IMG/VR virus record: IMGVR_UViG_3300032282_002092
Coordinates: 1-64,000 of that record
DNA length: 64,000 nucleotides
Origin: a virus
Reading direction: 5' to 3' (one strand)
Every line of letters begins with the position of its first letter. Within the stretch, counting starts at the first letter, position 1. This document shows positions 1 through 64,000 of the stretch, one piece after another. A program made the position numbers and the translations under genes. The notes beneath the pieces were generated by a model. That model did no database searches, was not told the origin of the DNA, and saw only the letters and a list, made by a program, of their open reading frames with translations.

Positions 1-33
1 ATAGCGATGCGCCCATTGCATTTGCGACAGAAC

Positions 34-225
34 TCAGCCACGGAGAGCCTCCTCCCACCCGGACAGGGCGTATTCATCTTCGCAGCGGTATTCGCCGTTC
101 TCCTCGTCCTCATCGGTTTCCGAATCACGGTCTTCCCAACAGCAGTCGCACTTGCAATCGTTGTCGTCGTGACAGTAGCACCAGCACTCGTATCCATTGT
201 GTTCACATACGTGGTCAGCATCCAT
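34..225 (-). CDS. small Cys-rich acidic protein
   Basis: In-frame ATG at 225 overlaps the end of the upstream ORF; sequence MDADHVCEHNGYECWCYCHDDNDCKCDCCWED... Confidence 0.5.
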   Translation of the reverse strand: MDADHVCEHNGYECWCYCHDDNDCKCDCCWEDRDSETDEDEENGEYRCEDEYALSGWEEALRG

Positions 226-406
226 TGTGTTTCTCCAAGCGTTCATTGCGGATATCAATCTGTCGTGCAGCGCCTCGGGTATGCGCTGCGGCATCTACGA
301 GCAGGCGGCGAGCCACCCACTTCTCCCGGTCATTGCCGGGAAGGTTCTGACATTCCTCTGCAAGGCTTTCAAGCAGATCGGTCAGGTCTAACAACTGCTC
401 AAACAC
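215..406 (-). CDS. hypothetical protein
   Basis: GTG at 406 overlaps the end of 399..620; tiles into the - strand operon. Confidence 0.45.
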   Translation of the reverse strand: MFEQLLDLTDLLESLAEECQNLPGNDREKWVARRLLVDAAAHTRGAARQIDIRNERLEKHNGC

Positions 407-620
407 GGGTTGAGTCTTTCCAGTCGGCCACGATCTTGGCGATATTGGTGGGCAGATCGGTGGCTGACGCAAGGTACGTCAAGAGGGTGTGCGACAGCCC
501 GTAATAACGCTCAGTGCTGTCACGCAGGCGGTCGATCTCGTCCGCAGCGTCGGACATAATCCTGACCGACTTTGCCGAACCGACGTACTTGCGCAGCACG
601 GGAACGATGTCTACGTACAT
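399..620 (-). CDS. hypothetical phage protein
   Basis: TGATG coupling to the upstream ORF; 'AADEIDRLR' coiled-coil segment common in small phage proteins. Confidence 0.55.
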   Translation of the reverse strand: MYVDIVPVLRKYVGSAKSVRIMSDAADEIDRLRDSTERYYGLSHTLLTYLASATDLPTNIAKIVADWKDSTRV

Positions 621-871
621 CAGAACGACTCCTCGTAGCCTTCAAGCCATGCTGCATCTGCAAGGTCTTTGTACTCCATCTCGGAGACGTAACCGTACGG
701 CGTGTCTACTTCTGCGTAGGGTGCAGATTCTCTGCGAACGTCTTCAGATCGGCTGGTGTGATCGCTTGGATATCGCTCTTCTCCAAGACTGCTGCCAGCC
801 CCAGAAACAGGTTTGCCGCAAGAATCTTGATGAAGGCCGGTTCCGCTCTCAGTCGGTTGCTCATCTGTCAT
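620..871 (-). CDS. hypothetical acidic protein
   Basis: GGAG RBS before ATG at 871; tiles between the helicase and 399..620. Confidence 0.5.
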   Translation of the reverse strand: MTDEQPTESGTGLHQDSCGKPVSGAGSSLGEERYPSDHTSRSEDVRRESAPYAEVDTPYGYVSEMEYKDLADAAWLEGYEESF

Positions 872-903
872 GTCTCCAACACTATCGAAACTTTGAACGA
901 TTA

Positions 904-2457
904 TCAACTAGAAAGCAGAAATTCTTTGAGACTCTGAAAGTCCAACGGCAGCGATCCGGTTTTCTCATCAAACTTACCATCTAGGAACGCTCCAGCGACA
1001 GCCATCTTCTGTTGAAGTTGTCCTAGCATTCGCTCTTCGATGGTGTTCTTCCCATAAAGATACAGCACGGTGATCGTCTTGAAGGTTGAGGATGTCCGGT
1101 CGATGCGGCTGATTCGCTGCGACAGCGTTCCAGAACTCCAAGGCAGGTCATAGCAGATTAAGTGGCTACCCTTATCCAGATTTACGCCGTACGCACCGGC
1201 ATCGCTGGACAGGAACACACGCACGTTCTGGTCACCGTTAAATGCCTGTATCCGCTTGTCACGGTCCATCGTGGCAACGTCACCAGTGATCTTGACAGAG
1301 GTGATGCCCTTCTTTATAAGGATATTCTCTATGATGGCTAACATCGGTTTGAAATATGAGAACACCACAACCTTGTGGACTGGATCCTCATTCAGGATTT
1401 CATCGATTAGTTCAATCAATGCATCTAACTTGGCCGACTTATCGACACCTACGAGATCACCGTTGGCTCTGAGTTCGGCGGCGTAGGCAGAACCACTGCT
1501 GACGTTGGGGTCATCGAACTCGTTAGCGGATGCGCTAAGTAAATAAGGGTGGCTTGCAAGCATTCGCATCGCCAGAAGTTTGGACATCACAACGCCCTTA
1601 AGGGCATCGTTATCTGTCTTTGCGGCCCGACCATATTGGGCAAAGAGGTTGAAGCCCTGCACGTTGCCGTTAGCCATAGCATTGTCAATAGCAGCAATTA
1701 AGTCCAACTTAATTGTCTCGTGGAGTTTGAGGGTTGCCGCATCCATCGGGATAGGAATCTCAAGAGACACCATCTCAGGAAGCCACTCCTTGATGTCCTC
1801 TCTGGACTTGCGGTACATGACCTCACTCATGCACTCAAAGAGTGTGTGCAGGTTCTTGTACGAGCGTGGCCTGCCGTAGTTATCACGGGTGATGAAGGTG
1901 CGGTCGAACTTGTCGAACGGGCCTAGGATGGTCGGATCAACGAACTCCATGATGGAGAACAGTTCCTCGGGCCGGTTCTCTACGGGCTGGCCTGACAGAG
2001 CATATCGGTATTTGACCATACGCCCAAGTGCCTTAAGACGCTTGGAACGCTGTGCGGTGAACGACTTGATCGTGGTGCATTCATCGCTGACCAACCAGTC
2101 CCGTGGGCAGAACTTCTGGATGGCATCCCAATCATTGACTAGGCATTCGTAATGAAGCACAACGTAATGAAAACGACGAGCGTGACGATACTGAAGGTTG
2201 CGAGTTTTCTTATCACCATCAATTACCAATACCCTCGCTTCTGGGTCGAACCGGTTGATCTCACGCACCCATTGGAACTTGGTGCTGTTCAGGGCGAACA
2301 CCATCCCCTGAGTAGCCTTGCCCTCTTCCCGTAAACGACGGGTAATGCCGATGGTCGCTGCCGTCTTACCGGCACCCATCGTTAGGGCGATCAACAGGTT
2401 CTGGCGCTCAATGCCTTTCTCAATTACCTCTAACTGATACGGGCGGTACTCAATCAA
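904..2457 (-). CDS. SNF2-family (SF2) helicase
   Basis: RPYQ Q-motif, Walker A MGAGKT, Walker B VSDECT, motif III ALSGQPVENRPEEL, C-terminal GAYGVNL and QRISRIDR; TTG start overlaps the primase stop. Confidence 0.9.
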   Translation of the reverse strand: MIEYRPYQLEVIEKGIERQNLLIALTMGAGKTAATIGITRRLREEGKATQGMVFALNSTKFQWVREINRFDPEARVLVIDGDKKTRNLQYRHARRFHYVVLHYECLVNDWDAIQKFCPRDWLVSDECTTIKSFTAQRSKRLKALGRMVKYRYALSGQPVENRPEELFSIMEFVDPTILGPFDKFDRTFITRDNYGRPRSYKNLHTLFECMSEVMYRKSREDIKEWLPEMVSLEIPIPMDAATLKLHETIKLDLIAAIDNAMANGNVQGFNLFAQYGRAAKTDNDALKGVVMSKLLAMRMLASHPYLLSASANEFDDPNVSSGSAYAAELRANGDLVGVDKSAKLDALIELIDEILNEDPVHKVVVFSYFKPMLAIIENILIKKGITSVKITGDVATMDRDKRIQAFNGDQNVRVFLSSDAGAYGVNLDKGSHLICYDLPWSSGTLSQRISRIDRTSSTFKTITVLYLYGKNTIEERMLGQLQQKMAVAGAFLDGKFDEKTGSLPLDFQSLKEFLLSS

Positions 2458-3356
2458 CTCAGCCCCATTTGCAGGGTCCTCTTCCAAGCATGTTGAATGA
2501 CCATATCAGATTCCACGTCGCCCAAATCTTTTTCTGAGATTCCTGTGTAGATAAAGGGTATGGCTAGAGCGCCTAACTTCTTGATGATCTTTAGTGTACT
2601 ACTTGTTGCTTCCCTGCCGGGAGGATCGTTGTCCAGCGCCAGAACTATGCGATTGAAGTTTCGTGCCAGCAAGCGGCACTGCTCAACACTTACCCACGCA
2701 CCAAGTGACGACACAGCGGGGATTCCCAATCCGTAAAGACGGACGGCATCTAACGGGGATTCGACCAGCGCAATGGTGTCGTACTGACGCATCGCTGTGA
2801 TGCCGAACAGTGTCTTTGATTTTTCAACATTCTTCGGAAGGGTGAGTACCGAACCCTTTTGTCGATACTGTGCCCCTATCAACGTGCCGTCGTATGACCG
2901 TATTGGCATCACCCAGCAGCGCTTACGTGGATCCCAACGAACTTCGTACGTGTCAATGGCATCCCGGTGAAGGTTGCGCCTGCCGAGAAGATTATCCGGT
3001 ACGTCCTCCATAAGATTCTCGAGCGCCCAGTCGGTCAGAAGTGGCTCTTCCTCAGGGATATCGGCCTTTGAAACAGCCATCTTCTGCATGAAAGATGCCC
3101 GTGCAAGTTCGGCTTCAAGATTGTCTGGGGCAGTTCCGGTCAGGTCGATCAGAAGGCCGGTAAGCGTCCCCTTGTAGCCACACGAGAAGCAGTTGTGCAG
3201 GTAGGAATGCTTGTTGATTGACCATGACGCATGACGGTCAGGACGACCTAGACGATGTAAGTGCCTAGGGCATGAGCCACTGATCTCCTTGGCCGAATCA
3301 CGTAGGTTCTTGACACCAGCGTTCTGAAGAATGCCGACAAGATCAATCGTCGTCAT
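2454..3356 (-). CDS. DnaG-like DNA primase (Zn-binding domain + TOPRIM)
   Basis: CPRH...HNCFSC zinc motif; TOPRIM LVESPLD and LALDND; adjacent to DnaB. Confidence 0.88.
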   Translation of the reverse strand: MTTIDLVGILQNAGVKNLRDSAKEISGSCPRHLHRLGRPDRHASWSINKHSYLHNCFSCGYKGTLTGLLIDLTGTAPDNLEAELARASFMQKMAVSKADIPEEEPLLTDWALENLMEDVPDNLLGRRNLHRDAIDTYEVRWDPRKRCWVMPIRSYDGTLIGAQYRQKGSVLTLPKNVEKSKTLFGITAMRQYDTIALVESPLDAVRLYGLGIPAVSSLGAWVSVEQCRLLARNFNRIVLALDNDPPGREATSSTLKIIKKLGALAIPFIYTGISEKDLGDVESDMVIQHAWKRTLQMGLS

Positions 3357-4617
3357 CGTCCCACCCAGAGGTCTTAGCGGCAGCAAAGTTCTGGGTGTCG
3401 ATTTCTGCAACATGACCACGGTCCCAGTCCCACTCAATGAACATTTCCTTACGCGGGCCTGAGCGTGATTCGATGACGTGGAACTTCGACATGTTCGTAC
3501 CGTCTTGACGCTCAACACCAAGGACGAGGTCAGCGTCCTGTCCGAACGCTGATGTGTATCCGATGCTTGCCAGATTCAGGCCACCACGAGAACGGGACAC
3601 GAGTGACTGCGTGGAGACGACCACAGGGATGCGATTCGACTGGGCGAGCCTCTTGATGGATCGGGAGATGTCGGTCAGTGCGGCAGGGGAACCTTTCGGT
3701 GCGGTGCGTGGGTCAAGGTCTGAGTCCATGAGGTACACGCCGTCAATGAACACCACGTCTGGCCGGTACTGCTGGATCTTGGACTGGATGCCTGCTACCG
3801 ATGTTGCGGACGAGATGTCCGATGAGAAGTAGAACGGCTGTCCGTTCTTAAGATTCTTAAGTGCCTTCGATATCGCAATAAACTCTGCCAGCGAGGTCGT
3901 GCCGTTCAGGATTTTGGTGAGGCCAACACCGGACAACATCGATGTGAGTCGGTCCTCCTGTTCGGCATTGCTCATCTCAAAGCCCACGAACAAGGGTGTA
4001 CGGCCGTACCTCCAAGCATGCAGAGCCATGTATAACAATACAGATGACTTACCGCTCTTCGGAACGCCGGTAATGACGATGAACTGTTCTGGCTGAAGCC
4101 CACCGGTCACGTAGTCAAGACCGTTGAAGCCTGTCGGCAGACCACGCAGGTGGCCGGGATTCTGGCGGCGCTCACCGAGCCGACTGATAATGTCATTGAA
4201 CGAATAGGTAAGGTCGGTATCACGGGACCCACTGACCTCCAGTCGTGCCTTGACAAGAACGTCCTGAAGAATCTGCCGCACCTTCTGTACACGCTCAGGC
4301 TCTTCATCGTCGGCAATGACGGTCGCAATGCTGTTCAGTGCGGTGCTATAGAGAGTGTCTTCCCGGCGCAGTCGAATCTGATCGATGAAGTACGAGAGCG
4401 GCTGGGGGTCGTCTGTCCATGTGTAGGTGGGGAAGGTTCTTCCAACGACACCGGCATCGGGTGCGACACCGTAGTTCTTCCAGTGGTCAAGCAGGTACGT
4501 AAACACACGTCGGTACTTGTCATCGGGAAAGAATTCCTCAGTGATACGGCAGTCAATGAGTTCACGGAGGTCCCCATTGAGAATTGCCTTGCTGAGAAGA
4601 GCGTGCTGAATATCCAT
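3343..4617 (-). CDS. dnaB: DnaB-like replicative helicase
   Basis: GLPTGFNGLD, Walker A GVPKSGKS, FEMS, VFIDGVYLM, FGQDAD. Confidence 0.92.
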   Translation of the reverse strand: MDIQHALLSKAILNGDLRELIDCRITEEFFPDDKYRRVFTYLLDHWKNYGVAPDAGVVGRTFPTYTWTDDPQPLSYFIDQIRLRREDTLYSTALNSIATVIADDEEPERVQKVRQILQDVLVKARLEVSGSRDTDLTYSFNDIISRLGERRQNPGHLRGLPTGFNGLDYVTGGLQPEQFIVITGVPKSGKSSVLLYMALHAWRYGRTPLFVGFEMSNAEQEDRLTSMLSGVGLTKILNGTTSLAEFIAISKALKNLKNGQPFYFSSDISSATSVAGIQSKIQQYRPDVVFIDGVYLMDSDLDPRTAPKGSPAALTDISRSIKRLAQSNRIPVVVSTQSLVSRSRGGLNLASIGYTSAFGQDADLVLGVERQDGTNMSKFHVIESRSGPRKEMFIEWDWDRGHVAEIDTQNFAAAKTSGWDDDDD

Positions 4618-5031
4618 TTACCAATCGCTGCCTTTGGTAACTGCTACACCTTTTTGCCCATAACGCTGTAGGCGTTCCTTATCGCTGTCGTACACGGCCA
4701 TGATCTCTGGCCGGTACCGCAACATGAACGTCCACTCATCAAAGGGTTGGTATTCGCAGACGTTAATATCTATGCCAATTCGGTTGAAGAATTCTGCTGC
4801 TGTGTTTGCCACTTCTTCCGACAGGAAGGTTACTACATCAATAGCAGTGTCTTCAAATGTACGCTTCATGTACACAAGTCGCTTCAGGGGAATGTCAAGC
4901 CAGTGGTACGAACGGCTCACCTCACGGTGAAGTTTCACACGCTTGGATTCCTCTGCGAGATCGACCAGTACACCTTCAAGGACTACCACCATTCGGGGGA
5001 TAGCCCACTCAGATAGATCGCCCTTTTCCAT
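4618..5031 (-). CDS. conserved phage protein, possibly HAD-like fold
   Basis: VVVLEGVL resembles a degenerate HAD motif I; TGATG coupling. Confidence 0.55.
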   Translation of the reverse strand: MEKGDLSEWAIPRMVVVLEGVLVDLAEESKRVKLHREVSRSYHWLDIPLKRLVYMKRTFEDTAIDVVTFLSEEVANTAAEFFNRIGIDINVCEYQPFDEWTFMLRYRPEIMAVYDSDKERLQRYGQKGVAVTKGSDW

Positions 5032-5573
5032 CAGACGTTCGGGTCTGCTGTGCGATGGATGATTGCAAAACGTGAGCGGAGGGCTACCGCCCACTGGGTG
5101 CCGAATTTCTCAGGACTGACCTGTCCCGAGATGATCGTGATGAGTCCCTCCTTGGTTCGCTTATCTATATATGGAAGTACGAACTTCTTGAAGAACTCTG
5201 AGTCAGTTTCCTCAAACACGTCATCGATCCAAGTCAAGGGAGCAGACCATAGCGTCTCAAAGAACAGGTCCAACGTCATCCAGTCCTGCCATACGGCAAA
5301 ATCCGAGCCGTTCTGACGGAGGATGTCCCGCTGAATCCATTCACGCCGAATCTTGGACAGCAACTCTGAGGCACGGACATACTGCGCCGGTCCCTTCGTC
5401 ACGATCTCTGCATGCTTGCGGAACTCGCTGCGTGCGTACTTTGCGGCCGTCGATGTGCCAGAGCAACGTGGACCCCAAACCCATAGGCCGGTTGGCCCTG
5501 AGGCTGTCATGGCATTAGAGACAAACTCGTCAACGGCTTCGCGTACCGCTGGGTTGAGTGTCACGACCCCCAT
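5031..5573 (-). CDS. DnaC/IstB-like helicase loader with degenerate P-loop
   Basis: GLWVWGPRCSGTS, YVRASELLSKIR, TWIDDV, RTKEGLITIIS; two genes upstream of DnaB. Confidence 0.7.
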   Translation of the reverse strand: MGVVTLNPAVREAVDEFVSNAMTASGPTGLWVWGPRCSGTSTAAKYARSEFRKHAEIVTKGPAQYVRASELLSKIRREWIQRDILRQNGSDFAVWQDWMTLDLFFETLWSAPLTWIDDVFEETDSEFFKKFVLPYIDKRTKEGLITIISGQVSPEKFGTQWAVALRSRFAIIHRTADPNV

Positions 5574-5860
5574 GTGGTGTCCCGATCAATGGCAGCGATG
5601 ATGGATGCCATCGTCTCCACAGTGTCGGGGTCCAAGTACGCAATGATCTGATCCATGCGGACCTGTCCCAGTTCTAGGAAGTTGTGGATGCAATGCAGGG
5701 TATCAGCCAACTCCAACCCGATATCAGCAGGGATGCAGACATCGAACAGGGCGGTCTTCAGGACATCAGAAATCCTCTGACGCTCTTCAGTCGTGGGACT
5801 GGGCACGGTGGAGTAATACGCCAGATCGACCGCTGCTTCAGTGAGTGTGTGGTTAGCCAT
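5561..5860 (-). CDS. hypothetical protein
   Basis: ATG-started ORF overlapping the start of the loader gene. Confidence 0.55.
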   Translation of the reverse strand: MANHTLTEAAVDLAYYSTVPSPTTEERQRISDVLKTALFDVCIPADIGLELADTLHCIHNFLELGQVRMDQIIAYLDPDTVETMASIIAAIDRDTTWGS

Positions 5861-5904
5861 AGGACTTGGAAGTTACACCCTTCCGCTTGGAATAGCAACT
5901 ACGG

Positions 5905-5947
5905 AAAAATAAGAACCCTCCTGCTGGGGGAAAGCAGGAGGGTTCTT
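5905..5947 (-). terminator. rho-independent terminator
   Basis: Perfect 15-bp stem AAGAACCCTCCTGCT/AGCAGGAGGGTTCTT followed by ATTTTT on the - strand. Confidence 0.85.
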
Positions 5948-5950
5948 GGC

Positions 5951-5978
5951 AGGGCAGTTTAGACACATGCTCAGGTGT
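5951..5978 (-). ncRNA. compact H-type pseudoknot motif, copy B
   Basis: ACAC CUGAGCAU GUGU CUAAAC UGCCCU; covaries with copy A at 6209-6237. Confidence 0.6.
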
Positions 5979-6082
5979 ACCGACTCTACGCCTAACGGGG
6001 TTACTGGGTTGTTCACCCCTCGTAGCACATGCGTCGGCTGGCACGCCATACAACCATACCATTGCCGGTATAGGTGCATGGG
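5979..6082 (-). ncRNA. putative structured RNA (two stem-loop domains)
   Basis: CCAUGCA/UGUAUGG + AUACC/GGUAU hairpin; nested CCGAC/GUCGG, CUACG/CGUAG, GGGGU/ACCCC. Confidence 0.4.
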
Positions 6083-6085
6083 CAG

Positions 6086-6201
6086 TGGGTCGGGAGGGAA
6101 TCGAACCCTCAGTCTCGCAGGTAAACACAGTTCACGCTAGGAAACGCCGAGTGTGCCCATCCTAATCCTGCGACTAACGCCATGCCATCTAGCGCCGCCC
6201 C
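6086..6201 (-). ncRNA. tRNA-like RNA with a 45-nt insert in place of the anticodon loop
   Basis: Acceptor GGGGCGG/CCGACCC-A (one mismatch), D-arm CGCUA/UGGCG with GG in the loop, stem UCGCAGG/CCUGCGA, T-arm GAGGG-UUCGAUU-CCCUC. Confidence 0.75.
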
Positions 6202-6208
6202 TTGTGAT

Positions 6209-6237
6209 AGGGCAGTTTAGCGACATGCCCTAGGTCG
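6209..6237 (-). ncRNA. compact H-type pseudoknot motif, copy A
   Basis: CGAC CUAGGGCAU GUCG CUAAAC UGCCCU: P1 CGAC/GUCG, P2 AGGGCA/UGCCCU. Confidence 0.65.
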
Positions 6238-6243
6238 GTACGG

Positions 6244-6561
6244 TCAGGAGGAGGGCTGGGTCGTGACTCGCACGTAGAGCACGATGACCGGGCCGTTCAG
6301 GCCAGCCCAAGTGCCGTCGTCCTCAGTGCGGACGGCCGTCTCCCAGTTGAGGTTGTCCTGCTTGGCGTACCGACGGATGCTCTGAGCCAGAGCGCTGAGG
6401 CGGTTCCGCTCCTTCTTGTCGGAGGCCGCACGGACGGTCCAGACAATCCACTCGCCGGGGTTATCGGCGGCGATCAGTGCCTGCTTGGCACGGGGACGGC
6501 CTCGCCCCGAACGGACGGGGGTGGGAGGGGTTCGGAAGATTACGTCGGGAGTGTTCATCAC
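6244..6561 (-). CDS. small basic protein, putative nucleic-acid binding
   Basis: AT-hook-like RGRPR, NPGEW motif, GC3-rich codons; GTGA overlap with the upstream gene. Confidence 0.65.
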   Translation of the reverse strand: MMNTPDVIFRTPPTPVRSGRGRPRAKQALIAADNPGEWIVWTVRAASDKKERNRLSALAQSIRRYAKQDNLNWETAVRTEDDGTWAGLNGPVIVLYVRVTTQPSS

Positions 6562-7019
6562 ACTTTCCTTTCCTTGGCTTGTAGCCGTTCAAGTAGTGAA
6601 CTCACTTTATCGCTACCTACTAAAGGTTGCAACCTATTCTTGGAAAAATATTTCGTGAAGGCTTTCCATGCCGCTTGACCGGGCTGAAGAACAACATTCC
6701 CGTGTTCAAGGTCCGACATGAATCTGGCGACGATAGCCAGAACACCCTCCACGGTGGACATACCGTGATTAAACACCTTCTCGTTCAGGTATGAACTGAA
6801 CGGGACCTTGTCCACCGATACGTACATCACGTACTCAGGCCGCTTCTGTACCAGTGTTTCCCACTGCTCCTGAAACGATGCAATGACAATGGTGGAAGGC
6901 TTGCGGTGACGTACTGGCTTTGGCTGGTCGTCTGTTCCCCCACCGTCGTACGTGATCTTCTCCTTGCGCTTCAAGTACGGTGCCTTCTCTTTGGCTTCTG
7001 GATCTTGCCCAAAATGCAC
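6558..7019 (-). CDS. hypothetical protein (replication region)
   Basis: AGGAG RBS before GTG at 7019; the longer ORF from 7226 runs through low-complexity G/C DNA. Confidence 0.6.
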   Translation of the reverse strand: MHFGQDPEAKEKAPYLKRKEKITYDGGGTDDQPKPVRHRKPSTIVIASFQEQWETLVQKRPEYVMYVSVDKVPFSSYLNEKVFNHGMSTVEGVLAIVARFMSDLEHGNVVLQPGQAAWKAFTKYFSKNRLQPLVGSDKVSSLLERLQAKERKV

Positions 7020-7090
7020 AGTCGGTTCTCCTAAAACAAATCGGAAAAATCGGGTTGCCAACGTCGCAACCGGCGGCGTAACTTGGCTAA

Positions 7091-7212
7091 GGGGAAAGGG
7101 GGGGTAGGGGGGGTATGGGGTTGTGCTTGACACATGAATCACTCCTAGCGTCGCTACGCTCCGCTGCTCGCTTCGCTCGCGGGAGAACGAACCCCAAACC
7201 CCCCTAACCCCC
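7091..7212. other. G-run/C-run imperfect inverted repeat, candidate replication origin
   Basis: Four G-runs at 7091-7120 mirrored by C-runs at 7192-7212, enclosing the TAGCG-T-CGCTA palindrome and CGCT repeats. Confidence 0.45.
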
Positions 7213-7235
7213 GACTGGGTGTACAAGCCTGTGGC

Positions 7236-7568
7236 TTAAGGTGAAGTCTGCTCGTTTACGGGTGCAAGACGCATCGGACGACGGCTCTGTACGTTGGATA
7301 CCGGAACCGTATCGATCTGCCACACCCACTCGTACGTGCCACGCTGAATTTTCTTCAGGACGTTCACGTTGACGAGATAGTTGATGCAGTGCTGAACCGT
7401 CTGTGCATTCATGCCGATGGCTTCTGCAATCATCGGTACGTCAAGGAGCATGGGCGACGGTCGGGTAGCGATGTACGAGGACACCAACAGGACCGTTGCA
7501 CGGCGTGCATATTTGCAATCGTCTGCCGGGAAACCGGCAGTCCATACCTGCTGATATCGCTCCATCAC
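7236..7568 (-). CDS. winged helix-turn-helix protein (replication initiator-like)
   Basis: VPMIAEAIGMNAQTVQHCINYLVNVNVLKK HTH followed by a beta wing. Confidence 0.7.
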   Translation of the reverse strand: MMERYQQVWTAGFPADDCKYARRATVLLVSSYIATRPSPMLLDVPMIAEAIGMNAQTVQHCINYLVNVNVLKKIQRGTYEWVWQIDTVPVSNVQSRRPMRLAPVNEQTSP

Positions 7569-8455
7569 TTTACCTCCAACGAGGCCGCAACCTTGGTAGC
7601 AGCCTGAGCCACAGCCAGCATCAGTTTCGCCAAAAGGGCATTAGCGATACCCTGCACGTCAACTTCCAGTTCGGAGAACATCTCCACGCTCTCGCTCTCC
7701 TTGGTGGACGGCAGATCGTCAGCGGTTTTAGCGAGACAACCGTCTGAGGCCACGGGTCCGGTACGGCCCAGAAGGATTCCAATGATGTCATCCTTGGTTG
7801 CCTTCTTGGGAGCCTGCGGGCAGATCGCACGCAATTCCTCAACGGTCAGACCGGACAGTTCCTCAGGACTCCAGTCCTCCAGCGAGGACAGGACGTTGTA
7901 GCGCTCATCATCAGCGTTGTCCTCCACCGTCTTTGCCGGTGCCGCAGGACGGGGCTTCTTAACCGGCTCCTCAACGACGGGAGCAGGTTCGGTTTCGACA
8001 ACATCGACCAACGTTATCTCCACCATTGCGGTGTTCAATCCGTACACCTTGATGTTGGCAGCGAGTGCTGCATCGATGAGGTCAAGGGTGTACTCACCAT
8101 CGTTCTCACCATCGTTCTCACCATCGATCAGAATGAGAATTGATACACCGCCGTCCTCCGTTACCGCAATCTTGCGGAGGTGACGGACGGCCTCTTCGGG
8201 ACCCAGTTTTCCGACAGACGCTGCACTACTTGCGTACAGGTCCGACTGTCCCATGTCGATGCGCTCGTAGTACGCATGGATTTTCTCCAAGTACTTGATG
8301 AGTGCGGTGTCCGTGTCGGTCGGATCATCCTTCGTGACTACCGTGAACCAGCAGTCCACATCGTCGGTTGCGGCCTTGTCAACAAGGTCATTGAGTTGGG
8401 CTGCTAACTCCTTCGCAGGCATCGAACCCGATCCTGCAATGAGATACATGCTCAT
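7565..8455 (-). CDS. hypothetical protein; Rossmann-like N-terminus and Rho-N/HeH-like segment
   Basis: YLIAGSG start, Pro/Lys linker, LSGLTVEELRAIC..KKATKDDIIGILL. Confidence 0.6.
   Translation of the reverse strand: MSMYLIAGSGSMPAKELAAQLNDLVDKAATDDVDCWFTVVTKDDPTDTDTALIKYLEKIHAYYERIDMGQSDLYASSAASVGKLGPEEAVRHLRKIAVTEDGGVSILILIDGENDGENDGEYTLDLIDAALAANIKVYGLNTAMVEITLVDVVETEPAPVVEEPVKKPRPAAPAKTVEDNADDERYNVLSSLEDWSPEELSGLTVEELRAICPQAPKKATKDDIIGILLGRTGPVASDGCLAKTADDLPSTKESESVEMFSELEVDVQGIANALLAKLMLAVAQAATKVAASLEVK
8093..8126. repeat. 12-bp in-frame tandem repeat (~2.8 copies)
   Basis: ctcaccatcgtt repeated; encodes DGEN-DGEN-DGE. Confidence 0.8.
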
Positions 8456-8482
8456 TGTTAAGTGCTCCAGTGTGTAGGTGTT

Positions 8483-8746
8483 TCATCGACGTGAGCGTCC
8501 CCCACGTTGAATTTCCATCATAACCGAGTCTGTCAACATTAACAACAAGGCATCCGTAACTTTTACAAGTGACGCACCGCCAGCGACTCCAACCCCTAAC
8601 CACCACTCGTGTGGGTTAAATAGGCATACGGCTCCTATGCCAAGACCGACCGGCAGGAGCGCCCAGAAGATTCTTGGTGCCGTCACGTAGGACGAGAGCG
8701 TTGCAACGATTAGGTGTACGCCCAGAATGCTGAGAACGTAATACAT
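8483..8746 (-). CDS. small membrane protein (holin candidate)
   Basis: About three hydrophobic segments and a basic C-terminus RGGRSRR; TAATG coupling. Confidence 0.55.
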   Translation of the reverse strand: MYYVLSILGVHLIVATLSSYVTAPRIFWALLPVGLGIGAVCLFNPHEWWLGVGVAGGASLVKVTDALLLMLTDSVMMEIQRGGRSRR

Positions 8747-11523
8747 TAGATACCCCATTTGTTAGACAAATATGCGTGTGCTTGGAGAACATCGTCGTCT
8801 GACAGGAACCGCTGGTAGAAGAGTATCTCAGCGATGTCAGCAGTTCCCGTTCCGCCAGCCGGTTCAAAGATAACTGTATTGGTAAGGCTGTCGTTGTGAA
8901 CAGTGTCTGCGTCAAACAAAACACTGTTTCCCAGCATTAGCACTGATCTTCCTATTCCTACACCGTAGGTTCCGTTCTTGAGGTACGTAATGATCTCAAA
9001 ATCACCAGAAGCGTACGTGCTGGTCCAATGCGTGGCTATACCGGGGTTATCAATGAATCCAATTTGACCAGTGCTGCTATAACCAATGCTTACACCGCCG
9101 GTACCCAATGGTGATGTGGAGAACAGTATTGACTGCTGGCTGGTTGCGGTACGGCGTGCAACGATGACTACGCTAAATGGCAAGTGCCCATACAACTCCA
9201 CGGCCACACCCTGCAAGCACTGGCCTGCCGCCGTCTTGCTCACGTACTTCAGCCCATTCTGGAAACCTGCCCTGACCGGGTATCCGTACGTCGGATAGTT
9301 TGTCTGTGTCATATGTTCATATGGGCCAGCACGATCCAACCATCCAGAGATGTTCGTTCCACTGCTGTACGTAAATGACCCATCCTCTGCACCATCAAGG
9401 TGGAGAATGACATCGGCCGGTGGGCCAATAACATCTGCCGCAAACCCAGCAGTAGTTGCCACAGCAACATTTTCTGGATCCTCTAACTGCCACGCATTAA
9501 TCAATGCTCCGTACCCGGTAACTACTGCTTCCGCAGTAACAGGGTCCTCTGGACCAAGATACGCAGCCAGCGGAATGCCTAACCATGACGGTGGTGACAC
9601 CGACTTATTAGTCACCATTTGTGATGCATCAAGACCAGCATTAATCTTTGACAAACTGTTGGCTGTATATCCATTGTTGCGCTCAACATACAGGATGCAC
9701 TCAGATGTAATGGTTTCATCCCAATAAAACGTAACGTAATTCAACACATCTTCTGCGTAAAGATCATCCATAGAACTTACATCACGACTAATCAATAATA
9801 CAGATATTTTTTCTGAACTACTGGGGTTCCAGATAACAGCATTTGATATCGGGTAATAGTCTTCTCGGCTAAACGGAATCGTGATGCTGTTGTTGCTGTG
9901 GTCCACTGTCACCAGTGATTCACCGTTGATCCCAGTGAGCATTGCTCTGAAAGGGATGCTAAGTTCTGCGTAATTGACTTGATCACCGTTGTCGTCAAAC
10001 ATGAGATCGACATACCGGTTTCCATCGATTGTGGATTCAACCCTAGGAATCTGTCGCAGGTCACCGGGTTTGAGTACGTCAAACTGTGGTATCACAGTAC
10101 TGCCAGCGGGAACCCAACTGTAGACAAGACCATCGTCCTTCTCGGAATCTGATGAGTAGTTATTGGGATTGTCCAGCGTCCTGCCGAACAAGCGGCCAGC
10201 GGAAACGGCTTTGTTGTTGTACCAAAGGCTGTACGACTTGCCCTGCTTATCGGCAAGGTCACCGGCCCCGTACCAGCAGAAGTCACTGGTATTGGCATCA
10301 GTCTTGATTCCCATCCCATAGGTGGAGTCGCCGTCGAAGTACGGCCAACCCATGAGCGTTCCCGGTTCGATAAGAACCTCGTCTAACAGTAACTGTGGGT
10401 AGTGCCAACTATCGTCGGCGTAATAGCCGCGGACCTCAAATACAAGACGCAGACTTTCCGTGTGCTGTACTGATCGGATACCGTAGATGTGCTGAAGCAC
10501 TACGGGTGGAGAAATGTTGTCTACATCATCTGTAACACTGTTTCTCAAATCCCATTCTTCACAAAGCCCTAAATCTTGAAGACCCCAGTCAATCTCATAC
10601 ATTTCCGTGTATGGGTCATACCACATGACCCCAGCACGTAAGATGCCGTGACCAGCGACCTTAGCCTGAAACGTGAAATGCTCTTGCGCCAGCATCTCTG
10701 GGTTAAAAGAATTGGAATATACATAGAGCCTGTGGTATGGGTCGTACTCAGGTAGTGACGAACTTCCACTGGGTCCATAAAAGTACCCTACAAATGGACT
10801 GCTGTATGTATCTACACCATTACCAATATAGTCGTTACTAGCGCTATTAGTGATCCAGTGATCTGTATTGGATGCCTCAAATGAAGGATTAGCAATAAAG
10901 TTCACTCGCTGTGGAGTTATCCACAGGTTGTGTACATGAGCACCCTCAAATGGCCTAGTACCGAAAAGAAAGAGGGTTGGACCCTCGTCAGGACTTACCG
11001 CTTCAGGAGTGGTAACCCCGGTGCTCCACCGGAACAACCAGTTACCGGAAACTGTTGAGTCATATCGTGTGGTGAATACATCTCCAGCACGAACGATTCC
11101 CGTCAGGCACGGAGTGGTCGTGATCATAAGCACGATGTTGTAATGATCTGATTCCTCAATGCCGAGATCGACGGAGTCAGCGAATAGCACTACCGCACGG
11201 GCCTCACACGGCTGCATATCAGCGTATCCAAAAGTAAATTCGGAGGGGATAGTGAGGTATGTGTGCTGCCCAACGACTTGCAGCGCAGATGTGACAGCCA
11301 ACGATGGAGCAAATCCTCGGGCCGAATCGATTTCTCTCCACCCATCAACCGTGATTAGGTGGTCTAGATGTTCACCATCTTCCCCAACCGGCAGGGTTCC
11401 GATCTCACCATCGAAACGCAGACGCACTTGATCAAGGATTGTGATGCGTACATCCAAACCGTCAAGCACCTCAGGGGTGCTGGCAATGCAGTTCTTCAGG
11501 GCATTTGAGAAGTAAACGGCCAT
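8746..11523 (-). CDS. baseplate/tail protein with C-terminal LamG-like domain
   Basis: RVNFIANPSFE, PYFDGD; C-terminal ILHLDG...WLD and DIAEILFYQRFLS...YLSNKWGI. Confidence 0.75.
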   Translation of the reverse strand: MAVYFSNALKNCIASTPEVLDGLDVRITILDQVRLRFDGEIGTLPVGEDGEHLDHLITVDGWREIDSARGFAPSLAVTSALQVVGQHTYLTIPSEFTFGYADMQPCEARAVVLFADSVDLGIEESDHYNIVLMITTTPCLTGIVRAGDVFTTRYDSTVSGNWLFRWSTGVTTPEAVSPDEGPTLFLFGTRPFEGAHVHNLWITPQRVNFIANPSFEASNTDHWITNSASNDYIGNGVDTYSSPFVGYFYGPSGSSSLPEYDPYHRLYVYSNSFNPEMLAQEHFTFQAKVAGHGILRAGVMWYDPYTEMYEIDWGLQDLGLCEEWDLRNSVTDDVDNISPPVVLQHIYGIRSVQHTESLRLVFEVRGYYADDSWHYPQLLLDEVLIEPGTLMGWPYFDGDSTYGMGIKTDANTSDFCWYGAGDLADKQGKSYSLWYNNKAVSAGRLFGRTLDNPNNYSSDSEKDDGLVYSWVPAGSTVIPQFDVLKPGDLRQIPRVESTIDGNRYVDLMFDDNGDQVNYAELSIPFRAMLTGINGESLVTVDHSNNSITIPFSREDYYPISNAVIWNPSSSEKISVLLISRDVSSMDDLYAEDVLNYVTFYWDETITSECILYVERNNGYTANSLSKINAGLDASQMVTNKSVSPPSWLGIPLAAYLGPEDPVTAEAVVTGYGALINAWQLEDPENVAVATTAGFAADVIGPPADVILHLDGAEDGSFTYSSGTNISGWLDRAGPYEHMTQTNYPTYGYPVRAGFQNGLKYVSKTAAGQCLQGVAVELYGHLPFSVVIVARRTATSQQSILFSTSPLGTGGVSIGYSSTGQIGFIDNPGIATHWTSTYASGDFEIITYLKNGTYGVGIGRSVLMLGNSVLFDADTVHNDSLTNTVIFEPAGGTGTADIAEILFYQRFLSDDDVLQAHAYLSNKWGI

Positions 11524-11524
11524 G

Positions 11525-13348
11525 TCAGGAACCTATGGTCTTAAGGGATTCAGGGTTAAAGCCTTCAGGAAGCGGTCCAGCACTATCTCCGATGTATTCG
11601 TAATCATCGCTAAGGGTAATGACAAAGTCAGGAGCGTAACTACCGACTGTTGTCGGTTCCCCAACGTAGTAAACCATTGCCCCCATCATATAAAAGTATG
11701 GAGCGGAATCTTCCGCAGGAGTAGCCTGTCGATTCTGGACAATAACGAGCGGGATTGCGTATTGAGCGGTGGCCGGTGATTCGGCCTGCACAAATACCTG
11801 CCTCCAACCATCGACCCATGGGTTAGGTGTACCGGGACCAAAGTTGACCCCATGCGATACGCCAACCATTTGACCTTGGGTTGAGAACCATGCGAAGGCT
11901 CCACGTACATATTGCGGCACCGGCCCAGAGTATTGGAACTGGAACCCGTATACCCGGTTACCAATTACTGGGATGCCATTTGACTCGGGGACCATTGTCG
12001 TGTACTGCGGAATCCCATTTACAAGACCGTCATATCGGGAGCCATATCCACACGACAGAATGATGTGCGCAGTTTCCTGACCCTTAGTGGTGGAAACACG
12101 CATCACACCTTGGCCCGCATTTTCGGCCCGTGTCGGAGCGTCATAGGGTGCTTCCAAGATGAGTTCACTGGCATACGTCCAGATGTCTGCGGTAGTGATA
12201 GCGCTCGTGGCACTGGCAACGCCAGCGTAGAAAGTGGTTGCTCCGAAATCCGTTTCTGCCGAATCAAACACAGTAGAACCCGTGGCAGTGGCAGCGGTCG
12301 CTGTAAATAGTGCGTGGAGGGCAGGGTAACCGTCTACATCCACCGTGGCGTTGAACGCCTCACCTGTAACGGTGGCATCACCCGATGGTTCAATGACTAT
12401 GCCTGTGGCGACATCTCGTCCACCGGGAAAGGCAACCCAGTTGCCAGAACTATGAGCGAATTCACTGTCGTCATTCAGCAACATCAAGTTCTCACCGACA
12501 GACAGGTGCGACCGGTACTTGGTAGCAGCCTCTACCAGTAGACGTAGTCCCTCAGGAGTTCCACGCTCGCTGTGGAGTTCTGCCAACCTTGCAACCATAT
12601 GTCGATATCGGATGTCACCAAGGCCTGCCTCGTACGGCAGCCCGAGGTTCTCGCCAATGTGGCGAAGCAGTGCGATAGGGACTGTATCAATGTGATACAT
12701 GTCCAGCCAAGAATCAACATACCCACGGATGCCGTCCAGTTCTGCACCAAACACCGATAAGAACTGTCGCAGGTATCCGTTATCGGGCCGGTAGAAATCA
12801 TCACGCTGCCGGTAGTACGGAGGCAGCGACTGCCAGAGTTTGTCCGTGTGTCCCAGATCAGCAGGAAGAAACACACTGGACTGGACTGCCGCCACCCACT
12901 CCAACCCACGGTTGAAGAACAGTGTGTAGTAGTACCACTTGCCAGATTGCAAGGGCGTGTCCTTGACCACAATAGTAATCGGTGTCCCGTTCAAATCCAG
13001 TGTCCAACTGTCTTTGTAAGCGTGCTGGACGGTCACACCATCGTTAACGGTTACCGGGTAACCAAAGCAGGAACGGACAATCACCAGTTCCCACGAGGCC
13101 CACTCCTTGATATCGGGAGGCCAGCCCCACGAGATATCAATCGTGTCATAGCCGTTTATCTCCGTTACCAGCGAGTAGTTGGCAATCGTGTCAGCAATCG
13201 TTACGGTTTCGCCACCGTAACGGAGTGCCGCTTTCTTGTCAGAAGAATCGGCCCGTACGTAATCTCCACCAGTAACGTCTCCGTACTGATTTCGCTGAAC
13301 GGTAAACGCAGGAGCACCGTCGGTATACGGAATCCAGTTATCACTCAT
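11525..13348 (-). CDS. baseplate wedge protein (P2 gpI-like)
   Basis: LWQSLPPYY, LRQFLSVFGAELD, ERGTPEGL; follows the gpJ-like gene. Confidence 0.75.
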   Translation of the reverse strand: MSDNWIPYTDGAPAFTVQRNQYGDVTGGDYVRADSSDKKAALRYGGETVTIADTIANYSLVTEINGYDTIDISWGWPPDIKEWASWELVIVRSCFGYPVTVNDGVTVQHAYKDSWTLDLNGTPITIVVKDTPLQSGKWYYYTLFFNRGLEWVAAVQSSVFLPADLGHTDKLWQSLPPYYRQRDDFYRPDNGYLRQFLSVFGAELDGIRGYVDSWLDMYHIDTVPIALLRHIGENLGLPYEAGLGDIRYRHMVARLAELHSERGTPEGLRLLVEAATKYRSHLSVGENLMLLNDDSEFAHSSGNWVAFPGGRDVATGIVIEPSGDATVTGEAFNATVDVDGYPALHALFTATAATATGSTVFDSAETDFGATTFYAGVASATSAITTADIWTYASELILEAPYDAPTRAENAGQGVMRVSTTKGQETAHIILSCGYGSRYDGLVNGIPQYTTMVPESNGIPVIGNRVYGFQFQYSGPVPQYVRGAFAWFSTQGQMVGVSHGVNFGPGTPNPWVDGWRQVFVQAESPATAQYAIPLVIVQNRQATPAEDSAPYFYMMGAMVYYVGEPTTVGSYAPDFVITLSDDYEYIGDSAGPLPEGFNPESLKTIGS

Positions 13349-15006
13349 GTGTTAGGCATGCCCCCAACAGCCTGAACCCAAAGCCCGTTATGCGTGCGCT
13401 CTGCGAGCGTCAGGGTCGGGAACGACACCTCAGGTTCCACTACCTCGTCAGCACTGAGCCTGAGAATAGTACGAGTGGTAGGAATTACGTTAGTAATAGA
13501 ACGGTTGTCATCACGCTGGAAGATGTCCACCTCTACTGCCGTATTTGACGGCGCAGCGGTATCAAGCCAGAACACGTCGGCCCACTCAACGCCGGGAATC
13601 GCCAAAATCTTTCGGTACACCTGACCGATAGTGATCTTGTAGTCAAAGTCCACATTGTCAAATGCGAATAGTGCCTTAAGTGCTGTTTCGACATCCGTCT
13701 TGACCTTGGTCCGGTTATATGTGGATTCAACATGAAGGTTGACACGAACCCACACGTCAGTCCAGAGATCAGCGAACGACCGAGGCTCCGCAACCACGGT
13801 TGTTCCTACAAGGATCTTGTCGGCCAAGAAGTGCTCCACACCGGTACAGATTCGGTCCATGTAATCGTCCGAGGCATTTCCACCAACGGGAGCCACACGG
13901 ACGAAGATCACCGAATAGATAGTCCCATATGCAACCGCCTTGGCTACGCCGGGAACCTGCAACGCCAGATCGGAATAGTCCGACAGCGTGATGGCACGCT
14001 TCTTCAGACGACCAGCAGCCGTGGGAATTGAGTATCGCATCGATTCAATGCTCTCAATATCAGAACCGCCTACAGGAACATCAGTGCTGGTAACTGTCAC
14101 CCCTGCAAGGTCCACGCCAACTACCGGGGCAATCGATGTAACCGCACCGATGGGCAGAGAGTTTGCGGCCGCACCCTTACCCGTCCGGTAAGAGACAAAC
14201 AGGTCCGTGTTGATCGGAGGGATTCGACCGCTGGCGTTATCACCGAACAGAATGTGGGTCACGTCAGAATCGTCAACGTACGAGGTGAAGACGGACTGTG
14301 TTGGTGTTGCGGCCGCAATGTCATCGACGTAAGTCCAGTCGATAAGCCGCCCACCTTCTCGTGAGTACACGGTAAGCGTTCCAAAGATCACGCCAGTGTC
14401 AATCGGGATACTCCAGTTTGGGTACCCCTTGCTGAAGCCAAGCGGTCGGTTAGATACCGACACACCCTCGGTAGCCGTAGCAACGGCGGTAACTGTCGTA
14501 CCCGTAGTCAATGGACCAAGCGTTACGTCGCTATCAACTTCAAAGGTGTACGCATTGCCTGACCCGTTGTCCGACGTACGTACTTGCGTCCTTGCCGGGA
14601 TCGTGACTGTATAAGTTGCCGGATCCACGTTGATCAACTTGGTGTAGTCCAGAGTGAACTCCAGTGTGACCGTAGCCGCCTGCTGGCCGATAGGCGTATA
14701 TCCAAGCATGTCTGCGATATACAAAATGCTCTGGCGACGCTGTGCGGTACTCAGGAACGATTCCCCGGCAGCACGGTCGATGTAAAAGTGCAGCACGTCA
14801 CCCATGTACGCAAACAGTTCAAGGAGCAGCGTTCCAAAATCTCCCGCCTCGCCCGCTGTGCTCCAGTCAGGCATAAGGCCTTTAGCAAGTCCTACTAACT
14901 GGGACCTAATTGCGGCGAAGTCGCGATTCGTGTAATCAAGTACCACACGGTTGTGCGAGGTAAGAAAGTCTGACGATGTGATCGGGATTCCAATGTCAGC
15001 CATCAC
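13345..15006 (-). CDS. baseplate J-like wedge protein
   Basis: LDYTNRDFAAIR, FGDNASGRIP, GGSDIESIESMR, RAITLSDY. Confidence 0.9.
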   Translation of the reverse strand: MMADIGIPITSSDFLTSHNRVVLDYTNRDFAAIRSQLVGLAKGLMPDWSTAGEAGDFGTLLLELFAYMGDVLHFYIDRAAGESFLSTAQRRQSILYIADMLGYTPIGQQAATVTLEFTLDYTKLINVDPATYTVTIPARTQVRTSDNGSGNAYTFEVDSDVTLGPLTTGTTVTAVATATEGVSVSNRPLGFSKGYPNWSIPIDTGVIFGTLTVYSREGGRLIDWTYVDDIAAATPTQSVFTSYVDDSDVTHILFGDNASGRIPPINTDLFVSYRTGKGAAANSLPIGAVTSIAPVVGVDLAGVTVTSTDVPVGGSDIESIESMRYSIPTAAGRLKKRAITLSDYSDLALQVPGVAKAVAYGTIYSVIFVRVAPVGGNASDDYMDRICTGVEHFLADKILVGTTVVAEPRSFADLWTDVWVRVNLHVESTYNRTKVKTDVETALKALFAFDNVDFDYKITIGQVYRKILAIPGVEWADVFWLDTAAPSNTAVEVDIFQRDDNRSITNVIPTTRTILRLSADEVVEPEVSFPTLTLAERTHNGLWVQAVGGMPNT

Positions 15007-15401
15007 GCACCAACTTGTTTCTGACTCAATGAGTCACTCATAAGGGGAATTGTCAGGATCTGGGAGTCCTGAATAAGGGACGGCCTGTATTGTATATCAA
15101 CATTGAGCACGCCGTTATCCCGTTCGGGATTTGAGAACCTTACGTACTCAACAATAACTCTACTAGACAAACTCTGGATACGTTCCTTGATTCGGTTTGC
15201 CGCATCAGAGCGTACCATTGCATCGTTTGGATTGAACAGTGCCGATTGTAAGTCACTTCCGTAGGTTGCCCTGAACGTCCGCTCACCTTGATTGGTCATC
15301 AGAGCATCAACGATCTGGCCGCGAATAATGGCATTGTAATCAGTCGTGGTCGATATCCGACCAGTACTTGACACGGTAAACGGTACCGTTAATCCAATCA
15401 T
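15003..15401 (-). CDS. gp25/gpW-like baseplate wedge protein
   Basis: LMTNQGERTFRATYGSDL...LFNP. Confidence 0.88.
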   Translation of the reverse strand: MIGLTVPFTVSSTGRISTTTDYNAIIRGQIVDALMTNQGERTFRATYGSDLQSALFNPNDAMVRSDAANRIKERIQSLSSRVIVEYVRFSNPERDNGVLNVDIQYRPSLIQDSQILTIPLMSDSLSQKQVGA

Positions 15402-15403
15402 TT

Positions 15404-16624
15404 CTATACGCCCTTAATAGAAGTTTTGTATTGCGTTGACCAACTATGATTAAAAATACTACCCGATAAAAGCCGTGCTGTTGGAATGCCAATCTCAAAC
15501 TCGTCCCAGAACGGTCGATACACACCACTGTCTTTTACGGTGGGAACCGGTACCGGTCGCCCCAGAGTAAGGTTGCTGTTGAAGGTAGTTCTAGTCATGG
15601 AGTGTTCAACTCCTATAACTAACCAGCGGCCGTTATATCGGGCCGATGCGGAGGCCTGTCCGGTGTTGATGGTTACCGTCATGCCGGGATAGATACTCGC
15701 ATCACCTTTGATGCGTGCCTCTGCTTGCTGAGTCCAGCGTTCGATGTTCCGGTCTACACCAGCAATCACTTCACGACCCTGCTCCACCGACAGGATCGGG
15801 AACGTCACGGGGATGTAATTCTTGGCCCCAGTGCCACCCTTTTGGATAGTCACATCACCATTGCTGCTCAGGATTGAGGTGATCAGTCCCTGCTTGTTGT
15901 ACAACTGGGGGCTTGTTTCTGTCGGCTGAAAATCCATGAGCGAACGCTGCGGATCCTCCAGCACATCGGAAGTTGTCGTGAGAATCCTGTAGGGGGTCTT
16001 TTCCATAAGTTTCAGCGGGTCGCATACACGGATTACAGGACCCCAAGTGAAGACAATGTAGCCAATAAGTAGGCACGTATTACAGATGAATTCCCAATCC
16101 GTCTCCGTGGACTGCCCCCGTGCCTGCCACCGATAGTTGCTACCGTGTGACAGCAGCGTCAGTCCAGCGGCTTCAGTACGTAACTGAATCAGTTCTGGGA
16201 TTGTCTTGTTGGTGTCCATGCGGCGAGTTACCTGTTGCAGAATGAACGATGCGCCGGTCATATCGATCTGGAAATCGATGCTCTGCTTGAACCGCTGATT
16301 GGGAGTGACAGCAGTGACGTACCCGGTAAATGTCTCCGTAACACCATTGATCCCGTAAGTGAACTTGATGGGTTGATCGACCATCTGCTCAACTACAACG
16401 GTCTGAGACGCACCAGTGGGGTCCGTCTCATCAATAGGAATCTGATATGAACCGTCCATCTGGAGTGTCCCATTGAGCACTACGGATAGGGTGGCAACAT
16501 CATGCTCGTTTGCGTAACGAGTAATGCTGCACTCACGAACCACTAACGGATACTTAATCTCACCGATGTATACGTCCGATATCGGTATGTTTAGAAATGA
16601 CGGATCAATAGAAATAGTGGGCAT
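15404..16624 (-). CDS. baseplate hub (gp27/VgrG/gpD-like)
   Basis: QSTETDWEFI, IKGDASIYPG, GRWLVIGVEH. Confidence 0.82.
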   Translation of the reverse strand: MPTISIDPSFLNIPISDVYIGEIKYPLVVRECSITRYANEHDVATLSVVLNGTLQMDGSYQIPIDETDPTGASQTVVVEQMVDQPIKFTYGINGVTETFTGYVTAVTPNQRFKQSIDFQIDMTGASFILQQVTRRMDTNKTIPELIQLRTEAAGLTLLSHGSNYRWQARGQSTETDWEFICNTCLLIGYIVFTWGPVIRVCDPLKLMEKTPYRILTTTSDVLEDPQRSLMDFQPTETSPQLYNKQGLITSILSSNGDVTIQKGGTGAKNYIPVTFPILSVEQGREVIAGVDRNIERWTQQAEARIKGDASIYPGMTVTINTGQASASARYNGRWLVIGVEHSMTRTTFNSNLTLGRPVPVPTVKDSGVYRPFWDEFEIGIPTARLLSGSIFNHSWSTQYKTSIKGV

Positions 16625-16626
16625 AC

Positions 16627-16962
16627 TTACACCGGAATCTTTATAACCGTTCCCGGCTCTAGATCAAGTGGATACCAAATGTGTGGATTAAAATCAGCAA
16701 TAGTCCACCACAAGTTGTGGTTCTGAAGAAACGTGTATGCCAGAAGTTGAAGACTGTCGCCCTCTTTTGCAATGTACTCCAAGTAGTTCTGAGAGGTTGA
16801 CGGTGAGTCCGGTAACCGGTACAGGATCGTGTTGTTCTGGAGCATCGGCTCGGTTGAACTTGGGTCATCACCATCAATCAGTACACGCCGGTACTTGTCA
16901 TACGAGTGACCGGTCGCATACATCTTGGAAGAATCGGCATATCGGGAGTTACCGGTAATCAT
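16627..16962 (-). CDS. LysM/gpX-like baseplate protein
   Basis: EGDSLQLLAY...LWWTIADFNP...LEPGTVIKIP. Confidence 0.85.
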   Translation of the reverse strand: MITGNSRYADSSKMYATGHSYDKYRRVLIDGDDPSSTEPMLQNNTILYRLPDSPSTSQNYLEYIAKEGDSLQLLAYTFLQNHNLWWTIADFNPHIWYPLDLEPGTVIKIPV

Positions 16963-18683
16963 CAGACGTAGTTCCTACCAGTCGTCTCAAAGTTGTTGGT
17001 AGTGCCGACATTAGCGGTGATGACATCGTTGCCCAGAGGATTGGGGCGAACGATCATATGGAATAAGTCCATGAAGTGGGAGATCGTCATTACCTGCTCC
17101 AGTACACCCGCCTGCCCACCAGCGGCATGCAGTACTGTGATGTACTTATCATCAACCCTAGTGATAATTCCTACGTGACCTGTTGGGCGACCCGGTTGCC
17201 ACGCTTTGTAAGCAAAGGCCAGATCCCCCGGCATGATTGATTTACGGTTCGTGGCTGACGAGAACCACTTCTTTGCTTGGTCGTAAGTTGCGGCACCAGC
17301 ACTCTGTGCGATGGATATACCGATAGCAGCGTCAGCAGACGCATGATCGTTGTGTGACCATGCGTAGATCAGTTCCCCATTGTGACCCTTTTTGCCTGCC
17401 GTAAATTTGCCGAAGTTAAAGCCGTTGATCATGGAGGTGGAGTTGCCAGAGCCATAACCCCAACCACGGAGATTGCGTGTACCACAGGTCTTTGTGTAGC
17501 CGGTAATTACGAACGGGCTGCATGCGGTGTAGTGCAGATATCCAGTAGAGTCCACCCCTTGCCAGATTTTTGACCAGTCAGATGAGTACTGGGTGTATCC
17601 ATTCCGCATGTGGGCACGGAGCCAGTTGATCACTGCCACACGGGCAGTGGCGTTGTTGTTTGCAACCCTAGTGGTTGTATCGACATATGTATTAACCACC
17701 GGACTGGCAGACTTTACGGTGATCTCTACAGTGCTGGGGAGTGCTGCGTCACCTTCAGGGGTTGCGGGGGTGGTGACTACCGATTCTGAGATGCGGTTAA
17801 ACCCATAGAGATCAGCAACGGTCCTCGGAGAAACATCACTATCTGTAGGAAGGGTGGTCGCCGTTGTGGAGTCCTGAATACCAATGCTGTTGCCAAAATC
17901 ACCGCCAGCACCGCTGAGTGGTCCGATGTATGTAACACGCATCTCCAGAGCGATGCGCATACGTGTCGGGATCATCCGGTGGCTGAACTTCTCAAATGTG
18001 ACCTGAGCGTTGATCGGACGGCCGGTTACCGTAATGTAATCGCTGAAGATAACTGTGATGTCCCGTGGGTTGACCATCATCACGCCGTTATCGGGAACTG
18101 AGTTATTGGTGGCACCAGAAGTGTTTGGTACCACATTTCGTACCACTAGATCGAAATATTCGTAGTCAACGAGTACCCCACGATGGTTGGGGGTTGCTGC
18201 GACCTCATCACCACGGTCGAACAGAAGTTCAAAGTTGAAGTTCATAAAACTTGGCGGGGCTACCAAGTTATTGGAGTTGTACACCGTATTGAACGGGTCA
18301 ATTGTTGCTTGATCCAGATACGACACGTAGTCACGAACGATCTGCTCAGGGTTGTACATGAAGTTGAACTTGGCTGACGATGATGCGTCACCAATCTCCG
18401 TATTGGCACGACGGATATATCCGCGCTTGATCGGCTCCTGCTCTACCGCTGGATGCATCCGACCCAACGTACCGGGGGAGAATGGGGGGTTGGATGACAC
18501 GCCAGAGGAAGTCTTGTTGACGGCCAGCCAATCCTTGATCAAGCGCTGCCGTAACTGCTCACGAGCATAATTAGAATTACCCTGTGACGTGTCAAGGGCG
18601 CTTACATTAGTCCCGTTAACATTGTATGCAGGACTACTCTTCTGACCATTTACGTTTGTATTTACAGGTGAATAACTTCTCAT
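16962..18683 (-). CDS. tail tube initiator-like protein with C-terminal NlpC/P60-CHAP-like amidase
   Basis: FNFMYNPEQI, FELLFDR (tube-like); C-terminal TACSPFV, PGDLAF, GHVGII. Confidence 0.72.
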   Translation of the reverse strand: MRSYSPVNTNVNGQKSSPAYNVNGTNVSALDTSQGNSNYAREQLRQRLIKDWLAVNKTSSGVSSNPPFSPGTLGRMHPAVEQEPIKRGYIRRANTEIGDASSSAKFNFMYNPEQIVRDYVSYLDQATIDPFNTVYNSNNLVAPPSFMNFNFELLFDRGDEVAATPNHRGVLVDYEYFDLVVRNVVPNTSGATNNSVPDNGVMMVNPRDITVIFSDYITVTGRPINAQVTFEKFSHRMIPTRMRIALEMRVTYIGPLSGAGGDFGNSIGIQDSTTATTLPTDSDVSPRTVADLYGFNRISESVVTTPATPEGDAALPSTVEITVKSASPVVNTYVDTTTRVANNNATARVAVINWLRAHMRNGYTQYSSDWSKIWQGVDSTGYLHYTACSPFVITGYTKTCGTRNLRGWGYGSGNSTSMINGFNFGKFTAGKKGHNGELIYAWSHNDHASADAAIGISIAQSAGAATYDQAKKWFSSATNRKSIMPGDLAFAYKAWQPGRPTGHVGIITRVDDKYITVLHAAGGQAGVLEQVMTISHFMDLFHMIVRPNPLGNDVITANVGTTNNFETTGRNYV

Positions 18684-21202
18684 CTAGACCTCGCCAACCG
18701 CTTCTTCATCTCAGATTCTAGTTGGTCAGCAAGTTGTGAGGTCACACGCTTCAGGTCGATAGTCGAAGTCGGCCCAACAGAAGAAACTGGGATTGTGATG
18801 TTGTTGTGGAAGTGAACTGTCGTATCGCCATACCGGGAAGACGACTGGGCATATCCGTAATCACCAATATCACCAGTGGGTCCCTGAATGCCGGGGCTGG
18901 TGGCAGCAGTGCTATCCATAGCACTGCTGATGTCAATCGATTGATCACTGCGACCCTCACCACCGAGCGGTCCAAGGGTGGCTCCGAGGAAGGCTGGGAT
19001 GATCTTGTCGAACTTGCTCTGGACATCCCCACCACCACTGAGCAGTGACGTGAATGCAGAAAACGCATCGCCAACTGTTGAGAACATCTTAAAAATGCCC
19101 ATGAACAATTTAGCCATCATCTTCAAGTCCTTGATAATGCTGCCGACACCGGGAAGTCCGAGGAAGCCCACATCACCGTGGCTTGAATCTCCACCCATAT
19201 CACCGATATCGCCTGCGCTATATCCCGGTAAGCGGCTGGGGGACATGGTTCCTGCGACCTGTACGTGCCAAGGTTCCCCGTACTTTGAGCCGTGATCAAG
19301 ACCGAACTTTCTGGCGTTCGCCTGAATCCACTTGTACTGCGAACGTGGACCAATGTCAGCAGCCCAACCGCCGACATGCTGTGACGTGCCCTGAGCATTG
19401 AAGTGCCCTATCCCCTTACCCTTAAGTTTTGACTGAGTAAAGGAATCACGCAATCCGCTGGTGACGCGCAGTTTGGGGTTGGCTTTGAGCATTGCATCGA
19501 CCTTGGGCCGAAGATCGGGAGCAAGCCCAGCAGTGCTCTGAGCACCGTATGCCCCATAACCGGGATCACCAATGTCGCCAGCAGCAACACCACCGTCACG
19601 ACCAGCATTTCCACCGAGGCTGGTTGCTGTGCCAAGCCAACCAGCCGCATCGAACCCAAGGCCACCAAGGATCTGTCCAACAGGACCGGATTGTTGAATA
19701 AGACTGTATAAGAAGTTTGCAATAGGATCTGGAAGGTAAGAAAGTGCCCCTAATGGAGTACGTGGCCCAGCGATGGCTGGCAGCACGTTATTGGTGATCG
19801 TATTCATAAGGCTGTTGAAGCCTTGATTGGCCTTTTCCCTCGTGTTGTACACGGGAGACATCTTTGAGCCAAGCGTCAACTGTCCAGCCGAAGCCAGTGA
19901 ATCGGCCTTGGCCTTGTTATACGCCAAGTTGTTCTTCATATTTCCGAACAGTTCAGTGCCAGACTCTGTCGCACTTACCTTGGCTAGAGCGTATGTCCAG
20001 AAGTAGTTCTTCATCTCTGGGGTTACACCCATAGAGTCAAACCACGCATTGAAGTTTGAGCCGGGGAAGTTCTGGGACAGCAGTTCTCCATGCGTAAACG
20101 CTTTACCGCGCTTGTCACCGGGACGCTGTGTCTCCATCCACTTGAGGATGGACGCTGCCCACTCCTCAACTGACTTCATACCGCCGCCCTGTTTCACCAT
20201 TGAAAATGCGCCGCTGGTATAGAAGGCACCACGCTGTGTACTGCTCGTATTGGTGTATTGACCCGTGAGCATTCCACCAACAGCACCAGCACCGAGGCCG
20301 GGGGTCATCTTCTGAAGAAGGCCAATATTCTTGAAGTAGTTCTCTGAAGAGTTGGCACCGGTACCGTTGTTGTACATACCGGCAACACCGCCCTGAGACA
20401 TGGCAGTGAGATAGTCACCAATATTGCCCATCATGCCACCGGGTCGCGTCCCGAGATACTTCATCAGCCTCTGGTTTGACTGCCCTGTAGCAAACGCATA
20501 TGGTGTTAATTCTTGTGACGCACCGATTGTGTTAGCACGATTAGTCTCCATCGTGGTCCGCACAAAATTCATCGGCATCACTGCCAAGTTGCCTGCTAGC
20601 GTCAGCAGGCCACTGAGTGTTCCCGAAGGATCATAGGCATTTGCTGCCCCATAAGTAGCACCGCTGATTGCACCACCGATAGCACCGCTAATTGATGATG
20701 AGCCTTCAGCAGCGCCAGTGATAGCACCCCCGAGTGCCGCCTGCCTCAGGCCAGATTTAGAGATAGCAGCCTTACCACCGTCACTGTTACCGTTGCCAGT
20801 TTCAATTGGGGCGATGTCTTTAGAGCCACCGCCGCCGCCTTTGCCAGCCTTGCCCTTGCCGCCAGAAACGCCGTTCATGGCGTCGCTCATGTCGGTAATG
20901 GCAGCGGTCGTCTTCTTTGCTTGGTTCTGGAGGCTCGTCATCACGGTGGCAATGTTGTTGCCAAGAATTGACTGTGAGGATGCGAGGCTGTTCAGGGCCG
21001 CTTTGAAGTCATTGAGAGCGCCAGTAACAGTCTGGAATTCCTTAGCCAAGTTCGTGAGGCCGGGAATTTCCATACTGAAATTCATATTTATCTTGGACTC
21101 TTTCTGCTTATTGAAAAGGTTGCCCTTCCCACCGGAGGAGATGGTGCCTGAAGCACTTCCAAAGGCCATTGAAGATCCAGATGCGTCGGGTTCCTTAGCC
21201 AA
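18680..21202 (-). CDS. tape measure protein with M15-type peptidase domain
   Basis: Gly/Ala-rich helical protein after the chaperones; VTSGLRD...SQHVGGWAAD...EPWH. Confidence 0.8.
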   Translation of the reverse strand: MAKEPDASGSSMAFGSASGTISSGGKGNLFNKQKESKINMNFSMEIPGLTNLAKEFQTVTGALNDFKAALNSLASSQSILGNNIATVMTSLQNQAKKTTAAITDMSDAMNGVSGGKGKAGKGGGGGSKDIAPIETGNGNSDGGKAAISKSGLRQAALGGAITGAAEGSSSISGAIGGAISGATYGAANAYDPSGTLSGLLTLAGNLAVMPMNFVRTTMETNRANTIGASQELTPYAFATGQSNQRLMKYLGTRPGGMMGNIGDYLTAMSQGGVAGMYNNGTGANSSENYFKNIGLLQKMTPGLGAGAVGGMLTGQYTNTSSTQRGAFYTSGAFSMVKQGGGMKSVEEWAASILKWMETQRPGDKRGKAFTHGELLSQNFPGSNFNAWFDSMGVTPEMKNYFWTYALAKVSATESGTELFGNMKNNLAYNKAKADSLASAGQLTLGSKMSPVYNTREKANQGFNSLMNTITNNVLPAIAGPRTPLGALSYLPDPIANFLYSLIQQSGPVGQILGGLGFDAAGWLGTATSLGGNAGRDGGVAAGDIGDPGYGAYGAQSTAGLAPDLRPKVDAMLKANPKLRVTSGLRDSFTQSKLKGKGIGHFNAQGTSQHVGGWAADIGPRSQYKWIQANARKFGLDHGSKYGEPWHVQVAGTMSPSRLPGYSAGDIGDMGGDSSHGDVGFLGLPGVGSIIKDLKMMAKLFMGIFKMFSTVGDAFSAFTSLLSGGGDVQSKFDKIIPAFLGATLGPLGGEGRSDQSIDISSAMDSTAATSPGIQGPTGDIGDYGYAQSSSRYGDTTVHFHNNITIPVSSVGPTSTIDLKRVTSQLADQLESEMKKRLARSR

Positions 21203-21323
21203 GGTTGCTCTTCTCCTTTCTCCAGCGTTGCAGATTCAAGAAATAATTACGCTCACGATTCGTCAGACTTCTTAGATCGGTTAGTGTCCATCCTGTATAC
21301 ATCGATGCCAAAGCATCGTACAT
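21195..21323 (-). CDS. small tail assembly chaperone (possible frameshift extension of 21343..22173)
   Basis: GWTLTDLRSLTNRERNYFL motif; lies between the chaperone and tape measure genes. Confidence 0.65.
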   Translation of the reverse strand: MYDALASMYTGWTLTDLRSLTNRERNYFLNLQRWRKEKSNLG

Positions 21324-21342
21324 TAGATACAGAGTTTGTATA

Positions 21343-22173
21343 TCAAGGTTGAAACAAATCCATCCAACCAAGGGCCAGATGTTGTTCACCCCCACAGCCC
21401 AAACACACGGTATCCAGCGTCAGATCAACATTCGGCTGGTTGTCTACGAGGGCGTTCAGGATGATTGAACGGTCCTTCATCGACAGGCTGCGTGCGTAAC
21501 GGAGTGGATCGACAACCAGTCCACCGTTAAACGATGTGATGCAACGTGACAGAATGATCGTGTTCTGCTCAGGGACCGTGATCCCCTTCTTGCGCACGGC
21601 TTCAGTCTGATCATTTCCTGTAGCAAGGCGGTACTCAATGGTGTCACCCTTGGACGTAACGTGGCTATACGTCAACTGATAAGGGTTATCCATCGGCTTT
21701 GCCTTGAAATCCTCGGACAGGATCAAGTCAATCTCCTGCTCGTGTGCGCAGGTGTCGCAAGTCGTCTTGATTGTCTTGTTATCCCCATATGTCTGCTGGA
21801 CAATCGCCAGCAGGATCTGGGTCCGCTCTCCCAGCAGGAGTTCACCAAGGATTCCCTGCCGTTCGGAAAGTGGCTTACCGGTTAGGTCAACCTCACCAAC
21901 TCGCGAGGTACCTGAGGCCAGAATGGCATCAAGCAACTCCAACCCATCCTTTACACGGGCCAGTGCTTCCTCGTCTGCTCCCGTAAGTTCCTTGACATGA
22001 ACTGTCGTGTACCACTCACCGTTCCGATACAGACCACGGGAAACCGTGATCTGATCGGAAATCGGTGTAGAGATAAGAGGGACAGACCCAGCAATTACAG
22101 CCTTTGCTCGCTCTAACTGCTGTACCTTTGACTCTTCAAGTGCGTCGTTCTGTTCTACGTTATTGGACACCAA
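21343..22173 (-). CDS. T4 gp26-like baseplate hub/tail assembly chaperone
   Basis: VKELTGADEEAL, CxxC twice, RLATGNDQ. Confidence 0.8.
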   Translation of the reverse strand: MVSNNVEQNDALEESKVQQLERAKAVIAGSVPLISTPISDQITVSRGLYRNGEWYTTVHVKELTGADEEALARVKDGLELLDAILASGTSRVGEVDLTGKPLSERQGILGELLLGERTQILLAIVQQTYGDNKTIKTTCDTCAHEQEIDLILSEDFKAKPMDNPYQLTYSHVTSKGDTIEYRLATGNDQTEAVRKKGITVPEQNTIILSRCITSFNGGLVVDPLRYARSLSMKDRSIILNALVDNQPNVDLTLDTVCLGCGGEQHLALGWMDLFQP

Positions 22174-22208
22174 TGTGTTACTCCTATATGTTTAACTTTT
22201 AATGACTA

Positions 22209-22814
22209 TCAGAGGGTACCGGGAAGTACGTTCTCTCCGCTATGCGTGAGGTTAACAGAATCCACGTTACCAAAGAAGACATCAAAGCCTTCGTGGTGTA
22301 CCTGCATCTGGTGAATGAAGATGTCGTTGGACATTGAGTTCAGGCCACCGAAACCGATAGCGGCGGTCCAGCAGTTGTAGAACCAGAACGCCATAACTGC
22401 GCCCTGAATACCACCTGCAACACCGGATGCGGGACCCTGCGTAACAGGGTGATCAAGGATACGGATGACCATGTCATAGCGGAATTCCGCACCAGTGCCG
22501 AGCGTTCCCGCACCCCACTGGGTAGAGAACATCTGCTTTGCCAGATCCCACATACCGGGCTTCGTATAGAAGACACCAGCATTGAGCGAGAGCGGTGCAA
22601 AGTCCGACTGTCCCGGCAACTTGTGGGGATTGGTGTTCCAGCCGCCCTCACGATACGGAACCATGTCAGTGGTCATGCTCAGACCCTCAACGGTCTGGAA
22701 GCCAATCGTGGCAAACGAATCATGCAGCGTTGGGTGCAACAGTTCCACTTGGAACTTAAAGTTACGCACCGGATCGGACTGTGACCGAGTGCGCTCATAC
22801 AGGGTGGGCGGCAT
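22209..22814 (-). CDS. tail tube protein (T4 gp19-like)
   Basis: DPVRNFKF, GFQTVEGL, YREGG...HKLPG, VHHEG. Confidence 0.92.
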   Translation of the reverse strand: MPPTLYERTRSQSDPVRNFKFQVELLHPTLHDSFATIGFQTVEGLSMTTDMVPYREGGWNTNPHKLPGQSDFAPLSLNAGVFYTKPGMWDLAKQMFSTQWGAGTLGTGAEFRYDMVIRILDHPVTQGPASGVAGGIQGAVMAFWFYNCWTAAIGFGGLNSMSNDIFIHQMQVHHEGFDVFFGNVDSVNLTHSGENVLPGTL

Positions 22815-22826
22815 TATATCTCCTTA

Positions 22827-24476
22827 TTAGATGCTGGTAGAGGTAGTGATTTCACGGGTGGACGTTGTCTGATCGAACTGGGTCAGACGAATGACAATGA
22901 ATTCTGCCGGGTACTCAAGAGCAACGCCGATTTCCACACGAGCCTCGCCCGTGGAGATAACAGCGGGGCTGTTGATGGCAGCATCGCAGTTGATGTAATA
23001 CGCTTGGTTGGCGCTGTTACCGCTCAGACCACCAGCGAGCCACACGTTCCGCAGCACACGGTCGGCCGTAATCCGCATTGCGGACCACAGACGCTCGTCA
23101 TTGTTCTGGAACACTGCGAACTGCATCGACCGACGGAGCGATTCCCGCAGGTAGATCAGCGTGCGTCGTGCGGAGACGTAACGGTCAACACCGTACTTCT
23201 TCTTCGTACGGGCACCCATGATTGCGATACCGGAACCGGTGACGCTGCGGATGACGTTGATGTTCTGATCAGAGTTCAGTGTTCCGAGGACGGCCTCGCT
23301 GAACTTTGCCTGCACACCAACGGCGTTCGTGATGCCTGCGATAGCACCAGCCGGTGCCCTGAACGGGCTGACCGTTGCATCGGTGCGTGCGTACACGCCG
23401 ACGACTGCGCCACCCGGCGGGACTGCCTTGACCTGACCAACCTTCTGGGGATCTGAAATGAGAATCCAAGGACCGTACGCAGCGACGTAAGAGTCACCGG
23501 AGTTGGCGTTCAGGCTTGTGCCACTCGTCATCGTCGTTACATACGACGAAACACTCTGGCTGGGTTCACGAGGAGGACAGTTGTCGTTGACAATAAAAAT
23601 GTCATTGCGATCCGAAAAGTCAGCAGCGGACACCGTCGCTCCAACCCAACCGTTAGCCCAGTTATCAGTGTTCTCCTTGGTGTAGTCATCGATATAACCA
23701 GCGATGTTCAACACAATCGGACCATCGATCTTCGATAACGGGCTATCGTCACCGTCAGGGATAACAGCCTCCTTCAGAGCAAGCGCAGTGGGAAGACTGG
23801 GAGTGGTTCCCCCAGTGAGTGACCCGCTGCTATCTAAAGAAAACACAAGGGTATGGTCAGTCGCTACGGACACATACTGCGAACCGGAAACAGCATCGTT
23901 GATGCGTGCCTCAACCTGAAAGGTTCCAGCAATCGTTCCCCAAAGGGACAGATTGCTGAAGGTTTCCACAATTTCTCCCTTGTACAGGATCTGAAGCGTA
24001 AAAATCTGCTCCGTAACACCAGAGCCGAGCGTGCCCTTAGTCTCCTGAATGATGAGAGAGTAAGACAGGTCGTTGCCCCACTTACCGGGTGACTTAGCGG
24101 TAATGGTCATAACCGTGCCGGTAGTAGCACCGTTCTTGAACTGTCCGGTAATCCCCTTGGATGCCGCCGAACCGTCGTCATCTCCGACCGCACGGACGAT
24201 GTACGCCACACGGCCACCGTTCTGGAAGTACGAGTACACAGAATAGGGCAGGTACGAAAGAGCGGAAACATTAGCATTAGCAGTAGGAACATAGTTGAAA
24301 CCACCAAAGATGGTGACGTACTGGCTCCATGACTGGATGAGGACGGGGTCGCCAACGGGACCACTGGGTGCTGCTCCAACAAAGCATGCAACGGAAGTGG
24401 CGTTAGCAATCTGGCCCGAGTTTACGAGAAGACTCTCTTCAAGATAAACACCGGGACTACGGTATGAGAGGGGCAT
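22827..24476 (-). CDS. contractile tail sheath protein
   Basis: SPGVYLEE, YFQNGG, APAG, RYVSARR, PAEFIVIRLTQ. Confidence 0.95.
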   Translation of the reverse strand: MPLSYRSPGVYLEESLLVNSGQIANATSVACFVGAAPSGPVGDPVLIQSWSQYVTIFGGFNYVPTANANVSALSYLPYSVYSYFQNGGRVAYIVRAVGDDDGSAASKGITGQFKNGATTGTVMTITAKSPGKWGNDLSYSLIIQETKGTLGSGVTEQIFTLQILYKGEIVETFSNLSLWGTIAGTFQVEARINDAVSGSQYVSVATDHTLVFSLDSSGSLTGGTTPSLPTALALKEAVIPDGDDSPLSKIDGPIVLNIAGYIDDYTKENTDNWANGWVGATVSAADFSDRNDIFIVNDNCPPREPSQSVSSYVTTMTSGTSLNANSGDSYVAAYGPWILISDPQKVGQVKAVPPGGAVVGVYARTDATVSPFRAPAGAIAGITNAVGVQAKFSEAVLGTLNSDQNINVIRSVTGSGIAIMGARTKKKYGVDRYVSARRTLIYLRESLRRSMQFAVFQNNDERLWSAMRITADRVLRNVWLAGGLSGNSANQAYYINCDAAINSPAVISTGEARVEIGVALEYPAEFIVIRLTQFDQTTSTREITTSTSI

Positions 24477-24545
24477 AAGAACTCCTTAGATAGACGTGTG
24501 TACGACTAAGTGGTTCAGCATGTATGACGAGCCTGTTGGCAAATA

Positions 24546-25358
24546 CTAGGTTTCTGGATAAGTATATAGGTAAAACATCTCACCGTGTGCAGCCCGCTCC
24601 TCATCGGAGAACGTCTCCACTGGTGTTAACTCTGCCTCACCATCTGGGTTAAGGACGGTGTTGAAATATTCCTCAACGTAGTTGCGGTCAGTTACCGGCA
24701 TGAAGACACGCAGTACCTGCCAAGCCTGAGGAATGAGTCCCTGACGCAGTGGCTCCTGCGGAACCTCTGCCTGCACAGTCACGGTGTACATCTTTCGGAA
24801 CAGACGCTTGTCACCGGACTCCGGTGTCTCCAGACTGTCTGACTGCGCAAAATCAATAAATTCACAGCGCCGCCAAGTGTTATCGGCATCAACACCGATC
24901 CAGAACGGTCGGGGCGGCAGGATATCCGTCATAAAAAGACTGTTCAGATAACGGTCATGCAGTGTGGATCGGCAGTGGACCGTAATCTGATATGCAATCC
25001 TGAAAGCCAGATATGGGGTCAGAACTAGGTTCTTGTTCGCATCAGGTGCTGGAAGGCCGGGAGAAACTGACGGGCTGTACATGCCGGTGGGGTCCACGTA
25101 ATGCTGACTGGTCCACAAGTCATATGCCGGTTTCACATCGACCATGTCAATAGTAATAAAAGGAAACTTCTTGTTGCGCTCGCTCTGCGGATACCGGAAC
25201 CACACGCCGACTTCCGTAACCTCATTGCTGCCGGGACGAGTCGGCACGGTGATACCTGACAGGTACTTGTGGAGTGCGGCATCTTCAGCCAGCAGGAAGC
25301 CGGTATGTCCGGTATCCGAGATATCGGGGGCACCGATCATGGGAGTACGCAGCGTCAT
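24546..25358 (-). CDS. tail terminator/sheath stabiliser (putative)
   Basis: EDAALH..L, VWFRYP, FPFITID; directly upstream of the sheath gene. Confidence 0.65.
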   Translation of the reverse strand: MTLRTPMIGAPDISDTGHTGFLLAEDAALHKYLSGITVPTRPGSNEVTEVGVWFRYPQSERNKKFPFITIDMVDVKPAYDLWTSQHYVDPTGMYSPSVSPGLPAPDANKNLVLTPYLAFRIAYQITVHCRSTLHDRYLNSLFMTDILPPRPFWIGVDADNTWRRCEFIDFAQSDSLETPESGDKRLFRKMYTVTVQAEVPQEPLRQGLIPQAWQVLRVFMPVTDRNYVEEYFNTVLNPDGEAELTPVETFSDEERAAHGEMFYLYTYPET

Positions 25359-25738
25359 AGCGGCTTGCCCCGCTTGACTGCGTCATAGCCACGGCGATAG
25401 ATCATCCGGTCACGGGCAAACTTTTCGATACTGGACATGCTCTCCGCACTCCTGAAAAGCGGGGCGGGGGGAGCACTCTCGTCACCGTACTCCAAAGCAA
25501 ACGCCTCAGATACATACTCAGGGTTCTGGATGCCAATCGCCAAGTGGCCGTTTTCGTCCCACGACTCAATGCGGTCGGCGTACTCATTCCACTTGGGATG
25601 ATTTCGGGCACGATCAACAATCCGCTCATGGAGTTCATCTGCGACTTCTGCGTACACGGAGAGGATGTCGTCATACATGCCGTTGACGTGACGATCCAAA
25701 GCGTCAAGCCAACTGGCATCGATGCGGATCGAAGCCAT
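25355..25738 (-). CDS. putative neck/tail completion protein
   Basis: LEYG...PPAPLFR motif resembling HK97 gp10-like proteins. Confidence 0.55.
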   Translation of the reverse strand: MASIRIDASWLDALDRHVNGMYDDILSVYAEVADELHERIVDRARNHPKWNEYADRIESWDENGHLAIGIQNPEYVSEAFALEYGDESAPPAPLFRSAESMSSIEKFARDRMIYRRGYDAVKRGKPL

Positions 25739-25825
25739 AAGCCCTCCAGTATCTAAGCAGTTGAGCGGCCCCCACGCTCATGGGAACCTACGTCAATAGT
25801 ACACCATAAAGAGACATTAAGTCTC

Positions 25826-27022
25826 CTACCACGGTGAGTTAGGGACCGTTGCTGAATACACATCAACATCCTTGGAATGGTACATCAATTTCAGGTCGTA
25901 GATACCTGCATGGAATGTACCGGCGGCACCAGTTGCGTCACTAAACAGTTTACATATAGTGATGTTCAACTTAGTAATATTACTGAATGTAATAGCGTTA
26001 CTATTGTTAGTAGTGTATGTGTCCGAATAGTAATCGCTAATAAAGTCTTTTACATAAAGTGTATATGTAGCCGTTGAGGGGGGCCAATGCATGCTGCTTG
26101 CAACATATCCGTTATCCTGCATCATCGTGTAGTTGTGGTAGATGATGTCAAAATACCGAGTAGCGGATAGCCCGGTGGGATAACCGCTGGATGCAATCTT
26201 CAACACAGATGGGGTGTATGTAGTGCCAACGGTATTGGAAATCCATCCACCGCTGTTAGCGATTCCTACGAGAATCCTGTGGTACTTGGGAACAGTGATC
26301 TTGATTCCTACCAGCCGCTTATCAGTGGTGTCAGGAACCTTAACCGTTATTCCCTCAATGTATGTAGTGTTTGAGGACAGATCGGTTCCCGAATAGGTAC
26401 GGTTTGCCGACATCCACATATCAGTAGTAGAAGCATTGAACGCCTTTGAGTAGGCGTATGTCGATGACTCCTGTGATGTGTATTGCAATGCGGTATTAGC
26501 CGTATACGAAACAGGTGACACTTCTGTTGGAGTAGCAGTATTGCTATATGTAGTTCCTATTACGTACGGTGCTAGGCCAGTTTTGAACCTAAATACCGGG
26601 CTGGCGTCCGATGACACGGAACCCAGATATGAGTACGCAACCGCTTGATACTTGGTGTTTGGAGTCAATCCTGAGAGTGTTGCTACCATGTTCACCGAGT
26701 TGACATCGAATGTATTTATTAATTCAGTTCCATTTTCATTATATACCTTTACCTTGTACACAGTTCCAGAGGGTACGTATGCAGGCGGTGTAATGGTGAC
26801 ATTCAACGTGGTGAAATCAGTAACTGACGTAGCGTCCCAGCCAATAGTCCCAGTCAGATTGGCGGGAGCGTTAGGTGCGCCGCTATAGCCGATATCCACC
26901 CAGCCGGTACCGTTATTAACCTTGATGGATGTGGGGTATACCCAAGAACTGCCATTAGATACGGCAATTTTTCCGGTACCGGGAGTACTCCACGTACCAC
27001 CATTTTTATATTGAATACTCAC
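25826..27022 (-). CDS. minor virion protein with fibronectin type III domain
   Basis: PNAPANL, LSGLTPNTKYQAVAY; N-terminal NGxxW repeats. Confidence 0.7.
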   Translation of the reverse strand: MSIQYKNGGTWSTPGTGKIAVSNGSSWVYPTSIKVNNGTGWVDIGYSGAPNAPANLTGTIGWDATSVTDFTTLNVTITPPAYVPSGTVYKVKVYNENGTELINTFDVNSVNMVATLSGLTPNTKYQAVAYSYLGSVSSDASPVFRFKTGLAPYVIGTTYSNTATPTEVSPVSYTANTALQYTSQESSTYAYSKAFNASTTDMWMSANRTYSGTDLSSNTTYIEGITVKVPDTTDKRLVGIKITVPKYHRILVGIANSGGWISNTVGTTYTPSVLKIASSGYPTGLSATRYFDIIYHNYTMMQDNGYVASSMHWPPSTATYTLYVKDFISDYYSDTYTTNNSNAITFSNITKLNITICKLFSDATGAAGTFHAGIYDLKLMYHSKDVDVYSATVPNSPW

Positions 27023-27879
27023 GTCTGAATCCAGAGTGTCCCAGCGGGATACAGAGAGGCATTCAAACCGGTTCCACCAATGACGACTCCCGCCACGCTT
27101 ACAGCGACAGCACCAGCGCCATTTGTCTTGATGGTGAACGTGTCGGCAACTAATGCCAATGCACTGGCGATACTGATTGATGCGGCAGAGCCATTAGAAA
27201 TCGTGCTTGAAGCAAGGCCGAGATTTCCTACAGTTAAAGTGGTCCCGGCTATAGCACCGGTTGAACCAGTTAAAGAGATGTTACTGCCGACAGAAATGGT
27301 GCCACTGGAAAGACTGGTTGCAGTGGCGGCACCTAGGATGGAAGTGTTGCCAGAAAGAGTAGTAGTAGTTACCGTACTAGCACTAACAATATTAGCGTTA
27401 GTTGTACCGGTAAAGTTAACGGTACCGGAGGTAGAAAACCCTGTTGCTGTTACTGACTTGTCCACAATAAGTGCAGTACTACTGGTTGTTAAAGTAACTG
27501 CTCCTCCAGTATTGATCTGTACGTCTGCACCAACAGTAAGCACCGGGCCACTTCCCAGTGTCACGGTAGATCCCGTCATGCTGATAACAGTTGAACCGTC
27601 GTATCCCAATGCAACGGTAGATCCACCGGTATCCACAACATTGAACTTGATTGGTGAGATCAGAGCGTGAGACGTTCCGGTCTTGTCCTTCCAGTACAAA
27701 GCGCCGTTGTCGCCAGAGGCGATGTAATAGATAGAGCCGTTCTCCACATCTGTTGAGCCGGGAGTACTGGTAAAGCGCTGAACGGTGCGATTCTCCAGCC
27801 ATTTGGCATCAGCGGCACGCCAGTTGTCTTGGTAGTCAGTCCATGTCGCTTTTCCGGTGATCGGAAGAATGCTAGTCAT
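27019..27879 (-). CDS. tail fibre-like protein (Ser/Thr/Gly-rich beta repeats)
   Basis: Low-complexity T/S/G sequence; C-terminal PAGTLWIQ. Confidence 0.65.
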   Translation of the reverse strand: MTSILPITGKATWTDYQDNWRAADAKWLENRTVQRFTSTPGSTDVENGSIYYIASGDNGALYWKDKTGTSHALISPIKFNVVDTGGSTVALGYDGSTVISMTGSTVTLGSGPVLTVGADVQINTGGAVTLTTSSTALIVDKSVTATGFSTSGTVNFTGTTNANIVSASTVTTTTLSGNTSILGAATATSLSSGTISVGSNISLTGSTGAIAGTTLTVGNLGLASSTISNGSAASISIASALALVADTFTIKTNGAGAVAVSVAGVVIGGTGLNASLYPAGTLWIQT

Positions 27880-27888
27880 ACTTACTCC

Positions 27889-28986
27889 CTAGATGAGACT
27901 GATTAGTTCAGGCCACAGTCTTCTCGTAATTATACCAGTCTGCTTTAGTCCGGTGTCAGCCTGTATCTGCTTAACCGCTGCCTTTGTAGCAGCATCGAAT
28001 ATTCCGGTAATAGGTACCGAGTAACCGTTGGCAACTAATTTGGTTTGTGCGTAACTTACCCTATCACTTTGCATACCGTATTTAAGAAGTGGGTAAGGAT
28101 TATTATACATTGACGGGGGAGGCTGTATCAACGGGGATCCCGCAACCCACGCGTCCAGTACGGACTGCTTAACGAGATTGACATCTAGGTCGTAGGACTT
28201 AGCGCCGTACTCACGCCCGATTCTTGGGCCGTTAGAGGCGAACTGCCAAGCAGCCCATTTACCGTCATTAGCGGTCCACCCCTTAGGTACGAGTTGGTTA
28301 AGAGTATTATCCCTCTGTTCCGTAACAAGGTTATGCCACGTAGTGGAATCGTGCAGGTTGACAGAACCACCGGGCTTTAGCAGGTAGTCCCAACCCGGTC
28401 CACCGTTATATGGCCCTAAGCACCAGTATGGAATAATGATATCACATCGACCGGGTCCCCTATTCTGGCCCAAGTTCGATCCATCGGCCTTGGCTACAAC
28501 CTTGTGACCATACTTGTCGTCTGGAAGACGGCAGTACTTGTTCCACGCAGCCGTGCTGGTGTAGATGATTGGTGTCCGCTGAAGACCTTCCTCAACGGTG
28601 TTGATGAAATCATCAAACCAGAAGTACATATCCTTACCGTAAAGCGCTGGATATTTTCTGGTGTATTTGTTTGACTTTTCATAGTTCTCAAAGTCAACCA
28701 TTAACGGAAGGTCGCCAAGTCCGAGGTCCTGAGATCGCTTTACGGCGATCTCTCCCTGACGCTTGGCATTACTGTCATCCATAGGATTTATGAACCAATA
28801 ATGGCTGTACTTAATGCCTGCTGCGCGAGCCTTACTACAATATTCAGTAGTAAATGGTAATTTGGTATTATTACCAATACCTATCTCTATGAACATGTAG
28901 TCAATGCCTTTTGACTTCATCTTTTCAAAGTCAACACGGCCTTGCCACTGAGCGATGTCTGCTAGCGGAACATACGTCTCTGTCAC
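27889..28986 (-). CDS. endolysin: GH25 muramidase + peptidoglycan-binding domain
   Basis: DIAQWQG, MVDFE, PIIYT, WQF, DLDVN; C-terminal G.FD.AT..AV..IQ...GL..TG. Confidence 0.88.
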   Translation of the reverse strand: MTETYVPLADIAQWQGRVDFEKMKSKGIDYMFIEIGIGNNTKLPFTTEYCSKARAAGIKYSHYWFINPMDDSNAKRQGEIAVKRSQDLGLGDLPLMVDFENYEKSNKYTRKYPALYGKDMYFWFDDFINTVEEGLQRTPIIYTSTAAWNKYCRLPDDKYGHKVVAKADGSNLGQNRGPGRCDIIIPYWCLGPYNGGPGWDYLLKPGGSVNLHDSTTWHNLVTEQRDNTLNQLVPKGWTANDGKWAAWQFASNGPRIGREYGAKSYDLDVNLVKQSVLDAWVAGSPLIQPPPSMYNNPYPLLKYGMQSDRVSYAQTKLVANGYSVPITGIFDAATKAAVKQIQADTGLKQTGIITRRLWPELISLI

Positions 28987-29780
28987 CCAAGCGCCGCCCA
29001 CGTCGCTGCGTCAACGATGCCGGTTTCTGGCAGTGCGCTGTGCAACTGGAACGCCTTGACTGCTGTCTGAGTACGGGGACCAAACTGCCCATCCGCAAGG
29101 AGTGTGTAGCCCTTCTTGGTCAACTTCTCCTGAAGAATCTTTACGTCAGCACCGGAGTCACCAACCTGAAGCACCGGCTGTGTCGGCGGCGCTGCGGGAT
29201 CTGGGTAATGACCTTCCTCTGCAATAACAGCGGGCGGCATAGGCCCATCGCCAAGTACCCAACACCAATGCCAATTCTCGCTTTTTGTAGTATTAAAAAA
29301 GCCAAAATCTGGGGCGTTGTTTGCTAGCCACGCCAACGTACGGTCATCAAGATTGACTGTAATACCAAGTGAGTTCTTGCGCGCCCAGTCAATTGCACAG
29401 CCTTTGCCATGATTAGAAGTGCCCGGTTTCGCTGCTCCAGCAACAGGATTACCGTAGCGATTCTTCTTTAGGTACCACCATGTGCCCTGCCAGAATTCCT
29501 TGCGCCACGGAGCGGGCTTGGGGATCTTGTCATAGCGCTTATTGAATAGTGTGACCTGACCGGCGAAACTACGATATGGACTCCCACTGGTCCACAGTTT
29601 GATGCCGTCCCGCTTGGCACGCTGCATGAGAGCACGGTGTGCTCTAGCCGCCTCACGGACCATGACAAAATTACCAATACCGCACTTCTCCAAGATGCTG
29701 CTTGGCAACTGACCGTTGTCATAGCCCTTGGCGCAAGTGGGGGTAGTTACTGCGGATTCTGGCTTGTAGGGAAGGTCCAT
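28983..29780 (-). CDS. endolysin: M15 zinc peptidase + peptidoglycan-binding domain
   Basis: YRS..Q, PGTSNHGKGCAID, ENWHW; C-terminal DGQFGPRTQTAVKAFQ...GIVD..TW; AGGAG RBS. Confidence 0.88.
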   Translation of the reverse strand: MDLPYKPESAVTTPTCAKGYDNGQLPSSILEKCGIGNFVMVREAARAHRALMQRAKRDGIKLWTSGSPYRSFAGQVTLFNKRYDKIPKPAPWRKEFWQGTWWYLKKNRYGNPVAGAAKPGTSNHGKGCAIDWARKNSLGITVNLDDRTLAWLANNAPDFGFFNTTKSENWHWCWVLGDGPMPPAVIAEEGHYPDPAAPPTQPVLQVGDSGADVKILQEKLTKKGYTLLADGQFGPRTQTAVKAFQLHSALPETGIVDAATWAALG

Positions 29781-29785
29781 GTCTC

Positions 29786-30883
29786 CTACTTTCTGGGGGC
29801 GTACCACCCATTGCTTCCGTCCCTCAGGGACTCAAGACGTGTTAACCAATTATCGTACATATCAGCGCATTTGTCTATGCCACATAAGTTTATGGCCCGG
29901 TTACGCCAATGGTTTCCACGAGTCAACTGGGCTAGTTCTACGGACTCAATGGCCTGCTCCATATTCCGGTACCGGTATGGGGGAGGAAGCGTTTCGGTAA
30001 ACACTCCATAATCGGGAGCGACTACACCGACACCTGACATCATGGCCTCTGCGTGGACACCTTCCCACGGCCCGATATACAAAGTGGGACAAATAAATAC
30101 TTCGGCTTCCGCAAATAACTTCTTGCGTGCCTCACCGGTAACACCGCCAATGTGCTCAATATCCCCAGTAATGACAGTGCCATCGGTAGCCACTACCTTG
30201 CCCGGTTCTTGGTGAGCCACCCCACCACCAGCCATGATCAGTTTCAGTCCCGCTGCATTGGCGATCTGTGCAGCAACATGCGGCCCCTTGCGGTGTATAA
30301 GACGGCCCACAAACAGTGCGTACCCCTGTGACTCTGCCTTGTACCACTCGTTGGGATCAACAGCATTGGGGATCACCACATCGAACGCACGGCCATCACC
30401 GATTCCATATGCCCCATATCGGTTGTGCATCCACGCATATGACTCATAACAGGCAAATGTGTCCTTGGAAATGCCCTCGTAGCCGACCCCCGGTTCGATG
30501 ACCGTGTACTGGTCCTTGTACTTGGCAATCAGTTCGTGGCTGATAGAACCGCCAATAAAGCCGATGATGTCGCCGGGTTTCAGGGCGTTATCCAAGTGAG
30601 TAACAGCACGCTCATGGAACAGTTGCCAGTACGGAAGGCTGGACACCCACTCAATCTTGGGCAGTTCGGAAGGTTCCCAGACCCCGAAAAACTGTTCCTG
30701 TTCATCCCTTGACAGGCAGGAGACATCACCTTTGTCACCGCCCCAATAGACTGTTACGTCCCAGTTCTTAGAGCGCAGCATTCTGGCAAGTCTTACGGCC
30801 TTTGCCGTGAAAGCACAGTATGAGAATTCGTTGTCGTCAAACTGTGTGTGGGGGAGGCCGACTAGGTGAATAGTGGGTCGCAT
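29786..30883 (-). CDS. GT-B (GT4-like) glycosyltransferase
   Basis: VIPNAVD, LFVGRLIHRKG, EAMMSG..V. Confidence 0.88.
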   Translation of the reverse strand: MRPTIHLVGLPHTQFDDNEFSYCAFTAKAVRLARMLRSKNWDVTVYWGGDKGDVSCLSRDEQEQFFGVWEPSELPKIEWVSSLPYWQLFHERAVTHLDNALKPGDIIGFIGGSISHELIAKYKDQYTVIEPGVGYEGISKDTFACYESYAWMHNRYGAYGIGDGRAFDVVIPNAVDPNEWYKAESQGYALFVGRLIHRKGPHVAAQIANAAGLKLIMAGGGVAHQEPGKVVATDGTVITGDIEHIGGVTGEARKKLFAEAEVFICPTLYIGPWEGVHAEAMMSGVGVVAPDYGVFTETLPPPYRYRNMEQAIESVELAQLTRGNHWRNRAINLCGIDKCADMYDNWLTRLESLRDGSNGWYAPRK

Positions 30884-30899
30884 GTCGCTCACTTTATCG

Positions 30900-30905
30900 T
30901 ATACT
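30900..30905 (+). promoter_or_regulatory. -10 box (TATACT) of a leaderless gene
   Basis: 7 nt upstream of ATG 30913 with no RBS; lies in the 29-bp divergent spacer. Confidence 0.6.
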
Positions 30906-30912
30906 TTCGCAC

Positions 30913-31492
30913 ATGACTTGGAACCAAGAGCAGGAGTGGGAACGTCAGTGGTGGGGAGACTGCACCAACACATTTGCCGAGGAAACCAAGCAGATCACCT
31001 ACGCACACCGCATGGGACTCCAGAACTTGTCAGATGGAGCGCATTGGCCGCTTTACCACCTGAATGGGAAGTCAATACTTGACATTGGAGGTGGCCCGGT
31101 TTCCATGCTCCTCAAGACTGATGGTGGTGGTTACCGCAAGGTGGTTGACCCGTGCCGTTACCCGGCTTGGGTTTACGCACGTTACGAGATTGCTGGCATC
31201 AACTGGGACATCGCACCGGGGGAGAACTTCGACCTGTCACAGACATACGACGAGGTTTGGATATACAACGTCTTGCAGCACACCGATGACCCTGAGGTGA
31301 TCATCGCAAACGCCCGAGAGGTTGCCCATACGATCCGCATCTTTGAGTGGATCGACATCCCGGCACACCCCGGCCATCCGCAGATGTTGACCAAGGTCAA
31401 GTTGGACGAGTGGCTACAGGGTGATGGGACTGTCGAAGACTTCCGTTGGAAACCTGAGAACGGATGCAACCAAGTCGCTTACTACGGTGTAT

Positions 31493-31509
<17 letters not shown>
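30913..31509 (+). CDS. class I SAM-dependent methyltransferase
   Basis: [28 protein letters not shown]. Confidence 0.88.
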
Positions 31510-34237
<2,728 letters not shown>

Positions 34238-34239
34238 AC

Positions 34240-34749
34240 TCAGACCGTAATACGGAACAACCCATTAACGTGCCAAACAATGGTGAGCGTGCCGTTAGAG
34301 ACACTATTCGGGCCACCGAAATAATTGAAGCACACACCTTGGTTCTGGGCAGCAACTTCCGTGCAGTACAGCAGGCTTCCGTAGACATCGGTAAGCGTGG
34401 TGTCACTAGCAGTACTGGAAGTGTCATCAATATCAAACATGATGACCCCGGTAGCAGGGCTGGTTAAGGACATACCTTCAGCGACAATACCACCCTGTGC
34501 CCACTTACCGGCTTGGTATTTCTCGTTAGCGGTCACCCACGCACTATCGGCACCGTCGTATTTGGTCAGCGTGGTACGAGCAGCGTCGTTAGCACCGGTC
34601 GGATCGACCTCAGGAAGTGCGCTGTTGCCATACAGTGCAACACTTAAACCATCATTGAGAAGGTCAATACCCTTGACAGCCCCATTGAAAGCAAGGTTGT
34701 GCTCAATGAACGTACGGAAGATACCGGAACCAGCAGAAGACCAAGACAT
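34240..34749 (-). CDS. small virion structural protein
   Basis: IDLLND.L.VALY, Y.AG, FGG...V.NG.LTI.W; AGGAG RBS. Confidence 0.65.
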
Positions 34750-34751
34750 GA

Positions 34752-35096
34752 CTAACTCCTTAGATTGAGATTTGTGGACGGTGCAAGGATAACGCAATCC
34801 TCACCATCGTTACGCTTTACAGACACAGATTGAATGATATTACCATCACCATCGGTAACCGCGATATCCTTCTTAATATAGTCCTCACGATAGTTTACCT
34901 GAAGACGGCCCTGCACACCGGCCTCAACGAAGGGCACCCACGCCCCACGCAGACTGGCACACTGGTGCATCTGGGTATGGGGATCAGACATCTTTGTGAC
35001 GTGGGTCTTGCCACATTCGGGGCAGTACCAGTTCTTGGGGGGGCTGTTCAGGATCACTCCACCGAACGCTGACGCTTTGCCGTTTGCCATGCTCAT
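34752..35096 (-). CDS. hypothetical protein with CxxC
   Basis: WYCPECG...MHQC; lies in the structural operon. Confidence 0.6.
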   Translation of the reverse strand: MSMANGKASAFGGVILNSPPKNWYCPECGKTHVTKMSDPHTQMHQCASLRGAWVPFVEAGVQGRLQVNYREDYIKKDIAVTDGDGNIIQSVSVKRNDGEDCVILAPSTNLNLRS

Positions 35097-35101
35097 AGTC
35101 T

Positions 35102-35638
35102 CTACTCCTCAGTATCCCTAGGTGGAAACCACGCTAGCGGAGTGGAGTCCAGATTTAGTTCATCTGAATGGTGTATTTCTATTCCACCAACACCGATGAT
35201 GATGTCCTCGCCCTGTAACCGGCCCCTAATCTGGAAGTTGCTAATCCCATAAAAACGGCCATCATAAAAGATGATGTCATTCAGACGATCATCGTGCCAG
35301 ACCTCTGAAGCGGAATGATCCCAGACACGCCCACCGTGCGCTTCCGTAACAGAAATTCCACATTCCCAGAGTGACCGGGCACCTACGGCAAACCGCACGT
35401 TTTGGGTCGCACGACGGCCCTCAGCCGTGAGATATTCGGAGTCTTCCTGCTGGTCAATCCAGAGGACTGGCACTTTCACGGGCGGCAGATACTGGCGGTA
35501 ACCCTCGTCGTAAATGGAGTCGTACTGACTGGTAACGGTATCAAACTGATACCACGCAACCGATTCACCGAAGTTTTTCTGGTAACGCTGGAACTGCTTA
35601 TGGATATGTGCGGCCTCACGGCGCGCATCGACGGCCAT
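35102..35638 (-). CDS. head closure/neck protein (putative)
   Basis: DSIYDEG, DRLNDIIFYDGRFY; TGATG coupling; position after the adaptor gene. Confidence 0.6.
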   Translation of the reverse strand: MAVDARREAAHIHKQFQRYQKNFGESVAWYQFDTVTSQYDSIYDEGYRQYLPPVKVPVLWIDQQEDSEYLTAEGRRATQNVRFAVGARSLWECGISVTEAHGGRVWDHSASEVWHDDRLNDIIFYDGRFYGISNFQIRGRLQGEDIIIGVGGIEIHHSDELNLDSTPLAWFPPRDTEE

Positions 35639-36522
35639 CAGCCGGTTCCTGACGTACCGAGCGTCTGCCACTCACCAAAGCCAAAGTCAACAGAGGCACG
35701 CCCGATCTCCTCAACATCCGCAACCTCTACGCCAGAGCCGTCAGCAGGACCGGGGGCCGAGGTAAGCCCAACGGGAATTTCGGGCCTAATGCGCACGGGA
35801 GCATTGTGGTCGTCGTATTCCTGCGAACGATAAATAGGCACATACCGGTTAGTCATGTAAGCCACCCGACGTAGGGAGAAGATATCGATGTTTCCAAGAC
35901 CCACGTTGAGGATCTTGGTCCTGTCTGAGTAAATGCCCTCCCAATGCTGGAGCATCTGCCACAACTGCTGGAATCGCTGGTGTGCTGGAATTGACATACC
36001 CTCAGGAGATGCGACATCGATATCCGTGGAGAATTCCGTCATCAGCGACCATATCGCTTTTACGATGGCACCGATAGCAATAACGTCCAATTCTACTGGC
36101 GATATCTGATCAAGGTTTCCGTCCCCTGCCGGGAAACGGTTGTGCATGTGCTCATCGACAACGAGGCCAACGTAGAACGCCAGATCACTGTCGATGAACC
36201 ACTGGAAGTGATATCCAGATATAAAGATCCGCTTACCCATGTACGTGTTGTCCACGAACTTGAGAAGACCATTGCGCTCATCAACGGCCCACTTATTGGT
36301 GGGTACTGCGCTCAGGGACACCGTTTCCGTAGATACGGTGTCAGGACCGGGCTGCACGGCTGCATATACCTGAAGCGTCCGTGCATCAACATTGGGGTGC
36401 GGCAACCGAATGGTGGACACATTGACTGGACCAAGATCAGTCTCAAAGAAGATCGGGAAATCTCGCAGCATGTTGCGGGTGCTGCTGACGATGCCGTCTA
36501 CGGTGGGTGCGGTAATAGCCAT
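35638..36522 (-). CDS. head-tail adaptor protein (putative)
   Basis: TDIDVASPEGMSIP..QRFQQL, LRRV...TNRYVPIY..QEYDD. Confidence 0.65.
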   Translation of the reverse strand: MAITAPTVDGIVSSTRNMLRDFPIFFETDLGPVNVSTIRLPHPNVDARTLQVYAAVQPGPDTVSTETVSLSAVPTNKWAVDERNGLLKFVDNTYMGKRIFISGYHFQWFIDSDLAFYVGLVVDEHMHNRFPAGDGNLDQISPVELDVIAIGAIVKAIWSLMTEFSTDIDVASPEGMSIPAHQRFQQLWQMLQHWEGIYSDRTKILNVGLGNIDIFSLRRVAYMTNRYVPIYRSQEYDDHNAPVRIRPEIPVGLTSAPGPADGSGVEVADVEEIGRASVDFGFGEWQTLGTSGTG

Positions 36523-36917
36523 TAGAACTGGAACCATTCGCCAACGGTGTCGATATCGGTTGCACCGAACGGATACACGGTTACACCAGTGGTCACTTCG
36601 CCAGAATCGAACTGAGCGTTGAAGAACACCAGCGGCTTGTTGGTGGAGTCCGTAAGGATAATGTCATAGATGCCCATAGGAACATCTGGGATAACTACCG
36701 GAAGGCTGGACGCTACGCCGGTAGACGACAGCGTCCCACCAGTGAGTTCCCCATACGAAACGGTAGTACCACCAGCCGCCTCAATATCGGGAATTGAGGC
36801 ATGGTCGCTACTGAAGGTATAACCACTCACGGCATGAAGCCGAAACGTGCCGTTCTCCCAGTCAAGACCGGTCGTACCGGACAGGTACCGGAGATAGTCG
36901 TACTTAGCGTCAGCCAT
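36522..36917 (-). CDS. small virion structural protein
   Basis: LDWENGTFRL; weak resemblance to 34240..34749. Confidence 0.6.
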   Translation of the reverse strand: MADAKYDYLRYLSGTTGLDWENGTFRLHAVSGYTFSSDHASIPDIEAAGGTTVSYGELTGGTLSSTGVASSLPVVIPDVPMGIYDIILTDSTNKPLVFFNAQFDSGEVTTGVTVYPFGATDIDTVGEWFQF

Positions 36918-37827
36918 GTGTCACGTCCTTGGAAAACTTGAACACACCATACCGCAGCGTACTAATCACGCCGTCGCTATCAGTTTCCTGAATGTCGTAG
37001 TAGTAACGACCCTGCTCGGCCCCGGCGGTTTCAAGTCGAACCTTAATCACTCCAGTGGCTGCGCTTGACGTATCAAACGTGGCGCTAAATGCAGGAGAAA
37101 CGTCATCCTTCAGGCGGCGCAACTGCATCTCGTAGGTGCAGTCCGACTTATTGATAACCCCATTAGAAGCGGTACGGAACGTCAGGGTACGGGTCCAAGT
37201 GTCCCCAGTGAACATTGCGTAGTTAGCACGTACCGGATTAACACGGTTATCGCCGTACAAATACTCGTCGGATAGGTGTGAGACACCCTGTCGAACCGTC
37301 ACACGGCTTTCGGGAATGACGGTAAACGAGTCACCAGAGTTGGTCGTGATTTCCAAGTCCCACACTCCCTGCGTGATCTGTGATGCCATCCAATGCGTTT
37401 CGTCTGGGGAAAGCGTTAAGCGCAGCGATCCCGTAGGACCGTCCAGAACCTCATAATCGAAATCTCCCAGAACGGTGGTGGCTTTTCGATTGGCCTTGAT
37501 CTGTGCCGTAAAACTGGCGTTAGTGATGTCCTGAACCTCATCGTTCAAGGTCACGATGATATCTAGGATAAAGGTTCTACCACCAATAATGCCTAAAGGC
37601 ATAGCATCACCATAATAATTAGGTGATGTAAACAGAGGAATTGCATCGTACCTAGGCTGACCTAACAAGATGTCACTTCCTTCCGAAAAAACCGACGTAG
37701 TTGTGGCAATACGATTATACCCGTCAACTCCACTACGGAAAGCCACACGAATCCCGGTCTGGGCAAGCACTGCTGCCCCAAACCCTTCGGCGGTAACATC
37801 CGCTAATTCACCGTCTACATCAGCCAC
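36910..37827 (-). CDS. virion protein with two tandem BppU-like Ig domains
   Basis: Two repeats of G.TF/W...G...L.L....T...G.W/YD.E. Confidence 0.65.
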   Translation of the reverse strand: MADVDGELADVTAEGFGAAVLAQTGIRVAFRSGVDGYNRIATTTSVFSEGSDILLGQPRYDAIPLFTSPNYYGDAMPLGIIGGRTFILDIIVTLNDEVQDITNASFTAQIKANRKATTVLGDFDYEVLDGPTGSLRLTLSPDETHWMASQITQGVWDLEITTNSGDSFTVIPESRVTVRQGVSHLSDEYLYGDNRVNPVRANYAMFTGDTWTRTLTFRTASNGVINKSDCTYEMQLRRLKDDVSPAFSATFDTSSAATGVIKVRLETAGAEQGRYYYDIQETDSDGVISTLRYGVFKFSKDVTHG

Positions 37828-39442
37828 GGATATAAGTGTACACCGTCAGATACGGCGGCATCACACTAAAACTCTGTCCTTTACCAACACTAACCTCTGT
37901 AATAGAGTGTTTATGGGCACTATTTACAATGTTATCATCCGTAAATGAAATAGTGTGACTATGCGCACCATCTGTACTAATTGTATGCGAATGATTTGAG
38001 AGGTTAGAGTCGTTGACCTTAAGATTGGTCTTGTTAGAGGCAGTGGATTGCGCAGTCCACGTATAGTGGCTGTGGCCGGTATCGGTCTTCCACGGATCAA
38101 GTCGTGAATCCCACCACCTCGCACCCTCTTCGTTGTACTGAGGTGTGTACTCACCAACAATGAACTGAGGAGGATTGTTGTTGGAAGAGTAATTGGTGGC
38201 GTTATGAAAGTGAGGATTCTCAGTTACATCGTGTGCATGCTTACCGGTGCCAGCCACAGTGCTGCCGCCGTGATTGTGTGAACCCTGAGTCGCTGCGGCC
38301 ACGCTGTGCGTGTGCTTGCCGTCCGTTGTAGACGTGACATTGTGTGCATGCGCAGGAATGTTGTCTGTCGTCAAGGTAATGGTTCCATTGGGAACGCCGC
38401 CCAACGTGGCAGCGTTTGCACCAACACCGAGCAGCATACGGTTCCTTGCATCGGGAAGGACCATCGACACTGGGTTATCGTCCACAAACGTAATAGCAGA
38501 TTGCAGAGCAGCAATGCTGAACAGTTGAGCATAACCAGCGCTATACGCCAGCGTCTGACCGACGAGGGGAATCCACGAACCGGATATTAATGCCATCTCA
38601 GATGGCGCAAGCATGGACTGGATAACGGTGCCAACCGGGGTGATGTCATTTGGAGTGACGATCTCTTCCCAACTGTTATTGCGGCCCAGATAAACCTTTT
38701 CGCCCACACGCACGATCACGCCGTTAGTAACGGTTCCCGGTAATGCACTGAGGACTTTCAGGTTACTACCAGTTACCGTTCCTGTGGCCGCAATATTGCC
38801 GGTAGCCGTAATGGTGGTTGTGGAGGACAGTGCCTTTGCGGCCAGCGAACTGTTCGTCGTAAGCGCCATATCACCGCTTCGATACAGCGTGGCATTGTCG
38901 TCGGACCAGCCCAACTTTCCGTCAGCGTAGATCCTGAAACTGTCAGAACCATTGGTGCTGTTGGTGTTCTTGAAGATGATCTTGCTGGTATCCGTCTCAC
39001 TGCTGACGAATACCGGAGCGAGCATGTTCCGCTTGTCAATAACGTAGTTTGCGAGATTGGATTCAGAACTGGGACAGTACACAGACGCAAGCGCCACATG
39101 TTCCGAACTGATATCGGGGAATACCGGGTTAGCGCTTGACAGTCCCGCCACACCTTCTGCCTGCCCCGTGTTCTTTACACAGATGAGATAGAAACGGGCA
39201 GGGTCACCGACGTTCAAGGTGACTGATCCACCGGCCGTATACACCACAAGACCATCGACCAGCACGATGCCGGGGGCCACACTTGCGGTGGTCCCCGACA
39301 CCGTTACTGCGCAACCACGAATCACACCATAGCGGTTGTTACCGAGCGTATTGAAATCAATAGCGTCCGGTTCCGACATTACGGGCGCAACAACGTCCGT
39401 AGCGTTAGGGATAAAGAAACCGCTGTGGTTGAGACTAGACAT
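37820..39442 (-). CDS. tail fibre with collar domain and His-x-His needle
   Basis: PVGTVI...W....GQ...LPDAR, TLT..NIPAHAH, nine HxH motifs, MPPYL. Confidence 0.82.
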   Translation of the reverse strand: MSSLNHSGFFIPNATDVVAPVMSEPDAIDFNTLGNNRYGVIRGCAVTVSGTTASVAPGIVLVDGLVVYTAGGSVTLNVGDPARFYLICVKNTGQAEGVAGLSSANPVFPDISSEHVALASVYCPSSESNLANYVIDKRNMLAPVFVSSETDTSKIIFKNTNSTNGSDSFRIYADGKLGWSDDNATLYRSGDMALTTNSSLAAKALSSTTTITATGNIAATGTVTGSNLKVLSALPGTVTNGVIVRVGEKVYLGRNNSWEEIVTPNDITPVGTVIQSMLAPSEMALISGSWIPLVGQTLAYSAGYAQLFSIAALQSAITFVDDNPVSMVLPDARNRMLLGVGANAATLGGVPNGTITLTTDNIPAHAHNVTSTTDGKHTHSVAAATQGSHNHGGSTVAGTGKHAHDVTENPHFHNATNYSSNNNPPQFIVGEYTPQYNEEGARWWDSRLDPWKTDTGHSHYTWTAQSTASNKTNLKVNDSNLSNHSHTISTDGAHSHTISFTDDNIVNSAHKHSITEVSVGKGQSFSVMPPYLTVYTYIRG

Positions 39443-39452
39443 GGGTTATTCC

Positions 39453-39725
39453 TCAGTGCCAGACGTAGCCGAGGCCATCCAGATACTTGGCGATATGGAT
39501 CGGCATGCTGTAGCGCTTACCGGCTTCCAGTTTGTAATGGGTATTCGGGTCACCATAGGTGAAATCGTCAAGGGTAGTATTCATGCGAATCGTCACCTTG
39601 CTGTTCTTGTTGCCCTTAAGGTTCAGGGGCTGGACGGGATCGACCTCAATCTCCCGGTGTCCACCCATGAGATCAGCGGTAGTCGTGACCTCACCTGCGT
39701 CCTCAGTCTTCTGTCGCTGTGCCAC
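39453..39725 (-). CDS. conserved small capsid-region protein
   Basis: IRMN..L...TYG....Y.LEAGKRY..P..IA.YL..LGYVW. Confidence 0.7.
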   Translation of the reverse strand: MAQRQKTEDAGEVTTTADLMGGHREIEVDPVQPLNLKGNKNSKVTIRMNTTLDDFTYGDPNTHYKLEAGKRYSMPIHIAKYLDGLGYVWH

Positions 39726-39763
39726 TTTTTGTGCTCCTTTGTTAGTGGTTCGATAGGACTATA

Positions 39764-40282
39764 TCAGTCATTCCAATGCGTGCCGTCCCAAAAGATCGTA
39801 TACGTGCTTGTTGGAATACTGGAATCATCTCCAGTAGTCCAAGCGCCACGGCCACCTACGCCGGGACCGCCTACAATTGGAAGCGATGGTTTGCCCTCAA
39901 CGTCGTAGTTGGCCTCAACGTACTGACCTGACGGGATGACATCTGCGTATAGGTTGGTCGAACGGGGACCGGTTCCGTGGGCAAAGCGTGAGTTTCCGTT
40001 TCCTGCTACATACTTGACACGATCATACGAGTCCCAAGGTGCGTAACCGGACTGCCAATCAGAACCGTCCCAATATGCCCTGCTGGCGTTACCGAGCACG
40101 ATGTAGGAATCGTTAGCCCAACGCTGTGAACCAACGGGCAGTACCTTGGCCCGAAGTTCGGTCAGGTTTGCGGGATTCACTTCCGTAGGGCCACCGACAA
40201 AGTAACCGGGCCAACCCTCTACGGCACCATGCTCGTCATCATCGAACATGGTATTCGGACCATGAATAGTAATGATGCTCAT
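39764..40282 (-). CDS. putative capsid decoration protein (MSIxxxHG tag)
   Basis: N-terminus MSIITIHGPNTM; two WDG..W repeats; AGGAG RBS. Confidence 0.7.
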   Translation of the reverse strand: MSIITIHGPNTMFDDDEHGAVEGWPGYFVGGPTEVNPANLTELRAKVLPVGSQRWANDSYIVLGNASRAYWDGSDWQSGYAPWDSYDRVKYVAGNGNSRFAHGTGPRSTNLYADVIPSGQYVEANYDVEGKPSLPIVGGPGVGGRGAWTTGDDSSIPTSTYTIFWDGTHWND

Positions 40283-40291
40283 CTTGACTCC

Positions 40292-40819
40292 TTAAACATC
40301 AAGTCTAATGACTTGTAGTGTTTGATAAACTTCTGTATCGGCAATGTCAGAGGGTCCAAATTTATATGCAGAAAATTGTAGTTTACAATCACTTGTCCCG
40401 TCATCAATCAACTGAACGGTACCTGAAAGACCAATTTCCATAAAAGAGAATTCAGAATAAGCCGTATTTATAAACTCTACATAGTTACCCGTTCCAGTTT
40501 GCTGCGTGTTGGGAATCAATGCAGAAATACTAGGGGTTGTGTAGGCAAACAGTGCTACGTCTTTAGCGGTGTCTGTATACAAGTACCAATTAAAAGTATA
40601 CATTCCCGGTGGAACTATTAAATTTCCACTATCTATATACCATCCGTTTGGAATATACATAGCATCAGGATTATAATCATCAAGTGGATTATACAAACTC
40701 GTATTGGCTGACCATACATCTGGATGGTAGTCACCGTCATAAAAACATTCAGTGTCGTAAACAAAGGTGGGGTAGCGGTTGTTCCCCATTGTTGCTCCAT
40801 GTACTGACACGATACTCAT
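40292..40819 (-). CDS. putative capsid decoration protein, C1q-like (MSIxxxHG tag)
   Basis: N-terminus MSIVSVHGATM; ATGA coupling; paralog of 41181..41678. Confidence 0.7.
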   Translation of the reverse strand: MSIVSVHGATMGNNRYPTFVYDTECFYDGDYHPDVWSANTSLYNPLDDYNPDAMYIPNGWYIDSGNLIVPPGMYTFNWYLYTDTAKDVALFAYTTPSISALIPNTQQTGTGNYVEFINTAYSEFSFMEIGLSGTVQLIDDGTSDCKLQFSAYKFGPSDIADTEVYQTLQVIRLDV

Positions 40820-41184
40820 GCTGTCGGACGGGGGCCACGACCACGGCCACGGTGAACCACCGGGCTGGGAGCGCCTGCCTCTGCTGCTGCCCACGCCTGT
40901 GCCTCTGCAATGAGTTGTGCAGTGTCACAACCTGCGATATTTGCGGCATCGGCGAGGGGCAACGTACCGTTGACCACGAGCAAGGTCGCCAGAGCGCCCG
41001 TCTGATCAAGGGCCGGGTAACCCCGATATACCGTGGTATCGGGCGGTGCGGTAGTGATCTCAACACCATCGGGAAGTTCTACAAGAACAAAGCCCTTCTT
41101 TGGCGTAACCACTGCACCGGCAGGAAGCCATGCGTACCCGTTGTTACGGGGATTGGGGCGCTGGATAACGGAATAGATGTTCAT
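40816..41184 (-). CDS. hypothetical protein (possible fibre chaperone)
   Basis: ATGA-coupled on both sides. Confidence 0.6.
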   Translation of the reverse strand: MNIYSVIQRPNPRNNGYAWLPAGAVVTPKKGFVLVELPDGVEITTAPPDTTVYRGYPALDQTGALATLLVVNGTLPLADAANIAGCDTAQLIAEAQAWAAAEAGAPSPVVHRGRGRGPRPTA

Positions 41185-41678
41185 CGGTCAATCCTTGTAA
41201 CTGTCAGGTCGTGGTACACATCGGTACCGTTTTCGGTAAGGAACTCAAAGTAAGGGTTATCCCAATCAAGGCCCGGTTTTGCTGGAGCGTCAAACTTTAC
41301 AACAACAGTAAGAGTGGAATCACTGTAAGAGTTGTTGTTTTGCTGCTGTGAAGTGAGCCATTGGTTAGTGTACTCGTCATATTCAGCAAAGTACTCAACA
41401 TTATTTGCGTATATGTACTGGGTAAATTCGGTATCACCACCCCAGTGAGTGCAGTTCCACGTAACGGCGTACGTGCCCGGTTCTACAAAGAGCGTCTCCG
41501 GTTCCTCTTCATACACCCTGAATCCGCTTGGAATACTGAGAAGTTCGTACTCTGGATCCCGATCAAGCAGGTCTAACCAACCGTCATCCCTAGAATAACC
41601 GTCCCACCAAGAGTTAAAAATAAACCTAGGGTTACGGGTGTCGTACATTGACGGGCCGTGTACAGAAATAATGCTCAT
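41181..41678 (-). CDS. putative capsid decoration protein, C1q-like (MSIxxxHG tag)
   Basis: N-terminus MSIISVHGPSM; TATACT 7 nt upstream (leaderless). Confidence 0.7.
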   Translation of the reverse strand: MSIISVHGPSMYDTRNPRFIFNSWWDGYSRDDGWLDLLDRDPEYELLSIPSGFRVYEEEPETLFVEPGTYAVTWNCTHWGGDTEFTQYIYANNVEYFAEYDEYTNQWLTSQQQNNNSYSDSTLTVVVKFDAPAKPGLDWDNPYFEFLTENGTDVYHDLTVTRIDR

Positions 41679-41693
41679 AGGTATGAGTATAGC

Positions 41694-41733
41694 AAAAAAG
41701 GGCCGTGGGATGTATGTAATCCCACGGCCCTTT
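41694..41733 (-). terminator. rho-independent terminator after major capsid gene
   Basis: AAAGGGCCGTGGGAT/ATCCCACGGCCCTTT stem with a T6 tract on the - strand. Confidence 0.88.
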
Positions 41734-41751
41734 CTGATTGATATGGCTATA

Positions 41752-43038
41752 TCAGTTGGTGACCATCTTGCAGACGGCCGACTCCGTGATAAGACCCCAA
41801 CCCCAGATGGCGTACCAAGCGAGGGCGTGCTCACGACCGAAGTCAAGAACACCACCATCACGCAGTTCCACCGGGAGGCTGATGGCCTGACCGAAGGCGT
41901 TGTCACCGATCATCAGAGCCTCGTAGGCGTTGCCCTGCGGCACCCACGGCTGGCCCCACGCCGGGGTAGCGATACCGTCAACACCGGTCTGACCGTCCGC
42001 ACGACCGTCCTCGTAGGCCGCTGGAACACCGTCGGGCGTGATGAGATCCTCACGGAAATCGGCCGAGTACTGACTCGGCTCCACGGTACGTCCACCGGGA
42101 ACACCGTCCTGCGGATCATCCATCGTGGACGAAAGCGGTGCGCCGATCTGGGTCGTCTCAATGAAGACAACGTCGTTCAGACGGCCAATTTCGCCAAGCA
42201 TGAAGTTACCGGGGGCGGCGTACTTGGTGACCTCAATCCACTCAGGAGTGTCACGCAGACGGCGTGACTGGTGCGGGTGGATGAAGGCTACGTACGTCTC
42301 GCCAAGGCGAGGGATGTTCTTGGAGGCCAGAACCTCAACTGCGTCCTTCACCGTGTGCGGGTGGAGGAAGTAGTCGTCACCAGCAACAACCGCAGCAACG
42401 TCCGAGGCCGGAGTACCGGCCTCGTAGATGCCGTAGCCGGTGTTGATAGCGGACGGCTTCTGACGGCCGAACACCACCGAAGCGGCACGCTGGAGGGTCT
42501 GACGAGCCTGCGTGTCCATGTAGAGCGCCATGTTGCGACCAAGGAGACGCGAGGCCGAAGCCATAACGTCATCGAACGAAGCGTTCAGGAGCAACTCCGA
42601 AACGGCAACGCCGAAGCCCTGCTCTGCAACCGTGATGCTGTACTGGTTGGCCGTGATTGCGTTGGTACGCATACGGACACCTTCAACCAGCGGACCCGCC
42701 GGGATGGGGAGGTTGTTGTAACGCATGAAGTTGACGACCAGACCCGGCATAACGCCAAGTTCCGTCTTCTTCACGGCGAACTGCTCAAACCGCAGGACCG
42801 GCATGGACTGGAACAGGATCTCCTTAGACCAAATGGTCTGGATAGCCGGTCCCATCATGGAGGTACCAGTGGTAATGCCAGCAGCGTTACCGACACCCGT
42901 GTTGTTGAAGCCGGTGGAGGCATCATAGCCAACCGCCGACGTGTACTGACTGTTTGCACCACCGGTACCGACTCGCGTCGTACCCGTGATACCGGACGAA
43001 ACGGGCAACTGCCCGCCGAGGCCATCTCCTACGGCCAT
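41752..43038 (-). CDS. major capsid protein (HK97 fold, N4-gp56-like)
   Basis: IQTIWSKEILFQSMP.LRFEQFA, GEIGRLNDVVFIETT, DFGREH.LAWY; follows scaffold; strong codon bias. Confidence 0.93.
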   Translation of the reverse strand: MAVGDGLGGQLPVSSGITGTTRVGTGGANSQYTSAVGYDASTGFNNTGVGNAAGITTGTSMMGPAIQTIWSKEILFQSMPVLRFEQFAVKKTELGVMPGLVVNFMRYNNLPIPAGPLVEGVRMRTNAITANQYSITVAEQGFGVAVSELLLNASFDDVMASASRLLGRNMALYMDTQARQTLQRAASVVFGRQKPSAINTGYGIYEAGTPASDVAAVVAGDDYFLHPHTVKDAVEVLASKNIPRLGETYVAFIHPHQSRRLRDTPEWIEVTKYAAPGNFMLGEIGRLNDVVFIETTQIGAPLSSTMDDPQDGVPGGRTVEPSQYSADFREDLITPDGVPAAYEDGRADGQTGVDGIATPAWGQPWVPQGNAYEALMIGDNAFGQAISLPVELRDGGVLDFGREHALAWYAIWGWGLITESAVCKMVTN

Positions 43039-43075
43039 AATTTTACTCCTTGTTAGAGGTTAAGTTGATAACGGC

Positions 43076-43900
43076 CTATCGGCCCCTGTACTGGTTCCTT
43101 GCCTGAGCGAGGAGACTGTCTCGGTAGCGTTTGTACGTTTCGATGTCCATTGACCGGATGTCCTCCGGTGTCAACGATTGGTATGTCTGCATTTGCTCCA
43201 AAGGACCGACTGGCGGGGCTGTCGGAGACGCACCCCGTGGCATCGGCATTTGCTGCTGATATGTTACAGCAGATATGTTTCCAACAATTGCATTCGTACG
43301 CGCTTTTGCGTCTTCAATTGATTGGTCGATTTCCTCAATCGTGTTTCCACGAATATAGTCTCGCAGTTCGGGCAGAATTTCTTCTGCATCCTGCTGAATG
43401 CGCTCACTGCGATAGCGCTCCAGTTCGCCAAGGCGCTTCTCCATCTCGTAGACGGCCCGATCATTCTCGGACTTCTTCTCAAGTTGCTGGAAGCGATCAT
43501 TCCACTCCTGCTCCTTGCGAGAAAGGAGATCCCGAACTTCAAGTTCGGCCTCTTCCTTGCGCTTGGCTTCTGCCGAAAGACGAAGTGCCTCCTCGTCCTT
43601 CTGACGCGCGAGTTCCTCACGCTCCTTCTGCATGGCCTTGAGTTGCTCCTCCATCTGGTTCAGACGGGGGTACAACTTGTCCTTCTCCTGCTGGCGTGCC
43701 TTCTCAATATCCTCTTCAGAGAAGAATCGGCTATTGGTCGTGACCCCATTAGGAACATTTCCGTTAGTAACAACAGCCTGAATCGGCTGACTCACTGACT
43801 GTGCCGCATTCTGCGTCGGCCAGTCCATTGCATTTCGGGGCTGTGCAGGCTCCACGCCTGCGATAAATCCCGTACCAGTGTCAACTGCATTTTGACCCAT
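43076..43900 (-). CDS. capsid scaffolding protein
   Basis: Coiled-coil RQQEKDKLY; C-terminal M..ETYKRYR..LL; between portal and MCP. Confidence 0.85.
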   Translation of the reverse strand: MGQNAVDTGTGFIAGVEPAQPRNAMDWPTQNAAQSVSQPIQAVVTNGNVPNGVTTNSRFFSEEDIEKARQQEKDKLYPRLNQMEEQLKAMQKEREELARQKDEEALRLSAEAKRKEEAELEVRDLLSRKEQEWNDRFQQLEKKSENDRAVYEMEKRLGELERYRSERIQQDAEEILPELRDYIRGNTIEEIDQSIEDAKARTNAIVGNISAVTYQQQMPMPRGASPTAPPVGPLEQMQTYQSLTPEDIRSMDIETYKRYRDSLLAQARNQYRGR

Positions 43901-43974
43901 TTTTCACCTTTTTCTAAACAGTACGTTGTCCGGTAACTCAAATGTATAGCACATTTTGCGCCATTGCACCGGTA

Positions 43975-45642
43975 TTACGGATTTGAAGAATCAAAATCCA
44001 CGGTTTCCGGTGGGATAGGCTGATAAGCAAGTGTAAATAGTTCCTGAGCAAGTGCGGGATCGACAACCGGCGTAGGCCCGACCGGATTGCCATTTTCATC
44101 TACTTGACCGGGTACCACGAGTGGTTGACCGTCGGGGGTCATACCGGTTGCCTGCATGATGAACTGTGCGATTTGGCTCTGGATAAGTTGCAGGGCACCC
44201 TGCTCCTTGGAATCCTCAACCAACTCTTCAAAGATTTCTCGGACCTTCTGATCTGGGAACTGAACCCCAAGATCACGAAGCGCTCCACGCTTGGACTCCA
44301 GACCCATAGCCATCTTTGCCTGAATCTCGTTGATCTTGACGAACACGTCCATCGGGAGTGGTGAGGGCCAGTCGATGTAGGTCCGGTAACTCGTGGAGTC
44401 ACGGGGATCAAGTTCGGGATACTGCCCCGGCTTCAGCATGGCCCCAGAAATCATGGGGTTATAGATCGACTTCTCAGGTGCGTACAGGAAGACGTGCTTC
44501 ATAATGAGACGGTTGATTGTCTCAAACAACTTTGTATAGACGACCTTCTTGCGCTCCCATTTCAGCATCAGCGGCTGATACTGCATAGCCAGAGCGGTGC
44601 CCGACGTATTGGAGATCGGCTGTGTCTGTCCAAGCGCACCGGTAGGAACGCCGGTGAACTCGTGCATGGACTGCTTCAGCAGTTCCATGTAGCCAAGGGG
44701 ACCGGTGAAGTTGGTCTGCAACTCCAAGTTCTGGATCGTTGCGTCCTTGTTACCGATGGCCCAAACCTTCTTGGGACCCTTTTCAAGGTTCGATGCCTTG
44801 GCACCGATAATGACGGTAACCGGGCTGGCGTGGTAGTTGATCACGTCAGAGATGTTGGTGGCACGCTCGTTGTACTCACGGTTCAGGCCAATGATGTCCT
44901 GAATATCAGAGAGTCCCCAAGGGCTGGAGGCGACCGGGAAGTTCGGACAGAAGGCGACAGGAATCTCGCCAAGGGGATTGGGGCGAGCATCGATCAACTC
45001 GTCGTTGATGTACTCCTCAATCGTGTCCTCGGTCATCAGTTCAACGTAAGTGAAGACCTGACGGGTGCCGTCCTGTGCGGTGCCCCAAAACTTGTACTTC
45101 AACTTGAAACGGATCAAGCGGGTACGGTCGTGAGGGTGGAACTCGGGGAAGCAGAAAGCCGGGTTCAGTGGAAGGATACGAATCTTGCCGTTATGAGGAA
45201 TACCGGCAGCATCGACGTACGGGTCTTCCCATGCGACCTTGACGAACGAGTCACCGGAAACCGAACCCAACTGGCCGATTTCCATGATCACGTCGGCCTT
45301 GTGATTGTGGATCTCCCATACCTCTTTGAGGATGTGCGGAACAATCGCAGACGTGGCCTCGGGGCTGTGGAAGTTAACGCCCTTACCGAACGTGAAGTTG
45401 ACGAGATAATCGGAGAATGCCTTGACCCAGTTGAAGGTCAACTGCGGTTCGCCAGCCTCACGGCGATATGCCCAGTGGTGGCCCAGATACCAAGCCCAGT
45501 TAGAGGCATATCGGTTTAAGCGGGGACCGTGAACCTCAAACTCTTCATCAGCAAGTTCCACCAGTCCAAGTGGACTGATTGCGATGGTAAGATCAGACTG
45601 CGAAGCCCGGTAGGATGGAGACTGAAACGAGATGCCTGCCAC
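43975..45642 (-). CDS. portal protein (SPP1-like)
   Basis: ELADEEFEVHGPRLNRY, NPLGEIPV, NTSGTAL..QYQPL. Confidence 0.9.
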   Translation of the reverse strand: MAGISFQSPSYRASQSDLTIAISPLGLVELADEEFEVHGPRLNRYASNWAWYLGHHWAYRREAGEPQLTFNWVKAFSDYLVNFTFGKGVNFHSPEATSAIVPHILKEVWEIHNHKADVIMEIGQLGSVSGDSFVKVAWEDPYVDAAGIPHNGKIRILPLNPAFCFPEFHPHDRTRLIRFKLKYKFWGTAQDGTRQVFTYVELMTEDTIEEYINDELIDARPNPLGEIPVAFCPNFPVASSPWGLSDIQDIIGLNREYNERATNISDVINYHASPVTVIIGAKASNLEKGPKKVWAIGNKDATIQNLELQTNFTGPLGYMELLKQSMHEFTGVPTGALGQTQPISNTSGTALAMQYQPLMLKWERKKVVYTKLFETINRLIMKHVFLYAPEKSIYNPMISGAMLKPGQYPELDPRDSTSYRTYIDWPSPLPMDVFVKINEIQAKMAMGLESKRGALRDLGVQFPDQKVREIFEELVEDSKEQGALQLIQSQIAQFIMQATGMTPDGQPLVVPGQVDENGNPVGPTPVVDPALAQELFTLAYQPIPPETVDFDSSNP

Positions 45643-45721
45643 TACGCCCTCAAACTATCCGTAAATGTTGAACTCATCTTACACCCGATTTAACCACTTG
45701 TTGAACTAATTGGAGAATTCT

Positions 45722-45940
45722 GTGATTGAACTTACTGTTTCAGATGCCGCAGTAGTATTTAGTATTGTTGAGGCCTTGTCGGGGCCGCTTGACGATGCTA
45801 CATATGTGAAAGTGCTTCAGGAAGCACGCTTTGTACTTCCAAAAATTGTTGAGGCATTTGACAAGGCAGGCTTAAGTGTCCTTGATGTAGACTTGCCAAA
45901 GATCCCGCTCATAGCACCCGGTAGTAAGCACCACTGCTAA
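45722..45940 (+). CDS. hypothetical protein (counter-oriented)
   Basis: GGAG RBS then GTG at 45722; fills the gap between portal and 45937. Confidence 0.5.
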   Translation: MIELTVSDAAVVFSIVEALSGPLDDATYVKVLQEARFVLPKIVEAFDKAGLSVLDVDLPKIPLIAPGSKHHC

Positions 45941-46851
45941 CGGTAAAAGCCCTCAGGGGTTTTTCCAGTGTATGGGTCAAAGTATGCCTGACCCACACGA
46001 GTGGGACCGCTTCCTCTAGTTTCGTTTAACTGCTCAATACCGTGCTTCATGTGAACCCATGAAATCGCTTGGCTTTCTGAAGGAAGTAAGCCCATAGCAT
46101 TAGCAACAGCAGTGTAGATATTCTGCATGTGCTCATATCTAGTGACTTTTCCTGTCTTAGTTCTAAACGAGTCAATACCGCGACCCGACTCCCAAGGCCT
46201 GAGTCTGTTGGTAGCAACGTCATATGCACGTCCGTCTACCGTCAAGAATCTGGGGTCAGATGGATCGTGAATGTTATGCATAAAGTTGTACGTCTTAGGT
46301 CCGTGCATTACCGCTTCAGGATCTTCACCTTGGATGAGGCGACCGGCTGTAATTAAAGCGTGCGTTGGAGCACGAGACACGGACAGACCTTTTACATGCT
46401 CTCTAGCGCCGGGACGGTTATTAATGATGTCATCCCATTGATGCGGCTTAAGTCTTTTTAATTCATCCAGAGCGTGAATATTGCTCTCTTCCCAATCCAT
46501 ATTGGGGCTAACCGCTGCAACAAGTCCTGAGCCTGAAAGGTGAGGATCAGATGCATTCGATAAGAATCCACCGCTAACCGCTTTAGATACAGCGTCGTGA
46601 ACGCTTGGATACCAAATCTTGCCAGCAGCAACTTCACGGGGAGAAGCGTTTTCTATTGAGTGGATGACATTCGACATGGCAATATGTCGATTTGCACCGT
46701 GATCAAGGTTAACCATTGGAAAACTCCACGACATTTCTGGAGCACCACTTGGGTGGAATTTAGGTTCTCCAGCCTTTGTGTGAACTTGGTACTGATGGCC
46801 TTGCCCGCCCAATTGAGGAAACAGTAACGTCCCACGAGAAGTTTGCCTCAT
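45937..46851 (-). CDS. phage protein with predicted HhH DNA-glycosylase-like fold
   Basis: WY...AAVSP..WE.N...GPKT.NF..NI...TVD...QAISW motif chain. Confidence 0.6.
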   Translation of the reverse strand: MRQTSRGTLLFPQLGGQGHQYQVHTKAGEPKFHPSGAPEMSWSFPMVNLDHGANRHIAMSNVIHSIENASPREVAAGKIWYPSVHDAVSKAVSGGFLSNASDPHLSGSGLVAAVSPNMDWEESNIHALDELKRLKPHQWDDIINNRPGAREHVKGLSVSRAPTHALITAGRLIQGEDPEAVMHGPKTYNFMHNIHDPSDPRFLTVDGRAYDVATNRLRPWESGRGIDSFRTKTGKVTRYEHMQNIYTAVANAMGLLPSESQAISWVHMKHGIEQLNETRGSGPTRVGQAYFDPYTGKTPEGFYR

Positions 46852-47001
46852 CTATAAATCCTTTTTAATAGTGTCAACATGTTCGTATCCAAACATATAC
46901 ATGGGGGGCAACGACAGTTCTCCCGTCGCCTCAATCTCAGCGATTGCGGCCTCAAACCACTCCATGCGCTTAATTTCCTCGTTTACGAATTCCGGTGTCA
47001 A
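46852..47001 (-). CDS. small hypothetical protein
   Basis: GGAG RBS then TTG at 47001; abuts the start of 45937..46851. Confidence 0.45.
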   Translation of the reverse strand: MTPEFVNEEIKRMEWFEAAIAEIEATGELSLPPMYMFGYEHVDTIKKDL

Positions 47002-47020
47002 TTTATATGCTCCAATTAGT

Positions 47021-47815
47021 TTAACTTGTTGTACCAGTTTTTGCAGCGTTGCGCTTGTTCTGCTTGTTCTCTCGGTCCTTGCGCTTACGCTCTTCTGCCT
47101 GCTCGGGAGTCTCGTTACGCTTCTCGCTCTTGGGATAGTTCTCAAGGTCAGAAACTTCCCAGTCAGGATTACCTGCAATATATGCACGGGGATCACGTTC
47201 TACGCTGCGGCCGAAATACGTGGAGTGGGCAGCGTTGATATCGGCAAAACCGGGGTTCCCCGACCAATCTTCATACACGAGGTTATCGGCCATATTTGCT
47301 GCAATAAAATTGCGCACACGGGAAGCCTGCTTGGACGTTTTGTCATCTGGGTAAATCTTTTTGCCACTGAAGAAAGTGCCGCTTTCGTCAGGTTCAATGC
47401 CATTTTCCCTAAGGAAATCTCGAGCCGTATCAAGATTAGGGTGCCCTGAAACCCCAGTACGCTGCTGGGAAAGAATGTTATAACGCTCTAACAGACCACG
47501 GCGATAGGCGCTCTCACGCTGCGCAGCGTCATCCAAGATCAAGTTCTTGGGGACATGGGTAGGCAGACCACGTTCAAGCGCAAGTGGCTTATGGATAAGC
47601 GCATCCTCATTTGCGCCAAAGGATGTGGGATCAGACCGGTCAACCGATGCGGGCATTACGACCCCATTGGTCTTGGGACCGCCCGCAATCTTCTTGGACT
47701 TACCGGTGTCCTCGCCGTACATGCTGATTGCATCAAGGCCGCTCTGCCAGTCAACAGCACTGGGAGCAGGCTGCTGACTAACAAGCCGATAAGGCTGTCG
47801 TCTAGAACTAACCAT
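47021..47815 (-). CDS. hypothetical protein with basic C-terminus
   Basis: 264-aa ORF tiling the operon. Confidence 0.65.
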   Translation of the reverse strand: MVSSRRQPYRLVSQQPAPSAVDWQSGLDAISMYGEDTGKSKKIAGGPKTNGVVMPASVDRSDPTSFGANEDALIHKPLALERGLPTHVPKNLILDDAAQRESAYRRGLLERYNILSQQRTGVSGHPNLDTARDFLRENGIEPDESGTFFSGKKIYPDDKTSKQASRVRNFIAANMADNLVYEDWSGNPGFADINAAHSTYFGRSVERDPRAYIAGNPDWEVSDLENYPKSEKRNETPEQAEERKRKDRENKQNKRNAAKTGTTS

Positions 47816-48134
47816 TGTGGCTCCTCGGCTTCTTGAATCCCTTTGAAATGTTCACCCGCCGCTTGTTCTCCAGTACGGCAGGCATACTGATATATCTGGG
47901 CTGCAATGTGGGCGGTAACTGGTACTTCTTCAGATATTTCGTGTGTACATCAGCAAGGTGTTTCGGCACCGTGTTGAGATACTCAAATCCTCCCGGCACC
48001 CGGTCAGTCGGCTTAATGATAAACGGCTTGACATTCACCTTGGGTCGCCCCGGCATAGCCGGGGCAATGACCTTAGGGGTGAGCGGTTGGAAGTTAGTCA
48101 TCAGTCGGTAGTACCGTTTCGTAAATCGATCCAC
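47808..48134 (-). CDS. hypothetical basic, Pro-rich protein
   Basis: Tiles the operon. Confidence 0.5.
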   Translation of the reverse strand: MDRFTKRYYRLMTNFQPLTPKVIAPAMPGRPKVNVKPFIIKPTDRVPGGFEYLNTVPKHLADVHTKYLKKYQLPPTLQPRYISMPAVLENKRRVNISKGFKKPRSHNG

Positions 48135-48376
48135 GGGGTGGACTGATAACCTTTCACATTGCCCATGGCAAGGTGATGCATCAGCGCTTTATAGCGGGGT
48201 CCTTGGTGCTCAACCTGCCACTCCCACCTACTTTGATCAAGACGACCTTCCGTCGCCCTGTGTATATCGTAACCAACAGACATACCAATATCTGCAAGTC
48301 CGATATGTCGATCTACCTTGCGGTTGGGATCGTTCTCTCGGCGTGGGTGATGGTCTGGATGATATCCAATTCCCAT
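48101..48376 (-). CDS. hypothetical His/Arg-rich protein
   Basis: Starts 4 nt after the stop of 48381..48746. Confidence 0.5.
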   Translation of the reverse strand: MGIGYHPDHHPRRENDPNRKVDRHIGLADIGMSVGYDIHRATEGRLDQSRWEWQVEHQGPRYKALMHHLAMGNVKGYQSTPWIDLRNGTTD

Positions 48377-48380
48377 CAGA

Positions 48381-48746
48381 TCAATCCGTGACGTTTGCGA
48401 TGTTCGGACGGAGCAGACGGTACTCCGACCCTAACTCCAACTCAAACTCGGGCATGCCCATGCCAGCATGAGCACCGTAGACAAAGTCAGAAAGCATGGC
48501 CGGTGCCTCAATCCAAGTGGAGGAACCCATATGCACACGCTCGCGCATCGTCTCCATCGGATCCTTGATCACCGTGAACGAACGGCCACGGTTGTCACCA
48601 GCGGTGTCGCCATAAGCGCCACGGCCAAACTCAAACGGGACATCGGTATCAGTAGCGATGCCCTCCTCAAAGCGAAGGGGACCACGACGGTTGTAGTTAA
48701 CCGCAAGATCACGCTCGTACTGAACCTCGGGCGGCGGGTATGCCAT
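48381..48746 (-). CDS. conserved phage protein (portal-proximal)
   Basis: RRGPLRFEEGIATDTDVP, ETMRERVHMGSSTWIEAP; AGGAGG RBS. Confidence 0.8.
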   Translation of the reverse strand: MAYPPPEVQYERDLAVNYNRRGPLRFEEGIATDTDVPFEFGRGAYGDTAGDNRGRSFTVIKDPMETMRERVHMGSSTWIEAPAMLSDFVYGAHAGMGMPEFELELGSEYRLLRPNIANVTD

Positions 48747-48810
48747 GTTAATTCCTCCTAGAAAGGACCGGTGTTGTAACTATATCAAACTATGAAGGGT
48801 ATGTGCAAAA

Positions 48811-48957
48811 CTATTGGTGACTATTGCAAGTCCCCTTGCAGCCACATCCGCATTCCGTGGATTTGGCATTGGGGAAGTAGTGCGGATATGCAACTTGCGG
48901 TGGAGTCTTTCTCTCGCTGGAGAATCGCTGAAACACCGATGTAGGAATTGTAGTCAT
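48811..48957 (-). CDS. 48-aa microprotein ending CGCGCKGTC (not in ORF track)
   Basis: ATGA overlap with the 48954 gene; MTTIPTSVFQRF...ECGCGCKGTCNSHQ. Confidence 0.5.
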   Translation of the reverse strand: MTTIPTSVFQRFSSERKTPPQVAYPHYFPNAKSTECGCGCKGTCNSHQ

Positions 48958-49238
48958 AATGATGGCTTCTCTACAGGCAACAGTTGGGTAGTTAAAACCT
49001 TCTCTATTGATAATACCATATTCATGGGTATACCGATAACGTGGTCAACCGTGTCATTTGAGACATCGCAGGACTGTGCCAAAACAATGTGGCCGGGATC
49101 CAAGTCTGGAATAGCAAAACCTATGGAAACGATAATCCTCGGCTCTACCTCTAGGTCACTTACTTCCGTCCAACTGAAACTTGGATGTATCGCCTGAGCG
49201 TCCATCCATCGGACAACGACCATTTGAAAGTCAGTCAT
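48954..49238 (-). CDS. hypothetical protein (VxWxDA family)
   Basis: VVRWMDA...W...SIGF...IP..MV; ATGA coupling. Confidence 0.7.
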   Translation of the reverse strand: MTDFQMVVVRWMDAQAIHPSFSWTEVSDLEVEPRIIVSIGFAIPDLDPGHIVLAQSCDVSNDTVDHVIGIPMNMVLSIEKVLTTQLLPVEKPSL

Positions 49239-50395
49239 ATGCTCGCCTTGTACGTTTGACCTCTCCAAGAGGCTCTACCTTGATGAATCGGAATCACTTC
49301 AACATGCCAGAAGCCGTCCTCTTCTTCCGTGACGACTGCCATGCCTTGCTGCCAATTCTCCCACCTTTTGAACGGTCGGCCGTGCTCATCCTCACCGGAT
49401 TTGGTGGAGGGGACTGGCCCGTCAATGCGACAGAGGCAACCGGGACTGAAGGCGACGACAGTCTCAGGATTGCCCCTGTATTCAAAGGTTTCGGTATGGA
49501 GAGCGATCCGGTGGATATGCCCTTGAACGAACGATTGCCTTTCGGACTTGGCTACCTTGACAACGTCAAGTTTCTCACCGTGGATTGCCCATAAGGGTGT
49601 AACACCGTTTCCACCCTCTGTAATCTGGATACGGCCCGCCGGGTACGCACCCATGTACTTGACACCAATGTCATCCAGTCGGAGTAAGTACGGGATTGAC
49701 AGGAGGGGCCATTCCTCGGGAGCGTTCGCACGCCTGAGCCGCATTGCGGCCATAGCGTTCTTTGCCACAGAGATCCCCAGCCGGTTATCATGATTACCGC
49801 CCAGCATGTAAATCTCGGCATCGGGAGCAGCCGCCCGCTGTTTAGCCAAGAACGTATGGGCGTAGTCAACGGTCGGCTGTGTCGTGAGGACAAACTCAGG
49901 CAGAACGAGGAACTTGGATGACCACTCTGGCAGGTCCAGCGTGTCGCCCAGATTAACGATTTTATCTGGTTTGATTTTGCTGGTAATTTGCAGTGCTACA
50001 TCTATGGCACTTTCATCATGCGTGGCGATCATCTCACCATCAAGCATGCGTCGATACCCAATCTGGGGATCGGGAAGGATCACCGTGATCTTTGTAGAAC
50101 GGTTGATCGGCGCAGCCTTTATGGGCTTGATTACCGTCGGTGCCGCTGGCTGCACTACCGGCCACTCTGGCCCGGTTTCCCATGAAGGGCTGAGAACAAC
50201 ACCGGCCATATCGACCGTGTGTGCCTCACCGTCTGCATCTTTGTAGAAGCCCTGCCAAATTTTGAGGGACTGGACCGCTCCGATGTCATCTACATCGATA
50301 CCGGAGCGTTCTAACAGAGAGGCTAGTTTGCCCAGACGTTCTTTCGGCGTAACGGACTTCGCTGCAAACTCGTCACTTAATTCTCCCACAGGCAC
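49235..50395 (-). CDS. calcineurin-like metallophosphoesterase
   Basis: LPDPQ, NLGDTLD, GNHD, IHG, GHIHR. Confidence 0.88.
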   Translation of the reverse strand: MPVGELSDEFAAKSVTPKERLGKLASLLERSGIDVDDIGAVQSLKIWQGFYKDADGEAHTVDMAGVVLSPSWETGPEWPVVQPAAPTVIKPIKAAPINRSTKITVILPDPQIGYRRMLDGEMIATHDESAIDVALQITSKIKPDKIVNLGDTLDLPEWSSKFLVLPEFVLTTQPTVDYAHTFLAKQRAAAPDAEIYMLGGNHDNRLGISVAKNAMAAMRLRRANAPEEWPLLSIPYLLRLDDIGVKYMGAYPAGRIQITEGGNGVTPLWAIHGEKLDVVKVAKSERQSFVQGHIHRIALHTETFEYRGNPETVVAFSPGCLCRIDGPVPSTKSGEDEHGRPFKRWENWQQGMAVVTEEEDGFWHVEVIPIHQGRASWRGQTYKASI

Positions 50396-50645
50396 ACCTT
50401 TTCAGTTTGTGTCGTCGCACGGAGAAGTCCGAAATCACATAACCACGGTTGGTCAACACGGTGGCGATCACCGTGGCCTTGATGTTCGGATTATCCAGTG
50501 CGGCTACCAAGTCGTCTTTGTCCTGCTCAGACAGTTCTGACAGAACCAGCCAAACAGAGCATTTGACCCTATTCGGACCCTTGCTGTTCTCACGGTCGAT
50601 CTCCTCAAGAAGACCTTCACGCTTCGATGTGTTCGCCATCGTCAT
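50373..50645 (-). CDS. small Cys/His-containing HTH-like protein
   Basis: C.V..., IA..L...GY.IS..SV.RH...C.C. Confidence 0.65.
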   Translation of the reverse strand: MTMANTSKREGLLEEIDRENSKGPNRVKCSVWLVLSELSEQDKDDLVAALDNPNIKATVIATVLTNRGYVISDFSVRRHKLKRCACGRIK

Positions 50646-52228
50646 CCCCTAAAGAAAGGACTGTCGTATACTTCAACTGTTGGAACCGTCTCGTGAATTG
50701 TACACGCACAGGCTAACGCCAAACTGTCAACATAGTCATCGTGAGCCTCTCGCTCATTCTCCGGTGCCTGTACGAGCATATATTGCCCCTTCATCACCTT
50801 TTCTACGTCAGTCATCTGCTGCCTGAAACGCCTCCAAACACGCGTTCGACGGGCTTTGGAATGGCCGGGGTATACGATCAGTCCTCGCTGTAACAGCGCA
50901 ATAAGGTGCTTCCAGCGCTCCGCTTGGTTCTTGGAGTCACTGTTGTACGGAATGACCTCGCACCGGCCCGAAAAAAGGCGCTTCAGACGGTCGGCTACTG
51001 CGGACCCCATGCCCTGTGCGTCCACGCCGATGTAGAGAATGTTGTACTGATCAAGGAATTCCATGATCTGGAAGTACTGCTCCTCCCATTCGGCGTTGTG
51101 AATCTCCAGCCAGTTGAGGATGCGGTGCTCACGGAAGCCAGCCGCATCCGTGTAATCCCAGTCCACCCATAGCACGGTTACAACCGTCGAATCTCGCACA
51201 CGGGCTGGGTCAATACCGACCACGACCGGCGTTCTCCACCACGACCGGACAAGTTGCATGGAGGGGTCACCGAGACGATCAAGGTCGTCTTCGGTGATCA
51301 ACATTCCTCGCTCAATCATCCATTTGAGGTTGTAGGACATCTGGAATTCTTCCGAGTCCTCACCTAGACGCAGTTTCTCCTTTTCGATGAACTTTGCGTA
51401 GGAGGCGTTGTACTTGCCGACCGTCTTGTAGTCGTACTCAAAGTGATTCTGGCGCTTTCTGGACTGAGAGCCACGGCGCTTGTTCAACTGGATTGCCTTG
51501 TAGAAGTCGCCAGTGTGATATGCCGGGGTCCCGATCTTCACGATGGTGCCTGCATAGGCGGCAAGCATGGGGTGGACGGACTTACGGATGACTTGGTCAT
51601 CTGCGGCCTGAGCCTCGTCAACAACGATGATGTGGTACGACGAACCCTCAATCTTGGCTCTAGGGTTGGCGGTCTGCCGTCGGCACATCGAACCCGATTT
51701 GAGACTGATCATCTTGGACCGACCGTCAGGCCGCTCATCGATTTCTGGGTCCTTGAAGATTTCTACCGCACGGTCTGAGGTCAGGCGCTTGACGATACGA
51801 CCGAACACGATCTCGCTCTGATCGTCCACTGGCGCAAAAACACCAACCCAGAGGCCACGGTTGAACCTTTCCAGCATCGGGAACGACTGCGCCAACTTGG
51901 GAAGCACCACCATGCATCCTGCGAGCACCGTGGCGAGCGTCTCGCTCTTACCGGACTGACGTGCCCAAAGGGCTGTGATCTCTTCAGCGTCATTGATTAC
52001 CAATGATTCGATAAGGCGATATGCCAGTTGACGCTGATATGGGCGCAGTTCAAAACCAGCAAGTTCTTCGCAGAAGACGATGATCCGCTTGATCAACTGG
52101 TCAACGAAATCCGCATCCTCTTCAGATAGTTCCATTTCCGGTTCGTCATCAAACGGTTGACTCTCGTCAGGACTCTCGTCCCACACGGAATCTTCTGGAT
52201 ATCCCAAATCTTCGATCATTTCAGACAC
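50642..52228 (-). CDS. terL: terminase large subunit
   Basis: LRPYQ, Walker A RQSGKS, Walker B IVVDEAQ, nuclease VGIDPA and HDDYVDS. Confidence 0.93.
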   Translation of the reverse strand: MSEMIEDLGYPEDSVWDESPDESQPFDDEPEMELSEEDADFVDQLIKRIIVFCEELAGFELRPYQRQLAYRLIESLVINDAEEITALWARQSGKSETLATVLAGCMVVLPKLAQSFPMLERFNRGLWVGVFAPVDDQSEIVFGRIVKRLTSDRAVEIFKDPEIDERPDGRSKMISLKSGSMCRRQTANPRAKIEGSSYHIIVVDEAQAADDQVIRKSVHPMLAAYAGTIVKIGTPAYHTGDFYKAIQLNKRRGSQSRKRQNHFEYDYKTVGKYNASYAKFIEKEKLRLGEDSEEFQMSYNLKWMIERGMLITEDDLDRLGDPSMQLVRSWWRTPVVVGIDPARVRDSTVVTVLWVDWDYTDAAGFREHRILNWLEIHNAEWEEQYFQIMEFLDQYNILYIGVDAQGMGSAVADRLKRLFSGRCEVIPYNSDSKNQAERWKHLIALLQRGLIVYPGHSKARRTRVWRRFRQQMTDVEKVMKGQYMLVQAPENEREAHDDYVDSLALACACTIHETVPTVEVYDSPFFRG

Positions 52229-52250
52229 TGTTGATTATCCTCTATAAAGT

Positions 52251-52445
52251 CTAGGCTTTCTTTGCCTTTTTGTCTTTTTCTACTGGGGCTTCGCCCTCTT
52301 TCAAGACAAACGGCCTGACCGTCAGTGATTTCAGAGAAGGACAGCGATGCACCGGTACGCTCGTCAGGCGTACCGGTGACTTGTAAACATTTGAGCACTT
52401 AGGACAGTGCCATATGCTGGAGAACTGATCAGTCGCCTTCGACAC
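52251..52445 (-). CDS. small zinc-ribbon protein
   Basis: WHCPKC...HRC. Confidence 0.5.
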   Translation of the reverse strand: MSKATDQFSSIWHCPKCSNVYKSPVRLTSVPVHRCPSLKSLTVRPFVLKEGEAPVEKDKKAKKA

Positions 52446-52728
52446 TGATCGTGACTTCCATCAGATTCTTCTTGAGTCGGCGCTCGTTCGCACGATAATG
52501 CTGATAGTACGTAGCACTCTTCGTACGACAAGCGTCCCCAAGGCACCCCTTCTGCCGTCGGTAGAGCGATGAACTCGTGCATTCAGCAGAGTCACAGTCT
52601 GGGTCCAGACCACAAACGCCAAGTTCCGACACCAAAACCGGCTTGGGTTTGCGTCCCGGTCGCTCTGTAAGCAGGTGGGCAATGGTTTGTTCAAGTGAAG
52701 TAATACGATCTTCTAACCCGTCAGACAT
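52429..52728 (-). CDS. Cys-rich hypothetical protein
   Basis: YRRQKGC..DAC...A.Y motif. Confidence 0.55.
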   Translation of the reverse strand: MSDGLEDRITSLEQTIAHLLTERPGRKPKPVLVSELGVCGLDPDCDSAECTSSSLYRRQKGCLGDACRTKSATYYQHYRANERRLKKNLMEVTISVEGD

Positions 52729-53125
52729 TCTGTGTAGTTCCCTTCTTACGTCCCGGCTTCCGACGCTGCAAATCCAAATCTTTTGCCATGCGACGCGTCG
52801 TCGCCAAACTTAACTGCATAGCGCTGGCGATGTCATCAAGAGACATCGTTGATTGCTGCCACAAAAGTTTAAATCGCTCAATCACCGTCACATCGACGTT
52901 CTTGCGGTTAGAGGTGAAAGAGGTATTTGGGGAGGTGCGTCGCTTGGTCTGGACAGACTTGACGGGCTGGCACATGCTGAGTACTGCTGCGTCAATGTCT
53001 TCCTGAGTCCAACCGGAACGGGTGAGTGCTTCGATTACAACGGGCTTCCACTGGTTACCGGCCCGACAGGCCAGAATCCGTTGGTCGTAGGAAATATCCG
53101 CTTCAGGATAGTTGTCAATGGTCAT
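52721..53125 (-). CDS. HTH DNA-binding protein
   Basis: MSLDDIASAMQLSLATTRRMAKDL; TATCTT 7 nt upstream of ATG within a TGCAAA..TTTGCA inverted repeat. Confidence 0.65.
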   Translation of the reverse strand: MTIDNYPEADISYDQRILACRAGNQWKPVVIEALTRSGWTQEDIDAAVLSMCQPVKSVQTKRRTSPNTSFTSNRKNVDVTVIERFKLLWQQSTMSLDDIASAMQLSLATTRRMAKDLDLQRRKPGRKKGTTQNV

Positions 53126-53138
53126 GTGTGCAAAGATA

Positions 53139-53396
53139 TCAACGATTTTGCAACAATACAACCCGTCGGCGTAGAAGTGAGCGGATTCCTGCCTGCGCAT
53201 CTGACAGGGCAGTGTCGCAGTAGTCCAGCATTGCTGGTGCGCTGACGGCGTTTGAGGTGCGGAAACTATCAAACTGCGCCTGAGCAGTGCCCAATGCCTG
53301 TTCAACCAGTAGGTATAACGTCTCCTCGTCCAGCCGGTCGAACCTTGAAGGTTCGGGGATAGACGGTGCTTTGGGGGTCTTCTTCAGCCGAATCAC
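53139..53396 (-). CDS. hypothetical protein
   Basis: GTGA coupling; helical. Confidence 0.6.
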   Translation of the reverse strand: MIRLKKTPKAPSIPEPSRFDRLDEETLYLLVEQALGTAQAQFDSFRTSNAVSAPAMLDYCDTALSDAQAGIRSLLRRRVVLLQNR

Positions 53397-53755
53397 TCCA
53401 GTTCACCATCCACGATCTCGTATCCGGTACCCCAACAGGCGGGACAGTAATCGTCTGGCTCCTCACCGCAGTACGGGCAGACCCGTACCTTCTCGCCCCA
53501 CAGAGAAATCTGCTTCGGACGGTGCTCTAGGTTCCTGCCACCGAGTTGTTCAACAAGATCTTTGCTGGGCGTACGCCTACATAAACCAATATGGAATGCC
53601 CGGTCCTTGATCCTAATGCGGATTCCAGATCGTCCAAACGACTTCCTGAATGGTGGGTCTAGTTCGACAAGCCATGCCAGCGAGAAGACCTTCGGATCCG
53701 TCGGTTCGTCCTCCTCGCCCCAATAAAGCGGACCAAAACCGTGTACCTCAATCAA
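53393..53755 (-). CDS. hypothetical protein with C-terminal Zn finger
   Basis: E.DPPFR..G.RIR; CPYC...CPACWGTG. Confidence 0.65.
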   Translation of the reverse strand: MIEVHGFGPLYWGEEDEPTDPKVFSLAWLVELDPPFRKSFGRSGIRIRIKDRAFHIGLCRRTPSKDLVEQLGGRNLEHRPKQISLWGEKVRVCPYCGEEPDDYCPACWGTGYEIVDGELE

Positions 53756-53768
53756 TTGTGTGCTCCTA

Positions 53769-54122
53769 TTAGCGGCGGCGGGAACCCGGTGCGCCTGTGT
53801 GTGTAGATGCTGCGGTGATCTCGTCCGGTGTCATGCGCTCATATGCATAGTCATTCAGGACAGCGTTGATTCGCCTACCCTTCGATACCGCACGGACAAA
53901 ACTTCTGAAGCCCTCATAATCGACCTCACGGTAGATGTAGCCCTCGTCGGTACCACGGTTGGTCCATCGGACCTGCAAAGCATGGTTCTTGTAGTCATAC
54001 CGATAATCACGAACACGGGACGACGCTGTAGCGCTGATCCACGGACCACAGTCGGTATCAATGCCGAGATAGCCCTGTGAAGACGGCTTAACAATTCCAC
54101 TGCTAGTACCTACATACGGCAT
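53769..54122 (-). CDS. KTSC-domain protein
   Basis: YD...L.V.W..G..Y.Y..V....F..F..A.SKGR.IN. Confidence 0.8.
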   Translation of the reverse strand: MPYVGTSSGIVKPSSQGYLGIDTDCGPWISATASSRVRDYRYDYKNHALQVRWTNRGTDEGYIYREVDYEGFRSFVRAVSKGRRINAVLNDYAYERMTPDEITAASTHTGAPGSRRR

Positions 54123-54145
54123 AAGGTTTCCTCTAAACTAGTGAG

Positions 54146-54397
54146 ATGGAGAGTGAACTGCAAATTGGTGTAGCCTACGACGGTGAGACACTTGGGATCA
54201 TTCTCATTGTACACGACGATGATACTGACTTCTCATGTGCCATGACACCATCTCAGGCCGGTTATCTAGGGACACGTTTGATTGCACTAGGCAAGGCAAT
54301 GGGCGGTCTGGAGGATGAGGTCGCTGGTATGCCTCTTGAACGTGCTGAGGCGTATATTGACACTTGGGTGAAGCGACTGCTCGCTGAGTACAACTAG
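54146..54397 (+). CDS. hypothetical protein
   Basis: TAAACT 6 nt upstream of ATG (leaderless). Confidence 0.6.
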   Translation: MESELQIGVAYDGETLGIILIVHDDDTDFSCAMTPSQAGYLGTRLIALGKAMGGLEDEVAGMPLERAEAYIDTWVKRLLAEYN

Positions 54398-54434
54398 TTG
54401 CTTTCCGTTCACAGGAGAGGATACACTGCCCCAC

Positions 54435-54944
54435 ATGGATCCGCAATTTGAAAAGGGTTTCATAGCCAAGGTTGAGCAGGACGAGGACACCGAGAAGTAC
54501 CGATTGGTGCTGAACTGGTATGACCACGACGCTGTTGACGAGGTTGTTCTTCCACAGGAGTTTGACTCTCTGGAGGAAGCGATGGTCAGTGCGAACCACA
54601 TCAGCAATGACGTGATCCAGAGTTGGGGTGATCTGGAGGACTTTGATAGCCCTGACGATGCGGATATTGACGGCATCCCACAGGCGCTCGCAATCCTCCT
54701 GAAGTTTGCCAAAGAGTACAAGAACGTCGATATTCAGGGAATCAAACGCACCCATATTCCAGAGGAACTACTGGAGGCATTCGGGGACATCTCCGATGAC
54801 TACATTTCTGGACTCCTGTTCGGCTTACCGATGGCGGTAGCGGCTCTTCCCTATCTAGACGATACGAATCTGGGCGAACTGAAGTATCTGGGTTGCCTCG
54901 CCAGCCTGCTGCAAGGGCTTCTCGCCCTTCGCAAAGCGGGATAA
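54435..54944 (+). CDS. acidic hypothetical protein
   Basis: TACACT 7 nt upstream of ATG; stop 8 nt before the tRNA. Confidence 0.65.
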   Translation: MDPQFEKGFIAKVEQDEDTEKYRLVLNWYDHDAVDEVVLPQEFDSLEEAMVSANHISNDVIQSWGDLEDFDSPDDADIDGIPQALAILLKFAKEYKNVDIQGIKRTHIPEELLEAFGDISDDYISGLLFGLPMAVAALPYLDDTNLGELKYLGCLASLLQGLLALRKAG

Positions 54945-54952
54945 GACTTCCT

Positions 54953-55034
54953 GCCCGAATGGCGAAATAGGCAAACGCAGGGGACTTAAAATCCCCCGTC
55001 TAACGACTTGTGGGTTCGATCCCCACTTCGGGCA
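54953..55034 (+). tRNA. tRNA-Leu (anticodon UAA)
   Basis: Acceptor GCCCGAA/TTCGGGC-A, anticodon arm GGGGA-CTTAAAA-TCCCC, long variable arm GTC/GAC, T-arm GTGGG-TTCGATC-CCCAC; CCA not encoded. Confidence 0.95.
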
Positions 55035-55038
55035 CTGA

Positions 55039-55665
55039 CTACCGTGGGTTCAGATCGTCTGGATAACCAGCGTCTGCCCAGCCCTTGTACAGAATTCCTA
55101 AGCGATCTACCTTGTGCTTGTCAAAGATGTACGACAAGTTGCCGGGAGTCTCCAAGTGATTGACAAACGGGATGACGGCGTTAAGCCTGACGGCATCCAT
55201 GCGCTGCGCAGGGAGTGCAGAGAATAGATCGTGGTGTTCCTGACCCGGAGGTGGTCCTACGTGTTCAACCTGACGACCGTATGCCATACTCATATCGTCT
55301 GCATACGTAACTGGAAGTATTGAGCGCTTGGGGATCAAGTACTGGTGCCAGTACTTGCGTTCAGGCCAACTTTCAAGCGTCTTAATATGTGGTGCCGTAA
55401 AGATAGTTCGGTGTGAGCCGACGTAGTCGTGAATATGTCCACCTGTGTACTCAAGACCCATGTTGGCAGCAATCCGAGGATCGTTTAACGCCTCATGGAA
55501 CTTTGTGCCCGGTGCCTCGTTCAGACGGCTTTCCTGCTCAATACCAAAGCCTGCGTCGTATGCTCCTGAATAAGTACTCAGGTGTGGTGCCATTTTGCGA
55601 TCTGAGGCATGCCAAGTAGTAATCCACTCGTCCCTAGTGGGAGCGGCAACATGTAAGCGTCTCAT
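55039..55665 (-). CDS. ADP-ribosyltransferase-like protein (His-type, ART-PolyVal-like)
   Basis: TWHASDR ... IPFVNHLETPGNLSYI; shares motifs with 56759..57451. Confidence 0.55.
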   Translation of the reverse strand: MRRLHVAAPTRDEWITTWHASDRKMAPHLSTYSGAYDAGFGIEQESRLNEAPGTKFHEALNDPRIAANMGLEYTGGHIHDYVGSHRTIFTAPHIKTLESWPERKYWHQYLIPKRSILPVTYADDMSMAYGRQVEHVGPPPGQEHHDLFSALPAQRMDAVRLNAVIPFVNHLETPGNLSYIFDKHKVDRLGILYKGWADAGYPDDLNPR

Positions 55666-56214
55666 TTACCGATTTCTCTTGAAGTCAAACTGTGGCTTAT
55701 TTGGATCTCCCAAATCCATCTTGACGACACCTTCGCCGGGATGCATACGGCTGATCAGCGGTTCTGCGGCGATGTATACCGGAATATGCACTCCTTGACG
55801 CATTGCTGCAACTGCTCGGTGGTGTCCGTCAAGAACAAGGTTTCTGTCAAGACCGATACCACCGATATTGTGTTTAGTCTGCGCAGCGATAACAGGCCGT
55901 AATACACCGTGCCTAAGCACTGACTGCTCTAAGTCTCTCATCTTGTAATCAATATTGCCGTTCAGTTGGTCGTCTGTAAGGTTATGCCAGTCAAACTCAT
56001 GCTGCGTTGGAGCAAAGTGGTTCTTAAATTCTAAGGGATGAAGGATGTTATGAGCACGAACCCAAATCTTGTCGCCGTGGTTCCAGAGCGGTGCCACAAC
56101 TGCGCGACGGTTGTTTTGCAATGAATAGTTAAAACGCTCCATATGCTGGGTATCACGCTTGGTAAGGCGGCTATCAAGAGGCACACCGCCGCTACGTGTG
56201 TTTAAGTAGACCAT
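55666..56214 (-). CDS. ParB/sulfiredoxin-like domain protein
   Basis: LEQSVLRHGVLRPV...VLDGHHRAVAA...IPV. Confidence 0.8.
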   Translation of the reverse strand: MVYLNTRSGGVPLDSRLTKRDTQHMERFNYSLQNNRRAVVAPLWNHGDKIWVRAHNILHPLEFKNHFAPTQHEFDWHNLTDDQLNGNIDYKMRDLEQSVLRHGVLRPVIAAQTKHNIGGIGLDRNLVLDGHHRAVAAMRQGVHIPVYIAAEPLISRMHPGEGVVKMDLGDPNKPQFDFKRNR

Positions 56215-56225
56215 ATGAGTACCTT

Positions 56226-56762
56226 CTAAACCTTCCTAGAGCGTCGAATAGCATTTCTTACCCATAATCTAGCATCTTTTAATTCATCTTTAGAAACAGG
56301 TTGAGTAGTGTCCATAAGATAACTAACATCTGCAACGCCTCTACCATGTACGTAACTTGACGGCCACTCTGGATTGTACCCAAGATTATTTTCTTGCCAT
56401 TCCGATGGGTCCCTATCGGGAAGAATAAGTCCGGCCTTAATGGCTCTTTCCACTAAGGGTCTACTGTTGCTAGACAGACTACTTGAGTGGGTAATTGGAC
56501 CTAAATCCTTGTACCTATTAAACAATAGTCCCAAAACCGTAGGGACATGAGTTCCGTGAGCCAGCGAACGGTCAGCCATGAGATAGTGAACCACAAGAGG
56601 ATCGTGCTCACTAACACTATTGCCGCTATCGGTTTCTGACTCAAGGTCAATCGTAGGGTGATACTCACCAACGTAATCAGTATAAACAGGAGTTTTGCTT
56701 ACTGCGAAAAACTGTGATCCACTCCTGTTGTATAAGTGGCGCTGTCTATACTCAATAGTCAT
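56226..56762 (-). CDS. divergent member of the GNAT-like paralog family
   Basis: VPTVLGL...LSSNSRPLV..A.KAGLILP...V.KDEL.DAR..VR; matches the 61615 and 62334 genes. Confidence 0.6.
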   Translation of the reverse strand: MTIEYRQRHLYNRSGSQFFAVSKTPVYTDYVGEYHPTIDLESETDSGNSVSEHDPLVVHYLMADRSLAHGTHVPTVLGLLFNRYKDLGPITHSSSLSSNSRPLVERAIKAGLILPDRDPSEWQENNLGYNPEWPSSYVHGRGVADVSYLMDTTQPVSKDELKDARLWVRNAIRRSRKV

Positions 56763-57451
56763 TTTTCATCCCAAGGCACTTCAGAAATAGTCCAACCGTC
56801 ATCTGTAACTTTAGTACTTGTATTCCTATGGCGACGCTGCATCTTACGGATGTGCTTGGTGTGATCACTCTCATGTACACCAACCCAGTCATTAGGCAAC
56901 GGTGTAGGTAACGGCTTACGAGCATTAACATGCATCAAGTTAAAAGCAGGCGACGGTACCAGCAGCGACAATCGGGAATAGGAACCGGGATGGATCCATT
57001 TAGGTACCTCTACATCGTTTTGGTACGCAATGGTCTTGTTAGCGCCCAGTGCCTCTACGGCCTCGTCAACCTCTTCGGACTCCCAGTCAGGGATATTTCT
57101 ACGGTTTGATGACGAAATTGCCGTCTTGGTAGGAACGCTGAATCCGTGGCGTTGAAGCATTACCTTCTGTGCAGCGTTTGCGGTCCAATCGGTAAACACG
57201 TTTGGGTGAACCTCAACGTGGTCAGCAAACTGTAAGGGGTTACTCCGGTACCCCTTTTCAAGGGAATGCTTCATGTATCGGGAAGTTTCTTCATAGCCAA
57301 CGTGCAAAAGGGGAGCATGGATGAACGTGCGGTACGGGCGATCAGAGACGTGGTACACACGCTCCTTGGGCAGGTACTCAAATTCAGTGTCATCCCAAGG
57401 TTCCTTGAAATATTGGAAACTTTCGGCAGTTCGGCGCAGGCTAATAGGCAT
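56759..57451 (-). CDS. ADP-ribosyltransferase-like protein (His-type, ART-PolyVal-like)
   Basis: VYHVSDR, LHVG, IAYQNDVE...GS...LS.LVP. Confidence 0.6.
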   Translation of the reverse strand: MPISLRRTAESFQYFKEPWDDTEFEYLPKERVYHVSDRPYRTFIHAPLLHVGYEETSRYMKHSLEKGYRSNPLQFADHVEVHPNVFTDWTANAAQKVMLQRHGFSVPTKTAISSSNRRNIPDWESEEVDEAVEALGANKTIAYQNDVEVPKWIHPGSYSRLSLLVPSPAFNLMHVNARKPLPTPLPNDWVGVHESDHTKHIRKMQRRHRNTSTKVTDDGWTISEVPWDEK

Positions 57452-57462
57452 ATGAGAGTCCT

Positions 57463-58947
57463 CTACAGGTTGTGCTTGTCCCAAAGTTTGTCAACGCTGT
57501 TGCGCGCCTTTTCTGCGTGCTCTTCCTTCAGACCCTTAGGAAGTTCGGGAGCGGGACCCATACCAGCACGGTGACGTGCGTATGCCTCCGCATATACCTT
57601 CTTTTCCTTATGAACAAGTTTTCCAAGCCACTCATGGACGACAGGATGTAGTTCTCCAGATACAGCACGTTCCTGAGCAGTACTTGCCTGCTGATCACGG
57701 TTCAGTTTGTCAATGTGAGCCTTGACAAGCCTTCCGTGAAGCGGACTGACACCCCAATCCGTAACTGGCCTGTTGTTCCTGCGCTCAGTCCTGAGAATAT
57801 CCGCTTGATGTTCTCTCCAAATAATAGTGTCTTTATATGACTTTTCTGAATTAATACCGGCAGCAAGCGCCTCTCCACGAGGAGAACGCTCCGGTGTGCC
57901 TGTGGGGGTACCACCGAACTGATCTGTCTCTGGCACAAGATCGGGGAACATGGACAACTGAACACGCTCACCATCAATAGCCTTCATGCGTGTACGCCAC
58001 TCATCACGGTGTGGGTGTTCGCCAGTCACAGGATCGGGATGAGAAATAGCGTGCATCAACATCCGCTGCGCTGCACCGATATCTGTGGCGATATCCCGCT
58101 TACCGTCAACAAGGTCACTCTTCAAGACACCAGCCAGCCGTGCGGCTCCGTGAGCAGTTGAGTCAGGAACTACCTTGCCAGAAGAGAAGGTTTCTGCACG
58201 AGCCTGCTCAAATAGTTGCGGCCCAAGTGCAGAATGGGTTGAGAAGTATTCAGGACGGTAAGCCCACTGTCCTTTACCATTGGTGTGAAGTAGACGATAG
58301 CCTTCAGCACTACCTTCTGCTACTGGAAGTGACATGTCGTGGATGGGAATAGACTCAAGTTCTGACAGTCCACCACCGGCCCGATAACGGGCTGCAAGTT
58401 GCTTGGATACATCAGAATGCGGATCAAGCGCTACACCCAACCTTGCCGACTTATCATTCTCAAGCATTTCGTGGCGGCCAAGGTCGTTCTGGAGCGAGTG
58501 CGCTGACTCGTGGACCAAAGCGCCACGCTTGTCATCCATAGAATCAAGCCTGCCAGCCTTATACCTAATGTTTTTACGGGCTGGATCGTACTGACCACCA
58601 GTATTTCTTCCTAATTCATGTGCTCCGTAGAAACGCATATAGTCTGAATCAGACTCACTGGCTACACGTACACCGGCTTCCTTGATATCTGCAAGAGGCA
58701 TAGTGCTGCCAGCAATAGCGTCCCTAACCTCGTTAGTTGGACCCATGCGCCCACTTTGAGCGTCATGCTTGTCAACCCATTCACCAATTTTTGATCTACC
58801 AATAGCAGCGTCATACCCATAGTGACTCTCAACAACACTTTTACGGGTCTGGGACGGGGTCATCAGCCCCTCTAGGGGCAGCACGTATTGGCCGTTGTCC
58901 TCCATATGAGGCTCATCGCCGCCGCCACGCCTTCTGCTAACGACCAT
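57463..58947 (-). CDS. zincin-like metallopeptidase domain protein
   Basis: GQYDP, LVHESAH, downstream PVAEGSAEGY. Confidence 0.7.
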   Translation of the reverse strand: MVVSRRRGGGDEPHMEDNGQYVLPLEGLMTPSQTRKSVVESHYGYDAAIGRSKIGEWVDKHDAQSGRMGPTNEVRDAIAGSTMPLADIKEAGVRVASESDSDYMRFYGAHELGRNTGGQYDPARKNIRYKAGRLDSMDDKRGALVHESAHSLQNDLGRHEMLENDKSARLGVALDPHSDVSKQLAARYRAGGGLSELESIPIHDMSLPVAEGSAEGYRLLHTNGKGQWAYRPEYFSTHSALGPQLFEQARAETFSSGKVVPDSTAHGAARLAGVLKSDLVDGKRDIATDIGAAQRMLMHAISHPDPVTGEHPHRDEWRTRMKAIDGERVQLSMFPDLVPETDQFGGTPTGTPERSPRGEALAAGINSEKSYKDTIIWREHQADILRTERRNNRPVTDWGVSPLHGRLVKAHIDKLNRDQQASTAQERAVSGELHPVVHEWLGKLVHKEKKVYAEAYARHRAGMGPAPELPKGLKEEHAEKARNSVDKLWDKHNL

Positions 58948-59019
58948 TAGAATCTCGTGTTTCCGGTAGACGAGTGACCTGCTGAGTTGTTACTCGTGTT
59001 GGGTAATTCGTATACGACG

Positions 59020-59241
59020 TTAGATCCGTCTACTAATGACGCCACTAAGGAACGACCTGACACGACCCTTGGGGATCTCGGGTCGGGGGATTCCGTGAGG
59101 GGATGCCCAGTCTTCACCTTCCTCCTTGGAAGGGCGCTGACCAGAGCCTTCTGGATACGCACCCTTAGGAAATGGGCGAGGAATGGGACCGGCGTGGTCG
59201 GCTTCCGTGTAAACATCATCATTGTCCCGATTATTAGTCAT
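59020..59241 (-). CDS. small Pro-rich protein
   Basis: TATCAT 7 nt before ATG; internal repeat IPRPFPKG / IPRPEIPKG. Confidence 0.45.
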   Translation of the reverse strand: MTNNRDNDDVYTEADHAGPIPRPFPKGAYPEGSGQRPSKEEGEDWASPHGIPRPEIPKGRVRSFLSGVISRRI

Positions 59242-59254
59242 GGTTTATATGATA

Positions 59255-59878
59255 TCAGTAGTCTGTGTGGCTGTTGTGTGCTCGCCTGAATTGATAGTTA
59301 CGGCCAGCAAAATGCCCAGATACGGACGAACTTCCGCTCAGATCGTGCCAAATACTCCGTATAGAGGATGGATCTGTAGTGCGTAATTCTTCTGCATTTG
59401 TAGCCTTAGTATCTGGATCTAAGTGAATTTTTCCAGATCTAAGTTGTTCATTAATATCACTATGATGCTTAGAAACCAAATCATGTAGGTGCTCTGGACC
59501 TTCATACTTAAAGTCGTCAACATCTTTAAGCGAGTTAAAGTTAGTAAGCGGAATACCACCCTGCTCTACACCGAAATGAGTGAGTCCCCAACCGTACAGG
59601 TTTGAACGATCTCGCTCCCTCTGCATAAGTTCTACATGGGTTAGAGCGCCAGACTCGTGTGGGAACTGTAATACTAAAGAGTTAGTAATACTGCCGTGCG
59701 GACTGTCTGATGTCCAAAAATCGGGACGGTTAGCCCATCGGTCAAAATGGGGTACGGCAGGCAACCGCTTACCGCCAAGCGCTGCGTACGTCCCCCCCAG
59801 TTCAATACCAGCCTTTTCCTGCAAATTCAGGAAATGCTGTCGGAATTGATGAGAATCAAATGCTTCAGGTGTGGGCAT
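59255..59878 (-). CDS. hypothetical protein, paralog of 60884..61552
   Basis: H..G..T...M...WG...EGP.HL...H...L..G....DP; AGGAG RBS. Confidence 0.7.
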   Translation of the reverse strand: MPTPEAFDSHQFRQHFLNLQEKAGIELGGTYAALGGKRLPAVPHFDRWANRPDFWTSDSPHGSITNSLVLQFPHESGALTHVELMQRERDRSNLYGWGLTHFGVEQGGIPLTNFNSLKDVDDFKYEGPEHLHDLVSKHHSDINEQLRSGKIHLDPDTKATNAEELRTTDPSSIRSIWHDLSGSSSVSGHFAGRNYQFRRAHNSHTDY

Positions 59879-59880
59879 GT

Positions 59881-60027
59881 CTAACTCCTACCACCGGGGC
59901 GGTTTCTGGGCGATATTAAAAGCGTTATTGGGTCCACTGATTCTTCCAAATACACGGCGTACGCCACGGGATCCACCTGACCATGCTGTCTGAACCGGTT
60001 AGGGTCAAAATCCTTGTGGACGCTCAT
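59881..60027 (-). CDS. 48-aa ORF or gene remnant with N-terminus like 59255..59878
   Basis: MSVHKDFDPNRFRQH vs MPTPEAFDSHQFRQH; GGAGG RBS. Confidence 0.45.
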   Translation of the reverse strand: MSVHKDFDPNRFRQHGQVDPVAYAVYLEESVDPITLLISPRNRPGGRS

Positions 60028-60849
60028 TTACATGCCCTCCAAATCCAGTTTTAACTGGTTTTCATCTACTCCACGCTTACGCCGTTTACCGGCAGTAGAG
60101 GTGAGTGCGTGTTCGATACGGTCATAGTTGGCTAGAGGAATGTTGCCGGTACGGTTGACGTGGCTACGAGCGAGAGAGTAAAGCCGTTGCATTTCTGGAG
60201 ACTTCTCTTTAAACAGTTTCGGATATCCAGAAACGCTCATACCCTTAGGTATTCCGCTGTAGCGGTCGGCGTAGCCGTCTGCAATCCCTTCCACAATAGG
60301 ATCAGCCGTTCCACCCTTGAACTCAACACCACGCTGCTTATCGTCGTTTGCGGATTCCATGTGTTCCCAATACTGGGGATGTGACTGCCAATGCTTGGCA
60401 TGACCAATTTCGTGAGCCATTGTCCGTTGCCAAATATGGGCTTTATTAGGATTCACTAAATCTGTGTAGTTGACAACAATGCGCCCAGATAAACCATTAC
60501 CAATTGTTCCGAACGCAGCGCTTGCGTCGTAATCCTTCTTTAGGGCGATCTTCATATCCATATCGTTGAGGTCGGCAAGATGCTGAAGAGGAATTTTCGA
60601 CGCAATAATCGGCATAGCAGCCCGTGCGTACAACTTCCCTAACGCTTTGCGCATATCTGGGGAAGCGCTTTCTGGCATCTCGGGGAACAACTTTGCCGTG
60701 AGATCAATACGACGATTGGCGCTAATCGGGTCATCGATCATGCCGGTACCGGTATTAGGGTGGAACAACTGGCCCCTACCCTGCTTATCCCAATAAAAAC
60801 CGTGCTCGTCCGGTGTGGGTTCCTCGTCGTAATGTGCCTCTTCAGTCAC
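60028..60849 (-). CDS. zincin-like metallopeptidase
   Basis: MAHEIGH, downstream PIVEGIADGY. Confidence 0.75.
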   Translation of the reverse strand: MTEEAHYDEEPTPDEHGFYWDKQGRGQLFHPNTGTGMIDDPISANRRIDLTAKLFPEMPESASPDMRKALGKLYARAAMPIIASKIPLQHLADLNDMDMKIALKKDYDASAAFGTIGNGLSGRIVVNYTDLVNPNKAHIWQRTMAHEIGHAKHWQSHPQYWEHMESANDDKQRGVEFKGGTADPIVEGIADGYADRYSGIPKGMSVSGYPKLFKEKSPEMQRLYSLARSHVNRTGNIPLANYDRIEHALTSTAGKRRKRGVDENQLKLDLEGM

Positions 60850-60883
60850 GATCTATCTTCTTTCCCATACCGTTCCCTAGCCA

Positions 60884-61552
60884 TTATATATCAAGGTTTT
60901 TATCTTCAGTGAACTGGAACCGCTTACGTGGATCGAAATAACCATGCTTGGTATCTGCTATGTCGTCAATGTGCTTGCCAAGCACTATTCCACTTTTTCC
61001 AACACCATACGAGAAGTGGGAGCCAGTAATAATGGGAGGATTACTGCGTATTTGAGCACGTTTAAATAAACCAGTTTCAGTTACTTCGGGATCAACCTTT
61101 AATGATCCCCCCTTTAATCCTTGCCGTATCAAATTAATATGGTCTTGGATTGCGGCACCCAAATGATGTGGACCCTCCATTGGTATACGGTCATCATCGT
61201 AGCCCCGGTAAACCTGTTCTCCGTGCCGATCTTGAACGCCCCACGTAAAGGGTGGGGCCATCGTCCATGAGGGACGATTGGTGCCAATTCCTCTACCCTC
61301 CATTAACATTTCCGTAACAAGACCGTTTTTATGGGCGAGATGAAAACCTAGGGTTTCTTCTTCTGGATTTGTTTCGTCATCTGAAAAATATCCGTAATCA
61401 CCCGCTTCAATAGGGTAAAGGCGACCTCCCACTCGGACATGCCGTGGGGTACGGAAGTTTATGCCAGCCTCAACTTGAGCGCGAGTAAACAGGTGAGTCA
61501 TATTTTCAGGGCTGTATGGCATCCCTCGTCTGGGTCCAAGCATGTGAGTCAC
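60884..61552 (-). CDS. hypothetical protein, paralog of 59255..59878
   Basis: Shared HKNG/HESG, EGPHHL/EGPEHL, LKGGSLKVDP/LRSGKIHLDP. Confidence 0.7.
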   Translation of the reverse strand: MTHMLGPRRGMPYSPENMTHLFTRAQVEAGINFRTPRHVRVGGRLYPIEAGDYGYFSDDETNPEEETLGFHLAHKNGLVTEMLMEGRGIGTNRPSWTMAPPFTWGVQDRHGEQVYRGYDDDRIPMEGPHHLGAAIQDHINLIRQGLKGGSLKVDPEVTETGLFKRAQIRSNPPIITGSHFSYGVGKSGIVLGKHIDDIADTKHGYFDPRKRFQFTEDKNLDI

Positions 61553-61570
61553 TTCCGATCAAATGAGGGA

Positions 61571-61605
61571 ACGGTACCAATCATTATACTGATGATTGGT
61601 ACCGT
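61571..61605. promoter_or_regulatory. perfect 14-bp inverted repeat enclosing -10-like hexamers
   Basis: ACGGTACCAATCAT-TATACTG-ATGATTGGTACCGT. Confidence 0.6.
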
Positions 61606-61614
61606 ATGCAGGTA

Positions 61615-62334
61615 TTAGATGCCGGGAAGTCGCTCTCCAAAAAATGGGGCTAAATCGTGCTCCCTCTCCTTATCCCTGCCCAAAATCCTTCTTAAATGTG
61701 ACTTAGCAAGGTGAAGATCGTTTTCTGGCACTGTGTGTTTGTCTAAATCAAACTTGACACCCATTATACTACCCAAATTATCAGCCGCTCGGTTATTGGT
61801 CCAATCCCACCCCGGCATCCAAGTGGTAGATAACGTGTCGCTAAAATCGTGGTTGTTAATTTGTTCAGCGTGAACATTTCTGGGATTAGGAATAATAAGC
61901 CCACTCTGTAATCCACGCTTGGCTAGGCGGGAACTAAAGTGTGAGAGGTTTCGATCTGCTGTCAGGGGTGACAGTTCACGGTGTGCCATAGCCAACAACA
62001 TGGGAACAGCATGCCGCATATTAGGGTGTGCGAACGCCGTAACGTAATTACCGGGCTTTACAGAAAACAATGTTTCTGGATCTGGGTAATCACCGTAACG
62101 TTCTTGGGCACCGTGGTCGTCAAACATCCATGAAGGCGATACTTCCATGCCGTGCTTGTCTCTGTTATAAAAATTAGTCCAGATATCTGGGTGCTCTACA
62201 GACACGATTGCTGCATAGTGCCGAGCGAGAGTGTCACCCTCTAGCGGCTTTCCTATAGCGGCATATTCCGTAGTACCCCTAAGGATGCTTTCAGCATGGG
62301 GAGCGGGTTGGACGTTTCTCAAATATTTGATCAT
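61615..62334 (-). CDS. GNAT-like paralog family protein
   Basis: PETLF..PG...AFAHPNMRH..P.LLAMAH...LS..SSRLAK.G...GL..PNP.N. Confidence 0.7.
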   Translation of the reverse strand: MIKYLRNVQPAPHAESILRGTTEYAAIGKPLEGDTLARHYAAIVSVEHPDIWTNFYNRDKHGMEVSPSWMFDDHGAQERYGDYPDPETLFSVKPGNYVTAFAHPNMRHAVPMLLAMAHRELSPLTADRNLSHFSSRLAKRGLQSGLIIPNPRNVHAEQINNHDFSDTLSTTWMPGWDWTNNRAADNLGSIMGVKFDLDKHTVPENDLHLAKSHLRRILGRDKEREHDLAPFFGERLPGI

Positions 62335-63035
62335 TACTGACCCCTTTTACGGTGTTCAGAGATAATAGAGCGCAAATGGTGTCGGGCCGCTGCCACTTCT
62401 ATCGATGGAACACGGTCCTCAATTGGATGGAATGACCTACCGGTAACAACGCCCCTGCTGGTATCCAACAACCCATGCTCTTTCCGCAGTTCAGGCGGCT
62501 CGTAGACGATGTTGCTCCAATTAGAGGCTGCTGTGGTATCTGCATACGGATTCTCTGGGTTCGGAACGACCAGCCCACGCTCCTGCCCCCACTTGGCTAA
62601 ACGTGAACTGTGCTTGGAAAGAATTTCGGATGGCTGAAGCATTCGGTGCTCCATATGGGCCATAGCGAGCAAAGTGGGCATCGTGTGGCGCATATTAGGA
62701 TGTGCGTATGCGCTAAGAATAGTTCCCGGTATATGCGTAAACAGCGTGTCAGGCTCTTCAAACTCCAGATCGTCAGGACTGCTCTCAGGAATAAGTCTCC
62801 GCAAATGCTCCCGATGTTCCCAAGAGTGAACAACAGACTGGTTCGATGACCAAGTGGCGTTTTCCCAGTTAGTGATGGAGGTCGGCGCAGATACCTGCAA
62901 CAGTGCAGCGGGACGGTTACCGGTACCGTATGTGCCATCATGCTGGCGTACCCCACGATTACTGACTGCCGCATACCAAGACGAGGCCGTACCGTGCTTG
63001 GCGCTACCTGTCCGGTTTCTTAAATACATAGTCAC
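62334..63035 (-). CDS. GNAT-like paralog family protein
   Basis: PDTLF..PG...AYAHPNMRH..P.LLAMAH...LS.HSSRLAK.G...GL..PNP.N; AAGGA RBS before GTG. Confidence 0.7.
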   Translation of the reverse strand: MTMYLRNRTGSAKHGTASSWYAAVSNRGVRQHDGTYGTGNRPAALLQVSAPTSITNWENATWSSNQSVVHSWEHREHLRRLIPESSPDDLEFEEPDTLFTHIPGTILSAYAHPNMRHTMPTLLAMAHMEHRMLQPSEILSKHSSRLAKWGQERGLVVPNPENPYADTTAASNWSNIVYEPPELRKEHGLLDTSRGVVTGRSFHPIEDRVPSIEVAAARHHLRSIISEHRKRGQ

Positions 63036-63125
63036 GGTATGTCCTTTGCAAAAAAAATTTGATACACACACTGAGTGATGAAGCGCACTACTATCAGTCA
63101 CAAAGAGTGAATATGTATACCCATA

Positions 63126-63695
63126 TTAGTGTATTGAACGCGGATCTACAAGAAACTCTTCTTCTGGACGACGACTCTTCCCAACAGTACGTGTACGTAC
63201 ACCGTGCTCCAGAAGCGATACCCCCCGTACCGAACCGGGTTCCTGTTTCCATACCCTGCCGGTAGGACCGCTGTACGACGGCTTTGCAAACGAGCGTGCT
63301 ACGAACCTGTCGGTAGTAAACGACTGTGGATAATCGGGAGCAAGATCGGCCAGTTCCAGAGGTGAACGCTTGTCGCCACGGTACAATGGCAAGTCATTGG
63401 GCCTGCCGTGTATGCGCATGTTGGCATCAAAGGCAATAATGTTCTTGGCTACAGCATTCGGTTGCCCCACAAGGAATGACCGGTGGTCGGAAGCCCATCG
63501 CCGTAATTGGCGGTCAAACGGCTCTACCTTCAACTCTTCCATGTTTACGGGTCTATGCCACTTACCGTAGTACTCAGCAGCCTCGTCCGGTGACAACACT
63601 TGCCCCTCAGAATTACGCACATGACCGGTCAGTGCCTGTCCCAAAGACATTCCATGAAGTCTGGAGAACTGGTGGCTAAGAATAATGGGTTGCAT
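63126..63695 (-). CDS. R-S-E class ADP-ribosyltransferase
   Basis: LYRG, QSFTT...VARSFA, EEEFLV. Confidence 0.78.
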   Translation of the reverse strand: MQPIILSHQFSRLHGMSLGQALTGHVRNSEGQVLSPDEAAEYYGKWHRPVNMEELKVEPFDRQLRRWASDHRSFLVGQPNAVAKNIIAFDANMRIHGRPNDLPLYRGDKRSPLELADLAPDYPQSFTTDRFVARSFAKPSYSGPTGRVWKQEPGSVRGVSLLEHGVRTRTVGKSRRPEEEFLVDPRSIH

Positions 63696-64000
63696 TTAGC
63701 GCCACCATTCCATACCGGGCAACGGGGTGCCGTGCGGCTTGGACTCCTCCTCAACGGGCTTGTTCCTGCGCAGCAGGTGCCTGAGGTGGTCCTTTGCGGC
63801 AAACACGTCTAGATCGGGCATCTTGTCATCCTCCCAGTCCCAATCGTCATTACCGATCATGCCACGAGCATTCGTGGGCTTATCGTTCTCATCATCCCAT
63901 GACGGCGTCCACACACTGCTTGCCCAAGCGGAATCAAAGTTCAGGCCGTTAGTCGGGCGGTTGCTGGGGTTTGCCCTGTTTTGAACAATCAGACCCATGT
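63696..64000 (-). CDS. GNAT-like paralog family protein (5' end truncated by window)
   Basis: GLIV.N..NP....TN...F and P..DV.AAK.HLR.LL match the 61615 and 62334 genes. Confidence 0.65.
   Translation of the reverse strand, partial: MGLIVQNRANPSNRPTNGLNFDSAWASSVWTPSWDDENDKPTNARGMIGNDDWDWEDDKMPDLDVFAAKDHLRHLLRRNKPVEEESKPHGTPLPGMEWWR

Follow-up and report, generated by a model that had tools for sequence, protein, structure and literature searches.

The 28-nucleotide, luteovirus-type pseudoknot of beet western yellows virus (BWYV) reportedly stimulates -1 frameshifting. At frameshift and readthrough signals, the length of the spacer is such that, with the stop codon in the A site, the knot meets the entry channel of the ribosome. 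Among the smallest pseudoknot aptamers, of like topology, are preQ1-I, SAM-II, and guanidine-III. T7 gene junctions carry RNase III processing sites and, in chloroplasts, PPR10 sites are intercistronic. According to PMC10879173, hammerhead, twister, and theta ribozymes occur at gene boundaries and near tRNAs, with theta ribozymes lying 3' of the tRNAs. PMC10690425 describes csRNAs upstream of GP20 genes, and six csRNAs without names.

Here, we describe two copies of a compact element in a 64,000-nucleotide stretch of viral DNA (the whole of which we call the window). Both belong to a very large, conserved family of 28-nucleotide H-type RNA pseudoknots. No family in Rfam 15 matches the motif and no Rfam model matched any copy, either in the window region and 24 loci at E <= 1, or in 20 further loci at gathering scores. 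Keyword and sequence-string searches of the literature found no description. Note that the 10,006 candidate RNAs of PMC10690425 may include the motif.

The two copies and their surroundings

A preliminary description had reported both copies, and we located each of them at the positions that it gave. The features of the region, with P denoting stems and L denoting loops, are as follows.

6209..6237, - strand: pseudoknot copy A (covariance model R1, 30.8 bits, E 1e-5; family pattern match)
6237-6234 CGAC / 6224-6221 GUCG, - strand: copy A P1 (pairing read from sequence)
6233-6232 CU, - strand: copy A L1
6231-6226 AGGGCA / 6214-6209 UGCCCU, - strand: copy A P2 (6/6 paired)
6225 U, - strand: copy A L2
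6220-6215 CUAAAC, - strand: copy A L3
5951..5978, - strand: pseudoknot copy B (covariance model R1, 38.1 bits, E 1e-7; family pattern match)
5978-5975 ACAC / 5966-5963 GUGU, - strand: copy B P1
5974 C, - strand: copy B L1
5973-5968 UGAGCA / 5956-5951 UGCCCU, - strand: copy B P2 (4/6 paired)
5967 U, - strand: copy B L2
5962-5957 CUAAAC, - strand: copy B L3
6244..6561, - strand: upstream ORF, 105 aa (TGA at 6246-6244)
6086..6201, - strand: tRNA-like RNA (acceptor-like stem, T arm, long stem-loop)
5911..5947, - strand: intrinsic-terminator-like hairpin (15-bp stem, 7-nt loop, tail ATTTTT)
5561..5860, - strand: downstream ORF, 99 aa (no Pfam or PHROG family)

As originally proposed, the P1 stems differ in sequence and both pair. 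Pairing of the loop with the 3' tail was also correctly described for copy A. For copy B we count four of six pairs, not four of five, with A5971.C5953 and U5973.U5951 unpaired. Copy A is therefore a family member with 4 + 6 pairs, and copy B one with 4 + 4 pairs and two mismatches. Both contain CU and CUAAAC. The interval from P1 to GCA, in copy A, is 1 nt longer than the family norm. A repeat search detects the copies as a 20-nt direct repeat, with 90% identity and a spacing of 258 nt. A type III antitoxin (ToxI-like) locus, where head-to-tail tandem repeats immediately precede an endoribonuclease toxin gene, is not indicated by two copies at this distance and neighbouring ORFs of no Pfam or PHROG family.

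No third copy was found in the window by exact 12-mer, R1 model, or mismatch-tolerant pattern. The 12-mer CTAAACTGCCCT occurs at 2 places in the 64 kb, both being the copies described, and the consensus pattern from other phages, with up to 3 mismatches, matches copies A and B only. The best other match to R1, a model trained on 103 rows with copies A and B among them, scores 7.8 bits (compared with 30.8 and 38.1). By chance, 0.04 family-pattern matches are expected in the window, and 2 were reached in 1 of 100 shuffles. A regular expression search of the whole 73-kb genome also returned no copy besides A and B. Close relatives of this phage were not found, by megablast or by tblastn with a 925-aa protein. 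Cobavirinae roseophages match the segment 5954-5981 (copy B) with 96-100% identity across 25-28 nt.

The TGA of ORF 6244-6561 lies 6 nt before copy A begins, a stop-to-motif spacing typical of the family. This ORF has no Pfam or PHROG family. The tRNA-like RNA begins 7 nt beyond the end of copy A, confirming the distance first reported. Its acceptor-like stem is GGGGCGG/CCGACCC, with one mismatch, and its T arm is GAGGGTTCGATTCCCTC. At the place of the anticodon arm is a 7-bp stem enclosing 47 nt. No tRNA finder calls the region 6086-6201, and a 23-mer spanning the T arm and acceptor matches only ordinary tRNAs, in six jumbo-phage arrays. Copy B lies behind this non-coding RNA, at its 3' side, and the terminator-like hairpin (5947-5911) begins 3 nt after it. 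Hence, the earlier placement of copy B just before a terminator is right for the window. It is not a trait of the family, since terminator-like hairpins occur downstream (<=80 nt) of 2/159 relatives, compared with 18/795 random positions. Further on, ORF 5561-5860 is the first gene of a replication module, followed by genes for a DnaC-like loader, DnaB, primase, and an SNF2 helicase.

Conservation and distribution of the fold

The family consensus is 5'-NSAC-CU-RRGCA-U/A-GUSN-N(U/A)AAAC-UGCYY. Stem P1 has 4 bp (N-S-A-C / G-U-S-N) and P2, which ends GCA/UGC, has 5-6 bp; the stems cross. Loop L1 is 1-2 nt (CU), the junction L2 is one nucleotide (U or A), and L3 is 6 nt, with the sequence N-(U/A)-AAA-C. 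When instances were collected by a scan of the stems only, leaving loops free, the matches listed had CU at L1 (103/103), AAA in L3 (103/103), and C22 (100/103). At L2, these 103 listed matches had U in 63 cases, A in 39, and C in 1.

For 103 instances, which like all our instance sets are phylogenetically non-independent, 90.9% of cells were paired, compared with 79.9 +/- 0.7 after shuffling (0/500 as high). Double-sided changes numbered 122 in the same instances, compared with 51.6 +/- 4.7 in shuffled sets (0/500), and only 0-21 when partners were slid as a control. Compensatory changes are seen at all ten base pairs. Variant copies have flips even at pairs that are otherwise invariant, with U-A, C-G, and G-C at 3:14, G-C at 4:13 (phage ort11), and further flips at 9:25 and 10:24. 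The H-type fold put forward for the two window copies is thus borne out by covariation in both stems. The suggested check on further copies was also run, and relatives keep P1/P2 complementarity. Conversely, because of the covariation and compensatory flips in both stems, a DNA operator, which the preliminary description had named as the alternative, is disfavoured. We conclude that the structural reading, of an RNA element on the gene-sense - strand, is strongly supported. The functions first suggested (an RNA processing or nuclease-blocking element, a small ribozyme, or a protein-binding motif) are all still candidates, now constrained by host range and by spacing to stop codons, start codons, and tRNAs. 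The balance of G.U and A.C combinations (22 and 15, by hand count) is weak evidence for the strand.

At least 250 distinct instances were found in viral contigs, cultured phages, and prophages, across many bacterial phyla. Carriers include roseophage SIO1, Cobavirinae, Lactobacillus phages, crAss-like phages, a cyanophage, an N4-like rhizobiophage, and about 94 Staphylococcus phage records. The hosts of these phages include Alphaproteobacteria, Firmicutes, Bacteroidota, and Cyanobacteria. The motif is also carried by MAG contigs or prophages from, among others, Patescibacteria and Chloroflexota. Several copies per contig occur, as do tandem or paired copies. One motif variant, used as a query, had no match in E. 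coli genomes. Since hosts span many phyla, the motif does not depend on a lineage-specific host factor, and its function must use machinery common to all bacteria, or none. Few other non-coding elements are shared as widely among phages as this one, which has six near-invariant loop bases in the matches listed from the stems-only scan and is a possible annotation marker of phage gene boundaries.

Separately, three CRISPR arrays contain the motif as a spacer. Hosts, it appears, exploit its conservation.

Gene context and possible functions

Copies lie between genes and have the same sense as the genes beside them. Among the 162 matches listed, the motif shares its strand with the closest upstream ORF in 121 and with the closest downstream ORF in 110. 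Both neighbours are co-directional in 103 of 130 classifiable cases and both are antisense in 3. Distances from the stop codon to the motif, in these 162 listed matches (set 1), were 4 nt (5 cases), 5 nt (17), 6 nt (13), 7 nt (10), 8 nt (7), and 9 nt (7). The stop was closer than 4 nt in 4/162 and within 12 nt in 72/162. For the 89 matches listed in an independent set 2, the equivalent counts were 4, 8, 7, 4, 2, and 4, with none of the 89 closer than 4 nt. Hence, about one third of instances start 4-9 nt past an upstream stop codon. The distances show no preference for frame (18, 27, and 23 cases; hand tally, set 1). In about 40% of instances, there is no end of a long ORF within 30-60 nt. In our first analysis, the distance to the stop was shorter than that to the following start in 86/122 cases (p = 2e-6) but, in set 2, in only 42/74. 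Convergent and divergent neighbour pairs were equally frequent (12 and 12), although these rely on mechanically called ORFs and are uninformative on a 3' or 5' role.

The motif is often 15-30 nt ahead of the next start codon, most commonly 16-24 nt, and many cases have a Shine-Dalgarno sequence within about 6-10 nt after the motif. A tRNA lies 1-9 nt downstream at loci L018, L056, L137, and L161. Sinorhizobium phage ort11 has tRNA-Gln directly after the motif, also at 1-9 nt, and 4 of the 89 matches listed in set 2 have a tRNA directly downstream. Otherwise, downstream genes are generic and often encode abundant products: scaffold, SSB, primase, and glutaredoxin. The motif of Staphylococcus phages is inside an operon, before scaffold and capsid genes. 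Sequence 3' of the motif is A/U-rich and G-poor, with 43-54% T at positions 29-32. Some copies have a clear U tract; the window copies do not. Flanks hold no additional conserved element and, upstream, are unconserved. An added upstream helix was found in 36/156 cases, compared with 23-38 at shifted control positions. Mean folding z was -0.41 for the downstream 50 nt and -0.99 for the upstream 50 nt. RNA data were matched for a Staphylococcus-prophage relative (L006:1700-3000) in 20 runs, all as assembled contigs. Contigs of 2 runs span the motif uninterrupted, and 2 raw-read runs had zero reads on the stretch; RNA ends were not seen in these data.

Given its spacing to stops, starts, and tRNAs, we infer that the motif sits as punctuation, acting in cis and at the RNA level, between units of polycistronic phage RNA. 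We tentatively favour a self-folding intercistronic element, either an exonuclease-blocking end cap or an insulator. The 4-9 nt spacing would leave the knot folded while ribosomes terminate, and a ribosome-binding site or tRNA follows shortly after it. As in other minimal pseudoknots, both stems probably have the invariant loops packed into their grooves, and a knot so compact could be a barrier impassable to exonucleases. The upstream cistron may then be freed by an endonuclease that cuts within the A/U-rich spacer or, where a tRNA comes next, by RNase P. Its 3' end would consist of the knot and a short tail, insufficient for 3' exonucleases. The knot could also shield a ribosome-binding site or tRNA on its downstream side from the sequence before it. 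In the window, the mRNA of ORF 6244-6561 would have copy A as its cap after removal of the tRNA-like RNA, and copy B follows that small RNA on its 3' side, before the terminator. An end cap or insulator would explain the balance of phage expression inside long operons, and provide a ready-made, host-independent part for synthetic operons.

Several considerations argue against an end cap. Ordinary hairpins already suffice as nuclease barriers. Loops as invariant as CU and AAAC, in so many phyla, more usually mark a catalytic core, a pocket for a ligand, or contact with one specific partner. The weaker bias towards stops in set 2, and the roughly 40% of instances that are not near the end of a long ORF, also count against it. 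Finally, the 3' strand of P2, and the bases that follow, can pair with the Shine-Dalgarno region, which looks switch-like (at least three of positions 23-30 are paired in 25/42 cases that have a nearby Shine-Dalgarno sequence, by MFE folding of the 3' segment, with no null model). This last observation favours a translational ON switch, similar to a riboswitch, where a small molecule, ion, or conserved protein stabilises the knot. Folding would withdraw the anti-Shine-Dalgarno bases, in or after the P2 3' strand, and free the downstream ribosome-binding site. The topology and size class are those of the smallest pseudoknot aptamers, invariant nucleotides gather at the helix junction and loops, and start codons are most often 16-24 nt after the motif. 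We nevertheless consider such a switch unlikely. Downstream genes are mutually unrelated, several copies can occur on one contig, the junction nucleotide L2 is freely U or A, and downstream terminators are rare (2/159). Moreover, some copies directly precede tRNAs or consensus promoters (L111, L064, L086, and L108), and others are far from starts. No Rfam riboswitch family matched. In particular, the preQ1-I model (RF00522) had no match in the window and 24 loci at E <= 1, or in 20 further loci at gathering scores. Nor did downstream ORFs (glutaredoxin, Zn-ribbon, primase, SSB, scaffold) indicate a link to queuosine or 7-deazaguanine genes.

Cleavage of polycistronic phage RNA into units, by a very small new self-cleaving ribozyme or at a sequence recognised by a universal endonuclease (RNase P, for example), would suit an element that is phage-enriched, multi-copy, and independent of host phylum, with a conserved core and covarying stems. 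Placement at gene boundaries and beside tRNAs is as for hammerhead, twister, and theta ribozymes, and one motif copy has a RAGATH-1 hammerhead at a distance of about 600 nt. We regard this explanation as improbable. The 28 nt leave no room for the core of any known ribozyme class, and Rfam ribozyme models (hammerhead, twister, twister-sister, pistol, hatchet, HDV-like) do not match the motif copies. Note that L2 is 1 nt where HDV-like ribozymes need P3/L3. Furthermore, the distance to the tRNA 5' end varies between 1 and 9 nt, so the motif alone cannot define that end. That RNA-library contigs cross the motif unbroken is a weaker objection. Equally doubtful, in our judgement, is an element directed at the ribosome or a protein. 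Here, the knot would dock at the mRNA entry side of a terminating ribosome, or the platform of an initiating one, holding ribosomes for re-initiation, or enhancing or uncoupling the next cistron's translation, or would titrate a universal RNA-binding protein. The 4-9 nt spacer after the stop equals that of frameshift and readthrough pseudoknots, a Shine-Dalgarno sequence is often within about 6-10 nt, and the universal host range suits a universal partner. However, this leaves copies before tRNAs, and after non-coding RNA (copy B), unexplained. It also fits poorly with copies that begin a transcript, immediately behind a -10 box (L027, L028, L043, and L112), and with the roughly 40% of copies away from stop codons. 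A slippery heptamer or leaky stop, with coding in a fixed frame through the knot, is not indicated: distances are spread over frames, as tallied above, one frame of the motif has UGA/UAA/UAG and UAA, and upstream flanks are unconserved.

A signal at the level of DNA (a promoter with TAAACT as the -10 element, an operator, or the edge of a cassette or site of recombination), or an atypical intrinsic terminator, is very improbable. TAAACT does resemble a -10 hexamer, the phage phiJB record marks the site as a putative promoter, and the motif precedes genes and tRNAs. Yet compensatory changes at every pair cannot be accounted for by recognition of double-stranded DNA. Strong sigma-70-like sites are not enriched (6/166 upstream and 8/166 downstream, with about 5 expected). 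A sigma-70-type promoter, with -35 and -10 hexamers at 16-18 bp, needs no pairing within the molecule, and yet covariation is present. The motif also lies inside operons, as in Staphylococcus phages, and the window has no promoter-like site between 5400 and 6800. Recombination might be suggested by identical 25-28-mers shared by otherwise unrelated phages, and by copies flanking the tRNA-like insert in the window. For a terminator, there is the T content of positions 29-32 and the U tract of some copies. This tract is not general, is lacking from the window copies, and copy B has a separate canonical terminator after it. An NrdR box, a CtrA box, or an operator at ACAC..GTGT was rejected because of covariation. 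An rRNA-leader boxA, considered for L147 and L152, was also rejected, as these copies belong to a small mobile element that carries a replication initiator.

It is possible, though doubtful, that the family is a new RNA class: the smallest natural self-cleaving ribozyme, a minimal riboswitch for a universal cellular signal, or the first bacterial exoribonuclease-resistant RNA (xrRNA), and in any case a portable, host-independent part for phages of most bacterial phyla. Were it a ribozyme or aptamer, the class would be a new minimal one.

Relation to described systems

GP20-a and GP20-b (RF02991 and RF03003) occur upstream of GP20-type scaffold genes, as does the motif in Staphylococcus and Lactobacillus phages. 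Neither model matched, by cmscan, at 9 loci with the motif ahead of a scaffold gene. Like the small ribozymes of phages (hammerhead, twister, pistol, hatchet, and HDV-like theta), the motif is phage-rich, multi-copy, and often close to tRNAs, and its core is conserved while its stems covary. Unlike theta ribozymes, it lies 5' of tRNAs, and it is shorter than ribozyme cores and matches none of their models. With preQ1-I (RF00522) and other pseudoknot aptamers it shares an H-type knot of about 30 nt, an A-rich 3' loop, and an adjoining Shine-Dalgarno sequence that can be sequestered. It differs in having one variable base as L2, no association with a single pathway, and copies that precede tRNAs and promoters.

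The knots of luteoviruses, such as BWYV, are similar in size (about 28 nt), with two short stems, an L1 of 1-2 nt that includes C, a tolerant junction nucleotide, and an A-rich L3. They are also placed similarly, 5-9 nt beyond the A-site codon. However, the feature upstream of our motif is a stop codon rather than a slippery heptamer, with no frame preference, and the stem lengths are reversed (P1 4 bp, P2 6 bp). In addition, the motif is found before tRNAs and in non-coding RNA, and DNA phages carry it. Flaviviruses and plant viruses have xrRNAs, which are likewise small viral pseudoknots, often in tandem; these act unaided by protein, in any host with the nuclease. A keyword listing found no bacterial or phage xrRNA in print. 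Bacterial nucleases differ, and xrRNAs have a ring topology around the 5' end, the fold established for the motif being the H-type knot. Finally, T7 RNase III sites and PPR10 sites resemble the role that we propose, being intercistronic punctuation that defines and stabilises the ends of segments. Those systems need a long hairpin and RNase III, or a bound protein. The motif, in contrast, consists of a 28-nt knot whose sequence is conserved and which many phyla share.

Two motif copies at a module boundary

Direct reading of the window confirmed the - strand sequences first reported for copies A and B of the 28-nt H-type pseudoknot. They are listed here with the modules on either side.

Motif copies in the window and flanking gene modules
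6237-6209, - strand: copy A, CGAC-CU-AGGGCA-U-GUCG-CUAAAC-UGCCCU; 4 + 6 Watson-Crick pairs
5978-5951, - strand: copy B, ACAC-C-UGAGCA-U-GUGU-CUAAAC-UGCCCU; 4 + 4 pairs, two P2 mismatches
upstream of the cassette, - strand: baseplate and tail genes
downstream of the cassette, - strand: replication module (DnaC-like loader, DnaB, primase, SNF2 helicase)

The P1 stems differ in sequence and, as originally described, both pair (4 bp in each copy). Pairing between the loop and the 3' tail is complete in copy A (6/6); for copy B, credited with 4 of 5 pairs in the preliminary description, we count 4 pairs and two P2 mismatches. A repeat search recovered the copies as a 20-nt direct repeat (90% identity, 258 nt spacing). 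Copy A and the TGA of the ORF upstream (6244-6561) are 6 nt apart. The reported neighbours are also in place: copy A ends 7 nt 5' of a 116-nt tRNA-like sequence (6201-6086) and copy B ends 3 nt 5' of a 15-bp terminator hairpin (5947-5911). From ~16.6 kb down to 0.9 kb of the window, every gene is on the - strand. Given the gene layout on both sides, the cassette lies at a module boundary of the 73.5-kb phage genome. No close relative of this phage was found among deposited phages.

The tRNA-like sequence drew no ARAGORN call, and its Rfam match was confined to the T arm. This RNA (6086-6201, -) has an acceptor-like stem with one G.A mismatch and a perfect T arm; a 7-bp stem around 47 nt replaces the anticodon arm. 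Its MFE fold is cloverleaf-like, with a z of only -0.86. A 23-mer, covering T arm and acceptor, is identical to ordinary tRNAs in six jumbo-phage arrays. The ~107 nt that separate the tRNA-like RNA from copy B (5979-6085, -) have no convincing ORF signal; together with both knots and the terminator, these may form one small non-coding transcript. Directly 3' of the terminator, 9 nt before an ATG at 5860, TTGCTA-N17-TAACTT was picked out by eye (5861-5905, -). This promoter candidate, absent from the consensus scan's list, would give a nearly leaderless first replication-module gene.

Elsewhere in the window, the 12-mer common to both copies is absent. Similarly, a consensus from other phages, allowing up to 3 mismatches, matched the window at copies A and B only (expectation 0.04). 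With a covariance model of the family, whose 103 training rows contain both window copies, they score 30.8 and 38.1 bits; the next-best window match scores 7.8 bits.

Covariation and loop conservation

Across 101 distinct instances, the second P1 pair is C-G in 48, G-C in 47 and unpaired in 1. At the fourth P2 pair, 87 have A-U and 11 G-C; at the fifth, 55 have G-C and 21 A-U. Among the 103 rows, 90.9% of cells pair, versus 79.9 +/- 0.7 in shuffles, and double-sided changes number 122, versus 51.6 +/- 4.7; none of 500 shuffles was as high in either case. When the 3' partners are slid by 1-3 columns, 0-21 double-sided changes remain. Inner pairs were set by the scan pattern, so variant copies were sought in the collected loci with the covariance model. 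These flip exactly the pattern-fixed inner pairs. Numbered by motif position, pair 3:14 is U-A, C-G or G-C, pairs 9:25 and 10:24 are A-U and U-A, and pair 4:13 is G-C in phage ort11. The compensatory changes proposed from two copies thus extend to the family: further copies keep P1/P2 complementarity, in the 103 rows and in the variants. Judged from these alignments, the pseudoknot is evidently a genuine RNA-level fold.

The loops were examined without selection by fixing one common stem combination in an IMG/VR scan, which gave at least 103 distinct matches. Among the 103 listed, loop 1 is always CU; at loop 2, 63 have U, 39 A and one C. Loop 3 reads N, then U (82), A (16) or another base (5), then AAA (103/103) and C (100/103). 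Hence, the family consensus is NSAC-CU-RRGCA-(U/A)-GUSN-N(U/A)AAAC-UGCYY. In the classical minimal pseudoknot, likewise, loop 1 (1-2 nt) crosses a stem 2 of 5-6 bp, and an A-rich loop 3 crosses a 4-bp stem 1. Tolerance of both U and A at the junction points to a base that is flipped out.

Carriers, neighbouring genes and novelty

The family first came to light in a sensitive blastn search with this region among deposited phages: 25-28 nt in Celeribacter phage P12053L and in Lentibacter phages ICBM1, ICBM2 and ICBM3 are 96-100% identical to copy B. The search found no other sequence shared between these four and the window. For an eighth record, a mycobacteriophage, the match was to the T arm and not the motif. 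In P12053L, ICBM1-ICBM3 and SIO1, the motif lies in sense between ribonucleotide reductase and glutaredoxin genes. Further blastn queries returned 112 phage records, of which 94 are Staphylococcus phages (phi80, phiNM4, phiETA3 and phiJB among them). Other carriers are Lactobacillus (including phig1e), Moraxella, Anoxybacillus, Nostoc, Acaryochloris and Clostridium phages, two crAss-like phages, cyanophage S-RIM4 and the N4-like Sinorhizobium phage ort11.

Scanning IMG/VR with 14 conserved core bases gave at least 118 loci, ~100 of those listed having the complete motif. A stricter pattern, applied to one genome per prokaryotic species, gave 57 loci, in Saccharibacteria and other Patescibacteria, Bacteroidota, Firmicutes, Chloroflexota, Cyanobacteria, Planctomycetota, Verrucomicrobiota, Actinomycetota and Proteobacteria. 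Most appear to be in prophage-like or mobile contexts, given their integrases, scaffold genes and small hypothetical genes. Three CRISPR arrays, two from Veillonella and one from a Saprospirales MAG, have the motif as a spacer (contig loci L157:601-704, L177:575-665 and L130:4576-4643). Hence, hosts target this conserved phage sequence. Tandem or close pairs, 7 to ~80 nt apart with no gene between, occur at six loci.

Tandem or paired motif copies
L128:3295-3369
L156:6558-7226
L114:4540-4717
L048:186-279
L097:1788-1907
L115:455-1089

In L156, the same ~90-nt cassette (knot and hairpin) precedes each small gene. Other RNAs on carrier contigs are a RAGATH-1 hammerhead ribozyme (L148:7538-7613, 69.7 bits), which follows a motif copy by ~600 nt on a Rickettsiales MAG contig, and a 6S RNA gene, unrelated to the motif, in Ligilactobacillus (L170:4714-4909, 51.9 bits).

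Proteins encoded downstream are mutually unrelated: glutaredoxins, FmdB-like zinc ribbons, primases, SSB, nucleases and lysins. In Staphylococcus and Lactobacillus siphoviruses, a scaffold gene and then the major capsid gene follow, within the late operon. A 57-61-aa protein starting MP-x-Y-(D/E)-Y-x-C, presumably resembling an FmdB-type zinc ribbon, recurs directly after the motif (L011, L021, L028, L043, L058, L070, L076, L078, L119); several of these contigs have a 7-bp hairpin, TTCGGGT..ACCCGAA, 5' of the motif.

No copy matched Rfam 15 (window region and 24 loci at E <= 1; 20 further loci at gathering scores). Searches by sequence strings or keywords found no literature description; PMC10690425 includes candidate RNAs without names upstream of GP20 scaffold genes, and its supplements may list the motif. 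The motif is a compact cis-acting viral pseudoknot, a kind already known, with a real chance of being a new functional class.

Position and possible function

The motif lies between genes, in the same sense as its neighbours. In set 1 (162 instances), it shares its strand with the nearest upstream ORF in 121 and with the nearest downstream ORF in 110. Both neighbours are co-directional in 103, and antisense in 3, of 130 classifiable instances; in the other 138 of 268, one side has no long ORF within 250 nt. The sharpest regularity of position is the distance from the stop-codon end of an ORF of at least 60 codons. In set 1, stops lie 4 (5 instances), 5 (17), 6 (13), 7 (10), 8 (7), 9 (7) or 10-12 nt (9) away; four are closer than 4 nt, and 57 instances have no qualifying stop within 60 nt. 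An independent set of 89 gave 4 (4), 5 (8), 6 (7), 7 (4), 8 (2) and 9 nt (4), with none below 4 nt and 39 beyond 30 nt. Copy A, at 6 nt, fits this 4-9-nt regularity. The upstream stops of set 1 include all three codons. Since its three frames are about equal (18, 27 and 23 by hand tally), and one reading frame of the motif contains stop codons, recoding is not the cause of the spacing. When a stop codon occupies the A site, the ribosome covers a further four to five nt before its entry channel. Thus, the knot is as near the stop as folding allows.

Downstream, a Shine-Dalgarno sequence and start lie within 45 nt in 42 cases, the start mostly 16-24 nt past the motif. In 25 of these, a raw count with no null model, bases in and after the P2 3' strand can pair with the Shine-Dalgarno. 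Of 122 pairs of stop and next start, 86 have the motif closer to the stop (p = 2e-6); in the second set, only 42 of 74 do. A tRNA follows within 1-9 nt at L018, L056, L137 and L161, in ort11 (tRNA-Gln) and in 4 of 89 in the second set. The sequence 3' of the motif is A/U-rich and G-poor, without conservation. Strong promoters, extra flanking helices and terminators (2/159) are not enriched beside the motif. Individual promoter-like sequences do occur: a perfect TTGACA-N17-TATAAT immediately 3' of the motif (L111:3926-4010), and TGnTATAAT 6 nt before ATG in L064, L086 and L108, a spacing that suggests leaderless genes right after the motif.

The RNA fold, ribosome clearance on both sides, use before mRNAs and tRNAs, occasional tandems and occurrence in phages of many bacterial phyla together indicate a generic, host-independent part, not a gene-specific regulator. 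A riboswitch-like switch, which we consider unlikely, would fit the invariance of CU and AAAC and also the anti-Shine-Dalgarno overlap. A new small ribozyme or processing site, whose case is a distribution like that of phage ribozymes, is improbable; a ribosome-directed or protein-directed role, to which frameshift-like spacing points, is about as improbable. Stem covariation argues against a DNA signal or terminator, making this very unlikely.

Our tentative preference is for intercistronic punctuation, with the knot a compact barrier impassable to exonucleases; this role we infer, rather than read from RNA ends, of which none were seen. A cut in the A/U-rich spacer would leave the upstream cistron capped by the knot. 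Alternatively, RNase P cleavage at a following tRNA could leave the knot as the upstream cap; the 1-9-nt tail left by RNase P would be too short for 3' exonucleases. The downstream unit might be shielded or insulated. T7 RNase III sites and chloroplast PPR10 sites are intercistronic punctuation, and the role proposed for the knot would be analogous.

What the first reader, a model, noticed from the sequence alone, without database searches (positions are those of the whole stretch)
6086..6201. tRNA-like RNA whose anticodon loop is replaced by a 45-nt pseudoknot-capable domain
Seen: canonical T-arm (GAGGG-UUCGAUU-CCCUC), D-arm with GG, and an acceptor stem with one G-A mismatch and discriminator A. 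A 7-bp stem UCGCAGG/CCUGCGA closes AUUAGGAUGGGCACACUCGGCGUUUCCUAGCGUGAACUGUGUUUA, in which UGGGCACA/UGUGUUUA can pair and UAGGA can pair with UCCUA in the loop. It cannot decode as written, has no G3-U70 pair or tag ORF (so not a tmRNA), and the insert is too small for a group I intron. Inference: a tRNA mimic, for example a decoy for anticodon nucleases, a ribosome or EF-Tu ligand, or a minimal tmRNA-like RNA; or a tRNA with an unusual excisable insert.
Basis: partly seen in the sequence, partly recalled or inferred. Interest (0 to 1): 0.8.

Follow-up and report, generated by a model that had tools for sequence, protein, structure and literature searches.

The report
Phage tRNA-derived RNA with conserved hairpin insert
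A phage carries a small RNA gene that is a normal-looking tRNA except for a 38-base hairpin set into its anticodon loop, and a second, unrelated phage keeps the same hairpin through matching base changes, so it is a working RNA whose role (mimic or spliced tRNA) is still open.

Summary
On the minus strand, 6201->6086 is a 116-nt cloverleaf: acceptor stem with G4.A69, D arm, canonical T arm and A73. A 6-7 bp anticodon stem closes a 7-nt bulge AUUAGGA and a 38-nt hairpin. Chance is unlikely (5 of 20000 shuffles). ARAGORN at default settings and Rfam do not call it. I found one homolog, in an otherwise unrelated phage contig (L285). It differs at 14 of 116 positions. Twelve differences lie in helices, three pairs changed on both sides, and all 19 unpaired insert bases are identical. 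Similarity stops 2 nt after A73. With the hairpin removed in silico, ARAGORN default calls both copies a 78-nt tRNA(UAG). The insert has no group I core and I could draw no bulge-helix-bulge motif. The 73-kb record has no splicing, ligase or integrase gene. Both copies follow a widespread phage RNA pseudoknot motif that also precedes ordinary tRNA genes. Best reading (0.45): a stable, unspliced tRNA-like RNA. Main rival (0.33): a tRNA(UAG) precursor with a new kind of excisable insert. No RNA data exist. The family has only two members.

The parts
6086..6201 (-). tRNA-derived RNA gene, 116 nt from G1 (6201) to discriminator A73 (6086); no encoded CCA
   Evidence: homolog L285:4880-4995
6195..6201 (-). 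acceptor stem 5' strand GGGGCGG; G4 (6198) is mismatched with A69
   Evidence: 6:67 changes G-C to U-A in L285
6174..6192 (-). D arm CUAG / AUGGCAUGGCG / UUAG, preceded by C8 G9. Non-canonical C8; position 14 is A here and U in L285
6167..6173 (-). anticodon-stem 5' strand UCGCAGG (7 bp with 6115-6121)
   Evidence: invariant in L285
6160..6166 (-). 7-nt bulge AUUAGGA, a former anticodon loop with U33, anticodon UAG, G37 and A38
   Evidence: identical in L285
6122..6159 (-). 38-nt hairpin insert: 8-bp helix UGGGCACA/UGUGUUUA, 4x4 internal loop CUCG/GAAC, 5-bp helix GCGUU/AGCGU, loop UCCU. Holds a 7-codon ORF that starts at A38 (6160) and ends at 6137
6115..6121 (-). anticodon-stem 3' strand CCUGCGA
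6094..6110 (-). T arm GAGGG-UUCGAUU-CCCUC
6086..6093 (-). acceptor 3' strand CCGACCC plus A73. Together with the T arm it is identical to tRNA-Lys genes
6209..6237 (-). copy A of the phage pseudoknot motif (CGA-CCUA-GGGCA-UG-UCG-CU-AAAC-UGCCC). It starts 7 nt after the upstream ORF (low end 6244) and ends 7 nt before G1
5952..5978 (-). copy B of the same motif (ACA-CCU-GAGCA-UG-UGU-CU-AAAC-UGCCC), 107 nt downstream of A73
5903..5947 (-). intrinsic-terminator-like hairpin (15 bp, loop of 7) followed by a U tract; the likely 3' end of the transcription unit

Best explanation
This is a real, selected small-RNA gene of tRNA ancestry, carried as a mobile accessory cassette (pseudoknot motif plus RNA) by at least two unrelated tailed phages. 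I take the product to work unspliced. It is transcribed on the coding strand with, or just after, the upstream genes. The acceptor/T-arm minihelix would let host RNase P cut the 5' end, a 3' nuclease trim to A73, and the CCA enzyme add CCA. That would give a stable RNA of about 119 nt. The 38-nt hairpin stacks on the anticodon stem and turns the old anticodon loop AUUAGGA into a bulge on a roughly 20-bp arm, which cannot enter the ribosomal A site. The sequence-invariant bulge and loops (AUUAGGA, CUCG/GAAC, UCCU) would then be the working surface. It would bind a protein or RNA that normally reads a tRNA anticodon arm, such as a nuclease, a modification enzyme or a synthetase, without being decoded. 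Shown: the cloverleaf, the conserved insert structure, the gene boundaries, the sharing between phages, and the absence of group I features. Inferred: expression, end processing, lack of splicing, and the binding partner.
For: The cloverleaf is beyond chance (5 of 20000 shuffles). The homolog L285 differs at 14 of 116 positions: 12 in paired and 2 in unpaired positions. Of all pair cells, 97.1% are paired, against 37-49% when the partners are slid. Three pairs changed on both sides, two of them in the insert helix, and three more changed one-sidedly between G.U and Watson-Crick. Both sequences give the same MFE fold for the insert. All 19 unpaired insert bases are identical. Similarity begins at the upstream motif and ends 2 nt after A73. 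The two phages share nothing else in 9 kb: blastn finds one 145-nt match at 85.5%, and tblastx hits only the RNA. The RNA is absent from the closest relatives: 0 of 6 whole IMG/VR records, one of them 100% complete, and absent from 81 and 80 syntenic loci. The same motif precedes a canonical tRNA-Lys 91 nt downstream in L285 and precedes tRNAs in other phages. At 38 nt the insert is far below group I size, and I could draw no bulge-helix-bulge by hand. The 73-kb record has no RtcB, PF09414 ligase, splicing endonuclease, AAA_33 kinase or CCA enzyme. Non-canonical core features argue against a working decoder: C8, position 14 not conserved, and an acceptor mismatch in each copy at a different place.
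Against: With the hairpin removed in silico, ARAGORN at default stringency calls both copies a 78-nt tRNA with anticodon UAG. The bulge is a textbook anticodon loop and the insert sits at the canonical intron position. UAGGA can pair with UCCUA inside the insert, as anticodon and intron do in eukaryotic pre-tRNAs (recalled). Each phage also carries one tRNA for an A-ending codon, Leu-UAA and Lys-UUU, and both use CUA (6.4% and 9.2% of Leu codons), so a decoding tRNA(UAG) would make sense. With only two sequences at 88% identity, invariant loops are weak evidence: 60 of 500 shuffles reach the observed covariation. There are no RNA data, and no binding partner is identified. The record is 76% complete, so missing genes cannot be excluded.
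Confidence: 0.45

Rival explanations
1. It is an intron-bearing tRNA(UAG) gene. The 38-nt hairpin is cut out exactly at its base (between positions 38 and 39, or equivalently 37 and 38) and the ends are rejoined by host or phage enzymes not yet known for bacterial tRNAs. This would yield a 78-nt class-I tRNA reading CUA, and perhaps other CUN codons.
For: In-silico excision gives an ARAGORN default call in 2 of 2 homologs. The loop AUUAGGA has U33, G36-G37 and A38. The insert sits at the canonical intron position and carries a stretch (UCCUA) complementary to the anticodon. Each phage carries another tRNA for an A-ending codon. CUA makes up 6.4% and 9.2% of Leu codons in the two phages. The closest cultured relatives infect Streptomyces, where such codons are rare (recalled).
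Against: No mechanism is known. At 38 nt the insert is too small for group I. I could draw no bulge-helix-bulge motif: the 3' junction is continuously paired in both MFE folds. No splicing endonuclease, RtcB or RNA ligase is present in 73 kb (the PF09511 control rang nowhere). The body has a short variable loop, unlike bacterial tRNA-Leu, plus C8 and an acceptor mismatch. The unpaired bases of the insert are invariant, which a spacer would not need.
Confidence: 0.33
2. It is a recently disabled tRNA gene. A palindromic insertion killed a tRNA(UAG), and the relic travels passively with the mobile motif cassette.
For: There is one acceptor mismatch in each copy at different positions, plus C8 and an unconserved position 14. 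Only two members were found. It is absent from relatives.
Against: Twelve of the 14 differences lie in helices, and pairing is lost at only one pair in each copy. There are three double compensatory changes. Similarity has sharp boundaries at the RNA ends. The RNA is retained in two unrelated, compact phage genomes.
Confidence: 0.1
3. It is a minimal tmRNA-like or peptide-coding RNA, in which the 7-codon ORF (MGTLGVS) in the insert is translated or used as a tag template.
For: The ORF is present in both copies, and 3 of 3 differences inside its 24 nt are synonymous, including UAG to UAA. Both copies have a helix irregularity at 3:70 or 4:69. Distant relatives of this phage carry mini-tmRNA genes.
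Against: There is no G3.U70. A D stem is present, unlike in tmRNA. ARAGORN tmRNA mode gives nothing, and the Rfam tmRNA families hit only the 17-nt T arm (12.8 bits against 84). The AUG is buried in the 8-bp helix and abuts the AGGA with no spacer. The three synonymous changes are also the helix changes, so my rough estimate for chance is about 0.05. At 116 nt the RNA is too short for the tmRNA ring (recalled).
Confidence: 0.05
4. It is an attP-type remnant, the 3' part of a host tRNA-Lys gene kept for site-specific integration.
For: The 25 nt covering the T arm, 3' acceptor strand and A73 are identical to tRNA-Lys genes in 21 of 21 exact matches.
Against: A complete 5' half pairs with the 3' half. 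No tyrosine integrase is present in 73 kb. L285 has a different acceptor sequence but the same fold.
Confidence: 0.02

Closest known systems
Ordinary bacterial and phage tRNA genes (class I; T arm and 3' acceptor as in tRNA-Lys, anticodon loop as in tRNA-Leu(UAG))
   Same: Cloverleaf, canonical T loop, A73, and a 7-nt AUUAGGA element with U33 and G37. It lies next to, or in the same genomes as, phage tRNAs and behind the same upstream motif. After in-silico removal of 38 nt, ARAGORN default calls it a tRNA.
   Different: A 38-nt structured hairpin sits between positions 38 and 39. It also has C8, an acceptor mismatch and an 11-nt D loop. It is not called by ARAGORN default or Rfam as it stands.
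Archaeal and eukaryotic intron-containing pre-tRNAs (protein-spliced, canonical 37/38 intron)
   Same: The position of the insert, its size range, and a stretch in the insert complementary to the anticodon (recalled features of those pre-tRNAs; review PMC4090602 seen only as a search listing and abstract).
   Different: I could draw no bulge-helix-bulge. The virus has bacterial-type replication genes (DnaB, DnaG-type primase) and SD-led genes. No splicing endonuclease is present.
Group I intron-containing bacterial and phage tRNA genes
   Same: An insertion in the anticodon loop of a tRNA gene in the bacterial world.
   Different: The insert is 38 nt against roughly 200 nt or more. It has no P1-P9 core and no Rfam intron match.
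tmRNA, including the 82-84-nt mini-tmRNA genes of distant relatives (L076, L081)
   Same: A tRNA-like acceptor/T domain joined to a non-tRNA domain, encoded by a phage next to tRNAs.
   Different: No G3.U70; a D stem is present; there is no significant Rfam or ARAGORN tmRNA signal. The mini-tmRNAs score 67-71 bits on RF00023; this RNA does not.
tRNA-like non-coding RNAs and tRNA-scaffolded RNAs (YrlA Y-RNA-like RNAs; T4 stable RNAs species 1 and 2; engineered tRNA scaffolds; all recalled)
   Same: A tRNA body that would ensure processing and stability, with the anticodon arm replaced or extended by another domain.
   Different: There is no sequence or model match: YrlA scores 16.9 bits against 69 on L285. 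The ends are open as in a true tRNA, not permuted as in YrlA. The function is unknown.
Intervening sequences of bacterial 23S rRNA, removed by RNase III without re-ligation (recalled)
   Same: An extra hairpin set into a conserved stable-RNA helix. The irregular arm of about 24 bp-equivalents resembles RNase III processing signals.
   Different: This has never been described for a tRNA, and a nicked anticodon loop would not decode.

Membership tests
tRNA (Rfam RF00005 / ARAGORN) | Scores above threshold with standard detectors | tested here: not met
   ARAGORN default gives no call. Rfam gathering gives no call. At E<=10 only a 17-nt T-arm fragment is reported.
tRNA (Rfam RF00005 / ARAGORN) | Cloverleaf with 7-bp acceptor, D arm, 5-bp anticodon stem and T arm at canonical spacing | tested here: met
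   Descriptor and shuffle test: 5 of 20000. Spacing is 2 nt after the acceptor, 1 nt at position 26 and a 5-nt variable loop.
tRNA (Rfam RF00005 / ARAGORN) | 7-nt anticodon loop closed by the anticodon stem | tested here: not met
   45 nt are enclosed as the sequence stands. A 7-nt loop appears only after in-silico removal of 38 nt; ARAGORN default then calls tRNA(UAG) in 2 of 2 copies.
tRNA (Rfam RF00005 / ARAGORN) | Conserved core nucleotides U8 and A14; perfect or G.U-only acceptor stem | tested here: not met
   C8 in both copies; A14 in the window and U14 in L285; G4.A69 in the window and A3.C70 in L285.
tRNA (Rfam RF00005 / ARAGORN) | Aminoacylation and decoding | not testable with these tools
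Protein-spliced (BHB) intron tRNA | Bulge-helix-bulge: two 3-nt bulges separated by 4 bp at the splice sites | tested here: not met
   By hand on the sequence and the MFE folds: a 7-nt bulge on the 5' side and no bulge on the 3' side. The candidate 4-bp helix UAGG/UUUA is not kept in L285.
Protein-spliced (BHB) intron tRNA | Splicing endonuclease and ligase available | tested here: not met
   PF01974, PF01139 and PF09414 are absent from the 73-kb record. The host is unknown, and the record is 76% complete.
Group I intron in tRNA | Ribozyme core of about 200 nt or more (P1-P9) | tested here: not met
   The insert is 38 nt and there is no Rfam intron hit.
tmRNA | G3.U70 in the acceptor stem | tested here: not met
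   G3-C70 in the window and A3.C70 in L285.
tmRNA | Detector or covariance-model match | tested here: not met
   ARAGORN -m gives nothing. beta_tmRNA scores 12.8 bits against 84, on the T arm only.
tmRNA | Tag reading frame | tested here: inconclusive
   A 7-codon ORF (MGTLGVS) is kept with 3 of 3 synonymous changes. It starts with AUG inside a helix and does not have the alanine-rich C-terminal ending typical of tmRNA tags (recalled).
YrlA (Y RNA-like) | Rfam RF02553 match | tested here: not met
   No hit in the window; 16.9 bits against 69 on L285, spanning two genes.

The most novel reading that the evidence does not exclude
The hairpin is a true intron of a new kind: a short, structured, protein-dependent (or host-nuclease plus ligase dependent) intervening sequence in a bacteriophage tRNA(UAG) gene. 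It would be excised exactly at its base to give a decoding tRNA, possibly keeping the anticodon masked until processing. This would be the first non-group-I tRNA splicing in the bacterial world.
Probability: 0.3. Interest if true: 0.9.

Novelty: new variant of a known kind. Interest (0 to 1): 0.62.

Why it matters
Phage tRNAs and tRNA-like RNAs sit at the centre of current work on codon supply and on escape from tRNA-cutting defence systems. Standard detectors miss genes like this one. Here a tRNA body carries a conserved, covarying 38-nt domain exactly where archaeal and eukaryotic introns sit, in viruses whose genes look bacterial. One possibility is that bacteria or phages have a way to remove such inserts, which would be new RNA-processing biology. 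The other is that phages build stable non-decoding tRNA mimics on a tRNA scaffold, which would be a natural version of an engineered trick and a candidate decoy or regulator. One northern blot or small-RNA library would decide between them. In addition, the upstream H-type pseudoknot motif (135 distinct instances in the sample held, with perfect covariation) has no Rfam match. It looks like a widespread phage RNA processing or regulatory signal worth a study of its own.

Tried and rejected
**Detectors and RNA data**
- ARAGORN at relaxed thresholds: at ps80 it makes 159 calls in 73 kb, and with long introns allowed it prefers a spurious 652-nt 'intron'. It was not used as evidence.
- RNA evidence: no RNA holder is listed for the stretch. 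Only one DNA run holds it, and that run may be the source sample.

**Searches for homologs**
- The flanking ORFs 6244-6561 and 5561-5860 have no relatives in viral contigs.
- DnaB-anchored loci contain no homolog by blastn, nhmmer, descriptor or ARAGORN: 80 viral and 80 metagenome loci, best DnaB identity 61% and 50%.
- blastn against cultured phages found only T-arm matches: 17 records.
- Exact scans: the 29-mer gave 0 loci and the 20-mer gave only L285.
- Model R1 found only L285 over 200 loci (1.8 Mb), 50 whole motif-bearing records and 8 relatives' records. The other matches are tRNA-sized. I did not search loci L002-L202 with R1.

**Ideas dropped**
- My descriptor's 'insert-bearing' hits L224 and L254 are an ordinary tRNA-Thr and tRNA-Leu, so I dropped the idea that such inserts are common.
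- Bulge-helix-bulge: I tried by hand and found none.
- attP idea: no integrase is present.
- Anticodon-nuclease decoy for tRNA-Lys: L285's acceptor is not Lys-like.
- An 8-mer shared with E. coli tmRNA upstream of its resume codon is recalled only. About 0.6 such matches are expected by chance (my estimate), so I dropped it.

**The upstream motif**
- It is not a sigma-70 promoter: 0 promoter-like sites in 5500-6700.
- It is not a theta (HDV-like) ribozyme. Passages of PMC10879173 say those lie within 5 nt of the tRNA at the cleavage site.
- It is not pistol. Passages of PMC4604425 describe three stems plus a pseudoknot.
- It has no Rfam hit.
- It is absent from Streptomyces phage GiJojo.

- Searches listed nothing that describes this RNA or the motif. 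I saw only listings and abstracts, except for the two papers named above. Supplements were not consulted.

Full report
**What the window is.** The window is the first 64 kb of a 73,457-base IMG/VR virus record, estimated 76% complete, with about 53% G+C. Nearly all ORFs lie on the minus strand. PHROG and Pfam matches identify these genes:
- tail sheath, baseplate wedge and collagen-like tail fibre;
- major head protein, portal and large terminase;
- SNF2 helicase, DnaG-type primase, DnaB-like helicase and a DnaC-like loader.

Strongly expressed genes carry AAGGAG-type ribosome binding sites. By tblastn the closest cultured phages are Streptomyces phages of the BRock/GiJojo group. The major capsid protein is 56.7% identical over 89% of its length, and DnaB is 31-33% identical. 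This is a tailed bacteriophage, probably of an actinobacterium.

**The observation.** The feature lies on the minus strand, running 6201->6086. It sits between ORF 6244-6561 and ORF 5561-5860, upstream of the replication genes. Read 5'->3' it is:
- GGGGCGG (acceptor 5' strand)
- CG
- CUAG-AUGGCAUGGCG-UUAG (D arm)
- U-CGCAGG (anticodon-stem 5' strand)
- AUUAGGA (bulge)
- UGGGCACA-CUCG-GCGUU-UCCU-AGCGU-GAAC-UGUGUUUA (hairpin insert)
- CCUGCG-A (anticodon-stem 3' strand)
- GACU
- GAGGG-UUCGAUU-CCCUC (T arm)
- CCGACCC-A (acceptor 3' strand and discriminator)

The MFE fold gives the same nested helices, although the energy alone is not unusual (z = -1.05).

I tested the architecture directly. With the T arm and the 3' acceptor strand fixed, only 5 of 20000 dinucleotide shuffles of the upstream 170 nt gave an acceptor of at least 6 of 7 pairs, a 4-bp D stem with GG in its loop, and a 5-bp anticodon stem at canonical spacing.

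ARAGORN default, ARAGORN tmRNA mode and Rfam do not report it. ARAGORN finds it only at thresholds that produce 159 calls in 73 kb, so I give that call no weight.

**A homolog, and what it shows.** Protein-anchored searches brought 160 syntenic loci from viral and metagenome collections. None holds anything similar.

Of the 116 matches, 6 had a T-arm-like sequence downstream and one was a true homolog: L285:4880-4995. An exact 20-mer finds only that locus. L285 lies in a 38.6-kb record estimated 18% complete, with 44% G+C in the locus.

The two phages share a single 145-nt blastn match (85.5% identity), and tblastx hits nothing but the RNA. In the 116-nt core there are 14 differences:

| Class of difference | Count |
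|---|---|
| In paired positions | 12 |
| In unpaired positions (D-loop 14 and 15) | 2 |
| Pairs changed on both sides, keeping Watson-Crick pairing | 3 (acceptor 6:67 G-C to U-A; insert helix C-G to U-A and A-U to U-A) |
| One-sided changes turning G.U into G-C or U-A | 3 |

Each copy has one acceptor mismatch: G4.A69 in the window and A3.C70 in L285. Overall, 97.1% of pair cells are paired, against 37-49% when partners are slid by 1-3 columns. With two sequences the shuffle control is weak: 60 of 500 shuffles reach the observed values.

All 19 unpaired bases of the insert are identical, and both MFE folds give the same insert structure. Similarity starts in the upstream motif and stops 2 nt after A73.

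The one homolog found shows the opposite, on two sequences only.

**Distribution.** The RNA is not in the whole records of 6 IMG/VR relatives, including a 107-kb genome rated 100% complete. In Streptomyces phage GiJojo, model R1 hits only four tRNA-sized stretches. It is not in 50 motif-bearing phage records or in 1.8 Mb of other loci.

It is therefore a sporadic accessory gene found in two unrelated phages. That pattern fits transfer as a small cassette.

**Ancestry.** The 25 nt covering the T arm, 3' acceptor strand and A73 are identical to tRNA-Lys genes in 15 of 15 matches in 13 bacterial contigs. These come from Gammaproteobacteria, delta/Haliangiales MAGs and Patescibacteria. The same holds in 6 of 6 viral contigs. 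The tRNA-Lys acceptor 5' strand GGGUCGG differs from the window's by the single base that creates G4.A69.

L285 has another acceptor sequence (GGAACUG/CAGUCCC), so Lys-likeness is not a family trait.

The bulge AUUAGGA has U33, anticodon UAG, G36-G37 and A38, the form of a CUN-reading tRNA-Leu loop (recalled). When a script removed the 38-nt hairpin, ARAGORN at default stringency called both copies a 78-nt tRNA with anticodon UAG. The RNA is thus a tRNA(UAG)-type body with a hairpin inserted exactly between positions 38 and 39 (equivalently 37 and 38).

**Can it be an intron?** At 38 nt it is far too small for group I, and Rfam finds no intron. I could not draw a bulge-helix-bulge. The 3' junction is continuously paired, the 5' side has a 7-nt bulge, and the only candidate 4-bp central helix in the window is lost in L285.

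The record lacks several relevant genes:
- splicing endonuclease, RtcB and PF09414 ligase;
- AAA_33 kinase and PolyA_pol/CCA enzyme;
- tyrosine integrase.

The PF09511 search is uninformative because its control rang nowhere.

In favour of decoding:
- UAGGA can pair with UCCUA in the insert, like an anticodon-intron helix.
- The window phage has a tRNA-Leu(UAA), and L285 has a tRNA-Lys(UUU) 91 nt downstream.
- CUA makes up 6.4% and 9.2% of Leu codons in the two phages.

**Expression context.** A 20-nt repeat flanks the feature and occurs only twice in the 73 kb. It belongs to a widespread phage motif. The consensus is n3n2n1-CCU-GAGCA-YG-n1'n2'n3'-NN-AAAC-UGCUC.

Covariation supports an H-type pseudoknot RNA:
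- Positions -1:N1 and -2:N2 pair in 135 of 135 instances, and -3:N3 in 112 of 135. Shuffled means are 52-62.
- Variants of the second helix covary: AAGCA/UGCUU, GGACA/UGUCC, AGACA/UGUCU and GAACA/UGUUC.
- The window's copy A also pairs in all five positions, as GGGCA/UGCCC.

The motif sits a few nt upstream of tRNA genes, or 15-30 nt upstream of SD-AUG. In L285's record, five copies cluster within 2.2 kb, including one before the tRNA-like RNA and one before tRNA-Lys. It occurs in cultured SIO1-type roseophages. It has no Rfam match.

In the window, copy A starts 7 nt after the upstream ORF's low end (6244), so there is little room for a separate promoter. Copy B is followed directly by a 15-bp terminator hairpin with a U tract.

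I infer a unit of motif A, the tRNA-like RNA, a 107-nt spacer, motif B and the terminator. It would be transcribed with the upstream genes, and the motif would act as an RNA processing or stability signal. Its mechanism is unknown.

**Interpretation.** It is near certain that this is a selected, structured RNA gene of tRNA origin. What the mature RNA is remains open. My estimates are:

| Reading | Probability |
|---|---|
| Unspliced tRNA-like RNA | 0.45 |
| Excisable insert yielding tRNA(UAG) | 0.33 |
| Relic of a disabled tRNA gene | 0.10 |
| tmRNA-like or peptide-coding RNA | 0.05 |
| attP-type remnant | 0.02 |

I favour the unspliced reading for three reasons: no excision route is known or encoded, the core has non-canonical features, and the insert's loops are invariant. 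In this reading the tRNA body provides RNase P and 3' processing, CCA addition and stability. The extended arm presents AUUAGGA, CUCG/GAAC and UCCU to a partner that reads anticodon arms.

The excisable-insert reading would be new biology.

The tmRNA-like reading rests on a 7-codon ORF (MGTLGVS) with 3 of 3 synonymous differences. These are the same changes that keep the helix paired, and the tmRNA features that were tested are not met.

**Limits.**
- The family has two sequences only.
- No RNA data exist.
- The hosts are unknown.
- Statements on tRNA identity rules, TrmD, RNase III intervening sequences, T4 stable RNAs and tRNA scaffolds are recalled, not tested.

Noticed in passing
window 6209-6237 and 5952-5978 (minus strand); L285 2927, 4533, 4620, 4850, 5059; loci L299-L418: A widespread phage H-type pseudoknot motif: n3n2n1-CCU-GAGCA-YG-n1'n2'n3'-NN-AAAC-UGCUC. 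The first two P1 pairs are paired in 135 of 135 instances, and P2 variants covary. It lies just upstream of tRNA genes or SD-led ORFs, has no Rfam match, and is also found in cultured SIO1-type roseophages. It may be a processing signal, a ribozyme or a regulatory RNA.
   Followed up: partly
L076:11043-11126, L081:10954-11035; similar sequences in L067 near 9000 and L073 near 10760: Distant relatives carry 82-84-nt mini-tmRNA genes next to tRNAs. They have a tRNA-like domain with G3.U70 and no tag region. They score 70.9 and 67.1 bits on Rfam tmRNA (gathering score 47), but ARAGORN does not call them.
   Followed up: partly
L271:7973-8104 (minus strand): Another phage contig holds a 132-nt tRNA-like gene. 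It has a Leu-like 5' part and an encoded CCA. A 7-bp stem encloses about 53 nt where the anticodon arm should be. It scores 33.1 bits on Rfam tRNA (gathering score 29), and ARAGORN gives no call.
   Followed up: partly
window 6137-6160 (minus strand): A 7-codon ORF, AUG..UAG (MGTLGVS), lies inside the insert. L285 has the same peptide with 3 of 3 synonymous differences, including UAG to UAA. The AUG abuts the AGGA of the bulge and is paired in the helix.
   Followed up: partly
window 54953-55035 (+): The only canonical tRNA, Leu(UAA), lies on the plus strand, opposite to the flanking minus-strand genes. It has no encoded CCA and no copy of the pseudoknot motif upstream.
   Followed up: no
window 5979-6085 (minus strand): The 107-nt spacer between the tRNA-like RNA and motif B is unrelated to the 62-nt spacer in L285. 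The whole 351-nt unit folds well below shuffles (z = -5.2), largely because of the terminator. A second small RNA is not excluded.
   Followed up: no
L003:4360-4470, L004 and L005:4390-4480: The closest relatives have iteron-like repeats (such as GTGACAACCACGTTGTCA) inside the ORF upstream of the helicase loader. This is probably the replication origin. The window has two small ORFs and the tRNA-like RNA at the corresponding place.
   Followed up: no
L085, L087 (bacterial MAG contigs); L177-L182 (viral contigs): These contigs hold dense arrays of 14-28 tRNA genes within a few kb, several with unusual D arms. The MAG contigs may be phage or prophage DNA binned with bacteria.
   Followed up: no
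window 31493-34237 (minus strand): A 914-aa collagen-like tail fibre gene coincides with the strongest local GC skew in the window (-0.198) and the highest G+C (58%).
   Followed up: no
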